Assembly: GCA_963849325.1 (NCBI GenBank)
Contig: CAWKHF010000001.1
Location: 192,001 to 256,000 of the forward strand
Reading direction: 5' to 3'
DNA from: an uncultured Planctomycetota bacterium
GTDB taxonomy: Bacteria > Planctomycetota > Planctomycetia > Gemmatales > Gemmataceae
Length of the DNA stretch: 64,000 bases
Below the pieces are notes generated by a model that saw nothing but the letters and a program-made list of their open reading frames with translations, had not been told where the DNA came from and searched no databases. Shown in pieces: positions 1 to 64,000 of this stretch. The first letter of the stretch is position 1, and every line of letters begins with the position of its first letter. A program made the translations under genes and the position numbers.

Positions 1-2100
1 GCCGTGCGCGCGCGCCACGACGAGCGGATCGCCGTACTCGATGGTCGTGCGGAACTCGTCGAGCTGCGCCGCCAGTCCCTTCATCTTGGGGTGCGCCCAC
101 AGCGTTTCCATGTCCGGCCGCTGCGGATCGTTCTCGGCGCCGTGGTCGTGTCGCAGGGCGTCGATGGCCTTGACCAGGTTGAACAGGTACGGCGTGGCCA
201 GGGCGTCGCGGATCTCGTGTCTGATAGCGCTCGGCCGGCTCGACGTAGCGCGTGAAAGCGTCCGGCTCGGCCAGGGCGAGGTCGTGGGTTTGCTCGATCA
301 GCTTGCGGCTCAGCTCCAGGGCGCGGGGCTTGTAATCGTCGATCGGATGGTTGTTGGGCAACACCACGATCTCCTCGGCCTGGATGCCGCTGGTCGGCTC
401 GGGATCCCACTGCGAGCGCGGCAGCGCCTGGAAATAGCGGTCGAAGTTGAGGTAGCGCAGTCCGGAGCGGTTCTTGTACAGCGTCTCGGCGGCGGGGTGC
501 TTGGGATCGCGGAACAGCAGTTTCGGCTGCTCGTCGCGGACCAGGCGGTCGCGGCGCTTCTCCTCGCGCTCCTCCGGCGGCATCAGCGCCGGTCGGGTCG
601 AGCGGATCATACGGCTTGTTGCCGATCAGAACCGGGAACAGGCCGTTGAACTTCTTGAACAGCGTGTCGTTGTAGAAGAGCGGACGAGCCTTGTCGCCCA
701 GGAAGTAGCACACGCTGCCGCCGTGCTGGACGTACTCCTGCACCTTCTTCAAGCGTCTTCTCGCTCTTGATCTCGCCGACGTTGAGGAAGATGACTGTCG
801 GATACAGCTCAAGGTTGATCTTGTCGAGGTCGTCCACCTTGCAGCGTTCGATCTCGTAGGAGCGGGCGGCCAGGTAAGCGGCCTTGAGGTGGAACAGGTC
901 GCCGCCGTCGAGGTCGGGATCCTGGCCGGTGCCGTCCACCACGAGGGTCGGTACGCGCTTGCGCACCTCGAGCACCATGTCGCGGACGTTGTCCGCTTGC
1001 AGACCGGTCTCCTCCGGCTCGATCTCGGCCGTGATGCGCACGTATTCCCGATCGAGCCGGCGCTTGCGTTCGCGGTCTTCGGGCAGGTCGGACGAGCGTA
1101 CTTCCGGCGACGGCTTCTTCTTGGCGAAGAGGAGCGTGAACTTCTCGGTGACGCTGCCATCGGCGGGGATGCGGTCGATGGGACGCGAGCCGGCGAAGGC
1201 TTCCTTGCCATCGACCTTGACGTGCAGGAACGTCTTCTTATCGCTGGAGCTGAAGTTCTGGATGGTGACGCTGAACTCGGTTTCGACGCCCTCGGCCGCG
1301 ACGCGCGCCTCGGAGCGCAGGTCGGTGATGGCGAGGTTGTCGTGGTGCAGGGCCACTTGCCGCGTCTGTCCGCGGTAAGGGTGAGCGGTGTCGATCAGGC
1401 TCAGGTGGATGCCCGATTCGACCAGCTTCTCGATGGCTTTGTTCAGTTCCTCGCCGCCTGGCCCGCTCCAATCCAGATCGCGGAAGTCGCTGACGAGATG
1501 CAGGATCTTTTGCCCCTGCTGCACGTCGTTGAACAGCGCCTGCGCCTTGTTGACGCCCTCGATGGGATCGACGTGCAGAGCCGTCGATTTGGCGAGCTTG
1601 AAGCGCCTGATCGATGTCCTCGACGGAGCGGTCGTTGAGGCGTCTGATCGAAGATGGCCGTATCGAGATCGGACAGCAGGTAAATGCGCATCTGCTGATG
1701 CGAGGGCGCCTGGGCGGCGCTGTGGGCGAGTTGCTTGATCTGCTCGCGGGCGATCTCGAAGGAGTTGGTGTTCGGCCCCTTGTCGGCGAAGTGGTCGGCC
1801 ATGCTGGGCGTATCGTCGAGGATGACGATGTGCGTGGCACCCTGGCCGGTCGGCATGGCGCCGACGAAGCGGGCGACGAGGAAGCCGGCCAGCAGGACCA
1901 GCAGGATGCGCAGCAGCCAGCAGGATCATCTGCTCGATGATGAGCCGGCGGCGGTTGCGTTTCTGCGACTTGAGGAGAAACTCCATCGCCGCCCAGCGAA
2001 TGCGCTTGAAGCGCATGCGGTTGATGAGGTGGATGAGGATCGGCGCGCTGACGAGCAGACCGCCGGCGGCCATGTACCAGGGATGCAGAAACAGTTCCAT
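1..2100 (-). CDS. BatA/VWA-domain membrane protein (MoxR partner); frameshifted, runs off window start
   Basis: N-terminal '[25 protein letters not shown]' BatA-type double-TM motif; VWA-like 'VILDDTPSM' in ORF piece 1443..1856. Confidence 0.8.
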
Positions 2101-2117
2101 GTATAACAAACCTCTCC

Positions 2118-2221
2118 ATTAACCACAGATGAACACAGATAAACACGGATAAGACCAAACCATTTTTATTATTTCTTTTTGTGTTTTCATCCGTGTTTAT
2201 CTGTGTTCATCTGTGGTTAAT
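2118..2221. repeat. Inverted-repeat element with arms of three tandem ~9-bp units (AACACAGAT-like) and an AT-rich spacer
   Basis: attaaccacagatgaacacagataaacacggat ... atccgtgtttatctgtgttcatctgtggttaat. Confidence 0.85.
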
Positions 2222-3163
2222 TCTTTTTATACTGGGCCGCGGTTGCGGACGCCTTGTTGTGCGCGCGTCCATGCGGTGGTGCAGGAACTTCGACAGCACC
2301 GCGTCGAGGTAATCGCCGGTGCGCACCAGTTGATAGTCGATGCCCAGCCGCGTGCAGCCGCGGCGCACCTCGACCAGATATTCCTCCAGCGCTTCCAGGT
2401 AGCCGTCGCGCAGGCGCGCGGATCGCACAGCAGATGCGGCAGTTCTTCCATGCCCTCGAAGCGCGTCGTGCCGGCGAACGGGAACGTCATCTCGTCGTCG
2501 TCCAGGACGTGGAAGACGAGGATGTCGTGCCGCCGCTGCGCACAGCATCTCCAGCCCCTTCAGCAGCGGCTCGCGGTCGACCAGGAAGTCCGAGATGAGG
2601 ACGATCATGCCGCGCTGCGGAATGGTCTCGGTGACGCGGCGCAGGATCTTCTCGATGTCGGTCTTCTCGCGCGGCTTGCTGACGTGCATGGCGTTGAAGA
2701 TGGCGTCGATGTGCGTCTGCTGGCTGCGCGACGGCACGATCTGCCGCACGTCCGAATCGAACGTGATGGAGCCGACCGCGTCCTGCTGGCGCAGCAGCAG
2801 GTAGGCCAGGCAGGCGCCGACGGTGCAGGCGTAGTTGTACTTGTTCAGGGCGCCGCGGCCGTAGTGCATCGACTCGCTGACGTCCACGACGAGCGTGCAG
2901 CGCAGGTTCGTCTCCGCCTCGTACTGCTTGATGTAGAAGCGATCCGTCTTGGACCAGACTTTCCAGTCGAGATGGCGGATGTCGTCGCCGGTGGTGTACT
3001 CGCGGTGCTGCACGAACTCGATGGAGTGCCCGAAGAACGGACTTTTGTGCATGCCGGAGATGAAGCCCTCGACCACCTGCCGGGCGCGCAGGTCGAGGCG
3101 GGAGATCTTGGCGATGGTGTCGGGATGCAGGAAGCGGCGCGGGTCGTCTTCTTTTACGGCCAC
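2207..3163 (-). CDS. DUF58 family protein (frameshifted)
   Basis: 'GHSIEFVQHREYTTGDDIRHLDWKVWSKTDRFYIKQYE' DUF58 signature; downstream of moxR. Confidence 0.9.
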   Translation of the reverse strand: MAVKEDDPRRFLHPDTIAKISRLDLRARQVVEGFISGMHKSPFFGHSIEFVQHREYTTGDDIRHLDWKVWSKTDRFYIKQYEAETNLRCTLVVDVSESMHYGRGALNKYNYACTVGACLAYLLLRQQDAVGSITFDSDVRQIVPSRSQQTHIDAIFNAMHVSKPREKTDIEKILRRVTETIPQRGMIVLISDFLVDREPLLKGLEMLCAAAARHPRLPRPGRRRDDVPVRRHDALRGHGRTAASAVRSARLRDGYLEALEEYLVEVRRGCTRLGIDYQLVRTGDYLDAVLSKFLHHRMDARTTRRPQPRPSIKRINHR

Positions 3164-3242
3164 GGGTGCGCTACCTCAAGGTCAGCCGCTCGCGGCAGTT
3201 AGCGATTGCGCGCCGCAAGCCGCGCTACGCGGCGGCGGATAA

Positions 3243-4350
<1,108 letters not shown>

Positions 4351-4438
4351 GCGGATCTCTTCTTTTCGTGGGGAACACATCGGGAATATTGGGCGTCGGC
4401 TCGCCGAGCCGCCGCCAAACGGAGACAGATCCAGAGGG

Positions 4439-5547
4439 TCAGTGCGTGCCCTGGTAAATCGGCAGGGCCGCGTTATCCAGCTGCAGGATGGTCAGGTACA
4501 CGGGCGTGATGAAGGCGGGGCCGACGTGGCCGCCGGACCAGCTGCCGTCGCTGGACTGCGAACGGATGATGCTGTCGAAGTTGGCCTTTTTGTAGCCGCT
4601 CCACGTCAGCCGCTCGCTCGCGTGCGAGTCGGGGAACAAGCTCGGCGTAGCCGTCTTCGCCGAGGATGTAGATGGCCTGGGCGTAGTAGTAGTGGGTGTA
4701 CTCGTCGTGGCCGAAGCGGCCGCCGCCGACGCCGCCGAGGTGCTGCTGGCAGAACTTGAACCACTTCTTGACGAGCGGCGAGCTTGTAGTCGCCGAAGCT
4801 GAAGCCGCAGGCGATGGCCGCCGCCGTCAGGGCCGGCCGGCCGTCGCCGCCGCCGCCGCCGCCGAGGCTGTAGATCACGCCGCCCTGGGCGTTGGTCGAG
4901 TCGTGCAGGTACTTCTGGGCCATCTTGATCGCTTCCTGCGGCACGACGATGCCGGCGTTGCGCGCGGCCCGCAGGGCCTGCACCTGCGTGATGGTCACCG
5001 AGCCTTCGTCGAAGTTGCTGCCCTCGTGCGCCGAGACGTAGCCCCAGCCGCCGCGGTTGGTCTGGGCGTCGTGCGAGAACTTGCAGGCCCGTTCGAGGAT
5101 GTCCACCAGGCGACGGCGGCGGTCGCCCTCTTCCTCCTCGCCGACGACGCAGGAGAGGAACAGCATGCCGAAGCCGTGGCCGTACATGTAGCGGCCGGCC
5201 TCGCCGGGGATGTTCGGGTTGCCGATCATGCCGTTGGGCATGCTGTGGCGCCATCAGCCAGTCGGCGGCGCGGCGGATGTTGTCCTTGTATTTGCCCTCG
5301 CGGATGGTGCTGCCCTCCATGAGCATGGCCATGCCGCTGATGCCGGTCATGGTCACCGGATACTGGCCGCCGAACGCCTCCCAGTGGCCGTCCTTGTGCT
5401 GGTTCTTGGCCAGCCACTCCAGCCCCTTTTGCACGGCCTTGCGCTGGTCCGCCGACATCTCGTCCGCCCGCACCATGCGGGATTACCGGCGACGGCCAGG
5501 GCCAGCGCGGACAACAGCAGGACGACTCGGCGAGAGGGTGATCGCAT
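4439..5547 (-). CDS. Prenyltransferase/squalene-oxidase repeat protein with signal peptide (frameshifted)
   Basis: QW-like repeats '[15 protein letters not shown]', '[10 protein letters not shown]', 'SQSSDGSW'; 'YMYGHGFG'. Confidence 0.8.
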
Positions 5548-5644
5548 GATGACGAACTCCTTGAGCGAGGGGCCCGGAGGCCGAGCGAGGGAGACTCCCA
5601 TTCTTGGACGATTGACGCGAGGTTTTCTGACACGCCCCGAGCGA

Positions 5645-5720
5645 ACAAACTTCTCCGAGCCTGAAGCGTTAGCGAAGGAAGGATAAACTTCGCTAACGCT
5701 TCAGGCTCGGAGAAGTTTGT
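5645..5720. repeat. REP-like palindrome, family C
   Basis: acaaacttctccgagcctgaagcgttagcgaag ... cttcgctaacgcttcaggctcggagaagtttgt; second copy at 37621..37679. Confidence 0.85.
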
Positions 5721-5730
5721 CAATTCGCTC

Positions 5731-8700
5731 TCAGCGCGGCGGCAGCGGATTGCCGACCTCGCGGAGCGGGAGGCGATCGAGCGGAGAGCGATTGCTCCGC
5801 GCCCCGGTCGCTGTCCGCGGCGCCGGAGCGGCGCCAGAGTCCGGCGCCGCCGCCTTGCCGTCCTTGGCCGGGGCGGGAGAGTGGGTGATCTTTTCCCTCA
5901 TGCTGAGGAAGTCGATCGTGCCGGCTCGCGGATCGATGTGGACGCCGAAGAAGTTCGTCGCATTTTGCAGGTTGTCGTCGCTGAGGAGCATTCGGCCGCT
6001 GCGCTTCTCGATGCTCATGGCCGAGACGGCCTGGACCACGCGCTGGCCGGCGCCGAGGTTGCTGGATCTCCTGATGGCGCGCGGTCAGCAGCAGGACCGG
6101 CAGCTCGCGGAACTGATCGAGGACCAGGAACTGGTTCTTGACCGGCACGTACCATTCCCAGGCGCCGCTGTCGCGCTGGAAGGCGTAGATCATGCCGTTG
6201 ACCGGCACGGTGCGCATGCCCAGGTGGGTCATCACGTTGGCCTGCACGCCGCCGATACCGCCGAGGCGGACGTTGACGTTATTCATCTCCACCGGCGCCG
6301 CGCAGGCGAAGTAGAAGAACTTGCGGTCGGCCAGCAGATGCACGGCCTGGACGTTGCGCAGCATCCTTGGCCGGTTCGGCCATCTTACCGGCCATCACTT
6401 CCTTGCGCTTCCGCAGGTCGATGACGTGGACCTTGCCGTCCGGCTCGACGACGCCGGCGAAGTACGGATCGTCGCCGCGGGCCACGAGGGAGCGGGCGGC
6501 GTAGGTGTCCTTCCACACGTCCTGTCCGGTCAGCGGATCGTAGAGGCGCAGCACGACGCTGCTGCCGGCGCCGGCTTCGGACAGGAGGATGTGCCGGCCG
6601 AGGACTTGCAGCCGCTTCTGGAAGAGGGCGGCGAAGTCGAGGGCCTTGACGGTGATGCCGTCGGCGGCCCGAAAGACGCGGCGTGGCGTGGGCATTGTTG
6701 GCCTTGTCCAGCTCGACGACGAAGACGTGGTTTTCATCGGCGAAGATGTGGTTGCGCGGATTGACGTCCGAGCGCGACCACAGCGTCCGGCCGGACAGCG
6801 GATCCAGCGCGGTGAGGGTGTCGCGCGTCTGCACGCAGATGGTTGCCCCCTCCAGCGGGCCGGTCTGCCCCAGCCGCTGCGCCCAGCCGTCGGCGAACGA
6901 CAGCAGCACGCTGCCGTCGCGCGGATCGACGACCGGCACGCCCTGCCACTGCGGCCCATTGGGGTGATTGACGTTGACGGCGACCGGGCCGCCGCCGGCG
7001 GCGAGGTTCTTCTCCCACAGCACGCGCCGATTGACCGGATCGATGCCGTAGACCATGTGGGCGACCGGCAGCACGATGAGATGGCCGACCGTGCGATAGG
7101 CGAAGCGGGCGGCCGAGCTTGGGCTGGCGTTGACGACCTGGTTGTTGAGCTGGTTGCCCAGCACCTGCTGTGTCAGCATCTGGAACATGGTCTGCGTCAG
7201 CTTCTGCGACCAGACCTCTTTGGGAGCGTGGTTGTCGTCGTCGAGATTGCGGTCCAGGAGCTTGAACTCGTGCTTATTGTCCAGGCTCAGGCCGACGATG
7301 TGATTGCGGAAGTACGGCAGTTCCTCGCCGCTGTGCGCGAACTGGAAGAGTTGGCCGTGGCCAGGCATCTGCTCGCGGAAATCGCCGGCCTCGCGCTTGG
7401 CCTTGAGCTTGGTCGAGCCGAAACGCTCCGGTTCGTCCAGGTACGGCAGCAGCCGCTTGTCGGTGGCCGTGTCGTTATACAGATCGCGGCCGGTCTTGCC
7501 GTCGCGGATGACGATCTTGGCGTACTCACTGCCGAGCTTGCGGTAACAGTAGGCGGCGTCCTCCAGCAAGCCCTTGCGGGTGTACAGCCGGGCCAGCGCC
7601 TCGGTAGCGCGAGCGGCCAGCTCGGGGCTGTGCTCGCCGGTGCGGAACTGATTCAGCTCCAGCTCGGCCTCCAGCAGCGGGTGCTCGTCGCCGCTCTCCT
7701 TCTGTTCCATGAGGCGATCCACCAATTGCAGCCGGGCCTCCTTGCCGGCGGCCGACACCGAGCCGAACAGACGCACGAAGCGGCGTAGCTCGGGCAAATC
7801 GTTGGTCTGGCGCAGCTGGTCCCACTTGGAGGCGATGAGCTTTTCGAGCGGTTCGCGGTGCTCCGGCTTGGCCTTGGCCATCATGGCGATAATGCGGCCG
7901 CGCGACCAGACGTCGGGAGCGGCCTTGACCTGCCGTTCATCGACGGCGGGCACCAGCTCTTGCTGCTTGCCGGCCTCGGCGCCGAACTGCTGATATTTCT
8001 CGAACGCCTCGACGAGTCGGCCCTGCTCCTCGCGTCCCTTGCCGACCAGCCACAGGTACGTCGCCCGCCGCCGCCGTTGCTCGGCCTCCAGCTCCGCCCG
8101 TTTTTCCGGCGGCGCGTCGGCCACGTCGAGACGGCACAGGTCTTCGTAGTCCTTGAGGTATTTCTCGGCCTCGTTGAAGTGGTCCGCGATGTAGGCGGTC
8201 AGCGTATCGTACAGCTTGGCGCAGCGCGATCGCGGGTGGCCTTGTCGGGGTTGTTCTTCAGTGCGGTGCTCAGATCCTCGATGGCACCGGCCAGGTCGCC
8301 CTTGTCCAGGCGCAGGTCGCCGCGCTCGGTCAGCCCGACCGGGTCGTTGGGGTTCTTGGCGATCAGCTCGTCCATCTGGGCGATCTTGACCTTGAGCTGC
8401 GGATAGACGACGACTTCCTCATGCGTCAGGGAAATGACGTTGCCTTCGTAAAAGAGCAAATTGCCGGGTACGTCATGGTCGCTGCCGCCAACGTCTCGGG
8501 GCCGCGATTTGCTGCTGCCGACGATCTTGCCGCGCGGCATGTCGATGGCGACGATTTGCGGCTCCTTGGATCGGCCGGCCTCCTTGAGCGGCAGGTAATA
8601 GACGTTGTCGCTGGCGATGCCCTGGCCGGACGGCATGCCGGTGTCCAGCGTCCACAGCACCTCGCCGCTCTGCAGGCTCAGGCCGCGCACGTTCTTCTTG

Positions 8701-10876
8701 CCGACGACCAGTACGGTGCCATTGCAGACGTTGCCCAGGTACAGGTCGTCCTCCAGCTTCGGCTTCTGCCAGACGCGCGAGCCGTCGCGCAGATTGACGC
8801 AGTGCAGCGAGCGGGCGTCCGGGGCGGTGAAGACGACCTTGCCGTCGGCGATGACGGGGGCGGACGCCTTCCATTGATTATGGTTCTGGACCGGCTGCGC
8901 GATTTGTCCGCCAGGGCCGACGATCATGCCGCGGCGAATGAAGCGCTGCACGTGTACCTGCTCCGGCGGCGTGTCGCTCTTTTCCCGATAGGGGTAGGCC
9001 CATACCAGGCTGTTTTCCAGCAGGTTGATGCCGAAGACGGCGCCGGCGTTGGTCGGACAAACGAGGATGCCTTCGCCGTAGGCCAGGTGGGCGGCGCCGG
9101 TGCGCCGCATGACGTCGTTGGGCATCTGCTGTTGCGTCGTGCCCAGCGTCTGGGTGGAAAGAATGACCGCTTTCGGGAAGCGCGTGACGGGATCGATCAC
9201 GTGGGGATCGAGGCAGACGAGCCGAAGTTCCTGTTGTTTCTCGGTCAGCACGTACAGTTTGCCGCCCAGTGGCAGGGGAGGGCCGAGGAAGTAGCAATCG
9301 GACAGGGGACCCTTGTCTTCGCCGCCCAGCTCCCAGGTCAGCTTGCCGCCGTTCGCCAAGCTATACGCTTCCAGCCGACTGTGCTGGATGGCCTCCCGGA
9401 TCTCGGGGCTATAAGCGTGGTTGGCGTTGTTCATGCCGGGGTTGAAGCCCATGTTCACGTTCATCATCTGCGGCGGCGGCGGGACGGCGAGATCCTCGAC
9501 GACGTAGACGAACTGTCCGTCGGTGCTGAGGGTGCCGACCGTGGAGTTCTCGAACAGGATCTGCGGGTGCTGGTTCTGCTCCACGTAATACTGGAGCCAG
9601 CCGGCCATCGCCTGCTGCTTGTGAGGATCGGAACGGGAGGCGAGCATCCGCTCCAGGCTCCAGCTCGACGGCTGCGTCCAGGCGATGTCGCCGCTCTTGA
9701 GGTCGCGGGCCACGACGCCCCAGTAATTCTTGTAGATCAGAAGCGGCATCCTCTTCTCGCCCTTGACGACCGTGACGGTGATGGGAGAGAAGGCGGGGAT
9801 GATCGGCTGATTGCGGTCCTTGGACCAGTAGGTGATGGCCCGCTTGAGACGCTCGTGAGGCAAGGGGTTGTTCTTGGCCTCATCGTACATCATTGCTTTG
9901 CGCCAGGTCGCCGACATGAAGGCCGGGCCGCCCACGAGTTGATTGGCGCGATTGGGCGTGGCTCGGTAGACGATGGAGTCGGTGGCGTTCTGACTGAAGC
10001 TCGGTCGTTCCAGCCGGGCGACGTATTCTTCCAGCTCGGCGACGGATGCGCGTGTCGTCCGGTCCCAGTTGGACCTCGCGGGCCTGGTTGCGGAGCTGCT
10101 TCCACAGTTCTTTTTCGCTGATCTTGCTGGTGGTGATCTGCGTGCCCTGGCTGGCCGTGGCCGAGGCTGGGGCCATGTGGACGGCGTAGGCGGCCTTGAA
10201 CAGCACCACCGGCGGCAGTTTGTCGGCGCCCTCGCGGTTGAGCAGTTTGTCGAAGCAGAGGACAGCAGCGATGTAGTTGCCGCGATCGAGGTGGTAGTCG
10301 GCCAAGCAGCTTGATGGCCTCGCCGCCGGCGTCGGTGTGAGCGTACCGCTTCATCACCTCGGCCAGAAGGCTGGGATCGCCGTTGTCCTTGGCCTTCTGA
10401 AGCAGCTTGGCGGCGGCGGCGCCGTGGGTCAGCTTGTAGAAGTCCCGTCCGGCCGGCGGCAGACTGGCCAGCAGCCGATCCGCTTCCTGCTTGACGCTCA
10501 CCCAGGCATGGCCTTTCTTGCCCTCGGCGTTGGTTCGTTCCAGACGGACGAAGACGTCCTCATCGATCTCGAGGAGCTTCTGCAGGGTGGGGATGGCGGT
10601 CTTCCATTCCTCTTCGCGGATGTAATCGATGGCCGCCTCGATGGCACTGGCGCGGCCCTTTTCGTCCTTGGGCAGACTGATACCGCTGTTGAGAAAGCCG
10701 TCGGGGTTCATGTTGGGGTCGGGAGGCGGCGGGACGGGCAGCGCGGGCACGGGTCCGCCGCCCGGCGGCTGCACGGCGATTTGGACCTGGGCGCGCCCTT
10801 GATCCAGGCAGACGGCGGAGACGGCCACGATCAGCGCCAGCAGGACAACGGAGGCTCGGCGAGGGTTCCAGGACAT
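5731..10876 (-). CDS. Large secreted PQQ-like beta-propeller/TPR protein (several frameshifts)
   Basis: Signal peptide; repeated propeller motifs ('YFLGPPLPLGGKLYVL', 'LVWAYPY', 'GEVLW'); TPR-like helices; pieces 9890..10876, 9880..10305, 8199..9935, 6385..8124, 6279..6959, 5720..6364, 5731..6039. Confidence 0.75.
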
Positions 10877-11196
10877 TGGCGGGATTCTCCTGCTTCCTTG
10901 ATTGCGGCCACAGCGTCGCCGCCGCGGCGGTCGGCTCCAGGGATTCTCTCACAGCCCGCGACGACCTGGCAAGCGTAATCGTCAGGGGATACGACGATTC
11001 CACCCGTCGAAGCGTGGACTGTGCGGCCGGAAGATCGCTCACGGCGGCACAAACAGCATCTCCCCGTCGCGAGAGTCTGCCGCATTAAGGAGGACGAGGC
11101 TCGTTGGGCGAACTAACAGCCGCGCGGCGAGCGGGGGCTTACGCTCCGCGCTCGCATAACCTATAATTCCGTTTTCTTCGTCACCTTCGGAGTCTT

Positions 11197-12303
11197 GTGA
11201 TGTCGCGCTCGGTTCCGTCTCCCTCGGCAGACTGGCGCGGCGAGGGCCGGCCGGTTCGGCGGCGCACGCGGACGTTTCGTCCGAATTACCTGTCGTTCGC
11301 GGGGACGTACCAGTGTAACCTGACCTGCCCCCACTGCTGCGTGCCGATCGAATGGCCCGACCGCCTCGACATCGCCGTCGCCCTGCGCTTCCTCGAAGAC
11401 GCCCACCGCGAGGGCGTCGCCATCCTCGCTTTCACCGGCGGCGAACCGTTTCTGTATCCCGAGTTCCTGTATGCGCTCTGTCGTCGGGCCGTCGAGCTGG
11501 GTTTCCGCTTCGACAAGATCATGAGCAACGGCGTCTGGCACCGCGACGCCGCCCACCTGGAGGCGGTGCTGGGCGACCTGGCCGCGACCGGCTTCAGCGG
11601 TAAGTTGGGCCTGAGCGTCGATAAGTTCCACGGCAAGCACACGGCCCAGGCGGCGGAGTTCTGTCGCATCGCCCGCCGTGTCTTCGACCGCGATAACATC
11701 GTCTCGCTCTCGTATGCCAGCCGTCGCCCCGATCAGGGGCTGGAGCCGGTACACGACCTGGCCCGCGAGCTGGACGCCGTCGTCGAGTGGTCCGACGTGC
11801 TGCACCGCTATCTGATGGTGTCCGACGAACTGACGATCACGCTGAACTGGAACCACCTGGCGCCAGTGGAGCGCGCCGAGCGTTTCACCGGAGCGTGGGA
11901 CGGCGAATGGTTCGCGGAAGATTACTGCGAGGGGCCGGGACAGGCGCTGATCGTGACGCCCAAGGGCGAGGTCAAACCGTGCTGCGGCTTCGCCTCGGAC
12001 CTCGATCAATTGACCATCGGCAACATCTACCATGACAGCGTGCGCCGCATCATCCGCCGGGCGCGGCGACATCCGTATGTCGGCAAGGTGTTCCGCGAAG
12101 GGCTGACGGCGATCCGCGAGGAGATCCTGGCTCGTGACCCGGAGGCGCTGCCGGGGGCGACGAGCAATCACTGTTATTTCTGCTGGTATGTACTGATGAA
12201 AGGTATATTCGATCAATCCCGAGACGAGGCGAGGGACAGGGTAGGGTGCGGCGGACAGTGGGAAAAGCTCAAAACCGGGCGAATATCCTTGCCGCTCGCC
12301 TGA
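11197..12303 (+). CDS. Radical SAM protein with C-terminal SPASM/twitch-like Cys cluster
   Basis: CxxxCxxC 'CNLTCPHC', 'FTGGEPF', C-terminal 'YCEG...VKPCCG...HCYFC'. Confidence 0.85.
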   Translation: MMSRSVPSPSADWRGEGRPVRRRTRTFRPNYLSFAGTYQCNLTCPHCCVPIEWPDRLDIAVALRFLEDAHREGVAILAFTGGEPFLYPEFLYALCRRAVELGFRFDKIMSNGVWHRDAAHLEAVLGDLAATGFSGKLGLSVDKFHGKHTAQAAEFCRIARRVFDRDNIVSLSYASRRPDQGLEPVHDLARELDAVVEWSDVLHRYLMVSDELTITLNWNHLAPVERAERFTGAWDGEWFAEDYCEGPGQALIVTPKGEVKPCCGFASDLDQLTIGNIYHDSVRRIIRRARRHPYVGKVFREGLTAIREEILARDPEALPGATSNHCYFCWYVLMKGIFDQSRDEARDRVGCGGQWEKLKTGRISLPLA

Positions 12304-12374
12304 GGGGGAAGGCAGACATCCCCTTTGGAAGGCTGCCGGGCCATCGGCAAATCGAAGCGGGAGAGCTTGACGTT

Positions 12375-12388
12375 CAGACTATAGTCTG
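12375..12388. promoter_or_regulatory. Putative C-protein operator upstream of the methyltransferase
   Basis: Perfect 14-bp palindrome CAGACTATAGTCTG just after a TTGACG -35-like hexamer (12367..12372). Confidence 0.7.
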
Positions 12389-12402
12389 CTAGAGAGTGAA
12401 TC

Positions 12403-13291
12403 ATGAGCCAGCAAAAACTGCCCTTTCCCGGCGATCCTTGGAAGCCAATCGGGCTTTTCCGGAGCGACGGAAACGAACCCTCGCCCACTCTGAGGACCGA
12501 GCACGGCATCTTGTATTCCGGCGACTGCTTGGCCGTCCTGCCTTACCTTAACGACGCGACAGTTGATACTGTATTTGCCGATCCGCCCTTCAATCTGGGG
12601 AAAACCTACGGCGCAAAGGTTGACGATAACCGACCAGACGAAGAATACGTGAGCTGGTGCAGGGAATGGATTGCGGAATGCGTCCGCGTGCTCAAGCCGG
12701 GCGGTTCGCTGTTTTTGTACAATATCCCGAAATGGAACATCCGGCTCGGTGCCCATCTGGCGGAATTAGGATTGACCTTTCGCCACTGGATTGCGGTCAG
12801 TATCAAATTCGGCCTGCCCATCCCCGGTAGGCTCTATCCGTGTCATTACAGCTTGCTGTATTACTGCAAAGGAGAGAAGCCGAAGACGTTCCGAAGCATC
12901 CGGACGCCGATCAAGACTTGTCGGCACTGTGGAGGAGAGATTCGAGATTACGGCGGTCATCGAAACGCCATGAATCCCAAGGGCGTAAACCTGACGGACG
13001 TCTCGGGATGACGTCCCGCCCGTTCGTCACTGGAAGTTCAAAAGCAAAAAACGTAAAGCGAATCAACTGTCCACGAAATTGTTGACCCGCGTCGTGGAAT
13101 TGTCAACGCAGAAAGGCGACATTGTGCTTGATCCGTTCGGCGGCAGCGGCACGACCTTCGATGTTTGCGAACGCCGTGAGCGCCATTGGATCGGCGTTGA
13201 GTTGGAGAACTGCGATGTAATCATCGAACGGCTGACGACTGCCGACTTGGAGGCACACGATTGTCAGGACCACGTGGAAGACCGGAAATAG
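12403..13291 (+). CDS. Site-specific DNA methyltransferase, N4-C/N6-A beta class (M.BamHI-like); one frameshift near 13005
   Basis: 'FADPPFN' catalytic motif, then 'VLDPFGGSGTT' SAM-binding motif; convergent with a BamHI-like endonuclease. Confidence 0.9.
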
Positions 13292-13298
13292 CAAGCGG

Positions 13299-13910
13299 TC
13301 ATTGCAAGGCCCGACCATCGGTCCCTTTCGGGATGCGCGGAACGTCTAAACTCGTCGCATCGTGTTCCGCGACGACGATTCGCAAAGCCCCTTCTTTGAT
13401 TTCCGTATCGCGCCACAGGGGGAAATAGTGCCGGAGTTCACCGATATTGCCGATGCGATCCGTCAGATAGGCCTTCAGCTTATTGCTCGGCACCACCAGG
13501 AAACCACCGATCAAGCCCCCGAGTTTCAGTGTCAAAAGCAACTTGTTTATGGCCCGGTGGCTGGACGAGATGTTTCCCGTTTCCCACTCGAAGCCGATGA
13601 ATCCCGAGGAACTCCGGAACAAAGCATCCAGGTCGCCCGTTTCCATCACTCCGTTCTCGATGATCGGCAGCCGTTCGACCTGCCAACCCTGTTCCCGAAG
13701 TTTCTGCAAACACGGCAACTTGATTGGAACGACGCCATTGCCCTCGCCTCGCTTCTTCCCACTCTGCGGGTAAATCGTGAACTTCCCCGAACCGTGGGGC
13801 CAGTCCGTAGCGCGAATCGCCGACTTGACATGGCGACAGGCCGTCCGCCAGGCCCGAGACTTCGGGAACTTCCCCCGCGCGATCAGGTCAACCGTCTCCA
13901 CGATTTTCAT
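13299..13910 (-). CDS. Type II restriction endonuclease, BamHI family
   Basis: 'NGVVPIK', '[18 protein letters not shown]', 'YLTDRIGN' resemble BamHI motifs. Confidence 0.88.
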
Positions 13911-14115
13911 TCATCTCTTTCTCTACCTTGGCGATAAGCTTGCTGGCGCTGGTTTCCATAGCGGCACACAGCCGGAAGAGCATGTTGAGCGTGGGCGATT
14001 TCACGTCCCGTTCCAATAGACTGACGTAGGTGCGATGGACCCCCGCCTTGAACGCAAGCTGTTCTTGCGTTAAGCCAGCCTTGTCCCTCGCCTTTCGCAG
14101 TTCCTCGCCGAACAT
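13888..14115 (-). CDS. R-M controller (C) protein, XRE HTH
   Basis: '[22 protein letters not shown]...SPTL'; overlaps the start of the R gene. Confidence 0.88.
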
Positions 14116-14151
14116 CAGGTCAAGGTAGCAAGGGAGAGAGGCGTATTCCGC

Positions 14152-14164
14152 GGACTATAGTCTG
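14152..14164. promoter_or_regulatory. Putative C-box upstream of the C-R operon
   Basis: GGACTATAGTCTG, same core GACTATAGTC as at 12377, ~37 bp upstream of the C gene ATG. Confidence 0.7.
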
Positions 14165-14417
14165 AGAGCACGTTTTACGTCCTGAATGCGGGATTCACCC
14201 GTGCATCAGCCGCAAACTCAAATCCATAACTACTTGCGATTGAAGGAGTGACATCGCCAACCAGGAGGATGCCTTCATTCCGCGCGAAAAGATTGGCCTC
14301 ATCGGCAACTCGAAACGAGGTCTCGTCACCTTGCCGACGAGTTCGTCCACCATAGGACAATCAGCGATCTGCCGCCGAAACGCTTCGCGCAGAACACCTC
14401 CATCCCAAGGACCGCAC

Positions 14418-15461
14418 ATGAAAGCCTTGGTCAAACGCAAAGCCGAACCCGGACTGTGGCTGGAAGACGTACCGCGGCCGGAGGTCGGTCTCAACAACGT
14501 CCTCATCCGTGTGCATCGTACCGGCATTTGCGGCACCAACGTCCACATCTGGAAGTGGGACGACTGGGCCCGCAAAACCATCCCGGTGCCGATGGTCGTC
14601 GGCCACGAGTTCGTCGGTGAGGTCGTGTCCGTCGGCGGCAATGTCGCCGACTTCCACCCCGGCGAGATCGTCAGCGGAGAGGGCCACGTCGTTTGCGGCC
14701 TGTGTCGCAACTGTCTGGCCGGCCGGCGCCACCTGTGCAAGGACACCAGGGGCGTCGGCGTCAATCGACCGGGCGCCTTCGCCGAGTACATCGCCCTGCC
14801 GATGACAAACGTGTGGCACCACGATCCGGCCATCCACCTCGACGTGGCCGCCATCTTCGATCCGTTCGGCAACGCGGTCCACACGGCCCTGTCGTTTCCG
14901 GTGCTCGGCGAGGACGTGCTCATCACCGGAGCGGGGCCGATCGGCGTCATGGCCGCCGCCGTCGTTCGCCATGCCGGGGCGCGCTACGTCGTCATCACCG
15001 ATGTCAACCCGTACCGGCTGGAGCTGGCCCGCAAGATGGGCGTGACGATGGCCGTGGACATCCGCGAAACGAGCATCGCCGAGGCCCAGAAGAAGCTCGG
15101 CATGAAGGAAGGTTTCGACGTCGGCCTGGAGATGTCCGGCAATCCGTCGGCGTTCCGCGACATGCTGGTCAACCTGTGCCACGGAGCCAAGATCGCCATG
15201 CTCGGCATCCCCGAGCGCGAGATGGCCATCGATTGGAACCTGGTCGTCTTCAACATGCTGACCATCAAGGGCATCTACGGCCGCGAGATGTACGAGACGT
15301 GGTACAAGATGACGGTCATGCTGCAAGGCGGCCTCGACATTCGGCCAGTCATCACGCATCGCTTTCCTTACACGGAGTTTCACAAGGGCTTCGACGTGAT
15401 GATGTCCGGTCAGTCGGGGAAAGTTATTCTCCATTGGATGGAGAAAGGATCTCGAGTTTAG
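14418..15461 (+). CDS. tdh: L-threonine 3-dehydrogenase
   Basis: 'MKALVK', 'GICGT', 'GHEFVG', '[15 protein letters not shown]', '[14 protein letters not shown]'. Confidence 0.95.
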
Positions 15462-15483
15462 GAACGGTTTTCAAAGCTCACTC

Positions 15484-15533
15484 GCCCGGAGCGCCAGCGA
15501 CGGGTACCCCAACCCGTCGCTGGCGCTCCGGGC
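15484..15533. repeat. REP-like hairpin between convergent tdh and proB
   Basis: gcccggagcgccagcgacgggt ... acccgtcgctggcgctccgggc. Confidence 0.8.
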
Positions 15534-16673
15534 TAATGGACCGCGATAACGACCAAATTATCGCGGTGGACCACCTCATCGTAGGCGGAAGCGCCGATCA
15601 CTTCGCGCACCCGTTCGCTGCGCAAACCGCGGATGCGTTCGACATCGCCGGAAGAATAATTGCTCAGTCCGCGAGCGAATTCGACGCCTGCAACGTCTAT
15701 TAAGGTGACGACATCGCCCTTGCTGAACGTGCCGGCGACCTGGACGATGCCGATGGGCAACAGACTGCGGCCCTGATGCTGAACGGCCTGGCGCGCCCCG
15801 GCATCGACGACGAGCCGGCCGCGCGGCCGGGCCGTGTAGCCCAGCCAGCGCTTCCACGCTGGCATGGTGCGGTCGTGCGGCAAAAACAACGTGCCGACCG
15901 GCTCGGCGCGAAAGAGGGCGTCGAGAATGCCGGGTGTGCTGCCGTTGGCCATGAGGACCGTCTCGCCCGCCACCGTCGCCAGGCGCGCGGCGCGCAGTTT
16001 GCTCCTCATGCCGCCGGAACCGAGGGCACTGCGGCTGCTGCCGGCCTTCTCCATGATGGCGGCGTCGATGACCGGCACCGTCGTCAGCAGCGACGCCGAC
16101 GGATCGCTGCGCGGGTCGGAGGAGTACAGACCGTCCACCACGGTCAGCAGGACCAGCAGCGACGCTTGCAGCAAGTTGGTGACCAGGGCGGCGAGGTGGT
16201 CGTTGTCGCCAAAGCGGATCTCGGCGACGCTGACCGTATCGTTCTCGTTGATGATGGGCAGACAGCCATACTCGAACAGCGTCAGAATGGTATTGCGCGC
16301 GTTGAGGTAGCGGCCGCGGCTGTCGAAATCGCCGGCGGTGAGCAGGATCTGGGCCGTCGGGATGCCGTGACGGGACAGGCAGTCCTCGTAAGCGCGCATG
16401 AGGAACGCTTGACCGATAGCGGCGCACGCTTGCAGCTGACGCAAGTCGGTCGGACGGCGCGCCAGGCCAAGACGGCCCATGCCGGCACCGATGGCGCCGG
16501 AGCTGACCAGGGCGACCCGGCGGCCGCCGGCGCAGGCGCTGGAGTTGGTCGGCCAGCGCTTGCAGCCGTTGCGGATCGAGCGTGCCGTCCTCGTGGGTGA
16601 GCACGTTGGTGCCCACCTTGACCACCACCGTGTTCGCCAGGGCGATGACTTCTTGCCGAACCGCGTCGAGCAT
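15533..16673 (-). CDS. proB: Glutamate 5-kinase with PUA domain (frameshift near 5' end)
   Basis: 'VVVKVGT', 'VSSGAI', 'PIINENDTV', 'FGDNDHL', 'GGMRSKL', PUA 'SLLPIGI'. Confidence 0.93.
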
Positions 16674-16871
16674 GGCTGCGTTCTCGAAAACCGGGGGCCA
16701 TGCCTGTTTATAGCAGGCGCGGACCTCTCTCGTAACAAGCCGCGAAGTTTGTAACAATGAGGCAGGATGGTTTGACGCGGCCAAAGGGGTCTTTTATACT
16801 CGATCTCAGCGAATGGACACTCCCCCGCTCGCCGGGGGCTGGAAAGGACTTCTCAGCTCAGGAGGTGCCTC

Positions 16872-18557
16872 TTGTCAACAACAACCCCGCGGCGTGTGTA
16901 CAAGGGAAGAAGCATCCGGACGCCGGTGCTGCTCTGTCTGCTGGGGTTGTTCGCTTTGCCGGCCTCTCTTTCCGCTCAGACGCTCACCACGGACGAGTTG
17001 CGCAAGCAAGCCGTCCTCCTCGAACAGCGCCACGACTGGCTCGAAGCGTGCCGCGTCTACGACGAGCTGTTGCGCAAGGACCGGACGCGCGAGGACGTCC
17101 GGCAAGCGTATCAGCGCTGCCTGCGTCGCTATCACATCGTCCATCGCCATCGAGACAAGGTCTACCGTCAAGCCCTGACGCGCGTGACGGCGGTGCAAGC
17201 CCTGGAGATGTACGAGCAGGTGCTCGACACCGTTGCCCGCGCCTACGTCGATCGGCACAGGACCAGCGCGGCGGCGCTGTTCCGGCAAGGAGTGGAAGAA
17301 TTGCTCCTGGCCTTCGACGAGACCGTCTTCCGCGACGAATACTTTCCCGGCATCCCGCGCGAGACGTTCGACGCCTTCAAGACGAAGCTGGAGGAGTGGC
17401 GCGGCCGCAAGATCGCCAGCCGTTCCGACGCCCGCGCCCAGGTGATGGCGGTTGGACGGACGGCGCAGCAGATGGGCTTCGGACCTCGGCCCCTGCTGCT
17501 GACGGTCATCGCCCTGGAATTTCTCAGCGGCGCCTGCAACGCCCTGGATGAATACACCTTCTTCCTGACGCCCGGCCGTTACCGCGAAGTGCAGGCGGCA
17601 TTGCGTGGCCGGTTGGTCTCTATCGGCGTCGATCTGGCCGTGGTCGAGGGACATCTGGAAATCGCTCGCGTCTATCCGCGCAGCCCGGCCTGGGAACAGG
17701 GACTCATGCTGCACGACCGCATCCTGCGGATCGACGGCCAATCCACCGCAACGCTGCCGGCCGAGGTCGCCGCCGAACGACTGCGCGGCAAGGCCGGCAG
17801 TGTCGTCAAGCTGGAAGTCTTCTCGGTGGCCCAGATGATGACGCGGCCAACCATTGAGCTGACGCGCCGGCCCGTGATCGTGCCCAGCGTCGAGTTCGAG
17901 CTGAAGCCCGTCCTGGTGGACACCGGAGACGGTCTGGAGACGGTCGTTCCCATCGGCCGCTTGCGCATCCTCTACTTCCAGGAATCGACGCTGCAAGAAG
18001 TGAAGGAAGCGTTGGCGGCACTGCAAACCGACGGTATGCGGATGCTGGTCCTCGACCTGCGCGGCAACCCCGGCGGCCTGTTCAAGTCGGCCGTGCAGGT
18101 GGCCGAACTGTTTCTGCCCGAAGGCATCATCGTGGTGTCGCAGTCGCACATTCTGCCCAGGGACAAACGGCTGAGCGGCCCGATCCGAGTGGAGAGCATG
18201 AATCCGCTGTTGCTGCCGATGGTGGTGGTCATCGACGGCGATACCGCTAGCTCCGCCGAGGTGCTGGCCGGGGCGCTCAAGGACAACGGTCGGGCCAAGC
18301 TGATCGGGCAAACGACGTTCGGCAAAGGCTCGATCCAGTGCATTATCCCGCTGGACAAGCCGCCCTTCGACAAGATGCCGGGCGGCATCCGCATCACGGT
18401 GGCCAAGCTGCTGTCGCCGAGTTGGCAGCCGTACAGCGGCCAGGGTGTTCGGCCGAATGTGCCTTCCAGTTCCGATGGCGATGCGGTGCTGGCCGAGGCG
18501 CAGCAAGTCCTGCTGGACATGCTCAAGACCTTGCAGCCGATGGCGATACCGCACTGA
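16872..18557 (+). CDS. S41 family carboxyl-terminal protease with PDZ domain
   Basis: 'LDLRGNPGG', 'TASSAEVLAGALKD', 'TTFGKGSIQ'. Confidence 0.9.
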   Translation: MSTTTPRRVYKGRSIRTPVLLCLLGLFALPASLSAQTLTTDELRKQAVLLEQRHDWLEACRVYDELLRKDRTREDVRQAYQRCLRRYHIVHRHRDKVYRQALTRVTAVQALEMYEQVLDTVARAYVDRHRTSAAALFRQGVEELLLAFDETVFRDEYFPGIPRETFDAFKTKLEEWRGRKIASRSDARAQVMAVGRTAQQMGFGPRPLLLTVIALEFLSGACNALDEYTFFLTPGRYREVQAALRGRLVSIGVDLAVVEGHLEIARVYPRSPAWEQGLMLHDRILRIDGQSTATLPAEVAAERLRGKAGSVVKLEVFSVAQMMTRPTIELTRRPVIVPSVEFELKPVLVDTGDGLETVVPIGRLRILYFQESTLQEVKEALAALQTDGMRMLVLDLRGNPGGLFKSAVQVAELFLPEGIIVVSQSHILPRDKRLSGPIRVESMNPLLLPMVVVIDGDTASSAEVLAGALKDNGRAKLIGQTTFGKGSIQCIIPLDKPPFDKMPGGIRITVAKLLSPSWQPYSGQGVRPNVPSSSDGDAVLAEAQQVLLDMLKTLQPMAIPH

Positions 18558-18572
18558 TCGGCATATCCTCCG

Positions 18573-19442
18573 TTGAGACCTGTCGTGCGCCCTCTCTGGT
18601 CCCAGACAATCTCGGCCCCGCTGCGCGGTCTGAGCCTGGCCCGTGAGCGCGATGCGGTGCTGGCCTGGGACGGTCGCGACGATCTGTTCCTGTTCAACCA
18701 CGCCGGCCGACTCCAGGGTCAATGTTCCTCTCCCGCGGTCATCGCGGCGGCCTGCGGTGCCGAGGATGGCAGCGCCTACGCCGTCGGCGGTTCGCGCGAG
18801 CCGGTCGTGTGCTGGCTGGGTCCGGATCTGTCGCCGCGCTGGCAGCGCCCGCTGCATCGCGGCGCGACGGCCATCGCCCTGGAGCCACTGGGCCAGTACG
18901 TCGCCGTGGCCGACGCCGATGGCACGCTGTACCTGTTCGACCGCGACGGCCAAACGCGGTGGCGGGCGACGACGCCGCGGCCGTTGTCCCATCTCGCCTT
19001 CGTGCCGGAGAAACCCCTGCTCGTCGGCGCCGCCGATTTCGGGCTGGTCGTCTGTTTTGGCTCGGCCGGCGAATGCCTGTGGCGCGACGGGTTGGTCGCG
19101 CACGTCGGCTCCCTGGCAGTCCGCGGCGACGGCGATGGCCTCCTCCTGGCCTGCTTTGGCGATGGTCTGTATCGCTACCGCGCGGCCGGCCCGCCGCCCC
19201 AGCAGATCCTTCTTGACGCGGCCTGTTCTCGCGCGGCCGTCTCCTATGCCGGCGACCGTGTGCTCACAGCGGAGCGGGACAACCGCGTCTGTCTGCGTGA
19301 CGGCGATGGAACTCGACGCGACCCCATCACCCTCGATGCCTCTCCCGTCGCTCTCGCCCTAGGGGCGCTGAGGCGATCAGGGAGTCATCGGCCTAGCCGA
19401 CGGGACGATCCTGCGTTTCGACCTGCGCCCGAGCAGCGGTGA
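18573..19442 (+). CDS. WD40/beta-propeller-like protein
   Basis: Repeated propeller-like strands ('GQYVAVADADGTLYLFD'); directly downstream of the protease. Confidence 0.6.
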   Translation: MRPVVRPLWSQTISAPLRGLSLARERDAVLAWDGRDDLFLFNHAGRLQGQCSSPAVIAAACGAEDGSAYAVGGSREPVVCWLGPDLSPRWQRPLHRGATAIALEPLGQYVAVADADGTLYLFDRDGQTRWRATTPRPLSHLAFVPEKPLLVGAADFGLVVCFGSAGECLWRDGLVAHVGSLAVRGDGDGLLLACFGDGLYRYRAAGPPPQQILLDAACSRAAVSYAGDRVLTAERDNRVCLRDGDGTRRDPITLDASPVALALGALRRSGSHRPSRRDDPAFRPAPEQR

Positions 19443-19740
19443 AAAACTGCTCTTGCTCCGAGCGGACGAGTTTTGTAAAACCGTCGATACGATAAGGAGT
19501 GTGGGTAGGGAATCCCGCTCCACCCTCGCTGAGGGTGAAGGTACGGCAGGAGGCTGAACACTTCAGATAACTTGCCTTCCTCGCAGATCCGCACCTCCTG
19601 AGTTTTCAACCCATCGCCCGGTCCCATTCAACGCAGCATGGGCAAGTTGTTTCGCGCCCCTCATGGTTGGGGGGAACGGCGGCTCGCCTGGGATGTGCGC
19701 CGCCGCAATGGTCTCCATCCACCGGAAAGGACACCCGCGC

Positions 19741-20520
19741 ATGCTCGTACTTTCACGCCGACTCGGACAGAAGATCGTTTTTCCCGGCACGCAGACGACC
19801 GTGCAAATCGTTTCCCTAAAACCGGGCGTCGTTCGCCTGGGGATCGACGCCCCCGAACACGTCGCCGTCTACCGCGACGAATTGCTGGGGCGAAACGACT
19901 TCCAGGAACGGACGCCCCTCGTGGACGAGTCAACCGCGCAGCACGTGGCCGACCAATTGCTGCACATCCTCAACAACCGGCTCAATACCAGTACGGTCGG
20001 GTTGGCCCTGCTTCGCCGGCAACTGGATCTGGGTCTCACCCGCGACATGCTTTCCACGCTCGACAAGATCGAGGACAACCTCAAGGGGTTGCAGCAGCGT
20101 GTCGAAGGGCTTGACGCGGATCGGCCTCGTCCCGCCAGGCCGGCGCGACGGTGCGCGCTCGTGGTCGAAGACGACCGCAACGAGTGTGAACTGCTGGCCG
20201 GCTTCCTGCGCCTGGCCGGACTCGACGTTCACACGGCCGGCGACGGCGCCGACGCCCTCGATTATCTCAACGAACAGGGCAAGCCGGACGTGGTCTTGCT
20301 CGACATGATGCTGCCGCGCTGCGACGGACCCACGACCGTTCGCAACATCCGTCGTAACCCCGCCTATGACGGCATGCGCATCTTCGGCGTCACCGGAGCC
20401 GCCGTCGAGCAATTCGGCCTCGCCGAAGGGCCGGGCGGCATCGATCGCTGGTTCCGCAAGCCCCTCAACCCCGAGGCGCTGCTGCGCGCGCTGGATCAAA
20501 ACCTCTCCACGGTGCCCTAG
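19741..20520 (+). CDS. CsrA-domain / response-regulator receiver fusion
   Basis: N-terminal 'MLVLSRRLGQKIVF...VRLGIDAPEHVAVYRDEL' (CsrA); C-terminal REC 'LVVEDD...VVLLDMMLP...VTG...RKP'. Confidence 0.85.
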   Translation: MLVLSRRLGQKIVFPGTQTTVQIVSLKPGVVRLGIDAPEHVAVYRDELLGRNDFQERTPLVDESTAQHVADQLLHILNNRLNTSTVGLALLRRQLDLGLTRDMLSTLDKIEDNLKGLQQRVEGLDADRPRPARPARRCALVVEDDRNECELLAGFLRLAGLDVHTAGDGADALDYLNEQGKPDVVLLDMMLPRCDGPTTVRNIRRNPAYDGMRIFGVTGAAVEQFGLAEGPGGIDRWFRKPLNPEALLRALDQNLSTVP

Positions 20521-20527
20521 ACTTTTG

Positions 20528-20593
20528 GGCGAACGGCCGGCGTTAGCCGGCTGGTAGAGGCGGCAACCAGCCGGCTAACGCCGGCCGTTCGCC
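20528..20593. repeat. REP-like palindrome, family B
   Basis: ggcgaacggccggcgttagccggctggt ... accagccggctaacgccggccgttcgcc. Confidence 0.88.
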
Positions 20594-20791
20594 ATGATTA
20601 GCGGACCCTACCGAGCCGCGACCGCGAGGGAGCGAAATTCCCCCTTTCCCTGACGGTCGCGGCCCTGGCCGATGTGATCTTTTCCATCTACATTTCTCGA
20701 TACACTCCCGGCCGGCACGTCTTACCAAGCCGGTTCGCCGAGTGCAAAAGGCCACCCACCTTGGGAACAGAAGTTGCTCTCATGTTCGACC

Positions 20792-21250
20792 ATGATGAAG
20801 CAATCGAACCAGCTGTTTGGCTTGGCACCGGAGCCTTTCAATCTGCCGCAGAGAAAGGCGAACGGGAAGGAACCCTCCTCGCCGCCGGACGCGCGGGGAC
20901 CGCTGCGCCGGGTCGCCCCGGACCTTTTCCGGACCCTGGCGGCTCGCTACGGCGAACTGCTGGAAAGGACCGTGGACCAGCGCGTGTATGCGCGGGAGTC
21001 CGCGCTGACGGAAGGCTTGCGGGAAATGAGCGTGCGGCTGGGCCGTCTCCAGGCGGCCCCCCGCGACGTGATCGACCTGCATAGCCACGCCCTGGAGGTC
21101 CAGTTGGCCGCGGCGCCGGCACGACTGGCGGCCGTCTACGTTGAGGAAGGACGCTTGCTCGTGCTCGAACTCATGGGGCACTTGCTGTCGTATTATCGAA
21201 GGGAGTGCCTTCAGGCCGGACGGTCCTCCGAGCGGTCCCTTCGGAGGTGA
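20792..21250 (+). CDS. KaiA-like (KaiA3-type C-terminal domain) protein; start uncertain
   Basis: 'APRDVIDLHSHAL...EEGRLLVLELMGHLLSYYRRE' resembles the KaiA C-terminal helices (IIEIH...RLTLIDILAHLCEMYRR); directly upstream of kaiB and kaiC. Confidence 0.72.
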   Translation: MMKQSNQLFGLAPEPFNLPQRKANGKEPSSPPDARGPLRRVAPDLFRTLAARYGELLERTVDQRVYARESALTEGLREMSVRLGRLQAAPRDVIDLHSHALEVQLAAAPARLAAVYVEEGRLLVLELMGHLLSYYRRECLQAGRSSERSLRR

Positions 21251-21265
21251 ATCGAGGCTTCGATC

Positions 21266-21592
21266 ATGGCTAAGTATCTTCTCAAGCTCTACGTCACCGG
21301 CCAGACGCCGCGCTCCCATCGCGCCATCGAAAACCTGCGCCGCCTCTGCGACGAGGAACTGCACGGCCAATATGAGATGCACGTCATCGACGTGCTGGAA
21401 CGGCCGCAGCTGGCCGAGGATGAGAAGATCCTGGCCACGCCCACCGTGGTCAAGGAATTGCCGGCGCCGATCCGCCGTATCATCGGCGACCTGTCCGACG
21501 CCGAAAAAGTGCTCCTCGGACTGGATTTACAACGGTGCAGCCTCGCGGGGAACGGTTCATGCGGAAAGGAGGAAAGCATTGACCTGGCATAA
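21266..21592 (+). CDS. kaiB: Circadian clock protein KaiB
   Basis: '[14 protein letters not shown]...[21 protein letters not shown]...[19 protein letters not shown]'. Confidence 0.96.
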
Positions 21593-23156
21593 CCATCACT
21601 CCGCTGTCGCCAAGCTCCCGACGGAAGTCCCCGGCTTCGACCTGATCTCTTACGGCGGTTTGCCCGAGGGGCGTTCCACTCTCCTGTCCGGCACGTCCGG
21701 CAGCGCCAAGACCGTGCTCGCCTGCCAGTTCCTGGCCGAGGGCATTCGCCGCCGCGGCGAGTCGGGCGTCTTTGTCACCTTCGAGGAAAGTCCGCAAGCC
21801 ATCCGCAAGAACATGGAAGGCTTCAACTGGGGCATCCCTCGTTGGGAACAGGAGGGCAAATGGTCGTTTGTTGATGTGTCGCCGCACCCCGGTCAGGAGA
21901 CGATCATCAGCGGCTCCTTCGACCTCAACGCTCTGCTGGTGCGCATCGAGAACGCCGTGCGCAAGACGGGCGCCCGCCGCATGTCGCTGGATTCGCTGGG
22001 AGGCGTCTTCGCCCAACTCGGCGAATCGACCACCGTGCGCAATGAGCTGTTCCGCATCGTTTCCGCCCTCAAGGAGATGGGCGTCACCTCGATCATCACC
22101 GCCGAACGCACCGAGGAATATGGGCAAGTGTCGCGCTACGGCATCGAGGAGTTCGTCACCGATAACGTGGTCATCCTGCGCAACGGCCTGGAACAGGAGA
22201 AACGGCGACGCACCATCGAGATCCTCAAGTTCCGCGGCACTCCCCATCAGAAAGGCGAGTTTCCCTTCACCGTCAGTCCCGACCAGGGTGTCGTGGTCAT
22301 TCCATTGTCGGCCATCGAGCTGAAGCAGAAGTCGTCGGACCTGCGCATCGCTTCGGGCATCCCGGAGCTGGACCGCATGTGCGGCGGCGGTTTTTTCCGC
22401 GACTCGATCGTGCTGCTGTCCGGGGCGACAGGCACCGGCAAGACGCTGGTGACGACCTCGTTCATCGCCGGCGGCGCGGCCACCGGCGAACGCACCCTGT
22501 TCTTCGCCTTCGAGGAAAGCCGCGATCAACTGTTCCGCAACGCCAGCGGCTGGGGCATCGATTTCGAGAAGATGGAGGCGGCCGGCAAGCTCAAGGTCGT
22601 GTGCGAGTATCCCGAGACCGGCAGCCTGGAAGACCACCTGATCGCCATGAAAGCGGTGGTGGACGAATTTCAGCCGCAGCGCATCGCCATCGACAGCTTG
22701 TCGGCCCTGGAGCGCGTGGCCACGGTCAAGAGCTTCCGCGAGTTCGCCATCGCCCTGACCTCGTACATCAAGGACAAGAACATCGCCGGCCTGTTCACGG
22801 CCACCTCGTCGAGCCTGCTGGGCGGCTCGTCGGTGACCGAGACGCACATCTCGACCATCACCGACTCCATCATCCTGTTGCGTTACGTCGAGATGCACGG
22901 CGAGATGCGGCGCGGCGTCACGGTGCTGAAGATGCGCGGCTCCAGTCACGAGAAGAACATCCGCGAGTTCACCATTGACGGCAAAGGCATGCACATCGGC
23001 AAACCGTTCCGCAATGTTTCGGGCATTCTCTCAGGCCATTTCACCCATCTGCCGCCGGGCGAGATCGAGCGCCTGGGCGAGCTGTTCAAGGACGATGGAG
23101 ACCCCAATGCCCATGCTCGGGACATCCAGGTCGGGCGCGATCATCCCCTGGGGTGA
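21579..23156 (+). CDS. kaiC: Circadian clock kinase KaiC, double domain; probable TTG start
   Basis: CI 'GTSGSAKT','FEES'; CII 'GATGTGKT','FEESR'; phosphosite region 'THISTITD'; SD aaggagg before TTG at 21579. Confidence 0.96.
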
Positions 23157-23183
23157 CGCCGTGCCCGGTCCGGGGAGTTCGTC

Positions 23184-24675
23184 ATGCTGGACGATTACAA
23201 ACTGCGCACTGGCCGCCAGCGAGGCGCGCTTTCGCACCCTGATCGAGAAGATGGCCGACGGCGTCATCGTGGTACGCGATGCGGGCGTGATCTGTTACGT
23301 CAATCCGGCCGCCGAGGCGCTGCTGGGCCGTCGCGCCGACGAGTTGGTCGGCGCCCCGTTTGGCCAGCCGGTGGCGTCGGGCGAAACCGTGGAAATCGAC
23401 CTCTGCCCCGTGCCTCGTCGTTCCGCCTCGACGGAGGGCGTGTCCGGCCCTCTTCATCTACCGCTGCGCGTGGCGGAGATGCGCGTCGTCGAGATCGACT
23501 GGGATGGACAGCCGGCGCTACTGGCGACCCTGCGTGACATCAGCGAACGCAAGGAGGCCCTGCGCCGCTGCGATGAGTTCCTCGCCATGCTCGCCCACGA
23601 GCTGCGCAATCCGTTGGCCCCGATCCTCACCGCCGCCCAACTGCTGCGGCAGAAGGGTCTGCCCGCCGACCAGCGGGAACACTCCTGCGCCATCATCGAG
23701 CGGCAGGGCCGGCACATGGCTCGCTTGCTGGATGACCTGCTCGACCTGTCGCGCGTGACGTACGGCAAGATCGAGCTGCGCAAGCAAGTCGTGGACCTGG
23801 GCACCATCCTGAGCGATGCCATCCACGGCAGTCGATCCCTGATCGATGGACGGCAGCATCAGCTGGCCCTTTCGCTGCCCCCGGTGCCGCTGCGCGTCGA
23901 GGCCGACCCGACGCGATTGGGGCAGGTGATGGTGAATCTGCTCAACAACGCGGCCAAGTACACCGAGCCGGGCGGCCGCATCGAGCTGAGTCTTCAGCGA
24001 GACGGCACGCAGGCGGTCGTGCGCGTCAAGGACTCGGGGATGGGCATTCCTCCGTCCGCGCTGGCGAGTATCTTCGAGCCGTTTGCCCAGCTTAATCCGT
24101 CGCTAGATCGTGCGCAGGGTGGACTGGGGATTGGCCTGACGCTGGTTCGTCGGCTGGTGGAACTGCACGGCGGCACGATCGCCGCCCATAGTGACGGCCT
24201 GGGCCGAGGCAGTGAGTTCGTGGTCCGCTTGCGGCTCGATCCTCGATCTCTTACAGAGGAACCTCCTCGGTCCCAACCGCCCTTCGTCCCTCGCCGTGTC
24301 CTGCTCATCGAGGACAACCAGGATGGCCGCGAGATGCTGACCGGGCTGCTGCGCCTATGGGGACATCAGGTCGAGGAGGCCGACGATGGGCCGGGCGGCC
24401 TGACCGCCATCCGCCGGCAACCTCCCGATGTGGCCCTGGTGGACATCGGCCTGCCGGACCTGGACGGCTACGAACTGGCTCGCCAGGTACGCGCCGCGCC
24501 GGGCGGTGATCGGGTCGTGCTCATTGCCGTGACAGGCTACGGTCAACCGCAGGACCGACGCCGCGCCGTCGAAGCCGGTTTCGACGACCATCTGGTCAAG
24601 CCGGTGGATCTGGACAAGCTGATGCGACTCCTCCAGGATTTGCCGCGCGCCGCTCCCGGCGAACGGCCGGCGTAA
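23184..24675 (+). CDS. Hybrid sensor histidine kinase PAS-HisKA-HATPase-REC (frameshift near start)
   Basis: 'YVNPAAE' PAS, 'LAHELRNPL', 'NLLNNAAKYT', 'GGLGIGL', REC 'LVDIGLP...KP'. Confidence 0.92.
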
Positions 24676-24778
24676 GCCGGCTGGTGGGCGAGACTTGCCG
24701 CGTGCCGCTCCCGGCGAACGGCCGGCGTAAGCCGGCTGGTGGGCGAGACTACCAGCCGGCTTACGCCGGCCGTTCGCC
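24641..24778. repeat. Family B palindrome with a 55-bp tandem duplication of its left arm and flank
   Basis: 24641..24695 and 24696..24750 differ at one base; inverted arm at 24751..24778. Confidence 0.88.
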
Positions 24779-24878
24779 TCTGTTACGCTTCAGGACTGGA
24801 CTTTCCCGGTGGTTGACTTTTGGGTATGCGGGACGGTGGCATGAGGGACATCGTCCCCTCGGCGCCGGGAGAGAACCC

Positions 24879-26303
24879 ATGTCGGATGAAGAGGGGCCAT
24901 TTCCGAGGAATAAAGGGGAGACTCCAGGGCGGCAGCAAGGGATGGCCTGGTGCTGTCTGCCCCTGCTGGTTGCGTCGGTGGGGTTGAGTGCGTGTGGAGT
25001 GGTGCGGTCCCAGGCAGCCGACATTGATCCGGTCGAACGTCTTCGCCACGCCTTGCAAGCTACGTATCCCAATCCGGCGGCGCGGGATCGTCAGGTCAAG
25101 GAATGCCTGGCCGAACTGCGTTCGCTCTCCGACCTCCAACGCGCCGCCGTGCTGGTGGAGTGGTGCGAATCCTGCCCCGGCGAATCGAGCGCGGCCGTGG
25201 ATCGGGCCAACCAGGAAGCGCTCCTCGAAGCGCTGACGGTTGCCGTGCGCGGCGTGTTGCGTCCGAGAGGTCCAGCGGCGGCCGCGACGATCGATTGGAT
25301 CGCGCGGACGGCCGAACAAGCCCGCGCCAGCGGCGAACCCCTTCCTCTCTTCCATCGCTTCGGGCCGGAACTGGCCGACGTGGTGATCCAGGGTCCGTCG
25401 TCGCTTCGCGCCGCGGCCGCCCGTACACTGGGACAGATCGAACCAAGTGTGTACGTCGCCGTGCCGGCCCTCGAAGAACTGCTCCGCGCCGGCGAGGCGG
25501 AGTTGCGTCTGGCCGCGGCCGACGGACTCGCTCATCTGATGCAAAACGCCCTGCAAGCGCTCGGCGGCGCCGGAAGCCAGCGCCCCGCCCCGCGCGGCGA
25601 ATTGGTCCTGGTGGCCGGCAGCATCCTGCCAGCGGTGCATCACGGCCTGGACGACGACCGACTCGAGGTGCGCCGCCGCTGCCTGGAAACGATCGGCCTC
25701 GCCGCCGTGGCCCTGTCCCGTCTGATCGAGGACGCGAACCCGCCGGACGGACCCTCCTTCGGACAGACATCGCCCGCGGGTCGGCGGCTGGAATCGGAGC
25801 GGGAAGAGTTGCGCCCGCTGCTTGTGGCCCTCCGCGATCAGGGACCGATCCTCGCGCGCTGCGTCCGCGACAACGATGTCGAGGTGCGCGTGCTGGCGCA
25901 CAAGGCGCTGGAGGAAATGGGGCACGCTCGCGGATGCTGGGCGCGGCGATGCGCCACGGTGAATGGACCGGAGGAAGACGCGCTGGGCGACGTGCTCCGG
26001 GAAGCGGTACACGCATTGGCGGCGGCGCTGGCGCATCCCGACCTGCGCGTGCGGCGCAGCGCCCTGGACGCCCTAGAGATGATGGGTCCGCTGGCGCTGC
26101 CGGCGCTGCCGGCCCTGGCTCGCGTCCTGCACGATCCGGATCGTTTTCTCCGCTGGTCGGCCGTGCGCACACTGGGCAAGCTCGGTCCGACGGCTCGGGA
26201 TGCGGTCGATGAGCTACGCTTGACCCTGCAAGATCCCGACACCGACGTCCGCCGTGCGGCCGGGACGGTGCTGCTCCACATCGGATCGTCCTCCCCTCCG
26301 TAA
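24879..26303 (+). CDS. HEAT-repeat protein
   Basis: Repeats such as 'LRAAAARTLGQI', 'VRRSALDALEMMGP', 'LRWSAVRTLGKLGP'. Confidence 0.8.
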   Translation: MSDEEGPFPRNKGETPGRQQGMAWCCLPLLVASVGLSACGVVRSQAADIDPVERLRHALQATYPNPAARDRQVKECLAELRSLSDLQRAAVLVEWCESCPGESSAAVDRANQEALLEALTVAVRGVLRPRGPAAAATIDWIARTAEQARASGEPLPLFHRFGPELADVVIQGPSSLRAAAARTLGQIEPSVYVAVPALEELLRAGEAELRLAAADGLAHLMQNALQALGGAGSQRPAPRGELVLVAGSILPAVHHGLDDDRLEVRRRCLETIGLAAVALSRLIEDANPPDGPSFGQTSPAGRRLESEREELRPLLVALRDQGPILARCVRDNDVEVRVLAHKALEEMGHARGCWARRCATVNGPEEDALGDVLREAVHALAAALAHPDLRVRRSALDALEMMGPLALPALPALARVLHDPDRFLRWSAVRTLGKLGPTARDAVDELRLTLQDPDTDVRRAAGTVLLHIGSSSPP

Positions 26304-26318
26304 TCTCCGCATCCTGGG

Positions 26319-26400
26319 GGTGTCTTGTTTAGCCGCGACGCGCAGTGGAGCGCGGGAAGACTCCCGCGCTCCGCTGCGCGTCGCGGCTAAACGAGACACC
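26319..26400. repeat. REP-like palindrome, family A
   Basis: gtttagccgcgacgcgcagtggagcgcgg ... ccgcgctccgctgcgcgtcgcggctaaac; copies at 42985, 44886, 47897 (degenerate), 59967. Confidence 0.88.
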
Positions 26401-26417
26401 ATTACGAGGAATAGGTA

Positions 26418-27778
26418 TCAGCCGAGCTTCCAACCGTTGTGACATTCGCGGCCGAGGAACGGCTCGGCCTCGGGAGCATTACGGATGCGCATGGCCCGGG
26501 CGTCCCACTCGATGCGTTTGCCGGCGCGATAGGCGACGTTGCCGAGGTGGTTGGCCTCGGTGAGCCGGCCGCTGTAGTGGAAAGGACACGTTGTTGCCGC
26601 GCCGGTCTTGCAGGCGCAGCCACTCGGCATGATGGCCGATCGAGTCGGGGATGGTCTTCGCCGGCCGTTGGAAATCGGCGAACTCCTTCTCCGGCAGCAG
26701 GACGTGCTTGCCGTAGTTGGACAGGAGCATCCCCTTGGAGCCGATGAAGAGGACGCCATCGCCCCACGCCGGAATCTTGCCCTGCTGCCACAATTGGGGC
26801 TTCAACGTGCCCTGATACCAGGTCAGCTTGACCTCCGGCAGCTCGCCGCGCGGCCCATAGTGGAAGGTGGCGGACATGCTGGCCGGCGCGATCTCCGGGT
26901 GCGGCGGCGGGCCGCTCGCCTCGACGATCCTCGGCGCATCCAGGTTCAAGGCCCAGAAGGGCAGGTCGATCCAGTGGCTGCCGAGGTCGGACATGGTGCC
27001 GCCGCCAAAGTCCCACCAGCGATACCATTTCGGCCCCGGAACGTACACGCCGTGGAACGGACGGCGCGGCGCCGCCCCCAGCCACAAGTCCCAGTCCAGC
27101 CCGGCCGGGACCGGCACCTCCTCGCGGGGGCGTTCCGCGGTCCAAACGATGTCGCGGTGCTGCTTGGCCTCCTCCTCGCTCTGTCGTCCCCAGGCCCGCG
27201 ATACCCATACGTGGGCCTCGCGCACCGGGCCGATCGCGCCACCCTGGATCAGCTCGACCACCCGGCGGTAGTTCGAGCCGGCGTGGACCTGCGTCCCCAT
27301 CTGCGTGGCCACGTCCGCCTTCTTCGCCGCCTCGATGATGACGCGCGCCTCGCGCAGATTGTGCGTCAACGGCTTCTCGCAATAGACGTGCTTTTTGCGC
27401 CGCAGCGCCGGCAGCGTGGCGAAGGCGTGCGTGTGCTCGGTGCTGCTGACGACGACGGCGTCGAAGTCGCCGTCCTTCAGCTCGTCGTAGAGCTTACGGA
27501 AATCGCGGTACTTTTTCGCGCGCGGCGCCTTCTGGGCGGCTTGCAGCAAGTTCGGCTCGGAGACGTTGCACAGGGCGACGATGTTTTCGCCGAGCATCTC
27601 GCGCAGATTGGCCGCGCCGCGGCCGCCGCAGCCGATCACGACGATGTTCAATTTCGCGCTCGGCGAACGGGACGATACGAACGCCGGCGCCGCCAGGAGC
27701 GCCGCGCCGGCCAGGGACGTCGTTCTGGAGGAAACGACGGCGACTGAGGGCAGAAGGCTTGGTTTGTTTCCGCGTCAT
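26418..27778 (-). CDS. Gfo/Idh/MocA oxidoreductase with Tat signal (frameshifted)
   Basis: 'SRRRFL' twin-arginine motif; 'IGCGGRG', 'HVYCEKPL', '[14 protein letters not shown]'. Confidence 0.88.
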
Positions 27779-27880
27779 GAACGCCTCCGAGGATGTTGGG
27801 TACATGGCAGGATTGGCGATGGCTGCCATCGTACCTTGCCGGCCGTCGTCGAACAACTGCCGGCGCCGAGGAGGGGACCA

Positions 27881-28646
27881 TTACGGATTGCGGTTGGGCG
27901 ACGGCGGTGGCGGCGTCACCGGCACGCCCTTGCTCGGCGGCCGGGCGGGGACGGCGCCCGGCGGGGCGGAGGGCGACGTCCCTTCGGCCTTCCGCAGATG
28001 CTCGGGGACGTGCGCCAGTGCCTCGGCGGCCATCACGAATTGCAGCGCCCGACGGTTGTTGCCGCCCTCGGCCGCCTTGCGGGCTTGCTCCAGAGCGCGG
28101 CGGGCGGCGTCGAAGAACGAACGGCCCGGTCCCCGAGGCGATACCAGCGCGGCGTCCTGCAGTTCGGCACCTACTTCGCGGATGGCGTCGCGGACCATCG
28201 TCGCCCCTTGGTTGCCCGTGCCGACGCGACCGGAAGGAGGCGGCGTCGCCGGCGCCGGTCCCATCGGCGGGGCTGGCAGACCTTCCACGACCGGCGTATT
28301 GGCCTGCAACAGGTGTACGACTCCGCGCGCGGCGACCTGGGCGGCCCAGGCGGCGGACTCCGCTCGCCGATGCTGCCCGGCCCGGTACGCCTGCAAGGCG
28401 CTGCGATACGTGTCCGTGGCCTGGGCGAGCAGTCCGGCGTCTTCCTTCGGCAGCTTGGCCTGGCGGGAGTTCATCCACACCGACGCGAACGTGATCTGAT
28501 CGTAAGCGTGGTTGAGGAGGGCGACCGCCCTCTCGCCGGGGCCGCGCCGAGTCGGCCGGCGCCGCCGGTTGCTGGGCGTACAGGCGTGCCGCCAGGGCGA
28601 GAACTGTCCAAACGCCCATGCCAAGGGTCAACCATCTGGTCTTCAT
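27881..28646 (-). CDS. Hypothetical secreted helical protein (frameshift after signal peptide)
   Basis: Signal-like N-terminus in 27648..28646 frame; helical body in 27881..28624 frame. Confidence 0.5.
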
Positions 28647-28824
28647 GTGTCCCTCCCGTGCGATCCGTGAAGTGGTTGGAAAGTGGGGGTTGGCAAAGAG
28701 TGACCTTGCTTCATCCTACCCACGAACTACCACTCTGCAATCGACATACCGGAGGAAGAAAGACGCCCTTGCGCCGGCGTCGCGGCTGGAGTGGTCCAGA
28801 GATGTCGTCGGCCGTCTTCGTCCG

Positions 28825-29232
28825 TCAGGCCGAGCTTTCGCCGAGGGAGTGCCGCTGCTCGTCGAGCAAGAACTGCCAGAGGACCCGCCGCTCGACCTCA
28901 TGCGAGGCCGTGTTCATGGCGAGGAATTGCAGACCGTGGAGGTGTCCCTGTTTGGTCGAAGTGTGGTGGACAATACGGCAAAGGAGCGCCAGACTGGTGT
29001 GGTTTTTCTTCTTGTCGGTGAGGGAGAAGCGGATAAACCAGTCCTGCTTCCACTGCGATTGGGGCACCTCTTGCGGTAACAGGATCCCCGCCCCACTAAT
29101 CGAGAGGTTGAGAAGAGCGCCGAGTTGAACGGTCGCACCGCCGGGGCCGCCGGCGTGGATGAGCTCTACCTTCGGTCGAGCCAGGTAGGCAAACCGAAAG
29201 CGATAGTCCTGTCTGCGATTGGGTGTCTCCAT
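28825..29232 (-). CDS. PilZ-domain protein
   Basis: RxxxR 'RRQDYR' and [D/N]xSxxG 'NLSISG'. Confidence 0.78.
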   Translation of the reverse strand: METPNRRQDYRFRFAYLARPKVELIHAGGPGGATVQLGALLNLSISGAGILLPQEVPQSQWKQDWFIRFSLTDKKKNHTSLALLCRIVHHTSTKQGHLHGLQFLAMNTASHEVERRVLWQFLLDEQRHSLGESSA

Positions 29233-29400
29233 GCGCCGCCTGCGAGTGGCACTCGAATGAACGGTCCCTCTACTCAAAGCATCTACCTTGTCCCCGAGGG
29301 GATGTCAACCAATCGACGATCCCTCCGCCAGCGATCCGAGGAGGGAATTCCTGCGCCAACGGAAATGTACGATGCAACAGCGAGGAAACGCCGGTCCCGT

Positions 29401-29462
29401 TCCGAGCCCGCGGCGTCCGCGAGGGAAAGAACGTCAGCCCTCGCTGACGCCACGGGCTCGGA
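29401..29462. repeat. REP-like imperfect palindrome
   Basis: tccgagcccgcggcgtccgcgaggg ... ccctcgctgacgccacgggctcgga. Confidence 0.7.
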
Positions 29463-29493
29463 CCAGAACGTTTGCTCCGCTCGTTCTCACGCT

Positions 29494-29781
29494 TTACTTG
29501 CCGCGGGCCCCGCGTTTGGCGGTGGTCGCCTTCTTCGCGGTTGGGGCTTTCGCGGCCTTGCCGGCCGTCGTCTTCTTGGCGGCGGGACGCTTGGCGGCCT
29601 TCTTCTTGCCGGTCAGCCCGAGGGCCTTGCCGACCGGATCCACGACGTACTCGTCCGCCTTCTGGGCCACGGTCTGGGCCGCCTCCTTGACCGCCGTACC
29701 GACTTTCGACAGCGTTCCGCGCTTGCCTTTCGCCGTCCCGCTCTTCGATTTCGCCGTTCCACCCTTGCGTTTGGTGACCAT
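29494..29781 (-). CDS. Small Lys/Ala-rich basic protein (histone H1-like tail)
   Basis: 'KKKAAKRPAAKKTTAGKAAKAPTAKKATTAKR'; SD ggagga upstream. Confidence 0.7.
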   Translation of the reverse strand: MVTKRKGGTAKSKSGTAKGKRGTLSKVGTAVKEAAQTVAQKADEYVVDPVGKALGLTGKKKAAKRPAAKKTTAGKAAKAPTAKKATTAKRGARGK

Positions 29782-29889
29782 GTTGGTCCTCCCTTGGGTT
29801 GTTCGCAACGCACATGCCACGGCTGAGCAATGGGATGCAAAGCCGATGCCGCGTCCCAGGCAGCCGCGCCTTGTCCGCTGGCGAGAGAT

Positions 29890-30192
29890 TCATGCCGGCT
29901 GGACTTCCTGGGATCGGGCCTGTTTGAGCGCCCGGAGGCCGGCGTTGGTGATCCGATAGCAACCGGCCGCCGCTCCCGGACGCAGTACGGGAGTCAGCCC
30001 AGTGTTCTGTTCGAGCCAGCCGTAGGCCAGTAGTTCGCCATGCAGCTTGACCAGCTGACGCGGCTCGACACCATTCATTTCGGCCAACCGATCCTGCCAC
30101 GCCTGCCGATCGGCTGCCCCTCGCTCGGCATAATGTCCCAGAAGGTCGGACAATTCCTTCACGTCGCGCAATCGTTCCAACTCGTCAAACAT
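29890..30192 (-). CDS. Hypothetical winged-helix-like protein
   Basis: 'LHGELLAYGWLEQ...YRITNAGLRAL' wing pattern; SD ggagg upstream. Confidence 0.6.
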   Translation of the reverse strand: MFDELERLRDVKELSDLLGHYAERGAADRQAWQDRLAEMNGVEPRQLVKLHGELLAYGWLEQNTGLTPVLRPGAAAGCYRITNAGLRALKQARSQEVQPA

Positions 30193-30325
30193 GATCGCCC
30201 TCCGTGGTGTCAATCGAGGAGTGGGCCGGGAGGAGAGATCGGATGAGCCGTCTCCTCTCCTCCAGTCCGGCGCTCGACGGCCGGGAATGGCCGGAGCGAC
30301 GGTCTCATTTTATCACCTGTGCGAT

Positions 30326-32785
30326 TTATCGTCGGGAGGCGGCGCGTGCATCGTGGTCCTTCAGGCGGGCCAGGGCGGCCCGTGCGTCCTGAGTGAGCCA
30401 GGCGGTGCTTGCCCCCGCCGCGAGTTTTTCCAGCACGCGCCGGGCCTGGGACGTACCGATGTGTTCCAAGACCTCGACCGCCCGCAGGGACGCAACACCT
30501 CCCCAGAGGGAAGATCGGCCTGTCGCGCTGTCTCCAGGAGGTGTTTCAGACGACGCTTCGCCTCGGCCGACGGCGCCGCACGCAGGGAGGCACGCAGCGT
30601 CTCGCGGATCACGCCGGCGCACTTCTCCAGTTCGGCCGCGGCCCGCTCGCGGGTGGAGTAGTCGTCGCTGTCCAACTCGGCGATCCAGCGTGTTACCTTC
30701 TGACGGTCGGGCGCGATCGCGGGGCGCAGCCGCTCGGCCAGGAAGGGGACGCTCTGCTCGGGATCAGCCGTCATCTGCCAGACTGCGGTGTGGGCGACAT
30801 CGGCCTGGCCTCCCAGCCGGCCCCATGCGTCGGCCACGGAGGCACGCGGCAGCCGGGCCAAGTCGTTCCTGTGGGTGAGAGCGGCCACGTCCCAGACGAG
30901 GATGGTCGTATCGCGGCCCCAAGTGGCCAGCAGGCCACCGTCGGGGGAGAACGCCAGGTTTTCCGCATCCCGATCACCGAGATCACCGACCTCCTCGCCG
31001 GTCACGGTGCTCCACAACCGGACGCGGCCGTCACGGGTCGCCGTCGCCAGGGTCTTGCCGTCCGAGTTAAAGGCGGCTCCGAAACAGTGCTGCACCCTTG
31101 TCACCATCAGCCGATGAATTACGCCGGCGGACATCTCCCAGAGGAGAACGCTCTCCCGTTCGCCTTGCTCATCCTTTCGGGCAACGATCAGGTATCGGCC
31201 ATCGGGGGACAGGGCTAGCGCCCGGATACACGTTTCAAACCCGGCTGGCATCGGGCGCCACTCGCCCGTCTCGGCGTCGAAAACCTGCACACGCCGAGAA
31301 TTGATCTCCTGCGCCACCATCCAACGGCCACAGGAGGACAGCAGGAGGGTTGATGCGGGATCGATAGTACAGGGCATCGTGAATTCCCGAAGGACCGCAC
31401 CGCTTGCCGGGTGGAACCATTTAACGCGGAGACCGTCGGCGCACACCAGCGCTCGGCCGTCCGGGCGATACGCGAGGAGGGCCGAAAAAGTAGCAAGGTC
31501 GGAGGAGCGCCAGAACGGCCGGCCGGTGACGGAATCCCAGACACGGATTCGTCCATCGTGGCCGAAGGTGGCGAAATGCGTTCCGTCCGGAGAAACCGTC
31601 AGCTCCCAGCTTTCCTGTCCCTTCCGGCAGTGCAGCAGCCGCCCCGTCGCCGTCTCCCACAGCCGGAGCGTATCATCCTCGCCCACGGAGACCATCCGAT
31701 CGCCCGCGCCCAGGAAGGCCGCGCGGAGGACGCCATCCCTATGCCCCGGCGGCTGCGTTTTCTCCCGGCTACTCCGTAAGTCCCACAGGTGGACAGTCTG
31801 ATCGCGGCCCCACAGGGCGACGGTCTTGCCATCGGGCGAAACCGCCCCCGGAGAGGCGTCCGCATTTTTCAGCACGTCCACGCGCTGCCCCGTCGCCGTG
31901 TCCCAGAAGCACAGCGTCTCGACGTGCGTAGCGAGCAGGCCGCCGTCAGAGGAGAAGTAGACGTGTTGGACCGCGTGTTCGTCGCCGGTGGCGATGTGCC
32001 GGAGCGGACGCCCGGTTGCCGTGCTCGCCAGGTGAGCGCCGCCGGCGTCGTCGCCCCAGGCGAGCGCTTGGCCGTCAGGTGCGAAGGCGACCGATACGCA
32101 TGGCCGGTCGTGTCGCAGGGTACGGACTTCCGAGCCGCTGGCGACGCCCCACAGGCGGACGGACCCGTCCGTGCCCGCCGAAGCCAGCGTCCGGCCGTCG
32201 GGGGAGAAGGCGGCCTGGTAAACGGCCGCCTGATGTCCGGCGAACCACCGTAGCGAGCGGCCCGTTACGACATCCCACAGGCGGACGACGCCATCATCGC
32301 CAGCGGAGGCGATGCATTTGCCGTCGAGGGAGAACGCCAGGGATACGCACTTGCTCGCGCGGCCAGCCGCCCGCTGCAAGCGCCGGGGACTGCCACAGGA
32401 GCCGACCTGTCCGCGATGTGCAGACGCGGAGGCGGTCGCCACGGACGTAGGCCAGCAAGCGCCCGTCCGGCGCCGGGGCGAAGGCCGTGATGTCCTCCGA
32501 TTCGCAGAACGTCCGAATCAGCCGGCCGCCGCTGGTCTCCCAGAGCCAAAGTTGGGACCAACCGCAAGAGGTGACGAGCACCTCGCCGTCAGCGGAAAAG
32601 ACGCCGGCGCTCACACGATCGACGTGCCGCCAGCGCACCGTCCCCAGCCGCGCGATCACCCCCGGCGGCAGCGGGTCGCCGTATCGGTCGGTGCGGACGG
32701 CTGCTTTCGCCGGCGGCCCCTCGCCGCCTGCGGGCCGCATCGACAGGACCAGGCCGAGCAACACGGCGACAAGACGCAAGACCAT
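30326..32785 (-). CDS. WD40-repeat protein (frameshifted)
   Basis: '[17 protein letters not shown]' N-terminus; many 'AFSPDG...VRLWD' repeats. Confidence 0.88.
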
Positions 32786-32816
32786 GAGTCTTCCCTCGCC
32801 GCACGAGCGGACCCGC

Positions 32817-34283
32817 TCACGCCAGCAGTTTCGTCACGACCTCGCCATGCACGTCGGTCAGGCGGAAGTCGCGGCCCTGGAAGCGGAACGTCAACTTCGT
32901 ATGATCCAGGCCGAGAAGGTGCAGCACGGTCGCTTGCAGGTCGTGGACGTGAACGCGGTCCTCGACAGCGGCAAAACCCAATTCGTCGCTGGCGCCGAGG
33001 TTCAGCCCGGCCTTGACGCCGCCGCCGGCCAGCCAGGTGGTAAAGGCGTCGATGTGGTGATTGCGGCCGACCGTCTCGCGCACCTCGCCCATCGGCGTGC
33101 GGCCAAACTCGCCGCTCCAGATCACCAGCGTGTCATCGAGCAGGCCGCGCGCCTTGAGATCCTGGACCAGGGCGGCGCAGGGCCGATCGACTTCCTTGCA
33201 CACGCGGTCGAGTCCGGTCGTCAGATTGTCGCCGCCGGAGCCGTGGTGGTCCCAGTCGGTGTGGTACAGCTGCACGAAGCGCACGCCGCGCTCGACGAGC
33301 CGGCGCGCCAGCAAGCAATTGTTGGCGAACGACGGTTGCCCCGGCTGCGCCCCGTACATTTCCAGCGTCTTTTTGTCCTCGCGCGCGATGTCGATCAACT
33401 CCGGGGCGCTGGTCTGCATGCGATAGGCCATCTCGTAGGACGAGATGCGCGTGGCGATCTCGGGATCGCCGGTGTCCGTCAGGCGGACGGCGTTCAACTC
33501 CTTCACGGTGTCGAGTACCTGGCGCTGGCGCTCGTCGCTGACGCTGGGCGGCCGGGTGAGGTTGAGGATCGGCTCGCCGCCGGAGCGGAAGGGCACGCCC
33601 TGGTACGTCGTCGGCAAAAAGCCACTGCCCCACAGGGGATGGCCGCCGCGCGGCCCGCGCGGCCCGGACTGCAAGACGACGAAACCGGGCAGGTCGTTGG
33701 CGGTCGCTGCCGATGCCGTAAGTCACCCACGCCCCCATGCTCGGCCGGCCGGCCTGCGGTGTGCCGGTATTGAGGAAAATCTTCGCCGGGGCGTGATTGA
33801 AGACGTTGGTGGCCATCGAGCGCACCACGGCGATGTCATCGACGATGCCGGCGGTGTGCGGCAGACACTCCGACACCCATGTCCCCGCTCGGCCGTGGCG
33901 AGCGAACTTGCGCGCGCGGCCAGCAACTTCGGCCTGTTCTTGGCGAAGAAGCTGTCCATGAAGGCGAAGCGCTTGCCCTTGACGAACTCGTCGGGGATGG
34001 GCTTGCCATGCAGCGCCGTCAACTTCGGCTTGTAGTCGAACAATTCGAGCTGGCTGGGACCGCCGGCCATGAACAGGAAAATCACGTGCTTGGCCCGCGC
34101 GGCGTGGTGGCCCCGCTTGGGCGCCAGCGGATTGACCAGCGCAGGTGTTTCGGCCTTCGCCCGGCCGTCGTTCAACAGCGAGGCCAGGGCGAGGGAGCCG
34201 AGACCGAGAGAGCAGTCCTGGAAGAAGTGACGGCGCGTTTGCAGCAGGAGCGGATTCACGGATACCTCAGATACGAAGTTCAT
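32817..34283 (-). CDS. DUF1501 family protein (frameshifted)
   Basis: '[20 protein letters not shown]', '[13 protein letters not shown]', 'GEFGRTP', 'FRLTDVHG'. Confidence 0.9.
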
Positions 34284-34341
34284 TCGGGACGAACGCTGTT
34301 GGCGGACTTAAGGTCAGCACGCCGTATTCTGTTCTCCAAAC

Positions 34342-34569
34342 CTACAAGGGTTCGGCCACTTCCGAGCCTCGCCGTGACAGCAATTCGGCCAGCTGCCAGT
34401 TCACCGCCGTAAGGAGTTCCTCGTCTTCCATGTCCCAGACCGCTCCCGGCTCCGTTCCCCGAGCCACTACCGTCAGATTGGCGATCAGTTGCCCAAATCG
34501 CATCTCCGGACAGGCCCGACTCAATTGATGGAGCCGAGAGAGTAGTTCCGCGCGTGCGCTGTCACTCAT
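34342..34569 (-). CDS. Small hypothetical protein
   Basis: 75-aa ORF 'PEMRFGQLIANL'; ATGA overlap with upstream gene. Confidence 0.65.
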   Translation of the reverse strand: MSDSARAELLSRLHQLSRACPEMRFGQLIANLTVVARGTEPGAVWDMEDEELLTAVNWQLAELLSRRGSEVAEPL

Positions 34570-34865
34570 GGCAGTTTCTCCTCCACGGTTGGAAGCGAGG
34601 CGAACGCCCGTGGTAATTCACCCAGCACTTCCACGGGTATGGGCATTCCAGGACAGAGCTTGGCCGCGCGGGTAGCCCGCGTGACGCCATCGGTTATCAT
34701 CAGGGCACCATCCGAGCCCCGATAGACCAGCACAGGCGGCATTTCCTGGATCGATCGGCCATGATGAGCGATTTGACGCTGCAACTTAGCCGGATCGGCA
34801 CCGTCAAGCCGGCTGGCCGGCAGATGAAGCGTGCGTGGATCGACAGCGAGGAATTCCCGGGCCAT
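34566..34865 (-). CDS. Minimal ParB/Srx-like domain protein
   Basis: 'PPVLVY...LMITDGVTRATRA...IPVEV' resembles the ParB/Srx DG-x-x-R motif; SD ggag upstream. Confidence 0.6.
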   Translation of the reverse strand: MAREFLAVDPRTLHLPASRLDGADPAKLQRQIAHHGRSIQEMPPVLVYRGSDGALMITDGVTRATRAAKLCPGMPIPVEVLGELPRAFASLPTVEEKLP

Positions 34866-34927
34866 CGTGCTCCCTATTATCTACCCAGGGCCGCGATGTC
34901 GGCCAAATCCTGTTAGCTCCGATGTCT

Positions 34928-37451
34928 CTACTCCCGGGTGATGAACTCGTCGAGGTTCAGCAGGACGCGGGCCATGCTGGTCCAGGCATCGAGCGGTTCC
35001 TTCTCGCCTTGCCGCGTGAGAAGTCGCCCCAGTGCTTGTCGCTCGCGCGTGCTTGGCTGACGGCCAAGGCACAGACGGAAGGCAAAGGCGATTCGTTCGT
35101 CATTATCGCCCTTGCACTCGCGGAGGACGCGCGCCGCCAGCGCCTGGGCGAACTCGAAAAAGCCTTGATCGTTGAGCAAGGTCAGGGCTTGCAGCGGCGT
35201 GTTGGAGCGATTGCGGCGCGTGCAGGTGGACAGCGCCTCGGGCGCGTCGAAGACGGTGAGGTCCGGGTGCGGCGCCGAGCGCCAGAACCAGGTGTACAGA
35301 CCGCGACGATAGCGCTCGGGGCCCGTCGTTGGCCTTCCAATCGCGCGGCACCTGCGTGAAGGCGTACACGCCCTTGGGCTGCGGCGGAAACACACTGGGG
35401 CCGCCGAACGTGCGCGTCAGCAGACCGCTCGACGCCAAGGCCACGTCGCGCACCACCTCGGCGTCGAGACGCAGCCGATTTTGCCGGGCCAAGAGCCGAT
35501 TGCGCGCGTCGAGCGTCGCCAGTTCCGGCCGATGCCGCGACGATTGCCGATACGTCGCCGAGGTGGCGATCAGCCGGTGCATCGCTTTCAGGCTCCACCC
35601 CCTCACCCTGCCCTCTCCCCCTGGAGGGGGAGAGGGTTGGGGTGAGGGGGCCATGAACTCCGCGGCCAGCCAGTCGAGCAACTCGGGGTGCGAGGGCGGC
35701 GTGCCCTGCGTGCCGAAGTCGTTCTCCGTCTCGACCAGGCCGGTGCCGAAATACTGCTGCCACAAGCGATTCACCGTCACGCGCGGCGTCAGTGGGTTGC
35801 CGCGATCCACCAGCCAGCGGGCCAGGTCGAGGCGAGTGGGCCGGACCTTCTTCGGCAGCGGCGGCAGCACGCGCGGCACGTCCGGCGTCACTACCGCCCC
35901 TTTCCGCAGAAAATCGCCGCCCAGGTGAATGGAGGTGACGCGCGGCGCCGGCCGCTCCCGAAGAACGAGCGTCGTGGGAATGACCGGCATCTCTTTGCGG
36001 AGTTCGGCGATCTGTTTTTCCAGCGCCCGCCGCGCCGTCATGGCCTGGACGTGGGCGGCGGCCAGGTAGTTGAGGGGTTGGCCCAGACCGCCGACAACGT
36101 GGCGCACCTGCTCGGCGTTGCGGTACGCCGAGACGACGACCTGCTGCTGCCGAAAGCTGCGGCCGTTGGGGGCGATGGCCAAGATGGTCTGCACCTTCGC
36201 CGGCAGCATCGCCCGCGCCTCCGCCGTCAGGCTGCCCTCCCAGGCCGTCACATGCGCCTCGGTGGCTGTGTCGAGCGTTTTCAGCTGCTTCTCCAGGGCG
36301 GCAATGCGGGCGCCGACCTCGCGGCGCTGGCGGAGTTGCTCCGGCGCGGGCAGCTCCAGCGTCGGCTCGTCGCAGCTGTTGAAGAAGGCGAACAGCTGGT
36401 AATACTCGCGCTGCGCCAGCGGATCGAACTTGTGATCGTGACACTGGCAGCAGCCGACCGTCAGACCGAGGAAGACGGTGCCGGTCGTGTTGGTGCGATC
36501 GACGATCGACTCGACGCGGAACTGTTCGCGGTCGATGCCACCCTCCTCGTTGATCTGCGTGTTGCGATGGAAGCCGGTGGCGATGCGCTGCTCCAACGTG
36601 GCGCCGGGCAGCAGGTCGCCGGCCAATTGCTCGACGACGAACTGGTCGAAGGGCATGTCGCGGTTGAAGGCCGACAACACCCAGTCGCGGTACTTCCAGA
36701 TGGAGCGCGGCGCATCGATGCTGTAGCCGTTGGAGTCGGCGTAGCGAGCCAGGTCGAGCCAGTGGCGTCCCCAACGTTCGCCGTAGTGCGGACTGGCCAG
36801 CAGACGCTCGACGACACGCTCGTAAGCGTCGGGCCGCGTGTCGGCCAGGAAGTCATCGATCTCCTTGGGAGAGGGAGGCAGACCGATGAAGTCGAGCGAG
36901 ACGCGGCGCAGCAACGTGGCGCGATCCGCCTCCGGCGCTGGGGCGACGCCCTCTTTTTCCAGTCGGGCGAGGATGAAATGATCGATGGGATTGCGGCACC
37001 ACGAGGAATTCTTTACGGGCGGCTCCGCCGGCCGGCGGATGGGTTGAAACGACCAGTGCTGGCTCGCCGTCTTGGCCGACGACACGACGGCATCGCCGGC
37101 GGGGATGGCGGCGCCGCCGTCGATCCAGGTCCGCAGCAGGGCGACCTCGCGGGCGCTGAGGCGCGGTCCCTTGGGTGGCATGGCCGGCACGTCGGCGGCG
37201 CCGGTGACGGCCTGGAGGAGCCGGCTTTCGCCGCTCTTGCCCGGCACGACCGCCGGCCCGGAATTGCCGCCGGCACGGACGCCGCCCGCGCTATCCAGGC
37301 GCAGGCTGGAACGCTGTTTCTTGGCACCGTGGCAGACGGTACAGTGTTTCGTCAGGATCGGCTGGACGTCGCGGACGTAATCAGCCGGCACGGCGGCCAG
37401 GACGGAGGCGGGCCAAAGGACGGCCAGGCACAGACTCAGGAAGGACTTCAT
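34928..37451 (-). CDS. Planctomycete cytochrome c / DUF1549 / DUF1553 protein (frameshift near 3' end)
   Basis: 'CTVCHG', '[18 protein letters not shown]', '[11 protein letters not shown]', '[11 protein letters not shown]', '[11 protein letters not shown]'. Confidence 0.92.
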
Positions 37452-37620
37452 GCGTTCGCTCGATGACGGACGGCGGGATGCGGGCGAAGGGAGGAGAGCA
37501 CTCCTCCCGAGGTCGTGGGGCTGTCTCTACCACCATACCGCAATCCGGCAGCGGAACAAGCGAAAAACTCGACCCTTGGGTCTTCGGGCCTTGCGCCCCT
37601 CGTACTCAAACCAGCGAGCC

Positions 37621-37679
37621 TGTCCGAGCCTGAAGCGTAAGCGAAGGAAATTCCTTCGCTTACGCTTCAGGCTCGGATA
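37621..37679. repeat. REP-like palindrome, family C, containing the hypB stop codon
   Basis: tccgagcctgaagcgtaagcgaagg ... ccttcgcttacgcttcaggctcgga. Confidence 0.85.
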
Positions 37680-38355
37680 GATGGCCCCTGACTCTTGCGC
37701 ATCGCCGGGAACAGAGGAAGTCCAGCCATGCCTCCATCCCCTGCCCGGATTTCGCCGACACCTCCAAGGTCTCCATGCCCGGCCGCACCGCCTGGATGCT
37801 GCGGTGGGCGGCGACGGCGTCGAACTCCACGGCCGCGGTCAGGTCGGTCTTGGTGAGGATGGCCACGTCCGCCGTGTTGAAGATGGTCGGATACTTGAGA
37901 GGTTTATCCTCTCCTTCCGTCACCGAGAAGAGCACCACGCGGAGGTCTTCGCCCAGGTCGAAGGTGGAAGGACAGACCAGGTTGCCCACGTTCTCGATGA
38001 ACAAAAAGTCCAGCTCCTCCAGTCGCCAGCCCTCCAGGGCCGCCGCGACCATGTCCGCTTCCAGGTGACAGACGGTCCCGGTGGTGATCTGCTTGACCGG
38101 GACATCGGCACGGGCCAGGCGACGGGCGTCGTTATCCGTCGCCAGGTCGCCGACGAGGGCGGCGACGCGGTAGCGGTCGCGGAGTCGGCCGAGCATCTTC
38201 TCCAGGAACGCCGTCTTGCCGGCGCCGGGACTGGAGACGAGGCTGACGACGTAGACGCCGGCTTCGTGGAAACGCGCCCGCAGGACGCGCGCGGCGGCGT
38301 CGTTGTGCTTCAGGATGTGCTGCCGGACCTCGACGAGGCGCGGGTTCGTGCTCAT
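37660..38355 (-). CDS. hypB: Hydrogenase nickel incorporation GTPase
   Basis: 'SSPGAGKT', 'CHLEA', 'ENVGNLVCP', 'EGEDKPLKYP'. Confidence 0.95.
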   Translation of the reverse strand: MSTNPRLVEVRQHILKHNDAAARVLRARFHEAGVYVVSLVSSPGAGKTAFLEKMLGRLRDRYRVAALVGDLATDNDARRLARADVPVKQITTGTVCHLEADMVAAALEGWRLEELDFLFIENVGNLVCPSTFDLGEDLRVVLFSVTEGEDKPLKYPTIFNTADVAILTKTDLTAAVEFDAVAAHRSIQAVRPGMETLEVSAKSGQGMEAWLDFLCSRRCARVRGHLSEPEA

Positions 38356-38696
38356 GATTCGATCTCGAGGGCGCGGACTTCCAGCTCCCGGCCGCTGATG
38401 ACCTCGTTGGTCGGAGTGCCGCAAGCGGGACAGCACAAGAACAACAGCGACGCCGGCGTTCGATCGGCGTCACAAGCGGGGCAGTGGACGACGAGCGGGA
38501 CCTCTTCGATGACCAACTCCGCCCGCGCCAGCGATGTGTCTTCGCGGGCCAACTCGTAAGCCGAGCGCAGTGCTTCCGGGACCACGCCGGAAAGGCGGCC
38601 GAGCTTCAGGTGGACGGCGGCGACACGGCCGCCGTGCCGCCGGCCCTCCTCTTCGGCGAGGTCCAGAATACTCAGGGCGATGGAAAGCTCGTGCAT
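38352..38696 (-). CDS. hypA: Hydrogenase nickel metallochaperone
   Basis: 'MHELSIA', CPAC...CPAC, 'GRELEV'. Confidence 0.95.
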   Translation of the reverse strand: MHELSIALSILDLAEEEGRRHGGRVAAVHLKLGRLSGVVPEALRSAYELAREDTSLARAELVIEEVPLVVHCPACDADRTPASLLFLCCPACGTPTNEVISGRELEVRALEIES

Positions 38697-38703
38697 GGCC
38701 TCG

Positions 38704-38910
38704 TCACATTCTTTCCATCTTCAGGTAGCGCACGAGGTCCGGGCCGAAATGCCACGCCATCCAGGCGCCCACTCCGACCCCGATCAACCCGGCGAGCAGC
38801 CAGCCCGTGGATGCGCCGCCGGAGCCGCCTCGTCCCAACAGATGGCGACTCTTCCCCTCTTCACCCGAGGAATAGACACGTTCCGGATACTCGGACGCTT
38901 GCCTTGACAT
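38704..38910 (-). CDS. Small membrane-anchored hydrogenase-cluster protein
   Basis: One TM segment followed by 'PDLVRYLKMERM'. Confidence 0.6.
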   Translation of the reverse strand: MSRQASEYPERVYSSGEEGKSRHLLGRGGSGGASTGWLLAGLIGVGVGAWMAWHFGPDLVRYLKMERM

Positions 38911-38942
38911 GGTGGAACCTCCCTCTCAGGAATGATAGGGTC

Positions 38943-39459
38943 TCACGTTGCCTCAAGGGTCTCGCCCCGCAGGAGCCGCGCCAGAAGCGACTCGATGAGA
39001 TGAATCGCTTCCTCCACGGCAGTCCGAACCGGGGCACTCAAACCCATCTGCATATCTTCATAATCGCCATCCGGCGCGGGTTCGCAGCCGACCACCACGA
39101 GACGGTCCATCGTGCCGCCCATCGCCTCGGCCAGCCGCAGCACCTTCACGGGATCCATGCCGTGCCCATCGATCGTCGCGCCGGCGACCGCACCTTCGGC
39201 CGTCTCGCCTCGCTCCGGTTCGAGGACGTAGAGGGTGCCGGGCGGCCCGTCGCGCTGCATCGTGTCCACCAGGATGACCGCCTCGTAATCCTCCAGCAGA
39301 GCGTACGTCAGGTCCAACCCCCGGATGCCGAAATCGACGACCCGTACCTCTTCCGGCAGCGGGCGTCGGGCCAGGCGCTGGGTGACCTCGACACCGAAGG
39401 CGTCGTCGCCCAGGAAAATGTTGCCGACGCCGGCGATGAAGAATGCGCGGCCGAATCAT
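38943..39459 (-). CDS. Hydrogenase maturation protease (frameshifted)
   Basis: 'GVGNIFLGDDAFG' read across frames, 'VILVD', 'HGMDP', 'VGCEP'. Confidence 0.85.
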
Positions 39460-39761
39460 GCTCCTTCCTCCTCCACAGGCTCCACTTCCTCTGGCTGGAA
39501 GAAGAAGCGATGTCCGGGTTGACGCAGGGTGCCGAGGTCCTTGCCGGGATCCTCATCGACCGTGACCGCCAGGTAGACGCGGCCCTCGAAATCCTGTTCG
39601 ATCGATTCGACGGTCGCGGTCATCCCCGCCAGGGCCAGGTCGAAGATGTCGGCCCGGCCGCGCGGCCGAAGGCGGACACGGCCGCCCTGCCGGAGTTCGC
39701 AGGGGCCGAGGTGGATGCATTCCAGGATGCGCCGGTCGGATTCGGGTTCCCAGCTATCCAT
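39456..39761 (-). CDS. Hypothetical hydrogenase-cluster protein
   Basis: 'ADIFDLALAG...GHRFFFQPEEVEP'; overlaps both neighbours. Confidence 0.7.
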   Translation of the reverse strand: MDSWEPESDRRILECIHLGPCELRQGGRVRLRPRGRADIFDLALAGMTATVESIEQDFEGRVYLAVTVDEDPGKDLGTLRQPGHRFFFQPEEVEPVEEEGA

Positions 39762-40832
39762 TCGCGCCCTCCTCCGGCACCGGCCGCAAATCGCGGATCG
39801 TGCCGTGAAGACTACCCAACTGCTCCCGTGCGAACGATTCGGTTCGCGCCAACAGCTCGCGCGCCCGCTCGTCCACCGCGGCCATGTCGCGCTTCTCCTC
39901 GTCGGTCAGCGTCAGGATGCGCAGCGTCAACATTTCGTCCATCTCGGTGCCGTCGAAGAAGTTGCCCGGACTCTCCGGGGCCACTTGAGGATAATCGTAG
40001 AGGATGATCGGCGAGGAGAGAATCGTATCGGTCTGTCCCTCCATACCGACGAGGACCGGCCAGGTGCCGACGTTGCGGCAGGCGGCGGCGGCCTCGCGCC
40101 AGCACTCGGGCGGGTCGAGAAGCGAGACGAACTGCGCCCCCCCGGACGCCGAGGATCGTGTGCGCCGAGACCAGGGAGCGCAGCAAGGCATCGTCGCGGC
40201 TGCCGACTTCCGCGAGCGGCGTGCGATTTTCGACCCGGATCGTGAGGCGGTACAGCTCGTTCGCGATCGCGGTTGCCTCCACGGAGACAACTCCCTCAAC
40301 GCCCTGCTGCTCGCGGACCAGGATGCCGGCGATTTCGCCGGTCGTCCCGCGCACCGCCTCCGACCGCTGGCCGCCGGCGAACGCGAACGGCACACCGCAA
40401 GGATGGGCCAGCAGTTCGCCCAGCGTCCTTTCGCCGAGGGAGACGTTCGCGCTCTTCCGCCTCCTGCCAGGAGTGAAAGACCTGCTCGCCGATGCGCAGC
40501 GCCTCGACGAAAAAGGTGTCCGGAACCTTTTCCGTCGCCTGAACCGCATCGAAAAGGTTCCGGACACCTTTTTCCACCGCGCCGACGCGGCGGGCCGTCA
40601 GGTGCAGGAAACGAATGACTACCTCGATGACCGTGGCCGACGTTCCGCGGACCAGGCATTCCGTCTGATTGCTCGAAGCATCGCCGTTCTCTTGCGCCCG
40701 GCAGTAGGCCTCCGGATACAAGCCGCCGAAGGTCCAACGCTGCCGATTTTTGATCGATGGACGATAGGGATAGAGGATATACCCCTCATAGAGAACGGCG
40801 TCGGCGATGCGGTCCACGAGTACCCGGTTCAT
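39754..40832 (-). CDS. Hypothetical hydrogenase-cluster protein (frameshifted)
   Basis: 'IADAVLYEGYILYPY...KNRQRWTFG'; 'SPIILYDYPQVAPESPGNFFDGTEMDEMLTLR'. Confidence 0.75.
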
Positions 40833-41488
40833 GGTTTCACCGTCTCCTCCGCCGCGTTGAGCAGTTGCTCCAGCGTCCGTTCCCAGGTCGGCAGCCCCTG
40901 ACGACTCTTGTACTGCTGGAGCAGGTCGAACACGTCCTTGCGCAAGCAGAGCCAGGCACTATTGGGATAGAACTGATCCATGAGCTCCCGCCACGTCGCG
41001 GCCGGCAGGCGGAAGGACGCCTCCTTCTCCCAGGAGATTTGAGCCACCTGCAAGGCCGCCTCGTCGGTTCGATAGAAAATGGTCCCGCTGAAGAGGAAGC
41101 ACAACGGAATGTCTCCGTCCTCCAAAGCGGCAAAATACTTGGTCGCCGCCAAGCTGAAGTCGAAGCTGCACGGCACCGGCAGGTCCACGCTGCCGGTGCC
41201 GGTGAACGGCGGCACGATGGCGCCGACGTGCGTCCACAACATCGGATGCAAGGTCTGGCCCCAGCGCTCCGGGGTGCCGAACAGGTCGAGGAGCCGTTCC
41301 TGCTCCAGGGCGCCATAGCGTCGCCGCCCCGGCTCGATCCGCACCTGACAGCGGAGGACGATGGTATGAATGGGCGTCGGCGGTGCCGCGGTCGGCACTT
41401 CCTGAATGCGCAGAGGGAACAGCAGCAGCGGCGCCGCCGCCAGGGGCTGCGGCTTCACTCCCTCCACCTGGAAATTCAGCTCAGGCAT
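40829..41488 (-). CDS. Hydrogenase-cluster protein (DUF6084-like)
   Basis: 'LRCQVRIEP', 'LFGTPERWG', 'FLFSGTIFY'. Confidence 0.7.
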   Translation of the reverse strand: MPELNFQVEGVKPQPLAAAPLLLFPLRIQEVPTAAPPTPIHTIVLRCQVRIEPGRRRYGALEQERLLDLFGTPERWGQTLHPMLWTHVGAIVPPFTGTGSVDLPVPCSFDFSLAATKYFAALEDGDIPLCFLFSGTIFYRTDEAALQVAQISWEKEASFRLPAATWRELMDQFYPNSAWLCLRKDVFDLLQQYKSRQGLPTWERTLEQLLNAAEETVKP

Positions 41489-42128
41489 GGGCCGTGCCTC
41501 CCACGGGATGCGATCGCTCTTTCAAGGCCGCGAAGAAACCTCCAATCTCCTTCCACACGGCCGTTCCGCCCGACAGGCTCCGCCAATGACTGCGGACCAG
41601 ACCGACCAGCTTGTAGCATTCGTCGATGCCCACCCGGTAGTACTCCTGTGTGGCTCCGAGGCGGTTCACCAGCAGCGCTTCCACGTCCGACTCCAGGCCG
41701 CGCAGAATGGGGTTGTCCTCCACCACCAACTGCCAGGCATCGAGCGGCACGCGCGATTCGGTGATGCCCGCCGGGCTGGGATACAGGGCGATGACGCACT
41801 CCGCCGCCGTGCTGGGCAGAAAAAAGGCCAGGTTGATCGGTACACCCAGACCTTGCCATGCCACGTCCGAGAGGCGAAAGTCCGTCAGAAGCTGGACACG
41901 CCGAGACACGCGCCGATATTTCCCGGTGCCCGGCGTGTCGAACAGGATGGCGCAAGCGTCGCAGGCGCAGACGAGTCGCCGGCTGGACAGCTCGACCAGG
42001 TGGGCATGGTCGGTTGCCAGCTCGGCGTTGCACAGCTCACACCGCTCCGCGACGGTGCGCGGCCGCACGAATCGGCGGAGCGAACTCAGGGCGGTTCGCG
42101 GCGACCCGCCCTTTGGATTCGCGGACAT
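41481..42128 (-). CDS. Hydrogenase-cluster protein (DUF5947-like) with Cys motifs
   Basis: 'CELC...H.H...CACDAC', 'YPSPAG.TES', 'DVEALLV', 'WRSLSGG'. Confidence 0.75.
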   Translation of the reverse strand: MSANPKGGSPRTALSSLRRFVRPRTVAERCELCNAELATDHAHLVELSSRRLVCACDACAILFDTPGTGKYRRVSRRVQLLTDFRLSDVAWQGLGVPINLAFFLPSTAAECVIALYPSPAGITESRVPLDAWQLVVEDNPILRGLESDVEALLVNRLGATQEYYRVGIDECYKLVGLVRSHWRSLSGGTAVWKEIGGFFAALKERSHPVGGTAHA

Positions 42129-42169
42129 GGATCATCCCTTTCATCGATCTCGATGGCTCGCTCCTCCCC

Positions 42170-42367
42170 TCAAGCGGGCGGCAAGTGCGGCATGCGCGGG
42201 TCGATCGGATCGTGCTTCGAGGGGCTGATGCTCGTGGCATCGCGGGCGGTGCGCTCGAAGCGCGGATCGTCTCGGCCCGGCTCGCGGCCATGCCGTTCGA
42301 CGTATTCCTCTCCCTTGGGCGTGCCCGGCGTGTGCGCGGGCAGGTCGGGTCTTGGTCCCTTGGCCAT
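42170..42367 (-). CDS. Small Pro-rich hypothetical protein
   Basis: 65-aa ORF with SD ggagga, ending 'PIDPRMPHLPPA'. Confidence 0.6.
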   Translation of the reverse strand: MAKGPRPDLPAHTPGTPKGEEYVERHGREPGRDDPRFERTARDATSISPSKHDPIDPRMPHLPPA

Positions 42368-42401
42368 GTTCGGTCCTCCCTTTCGTTACTTCGGTCCCGG
42401 T

Positions 42402-42957
42402 TCACACCATCGGCAGGGCGACCCGCGCCCGGCCGTTGTCCGACATCAACGCTTCCTCGGCCGTTCCCTCCACTTCCACCGCCGTCACCTCGGGAGCCTT
42501 GCCGTAGATGGCCTCCTCAATGGTCTGCTGCATCGTCACGGCCGACGACGGACAGCTATGACAACTGCCGTGCAGCCGCAACCGCACGATGCCATCCTCG
42601 ACGCCGAGCAGCTCGACGTTGCCGCCGTGCGAATGGAGATATGGTCGAACCGCCTCCAGGGCTTGATGAACGCGCGCTTCCACGTCGAGCGGATGCAGTC
42701 CGTGGAGCAGGAGCAGACCTCCTACCAGGTCATCCCGCGCAGGCGTCGAGGACCGTGCGGCCGGTCTCGCCGGTCGCCGTGACGTGTTCGAGCAGCCGTT
42801 CCAGCCCGGCCCCGTGCAGGTCGAGGAGGACTTGCACGATCTCCCGAATGCGTGTTTGCGCCGACGGATCGGTGCCGCGCTCCGCCTCGCGCAACAGAAC
42901 GTCGAGGCGCTCCAGCCGAGCCTGAAATTCGCGCGCGTCAAGCGTACCAGTCATCAT
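42402..42957 (-). CDS. NifU/NfuA-like Fe-S scaffold protein (frameshifted)
   Basis: 'LLLLHGLHP', 'VRPYLHSHGGNVEL', 'GSCHSCPSS'. Confidence 0.85.
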
Positions 42958-42984
42958 CCTTCCCCATCACCAAAATCGCGTTTT

Positions 42985-43053
42985 CCGTTTAGCCGCGACG
43001 CGCAGCGGAGCGCGGGACGGCCGCGCGCTCCGCTGCGCGTCGCGGCTAAACGG
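42985..43053. repeat. REP-like palindrome, family A
   Basis: Same arms as 26319..26400. Confidence 0.85.
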
Positions 43054-43060
43054 GACACTC

Positions 43061-44860
43061 CTACACGTGGGCGCCGAACATCGGCGCATGCCGCACGTCG
43101 AGCAGCTTGCCGTTGCCCAGGTACATGTGGACCCCGCAGGGCAGACACGGATCGAAGCTGCGCACCGCGCGCATGATGTCGATGCCTTTGAACTTGTCCG
43201 GCCCATTTTCCTCGAAGATGGGCGTGTTCTGCACGGCATCCTCATACGGTCCCGGCGTGCCGTAGATGTCGCGCGGACTGGCGTTCCACGGCGTCGGCGG
43301 GTAGGGGTGATAGTTGGCGATCTTGCCGTCGCGGATGACGACGTGGTGCGACAGCACGCCGCGCACCGCTTCGTGGAAGCCGCAGCCGATGGCCTCGTCC
43401 GGCACCTTGAAGTCCGTCCAGGTTCGGGCCCGGCCGGCGTGCAGCAACTTCATCCCGCGCTCGGCGAAGTGCAGGGCCGCCGCCGCCGCGTAAGCCTGGA
43501 AGTAAGTGCGGGCCCGATTGCGCTCGATGGCGTTGCTCCACTTGGGGATCTTCCATTCCAGCTCGACCTCCGGCATCAACGCCGTCTTGGGCAGATAGAT
43601 CTTGACGCTGTGGCCGGTGGCCTTGATGTAGCCGATGTCCACCAACCCCGCCAGCGCCGTGGCCCACAACCGGGCGATGGGACCGCCGCCGGTATCCAGG
43701 GCCAGGTGCTCGCCGGTCTGCGGATGCAGCCAGCGCGGCGACATCACCCAGGTATATTTGTCGTTGAAGTCTCGCTTCTGTGGCCGAGGGATGGTCCGCT
43801 GGTTCCACGGATGATGTCGATCGACCGGATTGCCGAGCGGATCGGTTTTGACGAACATCTCCTCGCCTTCCCAATCGTCGTAGAAAGACGATCCCAGAAG
43901 GATGCGAATGCCGAGGTTGATGTCCACCAGGTTGTTGGTGACGGCCTGGCCGTCCACGATGACGCCGGGCGTGACGTACATCGCCTTGCCCCACTCGTTC
44001 ATGCGCTGGTAAGTGAAGTCGCACACGTCGGGGTTGTTCCACGATCCCCAGCAGCCCAGCAGGATGCGGCGCTGACCGACCTTCTCGTAGCCGGGCAACG
44101 CCTCGTAGAAGAAGTCGAACAGGTCGTCGTGCAGCGGCACCATCTTCTTCATGAACTCCACGTACTTCATGAGCCGGACCAAATAGTCCGTGAACAACTG
44201 CTGGGTGGGGACGGTGCCGACGCCGCCGGGATACAGCGTCGAGGGATGGACGTGGCGGCCCTCCATGAGACAGAACATCTCGCGCGTCAGCCGGCTCATT
44301 TGCAGGGCCTGCAAGTATAGTTCGCCGCTGAACGGGTTCAGCGCCGTCATGATGTCGGCGACGGTGCGGTAACCGTGCAGGTTGGCGTGCGGGGCGGCGG
44401 TGCGCTGGGCCTTGTCCCAGACGGAGGGATTGGTCGCCTTGACCATCTGTTCGCAGAAGTCCACGCCGACCATGTTGTCCTGGAAAATGTTGTGGTCGAA
44501 CATGTACTCGGCCGCTTCGCCCAGGTCGATAATCATGGTGCCCATCGGCGACGGGCTGTGGATGCCGAAGGCCATGTTCAGGGCGTAGATGGCGCAGGTG
44601 GCGTGGTTGTCGCCGCAGATGCCGCAGATGCGGCTGGTAATGAACGGCGAATCGCGCGGATCCTTGCCGCGCATGAAAACGCTGTAGCCGCGGAAGATCG
44701 ACGACGTACTGAAGCACTCGGCGACTTGCCGGTTGGCGAAGTCGATCTTGGTGTAAATGCCCAGGCTGCCGACGATGCGCGTGATCGGGTCCCAGTTCAT
44801 ATCGACGAGTTGTCGACCCTCGGTGGCGGCCCGGCGCTGGGGCTTGGTCACGGTGGCCAT
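43061..44860 (-). CDS. hhyL: [NiFe]-hydrogenase large subunit, group 1h/5 type
   Basis: L1 'TSRICGICGDNHATC', L2 'VRSFDPCLPCGVH', N-terminal 'WDPITRIVGSLG'. Confidence 0.92.
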   Translation of the reverse strand: MATVTKPQRRAATEGRQLVDMNWDPITRIVGSLGIYTKIDFANRQVAECFSTSSIFRGYSVFMRGKDPRDSPFITSRICGICGDNHATCAIYALNMAFGIHSPSPMGTMIIDLGEAAEYMFDHNIFQDNMVGVDFCEQMVKATNPSVWDKAQRTAAPHANLHGYRTVADIMTALNPFSGELYLQALQMSRLTREMFCLMEGRHVHPSTLYPGGVGTVPTQQLFTDYLVRLMKYVEFMKKMVPLHDDLFDFFYEALPGYEKVGQRRILLGCWGSWNNPDVCDFTYQRMNEWGKAMYVTPGVIVDGQAVTNNLVDINLGIRILLGSSFYDDWEGEEMFVKTDPLGNPVDRHHPWNQRTIPRPQKRDFNDKYTWVMSPRWLHPQTGEHLALDTGGGPIARLWATALAGLVDIGYIKATGHSVKIYLPKTALMPEVELEWKIPKWSNAIERNRARTYFQAYAAAAALHFAERGMKLLHAGRARTWTDFKVPDEAIGCGFHEAVRGVLSHHVVIRDGKIANYHPYPPTPWNASPRDIYGTPGPYEDAVQNTPIFEENGPDKFKGIDIMRAVRSFDPCLPCGVHMYLGNGKLLDVRHAPMFGAHV

Positions 44861-44885
44861 GAATGTTCCTCCGAGCAAATTCCTC

Positions 44886-44937
44886 GTTTCGCCGCGACGC
44901 GCAGCGGAGCGCGCTCCGCTGCGCGTCGCGGCGAAAC
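44886..44937. repeat. REP-like palindrome, family A, between hhyS and hhyL
   Basis: gtttcgccgcgacgcgcagcggagcgcgctccgctgcgcgtcgcggcgaaac. Confidence 0.88.
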
Positions 44938-44962
44938 CAGCAACGAGTTGTTGGACGGACCT

Positions 44963-46031
44963 CTAGTACGTCGTGGGTTGGTAGCCGGTCGTCAGTTCGG
45001 GGCGACGGTGCCGCCACTTCGGTTCCTTGTTGACGGTGTTGTTGGTGATGCCGCGAAGCGTGCGGATCAGCCGGCCATACACGGCGATGAGCGCCGAGGA
45101 CACCGTACCGCCGGGCGGCTCGTCCATGAACGGCATGACCTTGTCCGGGAAGCCGGGCATGGTGCAGGCGATACAGATGCCGCCGACGTTGGGACAACCG
45201 CCGATGCCGTCCATCCAGCCGCGCTTGGTGACGTTGCAGTTGACCACCGGACCCCAGCAGCCGAGCTTCACCAGGCACTTGGGCGAACCGTACTCGTGGG
45301 CGAAGTCGGCCTGCTCGTAGTAGCCGGCGCGATCGCAGCCTTCGTGGACGGTCTTGCCGAACAGCCAGGTCGGCCGCAGCTGCTGATCGAGCGGGATGAT
45401 GGGGGCCAGCCCCGCCACGTGATAGAGGAGGTAGAGGAGCGTTTCCGTCATGTTGTCCGGCTGCACCGGACAGCCCGGCACGTTGACGATCGGCAGACCG
45501 GCCTTGGAGCGCCAGCCCCAGCCGAGGTAGTCGGCCAGCCCCATGCTGCCGGTCGGGTTGCCGGCCATGGCGTGGATGCCGCCGTAGGTGGCACAGGTCC
45601 CGGCGGCGACGACGGCCAGGGCCTTGGGCGCCAGCCGGTCAATCCAGTCGCAGAGGGTGATGGGTTGGCCGGTGCTCTTGTCGTAGCCCATGCCGGCCCA
45701 GTAGCCCTCGCTCTTGATTTTTTCGTTGGGGATCGAGCCTTCGACGACGAGGAGGAACGGACCCAGTTCGTCGCGGTCGGCGGCGTACCAATACTCCATG
45801 AACTCGTCGCCGTTCTCCACCGCCAGGCAGCGGTTGTGCAGGTGGACCTTGGGCAGACCGGGGATGGCGCCCAGGAGGATGTCCTCGAGGCTCGGCTGGG
45901 TGGCGGCGGTGACGGAGATCGTGTCGCCATCACAGCTCAATCCATCCGGCGTCCAGAGGATGTGGATCTCCTTGATGTCCGGTTCGCGCTGGGTCTTGCG
46001 CCCGATAGGGCGCCGCGTTCGCTTCGGCCAT
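44963..46031 (-). CDS. hhyS: [NiFe]-hydrogenase small subunit, no Tat signal (frameshift near start)
   Basis: 'GLSCDGDT', 'GTCATYGG', 'VPGCP', 'VHEGCDR', 'GGCPNVGGICIACTMPGFPD'. Confidence 0.9.
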
Positions 46032-46164
46032 GGTGGCTTCTCCTTTCTGCCCGGCCCACCGGGATCGACGTTCCGGATCAACCGGGAGGTTTCCCTTGAA
46101 CGGCGTAGCTGTGCTTGATGAGGGCGACGAATCCCTGACGGTCGCGGCTCGGAAGGAACTCGCT

Positions 46165-47261
46165 CTAGCAGATCCGCGGCAACTGCTCTCCCGCCAGCAT
46201 CGTCACCACGCGCTCGCCGCCGACCAGGGAGCGCAGGATCACCATGCCGGCGTGGTCCGCCACGACCTCGCCGATGACGGCGGCGTTCGTGTCCCAGCGG
46301 ATGGCGCTCGCATCGCTTGCCAGGACGCGGTCGGCGTCCTCCGGCGGAACGACGGCGATCAGCTTGCCCTCGTTGGCGACGTAGAGCGGATCGAGGCCGA
46401 GCATCTCGCAGGCGCCGCGGACCTCGGGACGGATCGGGATGCGCCGCCTCGTCCAGTTCGACGCCGACGCCGCGAGGCGGCGGCCAGCTCGTTGAGGGCC
46501 GCTGGACAGTCCGCCGCGCGTCGGATCGCGCATGCAGCGGGTGCGCGGACAGGCTTCCAGGATCGCCTCGGCCAGGTCCGTCAGCGCGGCGCGTGTCGCT
46601 CTCCAGCACCGTCTCGAACTCCAGCCCCTCGCGCACCGACATGATGGCGATGCCGTGATCGCCGAGCGTTCCCGAAACGAGGATGCGATCGCCGGGCCGG
46701 GCGTTGTGGATCGACAGCGACGCGTCCCTCCGGCACCAGGCCGATGCCGGACGTGGTGATGAACACGCCGTCGCCCTTGCCGCGGTCCACGACCTTGGTA
46801 TCGCCGGTGACCAGGGCCACGCCCGCCTCGTCGCACGCCTGCCGCATCGAGGCGACGATGCGTTGCAGGTCGGTCAGCGGCAGACCTTCTTCGAGGATGA
46901 AGGCGGCCGACAGGAACAGCGGCCGGGCGCCGCCGACGGCCAGGTCGTTGACCGTGCCGTGGACCGCCAGTCGGCCGATGTCGCCGCCGGGGAAGAACAG
47001 CGGCCGGACCACGAACGAGTCGGTGGTGAAGGCGATCCGCGGAGACTTCGCGCCGCCGTCGCCGCCGAGGTCCAGGGTGGCCTGGTCTTCCAGCGCTCCC
47101 AGCACGTCGTTGGCGAAGCCCGGCACGAACAGGCGCTGGATCAGGTCCGCCGTCAACTGGCCGCCGCTGCCGTGGCCGAGCAGGATGTGGTCGTACCGCG
47201 ACTGCGGCAGCGGGCAGGCGCCGAAGGGGAGAGCGGTCAGCGGGTCATCGTCGTCGGCCAT
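46165..47261 (-). CDS. hypE: Hydrogenase maturation protein (frameshifted)
   Basis: 'HGSGG', '[18 protein letters not shown]', 'TGDTKVV', C-terminal 'GEQLPRIC'. Confidence 0.93.
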
Positions 47262-47262
47262 G

Positions 47263-47863
47263 TTAGATCACGTCCTCCTCGCCGCGGATCACGTGGATCA
47301 GGTCCCAGAGGACGTGCAGCAGCGTCTCGTGCGTTTCCTGGATGCGGTGGATGCTGAAGCTGGGCACGGTGAAGCAGTAATCGCAGTACTCGGGCATCCG
47401 GCCGCCGTCGCGTCCGGAGAAGCCGACGGTCGAGCATGCCCATCTCGCGGGCCGCCTGCAAGGCGCGGTTGACGTTGGCCGACTTGCCGCTGGTGGAGAT
47501 GCCCAGGGCCATGTCGCCGCGCCGCGCCGAGCATCCGCAGTTGCTGGACGAAGGCCAGGGCGAAATCCTGATCGTTGCCGACGGCGGTCAGCAGGGCCGT
47601 GTCGGTGTTCAGCGCCAGCGCCGGCAGGGCCGGCCGCTTCTCGATGATCGGGTGCATGAACTCGACGGAGACGTGGGCCGCGTCGCACGACGAGCCGCCG
47701 TTGCCCATGACGAACAGCCGGCCGCCGGCGTCGAAGGCCTTGGCCATGGCCGTGCAGCAGGCGGCGATGCGATCCGCGTTGTCCGCGAAGAATTTTTCCT
47801 TCGTGGCCATGCTCTCGCGGCACTTGCGGAGGATCGCGTCGCGCAGCGCCGGTGTCAGCTCAT
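47263..47863 (-). CDS. GmhA-like SIS-domain sugar isomerase (frameshifted, start uncertain)
   Basis: '[11 protein letters not shown]', 'TAVGND', '[11 protein letters not shown]', 'IHRIQETH'. Confidence 0.82.
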
Positions 47864-47944
47864 GAGCGGCCTCCACGGCTGTCAAAATCGTCGTCGAGCC
47901 GCGACGCGTCAGCGACCGGAGCATCGCGCTCCGCTGCGCGGCGG

Positions 47945-49060
<1,116 letters not shown>

Positions 49061-49064
<4 letters not shown>

Positions 49065-49314
49065 GGCGGCGGGCACCTCCAGTTCGTCGAGTTGGTTCAT
49101 CTCCTCCAGGAACGCGAAGACGCGGCCCGCTTCCTCCTCGTCGATGCAGCGACAGGGCGAAGCCGACGTGAACGAGGACGTAATCGCCCGGCTGCGCCTC
49201 GGGGACGTGCTCCAGGCAGACGCGCTTGCAGATGCCGCTGAAATCGACCTTGCCCATGAGCACGTCGTTTTCGCGGTAGGTTTCGACCACCTTGCCGGGG
49301 ATGCCGAGACACAT
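49061..49314 (-). CDS. hypC: Hydrogenase chaperone
   Basis: 'MCLGIPG...[11 protein letters not shown]'. Confidence 0.93.
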
Positions 49315-49343
49315 CGTCGTTCCCCTGTCGACATGGCAGCCGC

Positions 49344-51677
49344 TCAGCGCGCAAGCGGGCCGCGGCGACGGCCAGTTGTCCGAGGCTCAGGCCGCCGTCG
49401 TTGGGCGGCACCAGGCGATGACGGTACACGCGAAAGCCCTCGCCGCCGAGCCGCGCGCTCACTTCGCGGGTGAGCAGCGCATTCAGGAAGACGCCGCCGC
49501 TGAGGACCACGGCCTCGATCCCGGTCGTCTGCCGAAGCCGGCCGACAGACCGCGGCGATGAGTTCGACCAGCGTCGAATGGAAGCGCCGGGCGATGAGCG
49601 CCGCCGGACTCCCTTGCGCCGCCTCTTCCGCGACCGCCCGGATCAGAGGCCGGGTATCGACGACCAGCGGCGCCTCGCGTCTGTCCCTGCCGAGGCGGAT
49701 CGAACGCGAAGGGATAGGTCCGATCGGGCGGCACTCCCGTCCGCCAGCCATTCCAGTTCCACCGCCGCCTGCCCTTCGTAGCTGACGCGGTCGCGAACGC
49801 CGGCCAGGGCGGCGACGGCATCGAAGAGCCGCCCCACGCTGGAGGTGAGCGGCGTGTTGAAGCGCCGCTCCAGCATCCGTTGGATCATGCTCCACTTCGG
49901 CGGCAAAAGCCGTGCCGTCAGCGGCGCGAACTCGACCTCCGGCGTCCGCGAGATGGGCCACCGCCATGCGCCACGGCTCGCGGATGGCCTGGTCGCCGCC
50001 CGGCATGCCGACGTAGCGCAGATGCGCCGCCCGCCGGAACTGCCGGTAATCGCCGACGAGGAACTCGCCGCCCCAGACGGCGCCGTCGGTGCCGAAGCCG
50101 GTGCCGTCGAACGTGACGCCGATGACCGGCTCCGTCAGTCCGTGCTCCGCCATGCAACTCGCCATGTGCGCATGGTGATGCTGAACGGCGAGCAGCTCCG
50201 TTCCCGTCCGCTCCGCCCGCTGCCGCGCGTAGCGGGTCGTGACGTAATCGGGATGCAGATCGTGGACCAGGCACTCGCGGCGTGACGGCGAACAGTTGCT
50301 GGTAGAGGGCGACGTCCTTCTCGAACGCCCGGTAGGCGTCGTAGTGATCGAGGTCGCCCAGGTGATGGCTGAGGAACGCCTGCCGGCCGCGGCCGAGGGC
50401 GAACGTCGCCTTGAGCTGTCCGCCCGACGGCCAGGATCGGCCGCGGACAGGCCAACGGCAGCTCGATCGGCCGGGGGGCGTAGCCGCGCGAGCGCCGCAG
50501 CGGCAGCTCGATGCCATCGACGACGCGCGTGACCGAGTCGTCGCAGCGGACGTGGATCGGCCGGTCGTGGACCAGGAACAGGTCGGCGATGCCGGCCAGC
50601 TTCTGCGCACGGCGTCGTCCTGGTAGGCGATGGGCTCGTCGGAGCGGTTGCCGCTGGTCATGACCAGCGGGATGCCGCCGACGGCCCGCAGCAGGAGATG
50701 GTGCAGCGGCGTATACGGCAGCATCACGCCGAGCCAGGGATTGCCCGGCGCGACCTCTTCCGGCGAACGGCCGGCGTCAGTCGCGTCCTCCTCACCAGCG
50801 GCTGACGCCGGCCGTTCGCCGTTCAGCAGGACGATGGGACACGACGGCGACAGCAGCAGCGCGCGCTCGACGGGTCCGACTTCGCGCGAGGGCGTCGGCG
50901 GCGGCGACGTCCGCGACCATGACGGCGAACGGCTTCTCGTCGCGGTGCTTGCGCCGCCGCAGTTCGGCGACGGCCGCGGCGTTCCGTGCATCGCAGGCCA
51001 GGTGATAGCCGCCGAGCCCTTCAGTGCCCCGATCTGCCCGGCACACAAGGCGGCGGCGAAGACGGCGAGCGGGTCCGCGGCCGCGATCGGTTGGCCGGCC
51101 GCGTCGAGCAGACTGCAGGCGCGGGCCGCAGGCCGGCGCAGGCGGTCGGCTGGGCGTGGAAGCGGCGGTTGCGCGGGGTCGTCGTACTCCGCCCGGCAGG
51201 CGGCACACATGGCGAACGCGGCCATCGTCGTCCGCTGGCGGTCGTAGGGAGCGCCGGTGATGATCGTCAGACGCGGTCCGCAGTTGGTGCAGTTCAGGAA
51301 GGGATAGCCGTAGCGCCGGTCGGCGGGGTCGAGCAGCTCCGCCAGGCAGTCCGGGCAGGTGGCCACGTCGGGCGAGATGAAGACCGGGCTCGCCGCGTCG
51401 GCCTCGCTGGACTCGATGCGGAACTGACGTTCGCCTCGCGGCGCCCGTTGTTCCCAGGACGAGATGCTCGATGTGCGCCAGCGGCGGCGGTCGTTCGGCC
51501 AGTTCGGCCAGGAAGCGACGCCAACGCCGGCGGCTCGCCTTCGACTTCGATCAGGACGCTGCCCGTCTGGTTCTTGACGAAGCCGCGCAGGCCGAGCCGC
51601 GTGGCGAGGTTGTACACGAACGGACGGAAGCCGACTCCCTGCACGATGCCGCGGACCACGATCGCTCGGCGTTCCAT
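49344..51677 (-). CDS. hypF: Carbamoyltransferase (several frameshifts)
   Basis: '[12 protein letters not shown]', 'CPDC...NCTNCGPR', 'MLPYTPLH', 'DGTGFG.DG..WGGE', '[11 protein letters not shown]'. Confidence 0.93.
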
Positions 51678-51971
51678 AACGGCGACCTTCCGGCAGATAG
51701 GAAACATTGCCAGGCATGCCGTCTTTCGCTCTCACCTGACAAGGCATCGACAGCGAAACAACCCCGATTATACATTCCGCCGTCGCGTGAGGCCATCGTG
51801 GGCGAACGGTGCGCCGTCTCACGGCGGCCCCAGCACAGCGAGGACGGATGGCGGACGCAAACCCCACCCGGAAAAGAACTACGAACCTTGAATCGGAAGC
51901 CGTTTCCGGCGACAATACTTCCCACGCGCCGGAAGACTTCCAGCCAGACGGCAACGGGAGAGCCAGGGACC

Positions 51972-54350
51972 ATGAACGAAGCCGACACCTGCCGGATGCT
52001 CGTTCGGCCCAAGCTGGAAGCGGCAGGCTGGGACGGCAACAAGCACTTCTACAGCGAACAGACGCCGTTCACCGACGGCCGGATTATCGTCCCGGCAGGC
52101 AAGCCTCGCCGGCTCAAGAAGAAGTACGCCGACTTCCTGCTCCGCTACACGCGCGACATGACCCTGGGCGTCGTCGAGGCGAAGTCCGACAAGCGGTCGG
52201 CCGGCGACGGTCTTCAGCAGGCCAAGGACTACGCGGAGATCCTTGGACTGAAGTTCGCCTACGCCACCAACGGCACCGAGATCCTCGAGTACGACTTCTT
52301 CACCGCGCGGGAGAGCGAGAGGGAACGCTTTCCCCCTCCCGACGAACTCTGGTTCCGCTACCAGCAGGGCCAGGGGCTGACCACGGCGACCGCCAACGCT
52401 CTCCTCGCCCCGTTCTTCCATCAACCCGGTCGAGAGCCTCGCTATTACCAGCGGATCGCCATCCAGCGCGCCGTCGAAGCGATCCTGGGCGGCAAACCGC
52501 GATCGCTCCTGACCATGGCCACGGGTACGGGCAAGACCCTCGTGGCTTTTCAAATTTGCTGGAAGCTCTGGTCGGCCGCCTGGAACCGCAAGGGCGACCA
52601 TCGCAAACCGCGCATCCTGTTCCTGGCGGATCGGAACGTTCTCGTCGATGATCCCAAGGACAAGACGTTCGCTCCTTTCGGCGATGCCCGCCACAAGATC
52701 GAGAAGGGCGAGGCGATCAAGAGCCGGGAGATGTACTTCGCCACCTATCAGTCCATCGCCCGGGACGAACGCCGGCCGGGACTGTTCCAGGAATACGCCC
52801 CGGATTTCTTCGACCTCATCGTCGTGGACGAGTGCCATCGCGGCTCGGCCCGCGACGAGAGCAACTGGCGGGACATCCTGGAATACTTCGAGCCGGCCTA
52901 TCAGCTCGGCATGACGGCCACCCCGCTCCGGGAGGACAACCGCGATACCTACCTCTACTTCGGCAATCCGCTCTACACCTACAGCCTCAAGCAGGGCATC
53001 GCCGATGGGTTCCTGGCCCCGTACCGAGTGCATCGGATCCTGACGACCTACGATGCCGCCGGCTGGCGGCCGAACAAGGGACAGCTGGACATTCATGGTC
53101 GAGAAATCCCCGACGCCGAATACCACACCAAGGACTTCGAGCGGACGGGAGGCGTGTCCCTCCAGGCCCGCACCGAGGCCATCGCCCGGCACCTCACGGA
53201 CTTTCTCAAGAAGACCGACCGCTTCGCCAAGACCATCGTGTTCTGCGTCGATCAGGAACATGCCGACCAGATGCGGCGGGCCCTCAACAATCTCAACACC
53301 GACCTGGCTCAAGAGGCCAGGCGGCGGGGAGAAGAGTACGTTGCCCGCGTCACCGCCGACGAGGGCGACATCGGCCGCGGCTTCTTGAGCAAGTTCCAGG
53401 ATCCCGAAGAACGCTATCCGGTCATCCTCACCACGTCGCAGCTGCTCACGACCGGAGTGGATGCCCCGACCTGTCAGAACGTCGTGCTGGTCCGGGTCAT
53501 CGGCTCCATGACCGAGTTCAAGCAGATCATCGGCCGGGGCACCCGCGTCCGCGACGACAAGGGCAAGCTCTTCTTCAACATCCTCGACTACACCGGATCG
53601 GCCACGCGGATGTTCGCCGATCCGGATTTCGACGGCGAACCCAGTCTCGTCCGCCAGGAAGAAATCGACGACGCCGGCAAGACCGTCGAAGGCTCCGAGG
53701 AGAATATCGCGGAGCAGACCCAACCGTTCGAGGAGGAAGAGACGGGTATTCCGCGGTACGACGACGAACCGCATGAGCCTCGCAAGTACTACGTCAAGGG
53801 CGGGAAGGTGGGGATCGACACGGAAGTGACCCTGGACCTCGATGCCGACGGCGGCAAACTACGGACGGTCCAGATCGCCCAGTACGCCGCCGACACCGTT
53901 CGGACGCTCTACACCGATCCGGACGACCTGCGCACGAAGTGGTCCGACTTCGAGCAACGGTCGGCCCTCATCGAGATGCTGGAACAAAAAGGCATCGACT
54001 TCAACGAGCTAGCGGCTTCCGCCGGCACGCCGGACGCCGATCCGTTCGATCTGCTCTGCCACCTGGCCTACAACGCTCCGCTCTTGACCCGGAAGCAGCG
54101 GGCCGAAAAACTCCGCAAGAATAAGAAGGACTTCTTCGATCAGTTCGGCCCCGAGGCTCGGACCATCCTCGACGAGCTGCTGGACAAGTATGCCGAGCAT
54201 GGCACGGCCCAGTTCACCCTCCCCGATGTGTTCGAGGTGCCGCCGATCTGCCAACATGGCAACCTCAAGGAGATCGCCTCGAAGTTCGGCGGGACCGACA
54301 AGCTGGTGGAGGCGTTCGGCAAGCTTCAGGAATATCTGTACGTGGCGTAA
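51972..54350 (+). CDS. hsdR: Type I restriction enzyme R subunit (EcoEI-like)
   Basis: 'VVEAK', 'MATGTGKT', 'DECHRG', 'GMTATP', 'LTTGVDAP', 'QIIGRGTR'. Confidence 0.93.
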   Translation: MNEADTCRMLVRPKLEAAGWDGNKHFYSEQTPFTDGRIIVPAGKPRRLKKKYADFLLRYTRDMTLGVVEAKSDKRSAGDGLQQAKDYAEILGLKFAYATNGTEILEYDFFTARESERERFPPPDELWFRYQQGQGLTTATANALLAPFFHQPGREPRYYQRIAIQRAVEAILGGKPRSLLTMATGTGKTLVAFQICWKLWSAAWNRKGDHRKPRILFLADRNVLVDDPKDKTFAPFGDARHKIEKGEAIKSREMYFATYQSIARDERRPGLFQEYAPDFFDLIVVDECHRGSARDESNWRDILEYFEPAYQLGMTATPLREDNRDTYLYFGNPLYTYSLKQGIADGFLAPYRVHRILTTYDAAGWRPNKGQLDIHGREIPDAEYHTKDFERTGGVSLQARTEAIARHLTDFLKKTDRFAKTIVFCVDQEHADQMRRALNNLNTDLAQEARRRGEEYVARVTADEGDIGRGFLSKFQDPEERYPVILTTSQLLTTGVDAPTCQNVVLVRVIGSMTEFKQIIGRGTRVRDDKGKLFFNILDYTGSATRMFADPDFDGEPSLVRQEEIDDAGKTVEGSEENIAEQTQPFEEEETGIPRYDDEPHEPRKYYVKGGKVGIDTEVTLDLDADGGKLRTVQIAQYAADTVRTLYTDPDDLRTKWSDFEQRSALIEMLEQKGIDFNELAASAGTPDADPFDLLCHLAYNAPLLTRKQRAEKLRKNKKDFFDQFGPEARTILDELLDKYAEHGTAQFTLPDVFEVPPICQHGNLKEIASKFGGTDKLVEAFGKLQEYLYVA

Positions 54351-54370
54351 GAGTCACCAACCAAATGCAA

Positions 54371-54462
54371 TTTGACCACGGATAACACGGATAAAACGGA
54401 TAAAACCAAAGAAGCATTCTGGTTTTCTTTATCCGTTTTATCCGTGTTATCCGTGGTTCAAA
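54371..54462. repeat. 9-bp-unit inverted-repeat element between hsdR and hsdM
   Basis: accacggataacacggataaaacggataaa ... tttatccgttttatccgtgttatccgtggt. Confidence 0.85.
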
Positions 54463-54499
54463 ATTCATTGGGTTCGTGGCCCGAAGAGACGGATGATTC

Positions 54500-56038
54500 A
54501 TGCCCCGAAGCAAGACCCGGAACGATCGACCCCTGACGACCGCCCAGCGGCTGGGCAGCCTCGTCAAGTCCGCCCGCGACATCATGCGCAAGGACAAGGG
54601 ACTCAACGGCGACCTGGACCGGTTGCCGATGCTCACCTGGGTCATGTTCCTCAAGTTCCTGGACGACACGAAGCATCCGAGAAGGCCGGGCCAGGATGAA
54701 GCAGGAGAAGTACCGGCCGGCGATCGAGGCGCCCTATCGCTGGCGCGATTGGGCGGCCCAGGAAGACGGCATCAGCGGCGACAACCTTCGGAACTTCATC
54801 AATCAGGAGGAAACCGTACTGCCCGACGGAAGCAAGGGGCCGGGACTGATCGCCTACCTGCGTGGCTTGCAGGGAAGCAACGGGGACGACCGCCGGGACG
54901 TTATCGCGCTCCGTCTTCAGCGGCGTCGCCAACCGCATGGAGTCGGGCTACCTGCTGCGCGACGTGATCAACAAGGTCAACGGCATCCACTTCGACAGCA
55001 CCGAGGAGATTCACACTCTCGGCCATCTGTACGAATCCATGCTGAAGGAGATGCGCGACGCCGCCGGCGACTCCGGCGAGTTCTACACGCCGCGCGCCGT
55101 CGTCCGCTTCATGGTCGCCGTGACCGATCCGCGGCTCGGCGAGAAGGTGCTGGACCCGGCCTGCGGCACCGGCGGCTTCCTGGTCGAGACGTACGCCCAT
55201 CTGGAGAAGCAGTGCCAGACGGTCCAGCAGCGACGACTCCTGCAGGAAGAGAGCATCTTCGGCGGCGAGGCCAAGCCGCTGCCCTACATGCTCTGCCAGA
55301 TGAACCTGCTGCTGCACGGCCTGGAATCCCCGGACATCGCCAAGGGCAACAGCCTGGAGCAGAAGCTGACCGAAATCAAGGATTCCGACCGCGTGGACGT
55401 GATCCTGACCAATCCGCCCTTCGGCGGCGAGGAGGAACGCGGCATCCAGGGCAACTTCCCCGAGGACAAGCAGACGGCGGAGACGGCCCTGCTGTTCCTT
55501 CAGCTCATCATGCGGAAGCTCCGGATCACGCCCAAGCCGGGCCGGGCCGGCGTCGTCGTTCCCAACGGCACCCTCTTCGGCGACGGCGTTTGTGCTCGGA
55601 TCAAGCAGGAGCTGCTGACGAAATTCAACCTGCACACCATCGTCCGGTTGCCCAACGGCGTCTTCGCCCCGTACACCAGCATCCCCACGAACCTGCTCTT
55701 CTTCGACCGCAGCGGCCCCACCGAGCACATCTGGTATTACGAGCAGCCGTTGCCGGAGGGCAAGAAGAACTACACGAAGACCGCGCCGCATCCAGTTCGA
55801 GGAGTTCGCCGATTGCATCACGTGGTGGGGCAAACGCAAAGAGAACGAACGGGCCTGGAAGGTGCCCGTCGAAAAGATCCTGGACAACAACTGCAATCTC
55901 GACCTCAAGAACCCGAATGCCAGGGACGACTTCGAGCATCTGCCCCCGGAGCAGTTGGCGGACGACATTCTTCAGAAGGAACTCCGTATCGCGGAGATCA
56001 TGCGGGAGATCAAGGACCTCCTGGGGAGGGCGCCATGA
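54500..56038 (+). CDS. hsdM: Type I R-M methyltransferase (frameshifted)
   Basis: 'GEFYTPR', 'LDPACGTGGF', 'TNPPFGG'; ATGA overlap with hsdS. Confidence 0.92.
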
Positions 56039-57177
56039 GCACTTGGCAGAGGGTGCCCCTAGGAGAATTGCTGACTCACCGTAAAGAGTTCATCGAGATC
56101 AACGACCTTGAAACGTACAAGCGTTGCCGGGTCCAGTTACATGCCCAGGGGATCGTCGTCCGCGATCAGGTTTCTGGGGCCGAGATCAAGACGAAGCAGC
56201 AACAAGTCTGTCGAACTGGGGAGTTCCTGGTCGCCGAGATTGATGCAAAGCTCGGCGGATACGGGATTGTCCCGAACGACCTGGAAGGAGCCATCGTCAG
56301 CAGCCACTACTTCTTGTTCAGCATCAACGAGGAAAAGTTGGATCGCCGCTTCCTCGGTTACTTCATCCGAACGCCGGCGTTCTTCGAGCAAGTCGCTGCA
56401 CAGGGATCCACAAACTACGCTGCGATCCGGCCCGGACACGTCCTTCAGTATACGATTCCTCTCCCGCCACTGACCGAGCAGCGGCGACTGGTCGAGCGAA
56501 TCGATTCACTCGCTGGCAAGATCGACGCTGCCCAAACAGGAACGACCGAGATCGATAATCAGAATACAAGACTCTTGATGGCTTCCTTCAATCGGGTCAC
56601 AAAGGACGCCTGCCGACGACCTTTGGGGGAAGTAGCTCCCCTTACTCGGCGGCCTGCACATATCGATCTATTGCAAGAATATCCCCAGGTGTCTGTTCGG
56701 TCATTTGGCCGAGGGACTTTTCACAACCCTCCTCTGAAGGGGAGTGAAATCACTTGGGAGAAGCCCTACCTCGTCAAAGCTGGCGACATCTTGATTAGCA
56801 ACATCAAGGCGTGGGAAGGAGCTATTGCGGTTGCCAAACAAGAGGATGACGGTCGCTTCGGTTCCCACCGTTACTTGACTTATGTACCTGTCCCAGGTGT
56901 CGCCACGGCCAGGTTCCTTTGCTTCTTCATGCTCACGCCCGAAGGGCTTTACCATGTAGGAGAAGCCTCTCCCGGTAGTGCTGACCGGAATCGGACCACC
57001 AGTGCGAAGGGTCTTCTGGAAATTCCTGTCCCGGTGCCGAGCTATGAACAACAGGTCTGGTTTGGAGAGCTTCACGACAAGGTCGAGGCCGTTAGGGAGT
57101 TCCAGGCTCAAACTACTGCCGGACGATCAGCCATGCTTACGGCGATCCTCGACCGGGCCTTCCGTGGGGAGCTATAA
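56035..57177 (+). CDS. hsdS: Type I R-M specificity subunit
   Basis: Two TRD units ending 'IPLPPLTEQRRL' and 'VPVPSYEQQ', C-terminal 'ILDRAFRGEL'; visibly lower GC. Confidence 0.88.
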   Translation: MSTWQRVPLGELLTHRKEFIEINDLETYKRCRVQLHAQGIVVRDQVSGAEIKTKQQQVCRTGEFLVAEIDAKLGGYGIVPNDLEGAIVSSHYFLFSINEEKLDRRFLGYFIRTPAFFEQVAAQGSTNYAAIRPGHVLQYTIPLPPLTEQRRLVERIDSLAGKIDAAQTGTTEIDNQNTRLLMASFNRVTKDACRRPLGEVAPLTRRPAHIDLLQEYPQVSVRSFGRGTFHNPPLKGSEITWEKPYLVKAGDILISNIKAWEGAIAVAKQEDDGRFGSHRYLTYVPVPGVATARFLCFFMLTPEGLYHVGEASPGSADRNRTTSAKGLLEIPVPVPSYEQQVWFGELHDKVEAVREFQAQTTAGRSAMLTAILDRAFRGEL

Positions 57178-57259
57178 TCATGGCCGAACGGCTCCTGAAC
57201 GGAAGTGTTCGTCCGCCGGAATCTACCGAGTCTGACCTTTTCCCCTGCTACCAAGGCAG

Positions 57260-57332
57260 TGGGGCCTCCCGGATTCGAACCGGGAACCAAGCGATTATGA
57301 GTCGCCTGCTCTGACCGTTGAGCTAAGGCCCC
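57260..57332 (-). tRNA. tRNA-Ile2 (anticodon CAU, lysidine type); CCA not encoded
   Basis: Reverse complement GGGGCCTTAGCTCAACGGTCAGAGCAGGCGACTCATAATCGCTTGGTTCCCGGTTCGAATCCGGGAGGCCCCA; anticodon arm matches ileX-type tRNAs. Confidence 0.9.
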
Positions 57333-57421
57333 TTGGTGCGATGTGTGCAAACGGTGCCCGATCCGCTTGCTCCCCACTTTAACGGCTCCCTCAACCAAGG
57401 GCAACAGGATGACGCAGCGAT

Positions 57422-58183
57422 TCATGCCATCCCCAGCAAGGCATCGACGACCCAGCAGCCGCGCACGTGCTCTCTTGGCGCCCGGCAGTGGTCGAGGATG
57501 TCCGTGTCGGTGCAGCCCGCTTCCTCCAGCGCGTCGGCGAGGATGGGCAAGTCGCGGAAGCGGCGCTCTTTGTAGAGAACGCGGGCCGTGCGAGCGACAG
57601 TACCCTCGTTCCAGGCGAGCCAGGCCGGATCGAGGACCAGAGGGCGGAAGGGATTGCCGAAGACCTCACGGAGCAACTCGACCGCATCGAGCGCTTCCAG
57701 GGGGCGGATGGGTGCGGGTTCGGCAAGGGTCGCCGGGACGCCGGAGCGTTCCTCGCGTTCCGCCTCGGCGGCACGGGCGAGGGCGCGTGCCTGGCGCATG
57801 GCGCTGATGACGTCGGACGGTTCGCGGATGTCGCGCGGTCGTTCCAGGATCGGCCCGTTCCTCGCCACCAGGGCCTCGACGGCCACCGCCGCCGCCTGGG
57901 CCGCCCCCTCAAGTTGGCCGCGCAGCGAACGCACCATCTGGCGAACTTTCTTCAACTGTCGCGCATCCATCGGCTTGTCGGCGGAGTATTCGACCAACTC
58001 GACCGCCTGCCGCAGCCGTTGGTCGGTCAACAGCGGCCAGACGCGGCGAACGCAGGCGCAGGCGAACAGGCATTTTTTCCGAGCGCTGGCTCGCTCGCCG
58101 AGATAGGCCAGCATGAGTTCGGGACAAATGCACTCCCGCCAGTCCGCCTCGCTCATGCGCCGTGTTCCGGTCATCGCCGCCAC
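57422..58183 (-). CDS. Hypothetical protein of a Gemmataceae-expanded family
   Basis: 'LFACAC.RR.W', 'LLREVFGNPF', 'PILADALEEAGC', 'HVRGCWVVD'. Confidence 0.75.
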   Translation of the reverse strand: MAAMTGTRRMSEADWRECICPELMLAYLGERASARKKCLFACACVRRVWPLLTDQRLRQAVELVEYSADKPMDARQLKKVRQMVRSLRGQLEGAAQAAAVAVEALVARNGPILERPRDIREPSDVISAMRQARALARAAEAEREERSGVPATLAEPAPIRPLEALDAVELLREVFGNPFRPLVLDPAWLAWNEGTVARTARVLYKERRFRDLPILADALEEAGCTDTDILDHCRAPREHVRGCWVVDALLGMA

Positions 58184-58329
58184 CTCCCGCGCTCCCGACT
58201 CCGGCTCATTTTATCAGGTCCGCCGGCGGCGTCGGCGATCGCCATTGCCGCGGACGGGGGAATCGTTATAGAGGGAGGCGCCGGCGACGCGCCGGCGTGC
58301 AGGGTCTAACGCAATGGAGGGAGCCAGGC

Positions 58330-59960
58330 ATGTCCGCTCGCTGTCGGATCGTCGCTCTAATCTCGGCCGTGCTGCTGTCCGCGGGAGCCGGACGGGCCGA
58401 GGACGCCAAGCTGGAACAAAAGGTATATTCGGTGGCCGACCTCGTCGTCCCCGTGGGCGACGCGGACCAAGGAGAGAAGTCCGCCGCCGCGACGGGCTGG
58501 GCCGCGGCGAGGATGAAACCATCGAAGACGGCATCCGCGGAAGTTCGTCTCAAGAAAGCCCCGCCGGGGGTGACGCACGAAGATCGCCTCATCAAGATCA
58601 TCACCGACACCATCGCGCCGTCGAGTTGGAGTGAGCGCGGCGGGTCGGCAACCATCGAATATTTTCCCCTAGGTATGAGCCTGGTCATCTACCAGACGCC
58701 GGACGTACAGGATCAGATCGCCGACCTGCTGGCCGCTCTGCGCCGCTTGCAGGATATTGAGGTGGCCGTTGAGGTGAAGTTCGTCGATGTGGCGACGGAC
58801 GTATTTCAAGCGTTACAGCGGAAAGGCATCCTCGGCGACCCGGACAAGAACACGCACCACTCCGGAGGCGTCGCCTGTCTCAACGACGCTCAGATACTTC
58901 GCTTCATGGATGCGATCCAGGAGGACGTCCGCACCAATGTGATGCAGGCGCCAGGATGACGATGTTCAACGGCCAGACGGTCGGCTTCAGTCCCCTGGAT
59001 GAGCAGAAAATTGTCACGGGTTTGGAAATCGTTGCCGTGGACGGTCACATCGAGTATCGACCGAAGACCGAAACCATTCCCCTTGGAGTGCGGCTCGGTC
59101 TGCAATCGGTCGTTTCGGAGGATCGCCGCTCCGTCCGCGTTCACCTGAACGCGAAACTGACCAACCTGGACGACTCCGAGGTGCCGGTGTTCCCGATCAC
59201 GACCCCCGCCCCGGATGAGGAGAAAGGCCCGGACGGTAAGCCGCGAACCGTTACGCACTACATCCAGCAGCCGCGCGTCCTCACGATGGACGTAAACCGA
59301 ACGCTGGTCATCCCGGATGGAAACACCGCCGTGTTGACCGGGTTGGTGAGACAAGAGGTGGGCAGGAACGAGTATGGTCCTCCCATCCTGAGCGACCTCC
59401 CCTATGTCGGCCGACTCTTCCGCAATGTGGGGTACCATTGCGAGCTGCATCACCTTCTGGTCCTGGTGACGCCGCGCATCCTCGTCAATCCGGAACAGGA
59501 AAATAAATCTATAAAAAAGATCTCAAAAATTGTAACAGATGCGACTCATGAAGAGGCGGAAGTCAAGGGCGGTTCGGTGAAGAGCGCCCCCTTGCCCATC
59601 ATTCCTCCGAGCCGATCCGACGAAACGTCGCCGGGCGCGGAACCGCCCGACGAGGCGGCGATCTTGCGGGCCATGCCGCCCGTCGAAAATGACTATCCCG
59701 GCTTCGTCACCATCCACCGCGACAACATGCAGATCGTGACGGAATGTCTCGTGGACCGGATCGATCCACCGCGCTTCTACCCGCTGGTTGGGCCGGCCCG
59801 GCTGCGCCACTGTCACTGGAAATGCACGGTTTACTACACCGAGATCGTCGAGGGCGTCGATCCTTCCATCGCCGTTCGATCGACCACGCCCCGAGTTGAC
59901 GTGATCTACGTCGATACGGATCGCCTGCATTTATGCGGCGAGGAGGAGGGCGCGAAATAA
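58330..59960 (+). CDS. Secretin-like (type II/III secretion) protein with extra C-terminal domain (frameshift near 58955)
   Basis: 'VYSVADLV', 'IAPSSW', 'LRRLQDIEVAVEVKF', 'QAP.MTMFNGQ', 'PILSDLPYVGRLFRN', 'LVTPRI'. Confidence 0.78.
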
Positions 59961-59966
59961 CGATTT

Positions 59967-60035
59967 TCGTTTCGCCGCGACGCGCAGCGGAGCGCGGGAC
60001 TCTCCCGCGCTCCGCTGCGCGTCGCGGCGAAACGA
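59967..60035. repeat. REP-like palindrome, family A, between convergent genes
   Basis: Same arms as 44886..44937. Confidence 0.88.
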
Positions 60036-60048
60036 GGATGCGGCCTCC

Positions 60049-61195
60049 TCACTTCGTCGAGAACTTGTACACCGTCGTCTGCCGATACGTCTCGCCGGGC
60101 TTGAGGATCATCGACGGGAAATTGGTGTGGTTGACCGAGTTCAGGGAAGTGCTGGGCTTCCAGACAGAACCCCCAATGCTTCTTGTACACGACGCCGCCC
60201 TTGCCGGTCTGCTTGCCGTCGAGGAAATTGCCGGTGTAGAACTGCACGCCCGGCTCAGTCGTGTACATCTGCAGGATTCGACCGCTCTTCGGCTCATACA
60301 CGGTCGCCGCTAGGGCCAGTTTCTTCCCGCCGCTGTTGAGCACATAATTGTGATCGTAGCCGCGCGGCTCGTTCTTCAACTGGTCGATGCGTGCGCCGAT
60401 CTTCTTCGGTTTGGTGAAGTCCAACGGCGTGTCCTGGACCGGCTTGATTTCGCCGGTCGGGATGAGCGTGCCGTCCACCGGCGTGTACTTGTCGGCGTCC
60501 AGTTTCAATTCGTGGTCGAGAATATCGCCGGATTTCGCACCGGCCAGGTTGAAATAACTGTGGTTGGTCAGGTTCACCGGCGTCGCCTTGTCCGTTTTGG
60601 CCGTGTAGTCGAGGCGCAGGGCGTTTTCGTCCGTCAAGGTGTACGTGACCGTGGCGGTAAGGTTGCCGGGGTAGCCCTCCTCGCCATCCTTGCTGACGTA
60701 GGTGAAGACCACGCTCGATTCCTCCGGCCGCGCCTTCCAGACGACCTTGTCAAATCCTTTAAGTCCACCATGCAGGGCGTTCGGCCCGTTGTTGACGGCC
60801 AGCTTATATTCCTTGCCGTCGAGCGTGAACCGGCCCCTGGCGATGCGATTGGCCACCCGACCGACGGTCGCGCCGAAGAACGGATGACCGGCGAGATAGT
60901 CTTTCAGGTTGTCGAAGCCGAGAACGACGTCGCCCCTTTTGCCGTCGCGGTCGGGCACATCCAGCTCGGTGAGAATGGCGCCATAGGTCATGACCTTGGC
61001 CGTCATGCCGGCGCGGTTGGTCAGGGTGTACAGGTCCACCTCGGTCCCTTCGGGCGTCTTGCCGAATGCTTCTTTTTTCACGCTTACCTTCTCCTTTTTG
61101 TCGCTCTTGTTCTTCGCCTCGTCCGCGCCGGCGGCGGCAGCCAGTCCCCCGAGCAGGAGGGTCGCCACGCCCAGATACACGGAAGCCTGTCGCAT
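60049..61195 (-). CDS. galM: Aldose 1-epimerase with signal peptide (frameshift near 3' end)
   Basis: 'GRVANRI', 'LHGG', 'NLTNHSYFNL', 'GYDHN', 'QFYTGN', 'CLEAQHFP'. Confidence 0.92.
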
Positions 61196-61392
61196 GGATC
61201 GCTCCTTGTGGTCGCACCTGGTGGAGTGCCTCGTCCTCATTTCTTCGACGACACGAGATAGTGTACGGCAGGCTCGCCCGGTCTGGTAGCAGCGGCCCAT
61301 GCCCTCGCCGCTGTCCGGATTGATTTTGCCTCCTCCTTTTGCCACGATGCCGATGATGCCTCCTCCTTTTCGGTCCCGTCAGGAGCCGTGCC

Positions 61393-62817
61393 ATGAACGA
61401 GCAGCCTTACTGCGATTACCGCATGACCGTCCGCATCGAGATTCCGAACCAGCCCGGCCAGTTCGCGCGGCTGGCGACGCTGCTGGCGGAGGAGGGCGCC
61501 AACCTCGGCGCCATCGACATTGTGGAGGTTGGCCGCACCAAGATGGTCCGCGACATCACCTTCGACGCCCGCAGCGAGTCGCACGCCGAGCACGTCCTCC
61601 AGCGTCTGCGTTCGCTGCCCGGCGTGCGCGTGCGTTCGGCCTCCGACCGCGTTTTTTTGCTGCACCTGGGCGGCAAAATCACCACGCGGGCCAAGGTCGC
61701 GGTCAAGACGCGCAACACGCTGTCGATGGTGTACACGCCGGGCGTGGCCCGTGTCTGCCGGGCCATCGCCGAGGACAAGGACAAGGCGTTCGCCTTCACT
61801 TGCCGGGCCAACAGCGTGGCCGTGGTCAGCGACGGCACGGCCATCCTCGGCCTGGGCGACCTCGGGCCGGAGGCGGCCCTGCCGGTCATGGAGGGCAAAA
61901 TCATGCTCTTCAAGGAATTCGCCGACATCGACGGCTGGCCGCTGTGCCTGGCGACCAAGGACGTGGACGAAATCGTCCGCGTCGTCAAGGCCGTGGCCCC
62001 GTCCTTCGGCGGCATCAACCTCGAAGACATCAGCGCTCCACGCTGTTTCGACATTGAAGATCGTCTAAAGTCTGAACTGGACATTCCCGTCATGCACGAC
62101 GATCAGCACGGCACGGCCGTCGTTCTGCTGGCGGCGCTGCTCAACGCCCTCAAGGTGGTGGGCAAGGCCCCAGGCGCGATCAAGGTGGTGGTCAACGGCA
62201 TGGGCGCGGCGGGGACGGCGTGCTGTCGTATCCTGCTGGCCGCCGGCGTTCGTCGGCTGATCGGCTGCGATCGCAACGGCGCCGTGCTGGACGTGACCGC
62301 GGAGAACGTCGGCGCCGCCCATAAGGACCTGCGCGGCGTCATCCGCTTTGACGCCCCCTTCTCGGTATTGCGCGAGGCGCTGCGCGACGCCGACGTCTTC
62401 ATCGGCCTGTCGCGCGGCAACGTCCTGACCGCCGACGACCTGCAAGTGATGGCCGCCGACCGCATCGTCTTCGCCATGGCCAATCCCGACCCGGAGATCG
62501 CCCCGGACCAGGCGTTGCCGCACTGCCGCATCCTGGCCACCGGCCGCTCCGATTATCCCAACCAGGTCAACAACCTGCTCGCCTTCCCCGGCATCTTCCG
62601 CGGCGCTCTCGACGTGCGGGCGCGGGAGATCAACGAGCCGATGAAGCTCGCCGCCGCCCACGCCATCGCCGACGCCATCCCGGAGGACCATCTGACCGAG
62701 GATTACATTGTGCCCAGCGTCTTCGAGAAGCGCGTGGTGCGGGCGGTGGCGCGAGCCGTGGCGAAAGCGGCCCACGACAGCGGCGTCGCCCGCCGCCGCG
62801 AACGCGAAGTGCAGTAA
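61393..62817 (+). CDS. Malic enzyme with N-terminal ACT domain
   Basis: 'VYTPGVA', 'DGTAILGLG', 'PVMEGK', 'NLEDI', 'HDDQHGTA', 'TGRSDYPNQVNN'. Confidence 0.92.
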   Translation: MNEQPYCDYRMTVRIEIPNQPGQFARLATLLAEEGANLGAIDIVEVGRTKMVRDITFDARSESHAEHVLQRLRSLPGVRVRSASDRVFLLHLGGKITTRAKVAVKTRNTLSMVYTPGVARVCRAIAEDKDKAFAFTCRANSVAVVSDGTAILGLGDLGPEAALPVMEGKIMLFKEFADIDGWPLCLATKDVDEIVRVVKAVAPSFGGINLEDISAPRCFDIEDRLKSELDIPVMHDDQHGTAVVLLAALLNALKVVGKAPGAIKVVVNGMGAAGTACCRILLAAGVRRLIGCDRNGAVLDVTAENVGAAHKDLRGVIRFDAPFSVLREALRDADVFIGLSRGNVLTADDLQVMAADRIVFAMANPDPEIAPDQALPHCRILATGRSDYPNQVNNLLAFPGIFRGALDVRAREINEPMKLAAAHAIADAIPEDHLTEDYIVPSVFEKRVVRAVARAVAKAAHDSGVARRREREVQ

Positions 62818-62822
62818 GAAGA

Positions 62823-62960
62823 ATTTCACCCCAGAGGACGCAGAGAACGCAGAGAAGACAAGTGAAAATAGAAAAAATAGAGAGTGAAAAGGGCATTGTT
62901 CTATTATGCATCTTTCTTATCTTTTTTTCTCTGCGTTCTCTGCGTCCTCTGCGGTGAAAT
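62823..62960. repeat. 9-bp-unit inverted-repeat element (AACGCAGAG-like) between convergent genes
   Basis: atttcaccccagaggacgcagagaacgcagagaa ... ttctctgcgttctctgcgtcctctgcggtgaaat. Confidence 0.85.
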
Positions 62961-62969
62961 CCTTCTGAT

Positions 62970-64000
62970 TTAGGAGAGGATCGGCTTGATGACCTCGCCG
63001 TGTACGTCGGTCAATCGCCGATCGCTGCCGTTGTGGCGGAAGGTCAGTTTGGTGTGATCGATGCCCAGCAGATGCAGAATGGTCGCGTGCAGATCGTAGC
63101 AGTACGTCGGCTCGATGGCGCGCCAGGACCACTCATCGCTCTGGCCGTGAGCGGTGCCGGCCTTGACGCCGGCGCCGGCCAACCACGTCACGAACGTGCC
63201 GCCGTTATGATCGCGGCCGGTCGATCCCTGGCTGAACGGCTGACGGCCGAACTCCGTGCTCCACACCACCAGCGTATCCTCGAACAGGCCGCGCGCCTTC
63301 AAATCGCGCAGCAGGCCGGCGATCGGCTTATCGACGCCGACGGCGATCTTCGGCAGCTCCGTGTTGATGTTGGCGTGGTTGTCCCAGTTGTTCGTCGGCC
63401 CGCCGGCCCCGCTCCACACCTGCACGAAGCGCACGCCGCGCTCGATCAGCCGCCGAGCGATCAGACAATTGCGGCCGAACGTCTCCGTGGTCTTGTCGTC
63501 CAGGCCGTACAGCCGGCGCGTCGCCGCCGTCTCCTTGTCGATATTCAGCACTTCCGGGCGCTGACCTGCATTTTCGCAGCCAACTCATACGAGGCGATGC
63601 GTGCGTCGAGGCGCGAATCGCCCTGCCAGCGGGCGGCGTGCTCGCGGTTCATCTGCTGGAGCAGGGCGAGTCCTTCCTTCTCGCTGGAAGGCGTGATGAA
63701 CTTCGCGCTCGGCGGTGGAAACAGGTCGGCGATGGGGTTGGGAGCGTTGGCCTTGATGATCGTGCCCTGGTGGATGACGGGCAGGAAACCGGACGAGAAG
63801 TTGCCGCGGTTGTTGTAGGGCAGGCCTGCGCGGGTCCGGTAGGACGACGAAGGTCGGCAGGTTGTCGTTGAGGCTGCCCAGACCATAGGACAGCCACGCT
63901 CCCAGGCACGGAAAACCCGGCAGCACGAAGCCGGTGTTCATCATGTAACTGGCCGGCCCGTGTACGTTGGTCTTGCTGGCCATCGCCATCAGAAAGGCCA
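62970..64000 (-). CDS. DUF1501 family protein (partial, frameshifted)
   Basis: '[13 protein letters not shown]', 'TEFGRQP', 'GRDHN', 'RRLTDVHG'. Confidence 0.88.

Follow-up and report, generated by a model that had tools for sequence, protein, structure and literature searches.

What is encoded by the short gene that heads a kai cluster in this planctomycete-like genome, and can a KaiA-like protein made of a single domain be expected to act on KaiC there? KaiA turns the KaiBC hourglass into a free-running oscillator and, to our knowledge, was long believed to occur in cyanobacteria only. In 2024 a second, receiver-fused KaiA lineage, KaiA3, was described from a few genera; KaiA3 binds KaiC3 and promotes its phosphorylation, and together with KaiB3 it oscillates in vitro (Koebler et al., 2024; PMC11372060). 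In the window, by which we mean the whole 64 kb stretch of DNA analysed, a kaiA-like gene comes first and is followed by kaiB, kaiC and a PAS-histidine-kinase gene (Table 1). An earlier note on this DNA had read the first gene as a minimal KaiA, that is, an output domain deprived of its receiver or pseudo-receiver. Our analysis argues for a stand-alone domain of the KaiA3 type.

Table 1. Features of the kai locus and its flanks, in window coordinates.
Feature	Position	Strand	Evidence
CsrA-domain + REC-domain fusion gene	19735..20520	+	Pfam CsrA 5e-14, Response_reg 1.4e-17
Perfect 28-bp inverted repeat, two copies of a 24-nt element	20525..20596	.	-69.2 kcal/mol, z -9.9
kaiA-like gene (protein P0001)	20792..21250	+	ORF calling and translation; 152 aa
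Disordered Pro/Ser/Gly-rich N-terminus, residues 1-36	20792..20899	+	AF2 pLDDT 56-62
KaiA3-type four-helix-bundle domain (predicted), residues 37-138	20900..21205	+	conserved columns, models, Foldseek, P0146 similarity
Conserved C-terminal tail of the clade, out of frame: EVNRGFDHG*	21244..21273	+	translation of other frame
kaiB, 108 aa	21266..21592	+	Pfam KaiB 2e-28; NF006798 122 bits vs cutoff 110
kaiC, 525 aa, two domains	21579..23156	+	NF006799 706 bits vs cutoff 408
Hybrid histidine kinase, PAS-HisKA-HATPase-REC	22975..24675	+	Pfam domains
Three further copies of the 24-nt element, directly 3' of the histidine kinase gene	24661..24775	.	element search

The open reading frame of about 150 codons proposed in the earlier note was borne out at 152 aa, and both strings quoted from it, PRDVIDLHSHAL and EEGRLLVLELMGHLLSYYRRE, are found in the translation (P0001). 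As assembled, the frame opens with ATG ATG at 20792 and closes with a TGA stop at 21248-21250; initiated instead at an in-frame TTG at 20774, the protein would be 158 aa long. Judged by its sequence, it is a genuine gene and no chance ORF, because sequence search finds 17 relatives (best E 1e-41), because residues 37-138 match 1,762 representative clusters at E ≤ 1e-3 (1,463 at E ≤ 1e-10), and because dN/dS against the Gemmataceae ortholog in locus L001 is 0.28-0.37; the corresponding values for kaiB (0.12) and kaiC (0.09) are lower. The closest public relative, a Gemmataceae protein of 66% identity, carries the name "hypothetical protein", as had been anticipated for automated annotation. The N-terminus is indeed short and Pro-rich: residues 1-37 are rich in Pro, Ser and Gly and are modelled as disordered (pLDDT 56-62). 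It begins with MMKQSNQLFG, a start held in common with the L001 protein (MMKQAHNLL) and with P0031 (MTDQAHNLFG). The linker consensus of the family is VTAxxFGxxPLRxxxPxxF, and the MMKQSNQLFG start looks like a remnant of the VTAxxFG part of this linker. Within the domain, P0001 keeps the family-conserved residues G84, R91, D92, E119, R121, L125 and E126 of an 18-sequence alignment (A1), together with L127, M128, G129, H130, Y135 and R136 of the same alignment; every residue conserved in A1 and in a second alignment, A2, is present.

On sequence grounds, P0001 belongs to the KaiA3 type (the Sll0485 family) and not to canonical KaiA. Sll0485/KaiA3 and its orthologs, compared by eye in Supplementary Data S1 of Koebler et al. 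(2024; PMC11372060), bear the motifs of the P0001 family, namely VTAxxFG, PLR..P..F, LGFxKAxPRD(V/I)(I/V)xIH and EGRLxVLELMG(Y/H)LxS(F/Y)YR; the link between P0001 and Sll0485 thus consists of motifs read in that supplement plus a REC-fused representative, and not of a direct tool alignment. The representative in question, the 292-aa P0146, is 39% identical to P0001 over 103 aa (E 2e-26). Neither P0146 nor P0067 has its N-terminus matched in the KaiA3 supplement, and these two proteins are therefore not themselves among the KaiA3 orthologs listed there. The 150 matches listed carry the domain at their C-terminus or close to it. Standard models do not detect it: a Pfam scan of P0001 returned no family at E ≤ 1, KaiA included, and with the threshold relaxed to E ≤ 10 Pfam KaiA (PF07688) still had no match to P0001 or to 18 relatives. 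This model misses the KaiA3-type family, and annotation reads "hypothetical". The sole line of the NCBIfam scan, FliH (E 0.06, 13 bits against a cutoff of 235), is read as noise, as is erythropoietin (E 1.1), which was all that phmmer found for P0001 among PDB sequences. Profiles searched against the PDB behaved similarly. With A1, all listed matches were REC domains of fused members, which is uninformative for the domain; with a profile of nine short members (A2), the KaiA chains 1v2z (E 0.64) and 1q6a (E 0.8) ranked behind noise matches to SHERP and apolipoprotein; and with a larger profile of 23 short members (A6), KaiA was absent at E ≤ 10.

The predicted structure is a KaiA-like four-helix bundle. 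An AF2 model of full-length P0001 (pLDDT 86.2) and one of residues 37-152 (pLDDT 95.9, pTM 0.85) both contain four helices, spanning residues 43-66, 72-85, 90-107 and 110-151. In two Foldseek searches of the PDB, the comparison that had been suggested as a check, KaiA C-terminal domains rank at the top (1q6a, 1v2z, 5jwr, 5n8y, 1r8j, 4g86, 5c5e and 1r5q), with probabilities of 0.84-0.99 (best 0.98-0.99) and TM values of 0.44-0.74; yet the best E value is 0.096, and none of the matches in either search reaches E ≤ 0.001. RsbU's N-terminal domain appears below KaiA, at ranks 22-50 with probabilities of 0.5-0.6. In a protein atlas, clusters bearing KaiA came first (0.94, 0.94 and 0.91), and a Planctomycetota cluster automatically named "KaiA C-terminal domain-containing protein" scored 0.86. 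The designation "minimal KaiA" consequently needs amending: the lone KaiA-like four-helix domain stands, but it is of the KaiA3 type, is unmatched by Pfam KaiA and is related to KaiA in HMMER only at E 0.64-0.8 or not at all.

The kaiB frame starts 16 nt past the annotated kaiA-like stop, and kaiC, which overlaps the end of kaiB, has a TTG start preceded by AGGAGGA. KaiC contains a ...HISTITD... stretch and a C-terminal tail, both conserved; the tail and the Ser-Thr pair (S425/T426) are also conserved in relatives (23 KaiCs read and 17 aligned). The true start of the histidine kinase gene is uncertain, with ATGs at 23095, 23107 and 23113 and similarity to relatives beginning near 23206. Many loci have a similar histidine kinase or PAS gene downstream of kaiC, L001 (71% identity) being one example. 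The order kaiA-like, kaiB, kaiC on one strand recurs in 28 of 33 related genome loci. Two of the 33 (L005 and L033) have no kaiB or kaiC near the domain, and one (L015) has kaiC alone.

In relatives the domain is nearly always accompanied by REC, PAS, GAF or MEDS domains: a sensor domain was present in 17 of the 21 locus ORFs scanned and in 44 of 46 longer homologs. P0001 has none. Pfam Response_reg does not match it, its residues upstream of the bundle are those modelled as disordered, and no remnant precedes the gene, so that the absence of both receiver and pseudo-receiver was correctly perceived at the outset. When 21 sensor-fused relatives were searched against 19000-21400 with tblastn (E ≤ 10), no REC or PAS remnant was detected in any frame of 20521-20791. 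Otherwise, the bare form is seen only in one Gemmataceae locus and among short proteins that make up a small clade. The former is L001, from an independent Gemmataceae assembly, where the same short gene is preceded by an endonuclease-III-like gene; in the tree, P0001 groups with P0002 (SH-aLRT 92), with P0031 and P0066 (85) and more weakly with P0003 (68), all of them short forms. The bare form is genuine, because L001 has the same gene, a short-form clade exists, there is no upstream remnant and the family residues are intact. Its probable origin is a sensor-fused ancestor whose N-terminal domain was lost.

The statement that no REC motif lies upstream is true of the kaiA-like gene itself, but the adjacent upstream gene encodes CsrA and REC domains. 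We rejected the idea that this gene is a split-off receiver: it terminates at its own stop and is followed by a hairpin, and the 33 related loci yielded no CsrA-REC homologue, the gene being absent also from L001, the locus of the closest relative; only five of the 33 gave matches at all, and these were to their REC domains. Similarity of its REC to KaiA3-type RECs is weak and patchy (best 34% identity, E 6e-13), several of them giving no match. As far as the evidence goes, the CsrA-REC gene is not part of the kai system. The earlier note's proposal that input is supplied in trans thus finds no support in our results.

A 271-nt spacer separates this gene from the kaiA-like gene and holds the inverted repeat, which probably acts as a terminator or insulator and in which copies of the 24-nt element lie at 20531 (plus strand) and 20567 (minus strand). 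The element occurs five times in the window, all at both ends of the cluster, where none would be expected by chance, and its copies thus bracket the four genes. A scan for promoter and terminator consensus sequences gave nothing exceeding shuffled expectation, and an Rfam scan of 19000-25500 gave nothing above gathering score, with sub-threshold hairpin look-alikes on the palindrome.

To the family membership, fold, gene order and lack of a sensor domain set out above we add a proposed mechanism, in which the product of 20792..21250, as a stand-alone KaiA3-type domain, activates KaiC; we regard this as the likely reading. The KaiA-like protein would dimerise via its long last helix (EGRLLVLELMGHLLSYYR). 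This helix carries R-L-x-x-L-[DE]-x-[IM]-[AG]-H-L-x-x-x-Y-R, which we take to parallel R262/I269/A270/L272/Y276/R277 of KaiA, a pairing that is our own reading and not a tool alignment. In KaiA, these residues belong to the dimer interface (Dvornyk and Mei, 2021; PMC8113500). The dimer may bind the conserved C-terminal tail, or A-loop region, of the co-encoded KaiC and so promote autophosphorylation at the conserved Ser-Thr pair; KaiB would then bind phosphorylated KaiC and sequester the KaiA-like protein, and the downstream PAS-HisKA-REC kinase would read out the state. Since there is no sensor domain, the KaiA-like protein is probably either active constitutively or governed by how abundant it is, and environmental input would come via KaiC itself or via the PAS kinase.

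The 3' end of the gene bears on two other readings. Comparison of the window with L001 reveals a 19-nt gap near 21235. The tail ANRGxxH[EG] closes P0002, P0003, P0004 and P0031 (P0066 has ANEGTTNE); here its equivalent lies out of frame, and its stop overlaps the kaiB ATG. An indel of 1 nt within about 21230-21243, whether genuine or due to faulty assembly, follows from this. The 3' end thus looks frameshifted, and this could be decay. The gene might accordingly be a decaying remnant of a sensor-fused kaiA3-like gene, inactive on KaiC, which would leave the cluster as a KaiBC-only timer. Besides the displaced tail, the dN/dS of 0.28-0.37, roughly threefold the kaiB and kaiC values, and the sensor domain in most relatives (17/21 locus ORFs and 44/46 longer homologs) point in this direction. 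That dN/dS is nevertheless far under 1, none of the residues conserved in A1 and A2 has been lost, the frameshift lies wholly 3' of the four-helix domain and may be a 1-nt assembly error, and L001 and the small clade of short proteins have the short form too; we consider decay improbable. An indel of this kind also suggests that the assembly may have small errors, and kaiC or the kaiA-like gene is split into broken frames in the related MAG loci L015, L029 and L032, so one may ask whether an N-terminal REC or PAS domain of the true gene was collapsed or frameshifted. Such an artefact is very hard to credit, given the tblastn result for 20521-20791, the spacer hairpin, built of a repeated element that is met again at the downstream end of the cluster, the same short gene after an endonuclease-III-like gene in the independent L001 assembly, and an N-terminal MMKQ..L start common to L001 and P0031.

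Yet another reading starts from the fold. RsbU's N-terminal domain recruits RsbT, and P0001 could likewise be a partner-switching adaptor of the RsbU-N type, recruiting a kinase or another partner unrelated to KaiC. The shared fold (Foldseek probabilities of 0.60 for 2j6y and 0.51 for 1w53), an RsbU_N cluster at 0.87 in the protein atlas and a histidine kinase encoded in the same cluster are consistent with it. However, KaiA chains stand above RsbU in both Foldseek searches, Pfam RsbU_N (PF08673) is unmatched and a PP2C domain is absent, the family is linked to kaiB-kaiC in 28/33 loci, and KaiA3, the prototype, has KaiC3 as its target (Koebler et al., 2024; PMC11372060), all of which makes an adaptor role decidedly unlikely. 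A KaiC-activating KaiA3-type domain remains the reading that we prefer.

The locus thus presents a KaiA3-type domain alone, in a planctomycete-like genome, heading an intact kaiB-kaiC-kinase cluster. Single-domain canonical KaiA is already known; what is new is the bare KaiA3-type domain as a variant of architecture. In a literature search of limited coverage we found no report of KaiA, KaiB or KaiC for Planctomycetes or Gemmata, which is weak evidence that the case is unpublished. The family is large, and its sensor domains are of many kinds. More speculatively, and with considerable reserve, the KaiA3-type domain could be a widespread modular KaiC activator, joined to REC, PAS, GAF or MEDS domains or to none and found beside kaiBC in at least six phyla, with complete KaiABC-type oscillators, possibly self-sustained, in non-phototrophs such as Gemmataceae. 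If true, the bare protein of Gemmataceae would be the minimal form occurring in nature, and a sensor domain would be dispensable for core KaiA function in the second KaiA lineage too. The locus also offers a minimal three-protein set (152, 108 and 525 aa) to test KaiA-dependent oscillation in non-phototrophic bacteria.

The nearest counterpart that is known is KaiA3, represented by Sll0485 of Synechocystis sp. PCC 6803 and its orthologs: it shares with P0001 the C-terminal domain family, with motifs along the whole domain, the predicted KaiA-like four-helix bundle and a gene directly upstream of kaiB and kaiC (PMC11372060). It differs in having an N-terminal NarL-type receiver (299 aa against 152 aa for P0001), in lacking the Pro/Ser/Gly-rich insert that follows the linker-motif remnant of P0001, in the motif LELMG(H/Y)L, where P0001 has His in place of Tyr, and in its host, a cyanobacterium or one of five other genera (PMC11372060) as opposed to a Gemmataceae-like planctomycete. 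The premise that KaiA always has an N-terminal domain was incomplete: Nostocales are well known to possess a canonical KaiA of one domain (PDB 1R5Q; Dvornyk and Mei, 2021). Like P0001, the single-domain KaiA of Nostoc/Anabaena sp. PCC 7120 (1R5Q; PMC8113500) consists of the four-helix domain alone and lies upstream of kaiB-kaiC, and the structural alignment of the two reaches a best target-normalised TM of 0.74 (rmsd 3.0 A, 92 columns, 17% identity); unlike P0001, it is a cyanobacterial member of Pfam KaiA (PF07688). The RsbU N-terminal domain of Bacillus subtilis (1W53, 2J6Y) has the same KaiA/RsbU-type four-helix fold among the lower-ranked Foldseek matches, whereas P0001 has neither a PP2C phosphatase domain nor a Pfam RsbU_N match and stands in a kaiBC context. 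With the canonical KaiA of Synechococcus elongatus and Thermosynechococcus (1R8J, 1Q6A, 1V2Z, 5C5E, 5JWR), P0001 shares the C-terminal fold (probability 0.96-0.99, TM 0.44-0.65), but it is without the pseudo-receiver, and its sequence similarity to these proteins lies under HMMER significance.

The kaiA-like reading frame of the window opens with two consecutive ATG codons at 20792 and closes with a TGA at 21248-21250 on the + strand, encoding a 152-aa protein (P0001), as the earlier note had placed it; the sequence strings quoted there are found in the translation, and translation may start earlier, at an in-frame TTG (20774). The statement that no receiver (REC) domain lies upstream holds for the P0001 gene itself and fails for the adjoining gene. 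In the latter, a CsrA RNA-binding domain is followed by a response-regulator receiver at the C-terminus; in this unusual arrangement, phosphorylation would control a post-transcriptional regulator. By tblastn, the 33 related loci showed no homologue of the CsrA-REC protein, the only matches, at five loci, being to REC domains.

Coordinates, in the window, of the kaiA-like ORF and the neighbouring genes
Feature	Position	Strand	Family match
S41 peptidase	16872-18557	+	
Beta-propeller protein	18573-19442	+	
CsrA-domain + REC-domain fusion	19735-20520	+	
kaiA-like ORF (P0001)	20792-21250	+	
kaiB	21266-21592	+	Pfam KaiB, 2e-28
kaiC	TTG 21579 to 23156	+	NF006799, 706 bits (cutoff 408)
PAS-HisKA-HATPase-REC hybrid kinase	ORF 22975-24675	+	

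The P0001 ORF is a real gene. A word-indexed search returned 17 relatives, the best of which, a 152-aa protein of a Gemmataceae MAG (66% identity, E 1e-41), is labelled "hypothetical protein", the annotation that had been anticipated. Profile A2, built from nine short members, finds 1,762 representative clusters at E<=1e-3 and 1,463 at the stricter E<=1e-10; among the 150 matches listed, the KaiA3-type domain has a C-terminal or nearly C-terminal position in proteins of 123-848 aa. Compared with the ortholog at the Gemmataceae locus L001, dN/dS of the kaiA-like gene is 0.37 (0.28 for the domain), against 0.12 for kaiB and 0.09 for kaiC. All residues invariant in the 18-sequence alignment A1 (G84, R91, D92, E119, R121, L125-H130, Y135 and R136) are present in P0001.

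The 3′ end of the gene differs from that at L001, relative to which 19 nt are missing near 21235. The C-terminal tail ANRGxxH(E/G) is conserved in the five nearest short relatives (the short form P0066 reads ANEGTTNE), and at 21244-21273 the window encodes EVNRGFDHG-stop in another frame than that of the kaiA-like ORF, the stop overlapping the kaiB ATG as it does at L001. Together, the gap, the out-of-frame tail and the overlap suggest that a 1-nt indel, either genuine or introduced in assembly, probably explains the annotated C-terminus (…SSERSLRR-stop); the apparent frameshift (21225-21273) falls downstream of the four-helix domain, which is unaffected.

Family models say little about P0001: a Pfam scan at E<=1 matched no family, and an NCBIfam scan and phmmer against PDB sequences gave noise only. 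None of 18 relatives matched Pfam KaiA or RsbU_N at E<=10, at which threshold 7/18 matched Response_reg. In PDB, KaiA sequences were matched by the A2 profile at no better than E 0.64 and 0.8, and by a 23-member profile not at all at E<=10. The precomputed Pfam annotations of 46 longer homologs likewise contain no KaiA, so that this model misses the family.

The AlphaFold2 model of full P0001 with 18 sequences (pLDDT 86.2) has a disordered stretch (residues 1-37) followed by four helices (43-66, 72-85, 90-107 and 110-151), and the model of residues 37-152 with 76 sequences reaches pLDDT 95.9 and pTM 0.85. Structural similarity to KaiA is supported by two Foldseek searches against PDB, both led by KaiA C-terminal domains (1q6a, 1v2z, 5jwr, 5n8y, 1r8j, 4g86, 5c5e and 1r5q; probability 0.84-0.99, best 0.98-0.99; TM 0.44-0.74), with the RsbU N-domain placed lower in both (probability 0.5-0.6). 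Set against this, no match has E<=0.001 (best E 0.096). The top clusters of the protein atlas carry Pfam KaiA (scores 0.94, 0.94 and 0.91), followed by RsbU_N (0.87) and a Planctomycetota cluster auto-named "KaiA C-terminal domain-containing protein" (0.86).

KaiA3 (Sll0485, 299 aa) carries a receiver domain in front of its KaiA-like C-terminal domain; its gene lies upstream of kaiB3 and usually also of kaiC3, and the protein interacts with KaiC3 and promotes its phosphorylation, with in vitro oscillation together with KaiB3 (Koebler et al., 2024, PMC11372060). Supplementary Data S1 of that paper prints orthologs from Cyanothece, Microcystis, Roseiflexus, Chloroflexus, Rhodospirillum and Bradyrhizobium. 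When compared by reading, the C-terminal halves of Sll0485 and its orthologs (PMC11372060) and the P0001-family alignments have in common the motif series VTAxxFG, PLRxxxPxxF, LGFxKAxPRD(V/I)(I/V)xIH and EGRLxVLELMG(Y/H)LxS(F/Y)YR. P0001 also aligns (39% identity over 103 aa, E 2e-26) with P0146, a REC-fused representative of 292 aa that closely resembles the cyanobacterial orthologs and serves as a proxy for Sll0485. On these motifs and this alignment the P0001 domain is filed as KaiA3-type. Its relationship to KaiA3 is thus one of sequence, while that to canonical KaiA is one of fold, given the KaiA-like fold matches and the sub-significant KaiA profile matches.

Bare domains are rare among the relatives. 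In a Pfam scan of 21 locus ORFs, the N-terminal part held REC alone in six, REC plus PAS in two and one or two PAS domains in nine, and gave no match in four (L001, L011, L015 and L026). The L011 ORF is cut by the contig end, the L015 ORF is closely preceded by a REC-like stretch in a broken assembly and the L026 ORF has a 105-aa N-terminus without Pfam match; only the L001 gene is short like that of the window. Among the 46 longer homologs, 31 carry REC, 10 PAS without REC, three GAF (one also MEDS) and two none. In P0038, P0043, P0200 and P0185 the KaiA3-type domain is fused to GAF or MEDS+GAF modules, and one or two PAS domains are fused to it, about 450-800 nt upstream, at L008, L009, L012, L014, L016, L020, L023, L027, L028 and other Chloroflexota loci.

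The earlier proposal of a stand-alone domain without receiver is upheld by the lack of a Pfam match in P0001 and by tblastn of 21 sensor-fused relatives against 19000-21400 (E<=10), which found no interpretable REC or PAS remnant in 20521-20791; matches were confined to the domain itself and, weakly and patchily, to the REC of the CsrA-REC neighbour (best 34% identity, E 6e-13). At L001 the gene upstream is endonuclease-III-like, not CsrA-REC. A quick maximum-likelihood tree, built from 100 domain sequences and poorly resolved (49/97 branches drawn open), groups the window's sequence with P0002 (SH-aLRT 92), then P0031 and P0066 (85), then P0003 (68), all short forms, and places the PAS-fused Isosphaeraceae sequences outside this group. 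The short forms of the window, L001 and P0031 begin alike, with M(M/T)(K/D)Q(S/A)(N/H)(Q/N)L(F/L)(G/N), and have a Pro/Ser/Gly-rich stretch of 25-35 aa between this start and PLRxxxPxxF (window 20792-20899; L001 5983-6110). The common start looks like a remnant of the linker motif VTAxxFG, interrupted by a low-complexity insert, which suggests that the short form descends from a fused ancestor that lost its sensor domain.

The 33 loci come from one scan of species-representative genomes with the single peptide pattern L[LT][VI]LELMGH, which leaves out the "LELMGY" cyanobacterial forms, and belong to Chloroflexota, Planctomycetota, Acidobacteriota, Spirochaetota, Verrucomicrobiota, Myxococcota and unclassified bacteria. 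As assessed by tblastn with the window's proteins, kaiA-like, kaiB and kaiC genes follow in that order on one strand at 28/33 loci; kaiB is followed by the contig end at L019, the contig ends at the match at L013, only kaiC is found at L015, a locus with frame breaks, and neither gene at L005 and L033. Genes split over several frames (kaiC, kaiB or kaiA-like; L015 6549-8092, L029 6526-8037, L032 6001-6547) look like assembly indel errors rather than biology. In KaiC, the H-I-S-T-x-T-D phosphosite stretch and the C-terminal tail GILSG...P.E[IL][ED]RL..[ML]F are conserved across the 23 sequences read and across the 17 aligned. In the CI domain of the window's KaiC, the Walker A motif near residues 38-45 reads GTSGSAKT, with Ala at the second conserved Gly position expected from GxxxxGKT; G38, G41, S42, K44 and T45 are invariant in 17/17 aligned KaiCs of the family (consensus GTAGSAKT), and the P-loop of the second domain is the canonical GATGTGKT.

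A 24-nt GC-rich element, GAACGGCCGGCGT[T/A]AGCCGGCTGG, occurs in five copies in the 64 kb window (20531-20590 and 24661-24775), arranged as inverted or direct arrays that sit precisely at either end of the four-gene kai cluster, and in 0/33 related loci. The upstream pair forms the perfect 28-bp hairpin of the spacer preceding the kaiA-like gene (-69.2 kcal/mol, z -9.9).

The isolated C-terminal domain of canonical KaiA is enough to stimulate KaiC. By analogy with KaiA3 and KaiA, the KaiA-like protein would dimerise via its last helix and bind the KaiC tail or A-loop, promoting autophosphorylation; KaiB would sequester it, reversing its effect on KaiC, and the PAS hybrid kinase would report the state. 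Because it has no sensor domain, P0001 is predicted to be, probably, constitutively active or dose-controlled; input supplied in trans, as proposed earlier, is possible and found no support here, the related loci having shown no CsrA-REC homologue. In Chloroflexota, where PAS domains are fused to the KaiA-like domain, they share ~46% identity with the PAS of the kinase encoded in the window (36-46% across loci; tblastn). Judged by this likeness, one sensor module serves either the KaiA-like protein or the kinase, and the kinase may carry the sensing role at this locus.

A literature search of limited coverage found no description of a receiver-less KaiA3-type protein in Gemmataceae. Single-domain canonical KaiA (sdKaiA, PDB 1R5Q) is known in Nostocales, truncated KaiA forms in Prochlorococcus and a canonical kaiABC operon in a "Planctomycetaceae bacterium" MAG (Dvornyk and Mei, 2021, PMC8113500). 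KaiA3 is known as a receiver fusion from cyanobacteria and five other genera (Koebler et al., 2024, PMC11372060), where Geron et al. (2024) is cited for further putative KaiA orthologs. P0001 is best rated a variant architecture of the already known KaiA3 type, and the breadth and modularity of this domain family are a more interesting lead than the bare form itself. Differently from KaiA3 (Sll0485), P0001 has no receiver domain, although the C-terminal motifs are common to both; like the canonical single-domain KaiA (PDB 1R5Q), it consists of the four-helix domain alone, but without a Pfam KaiA match.
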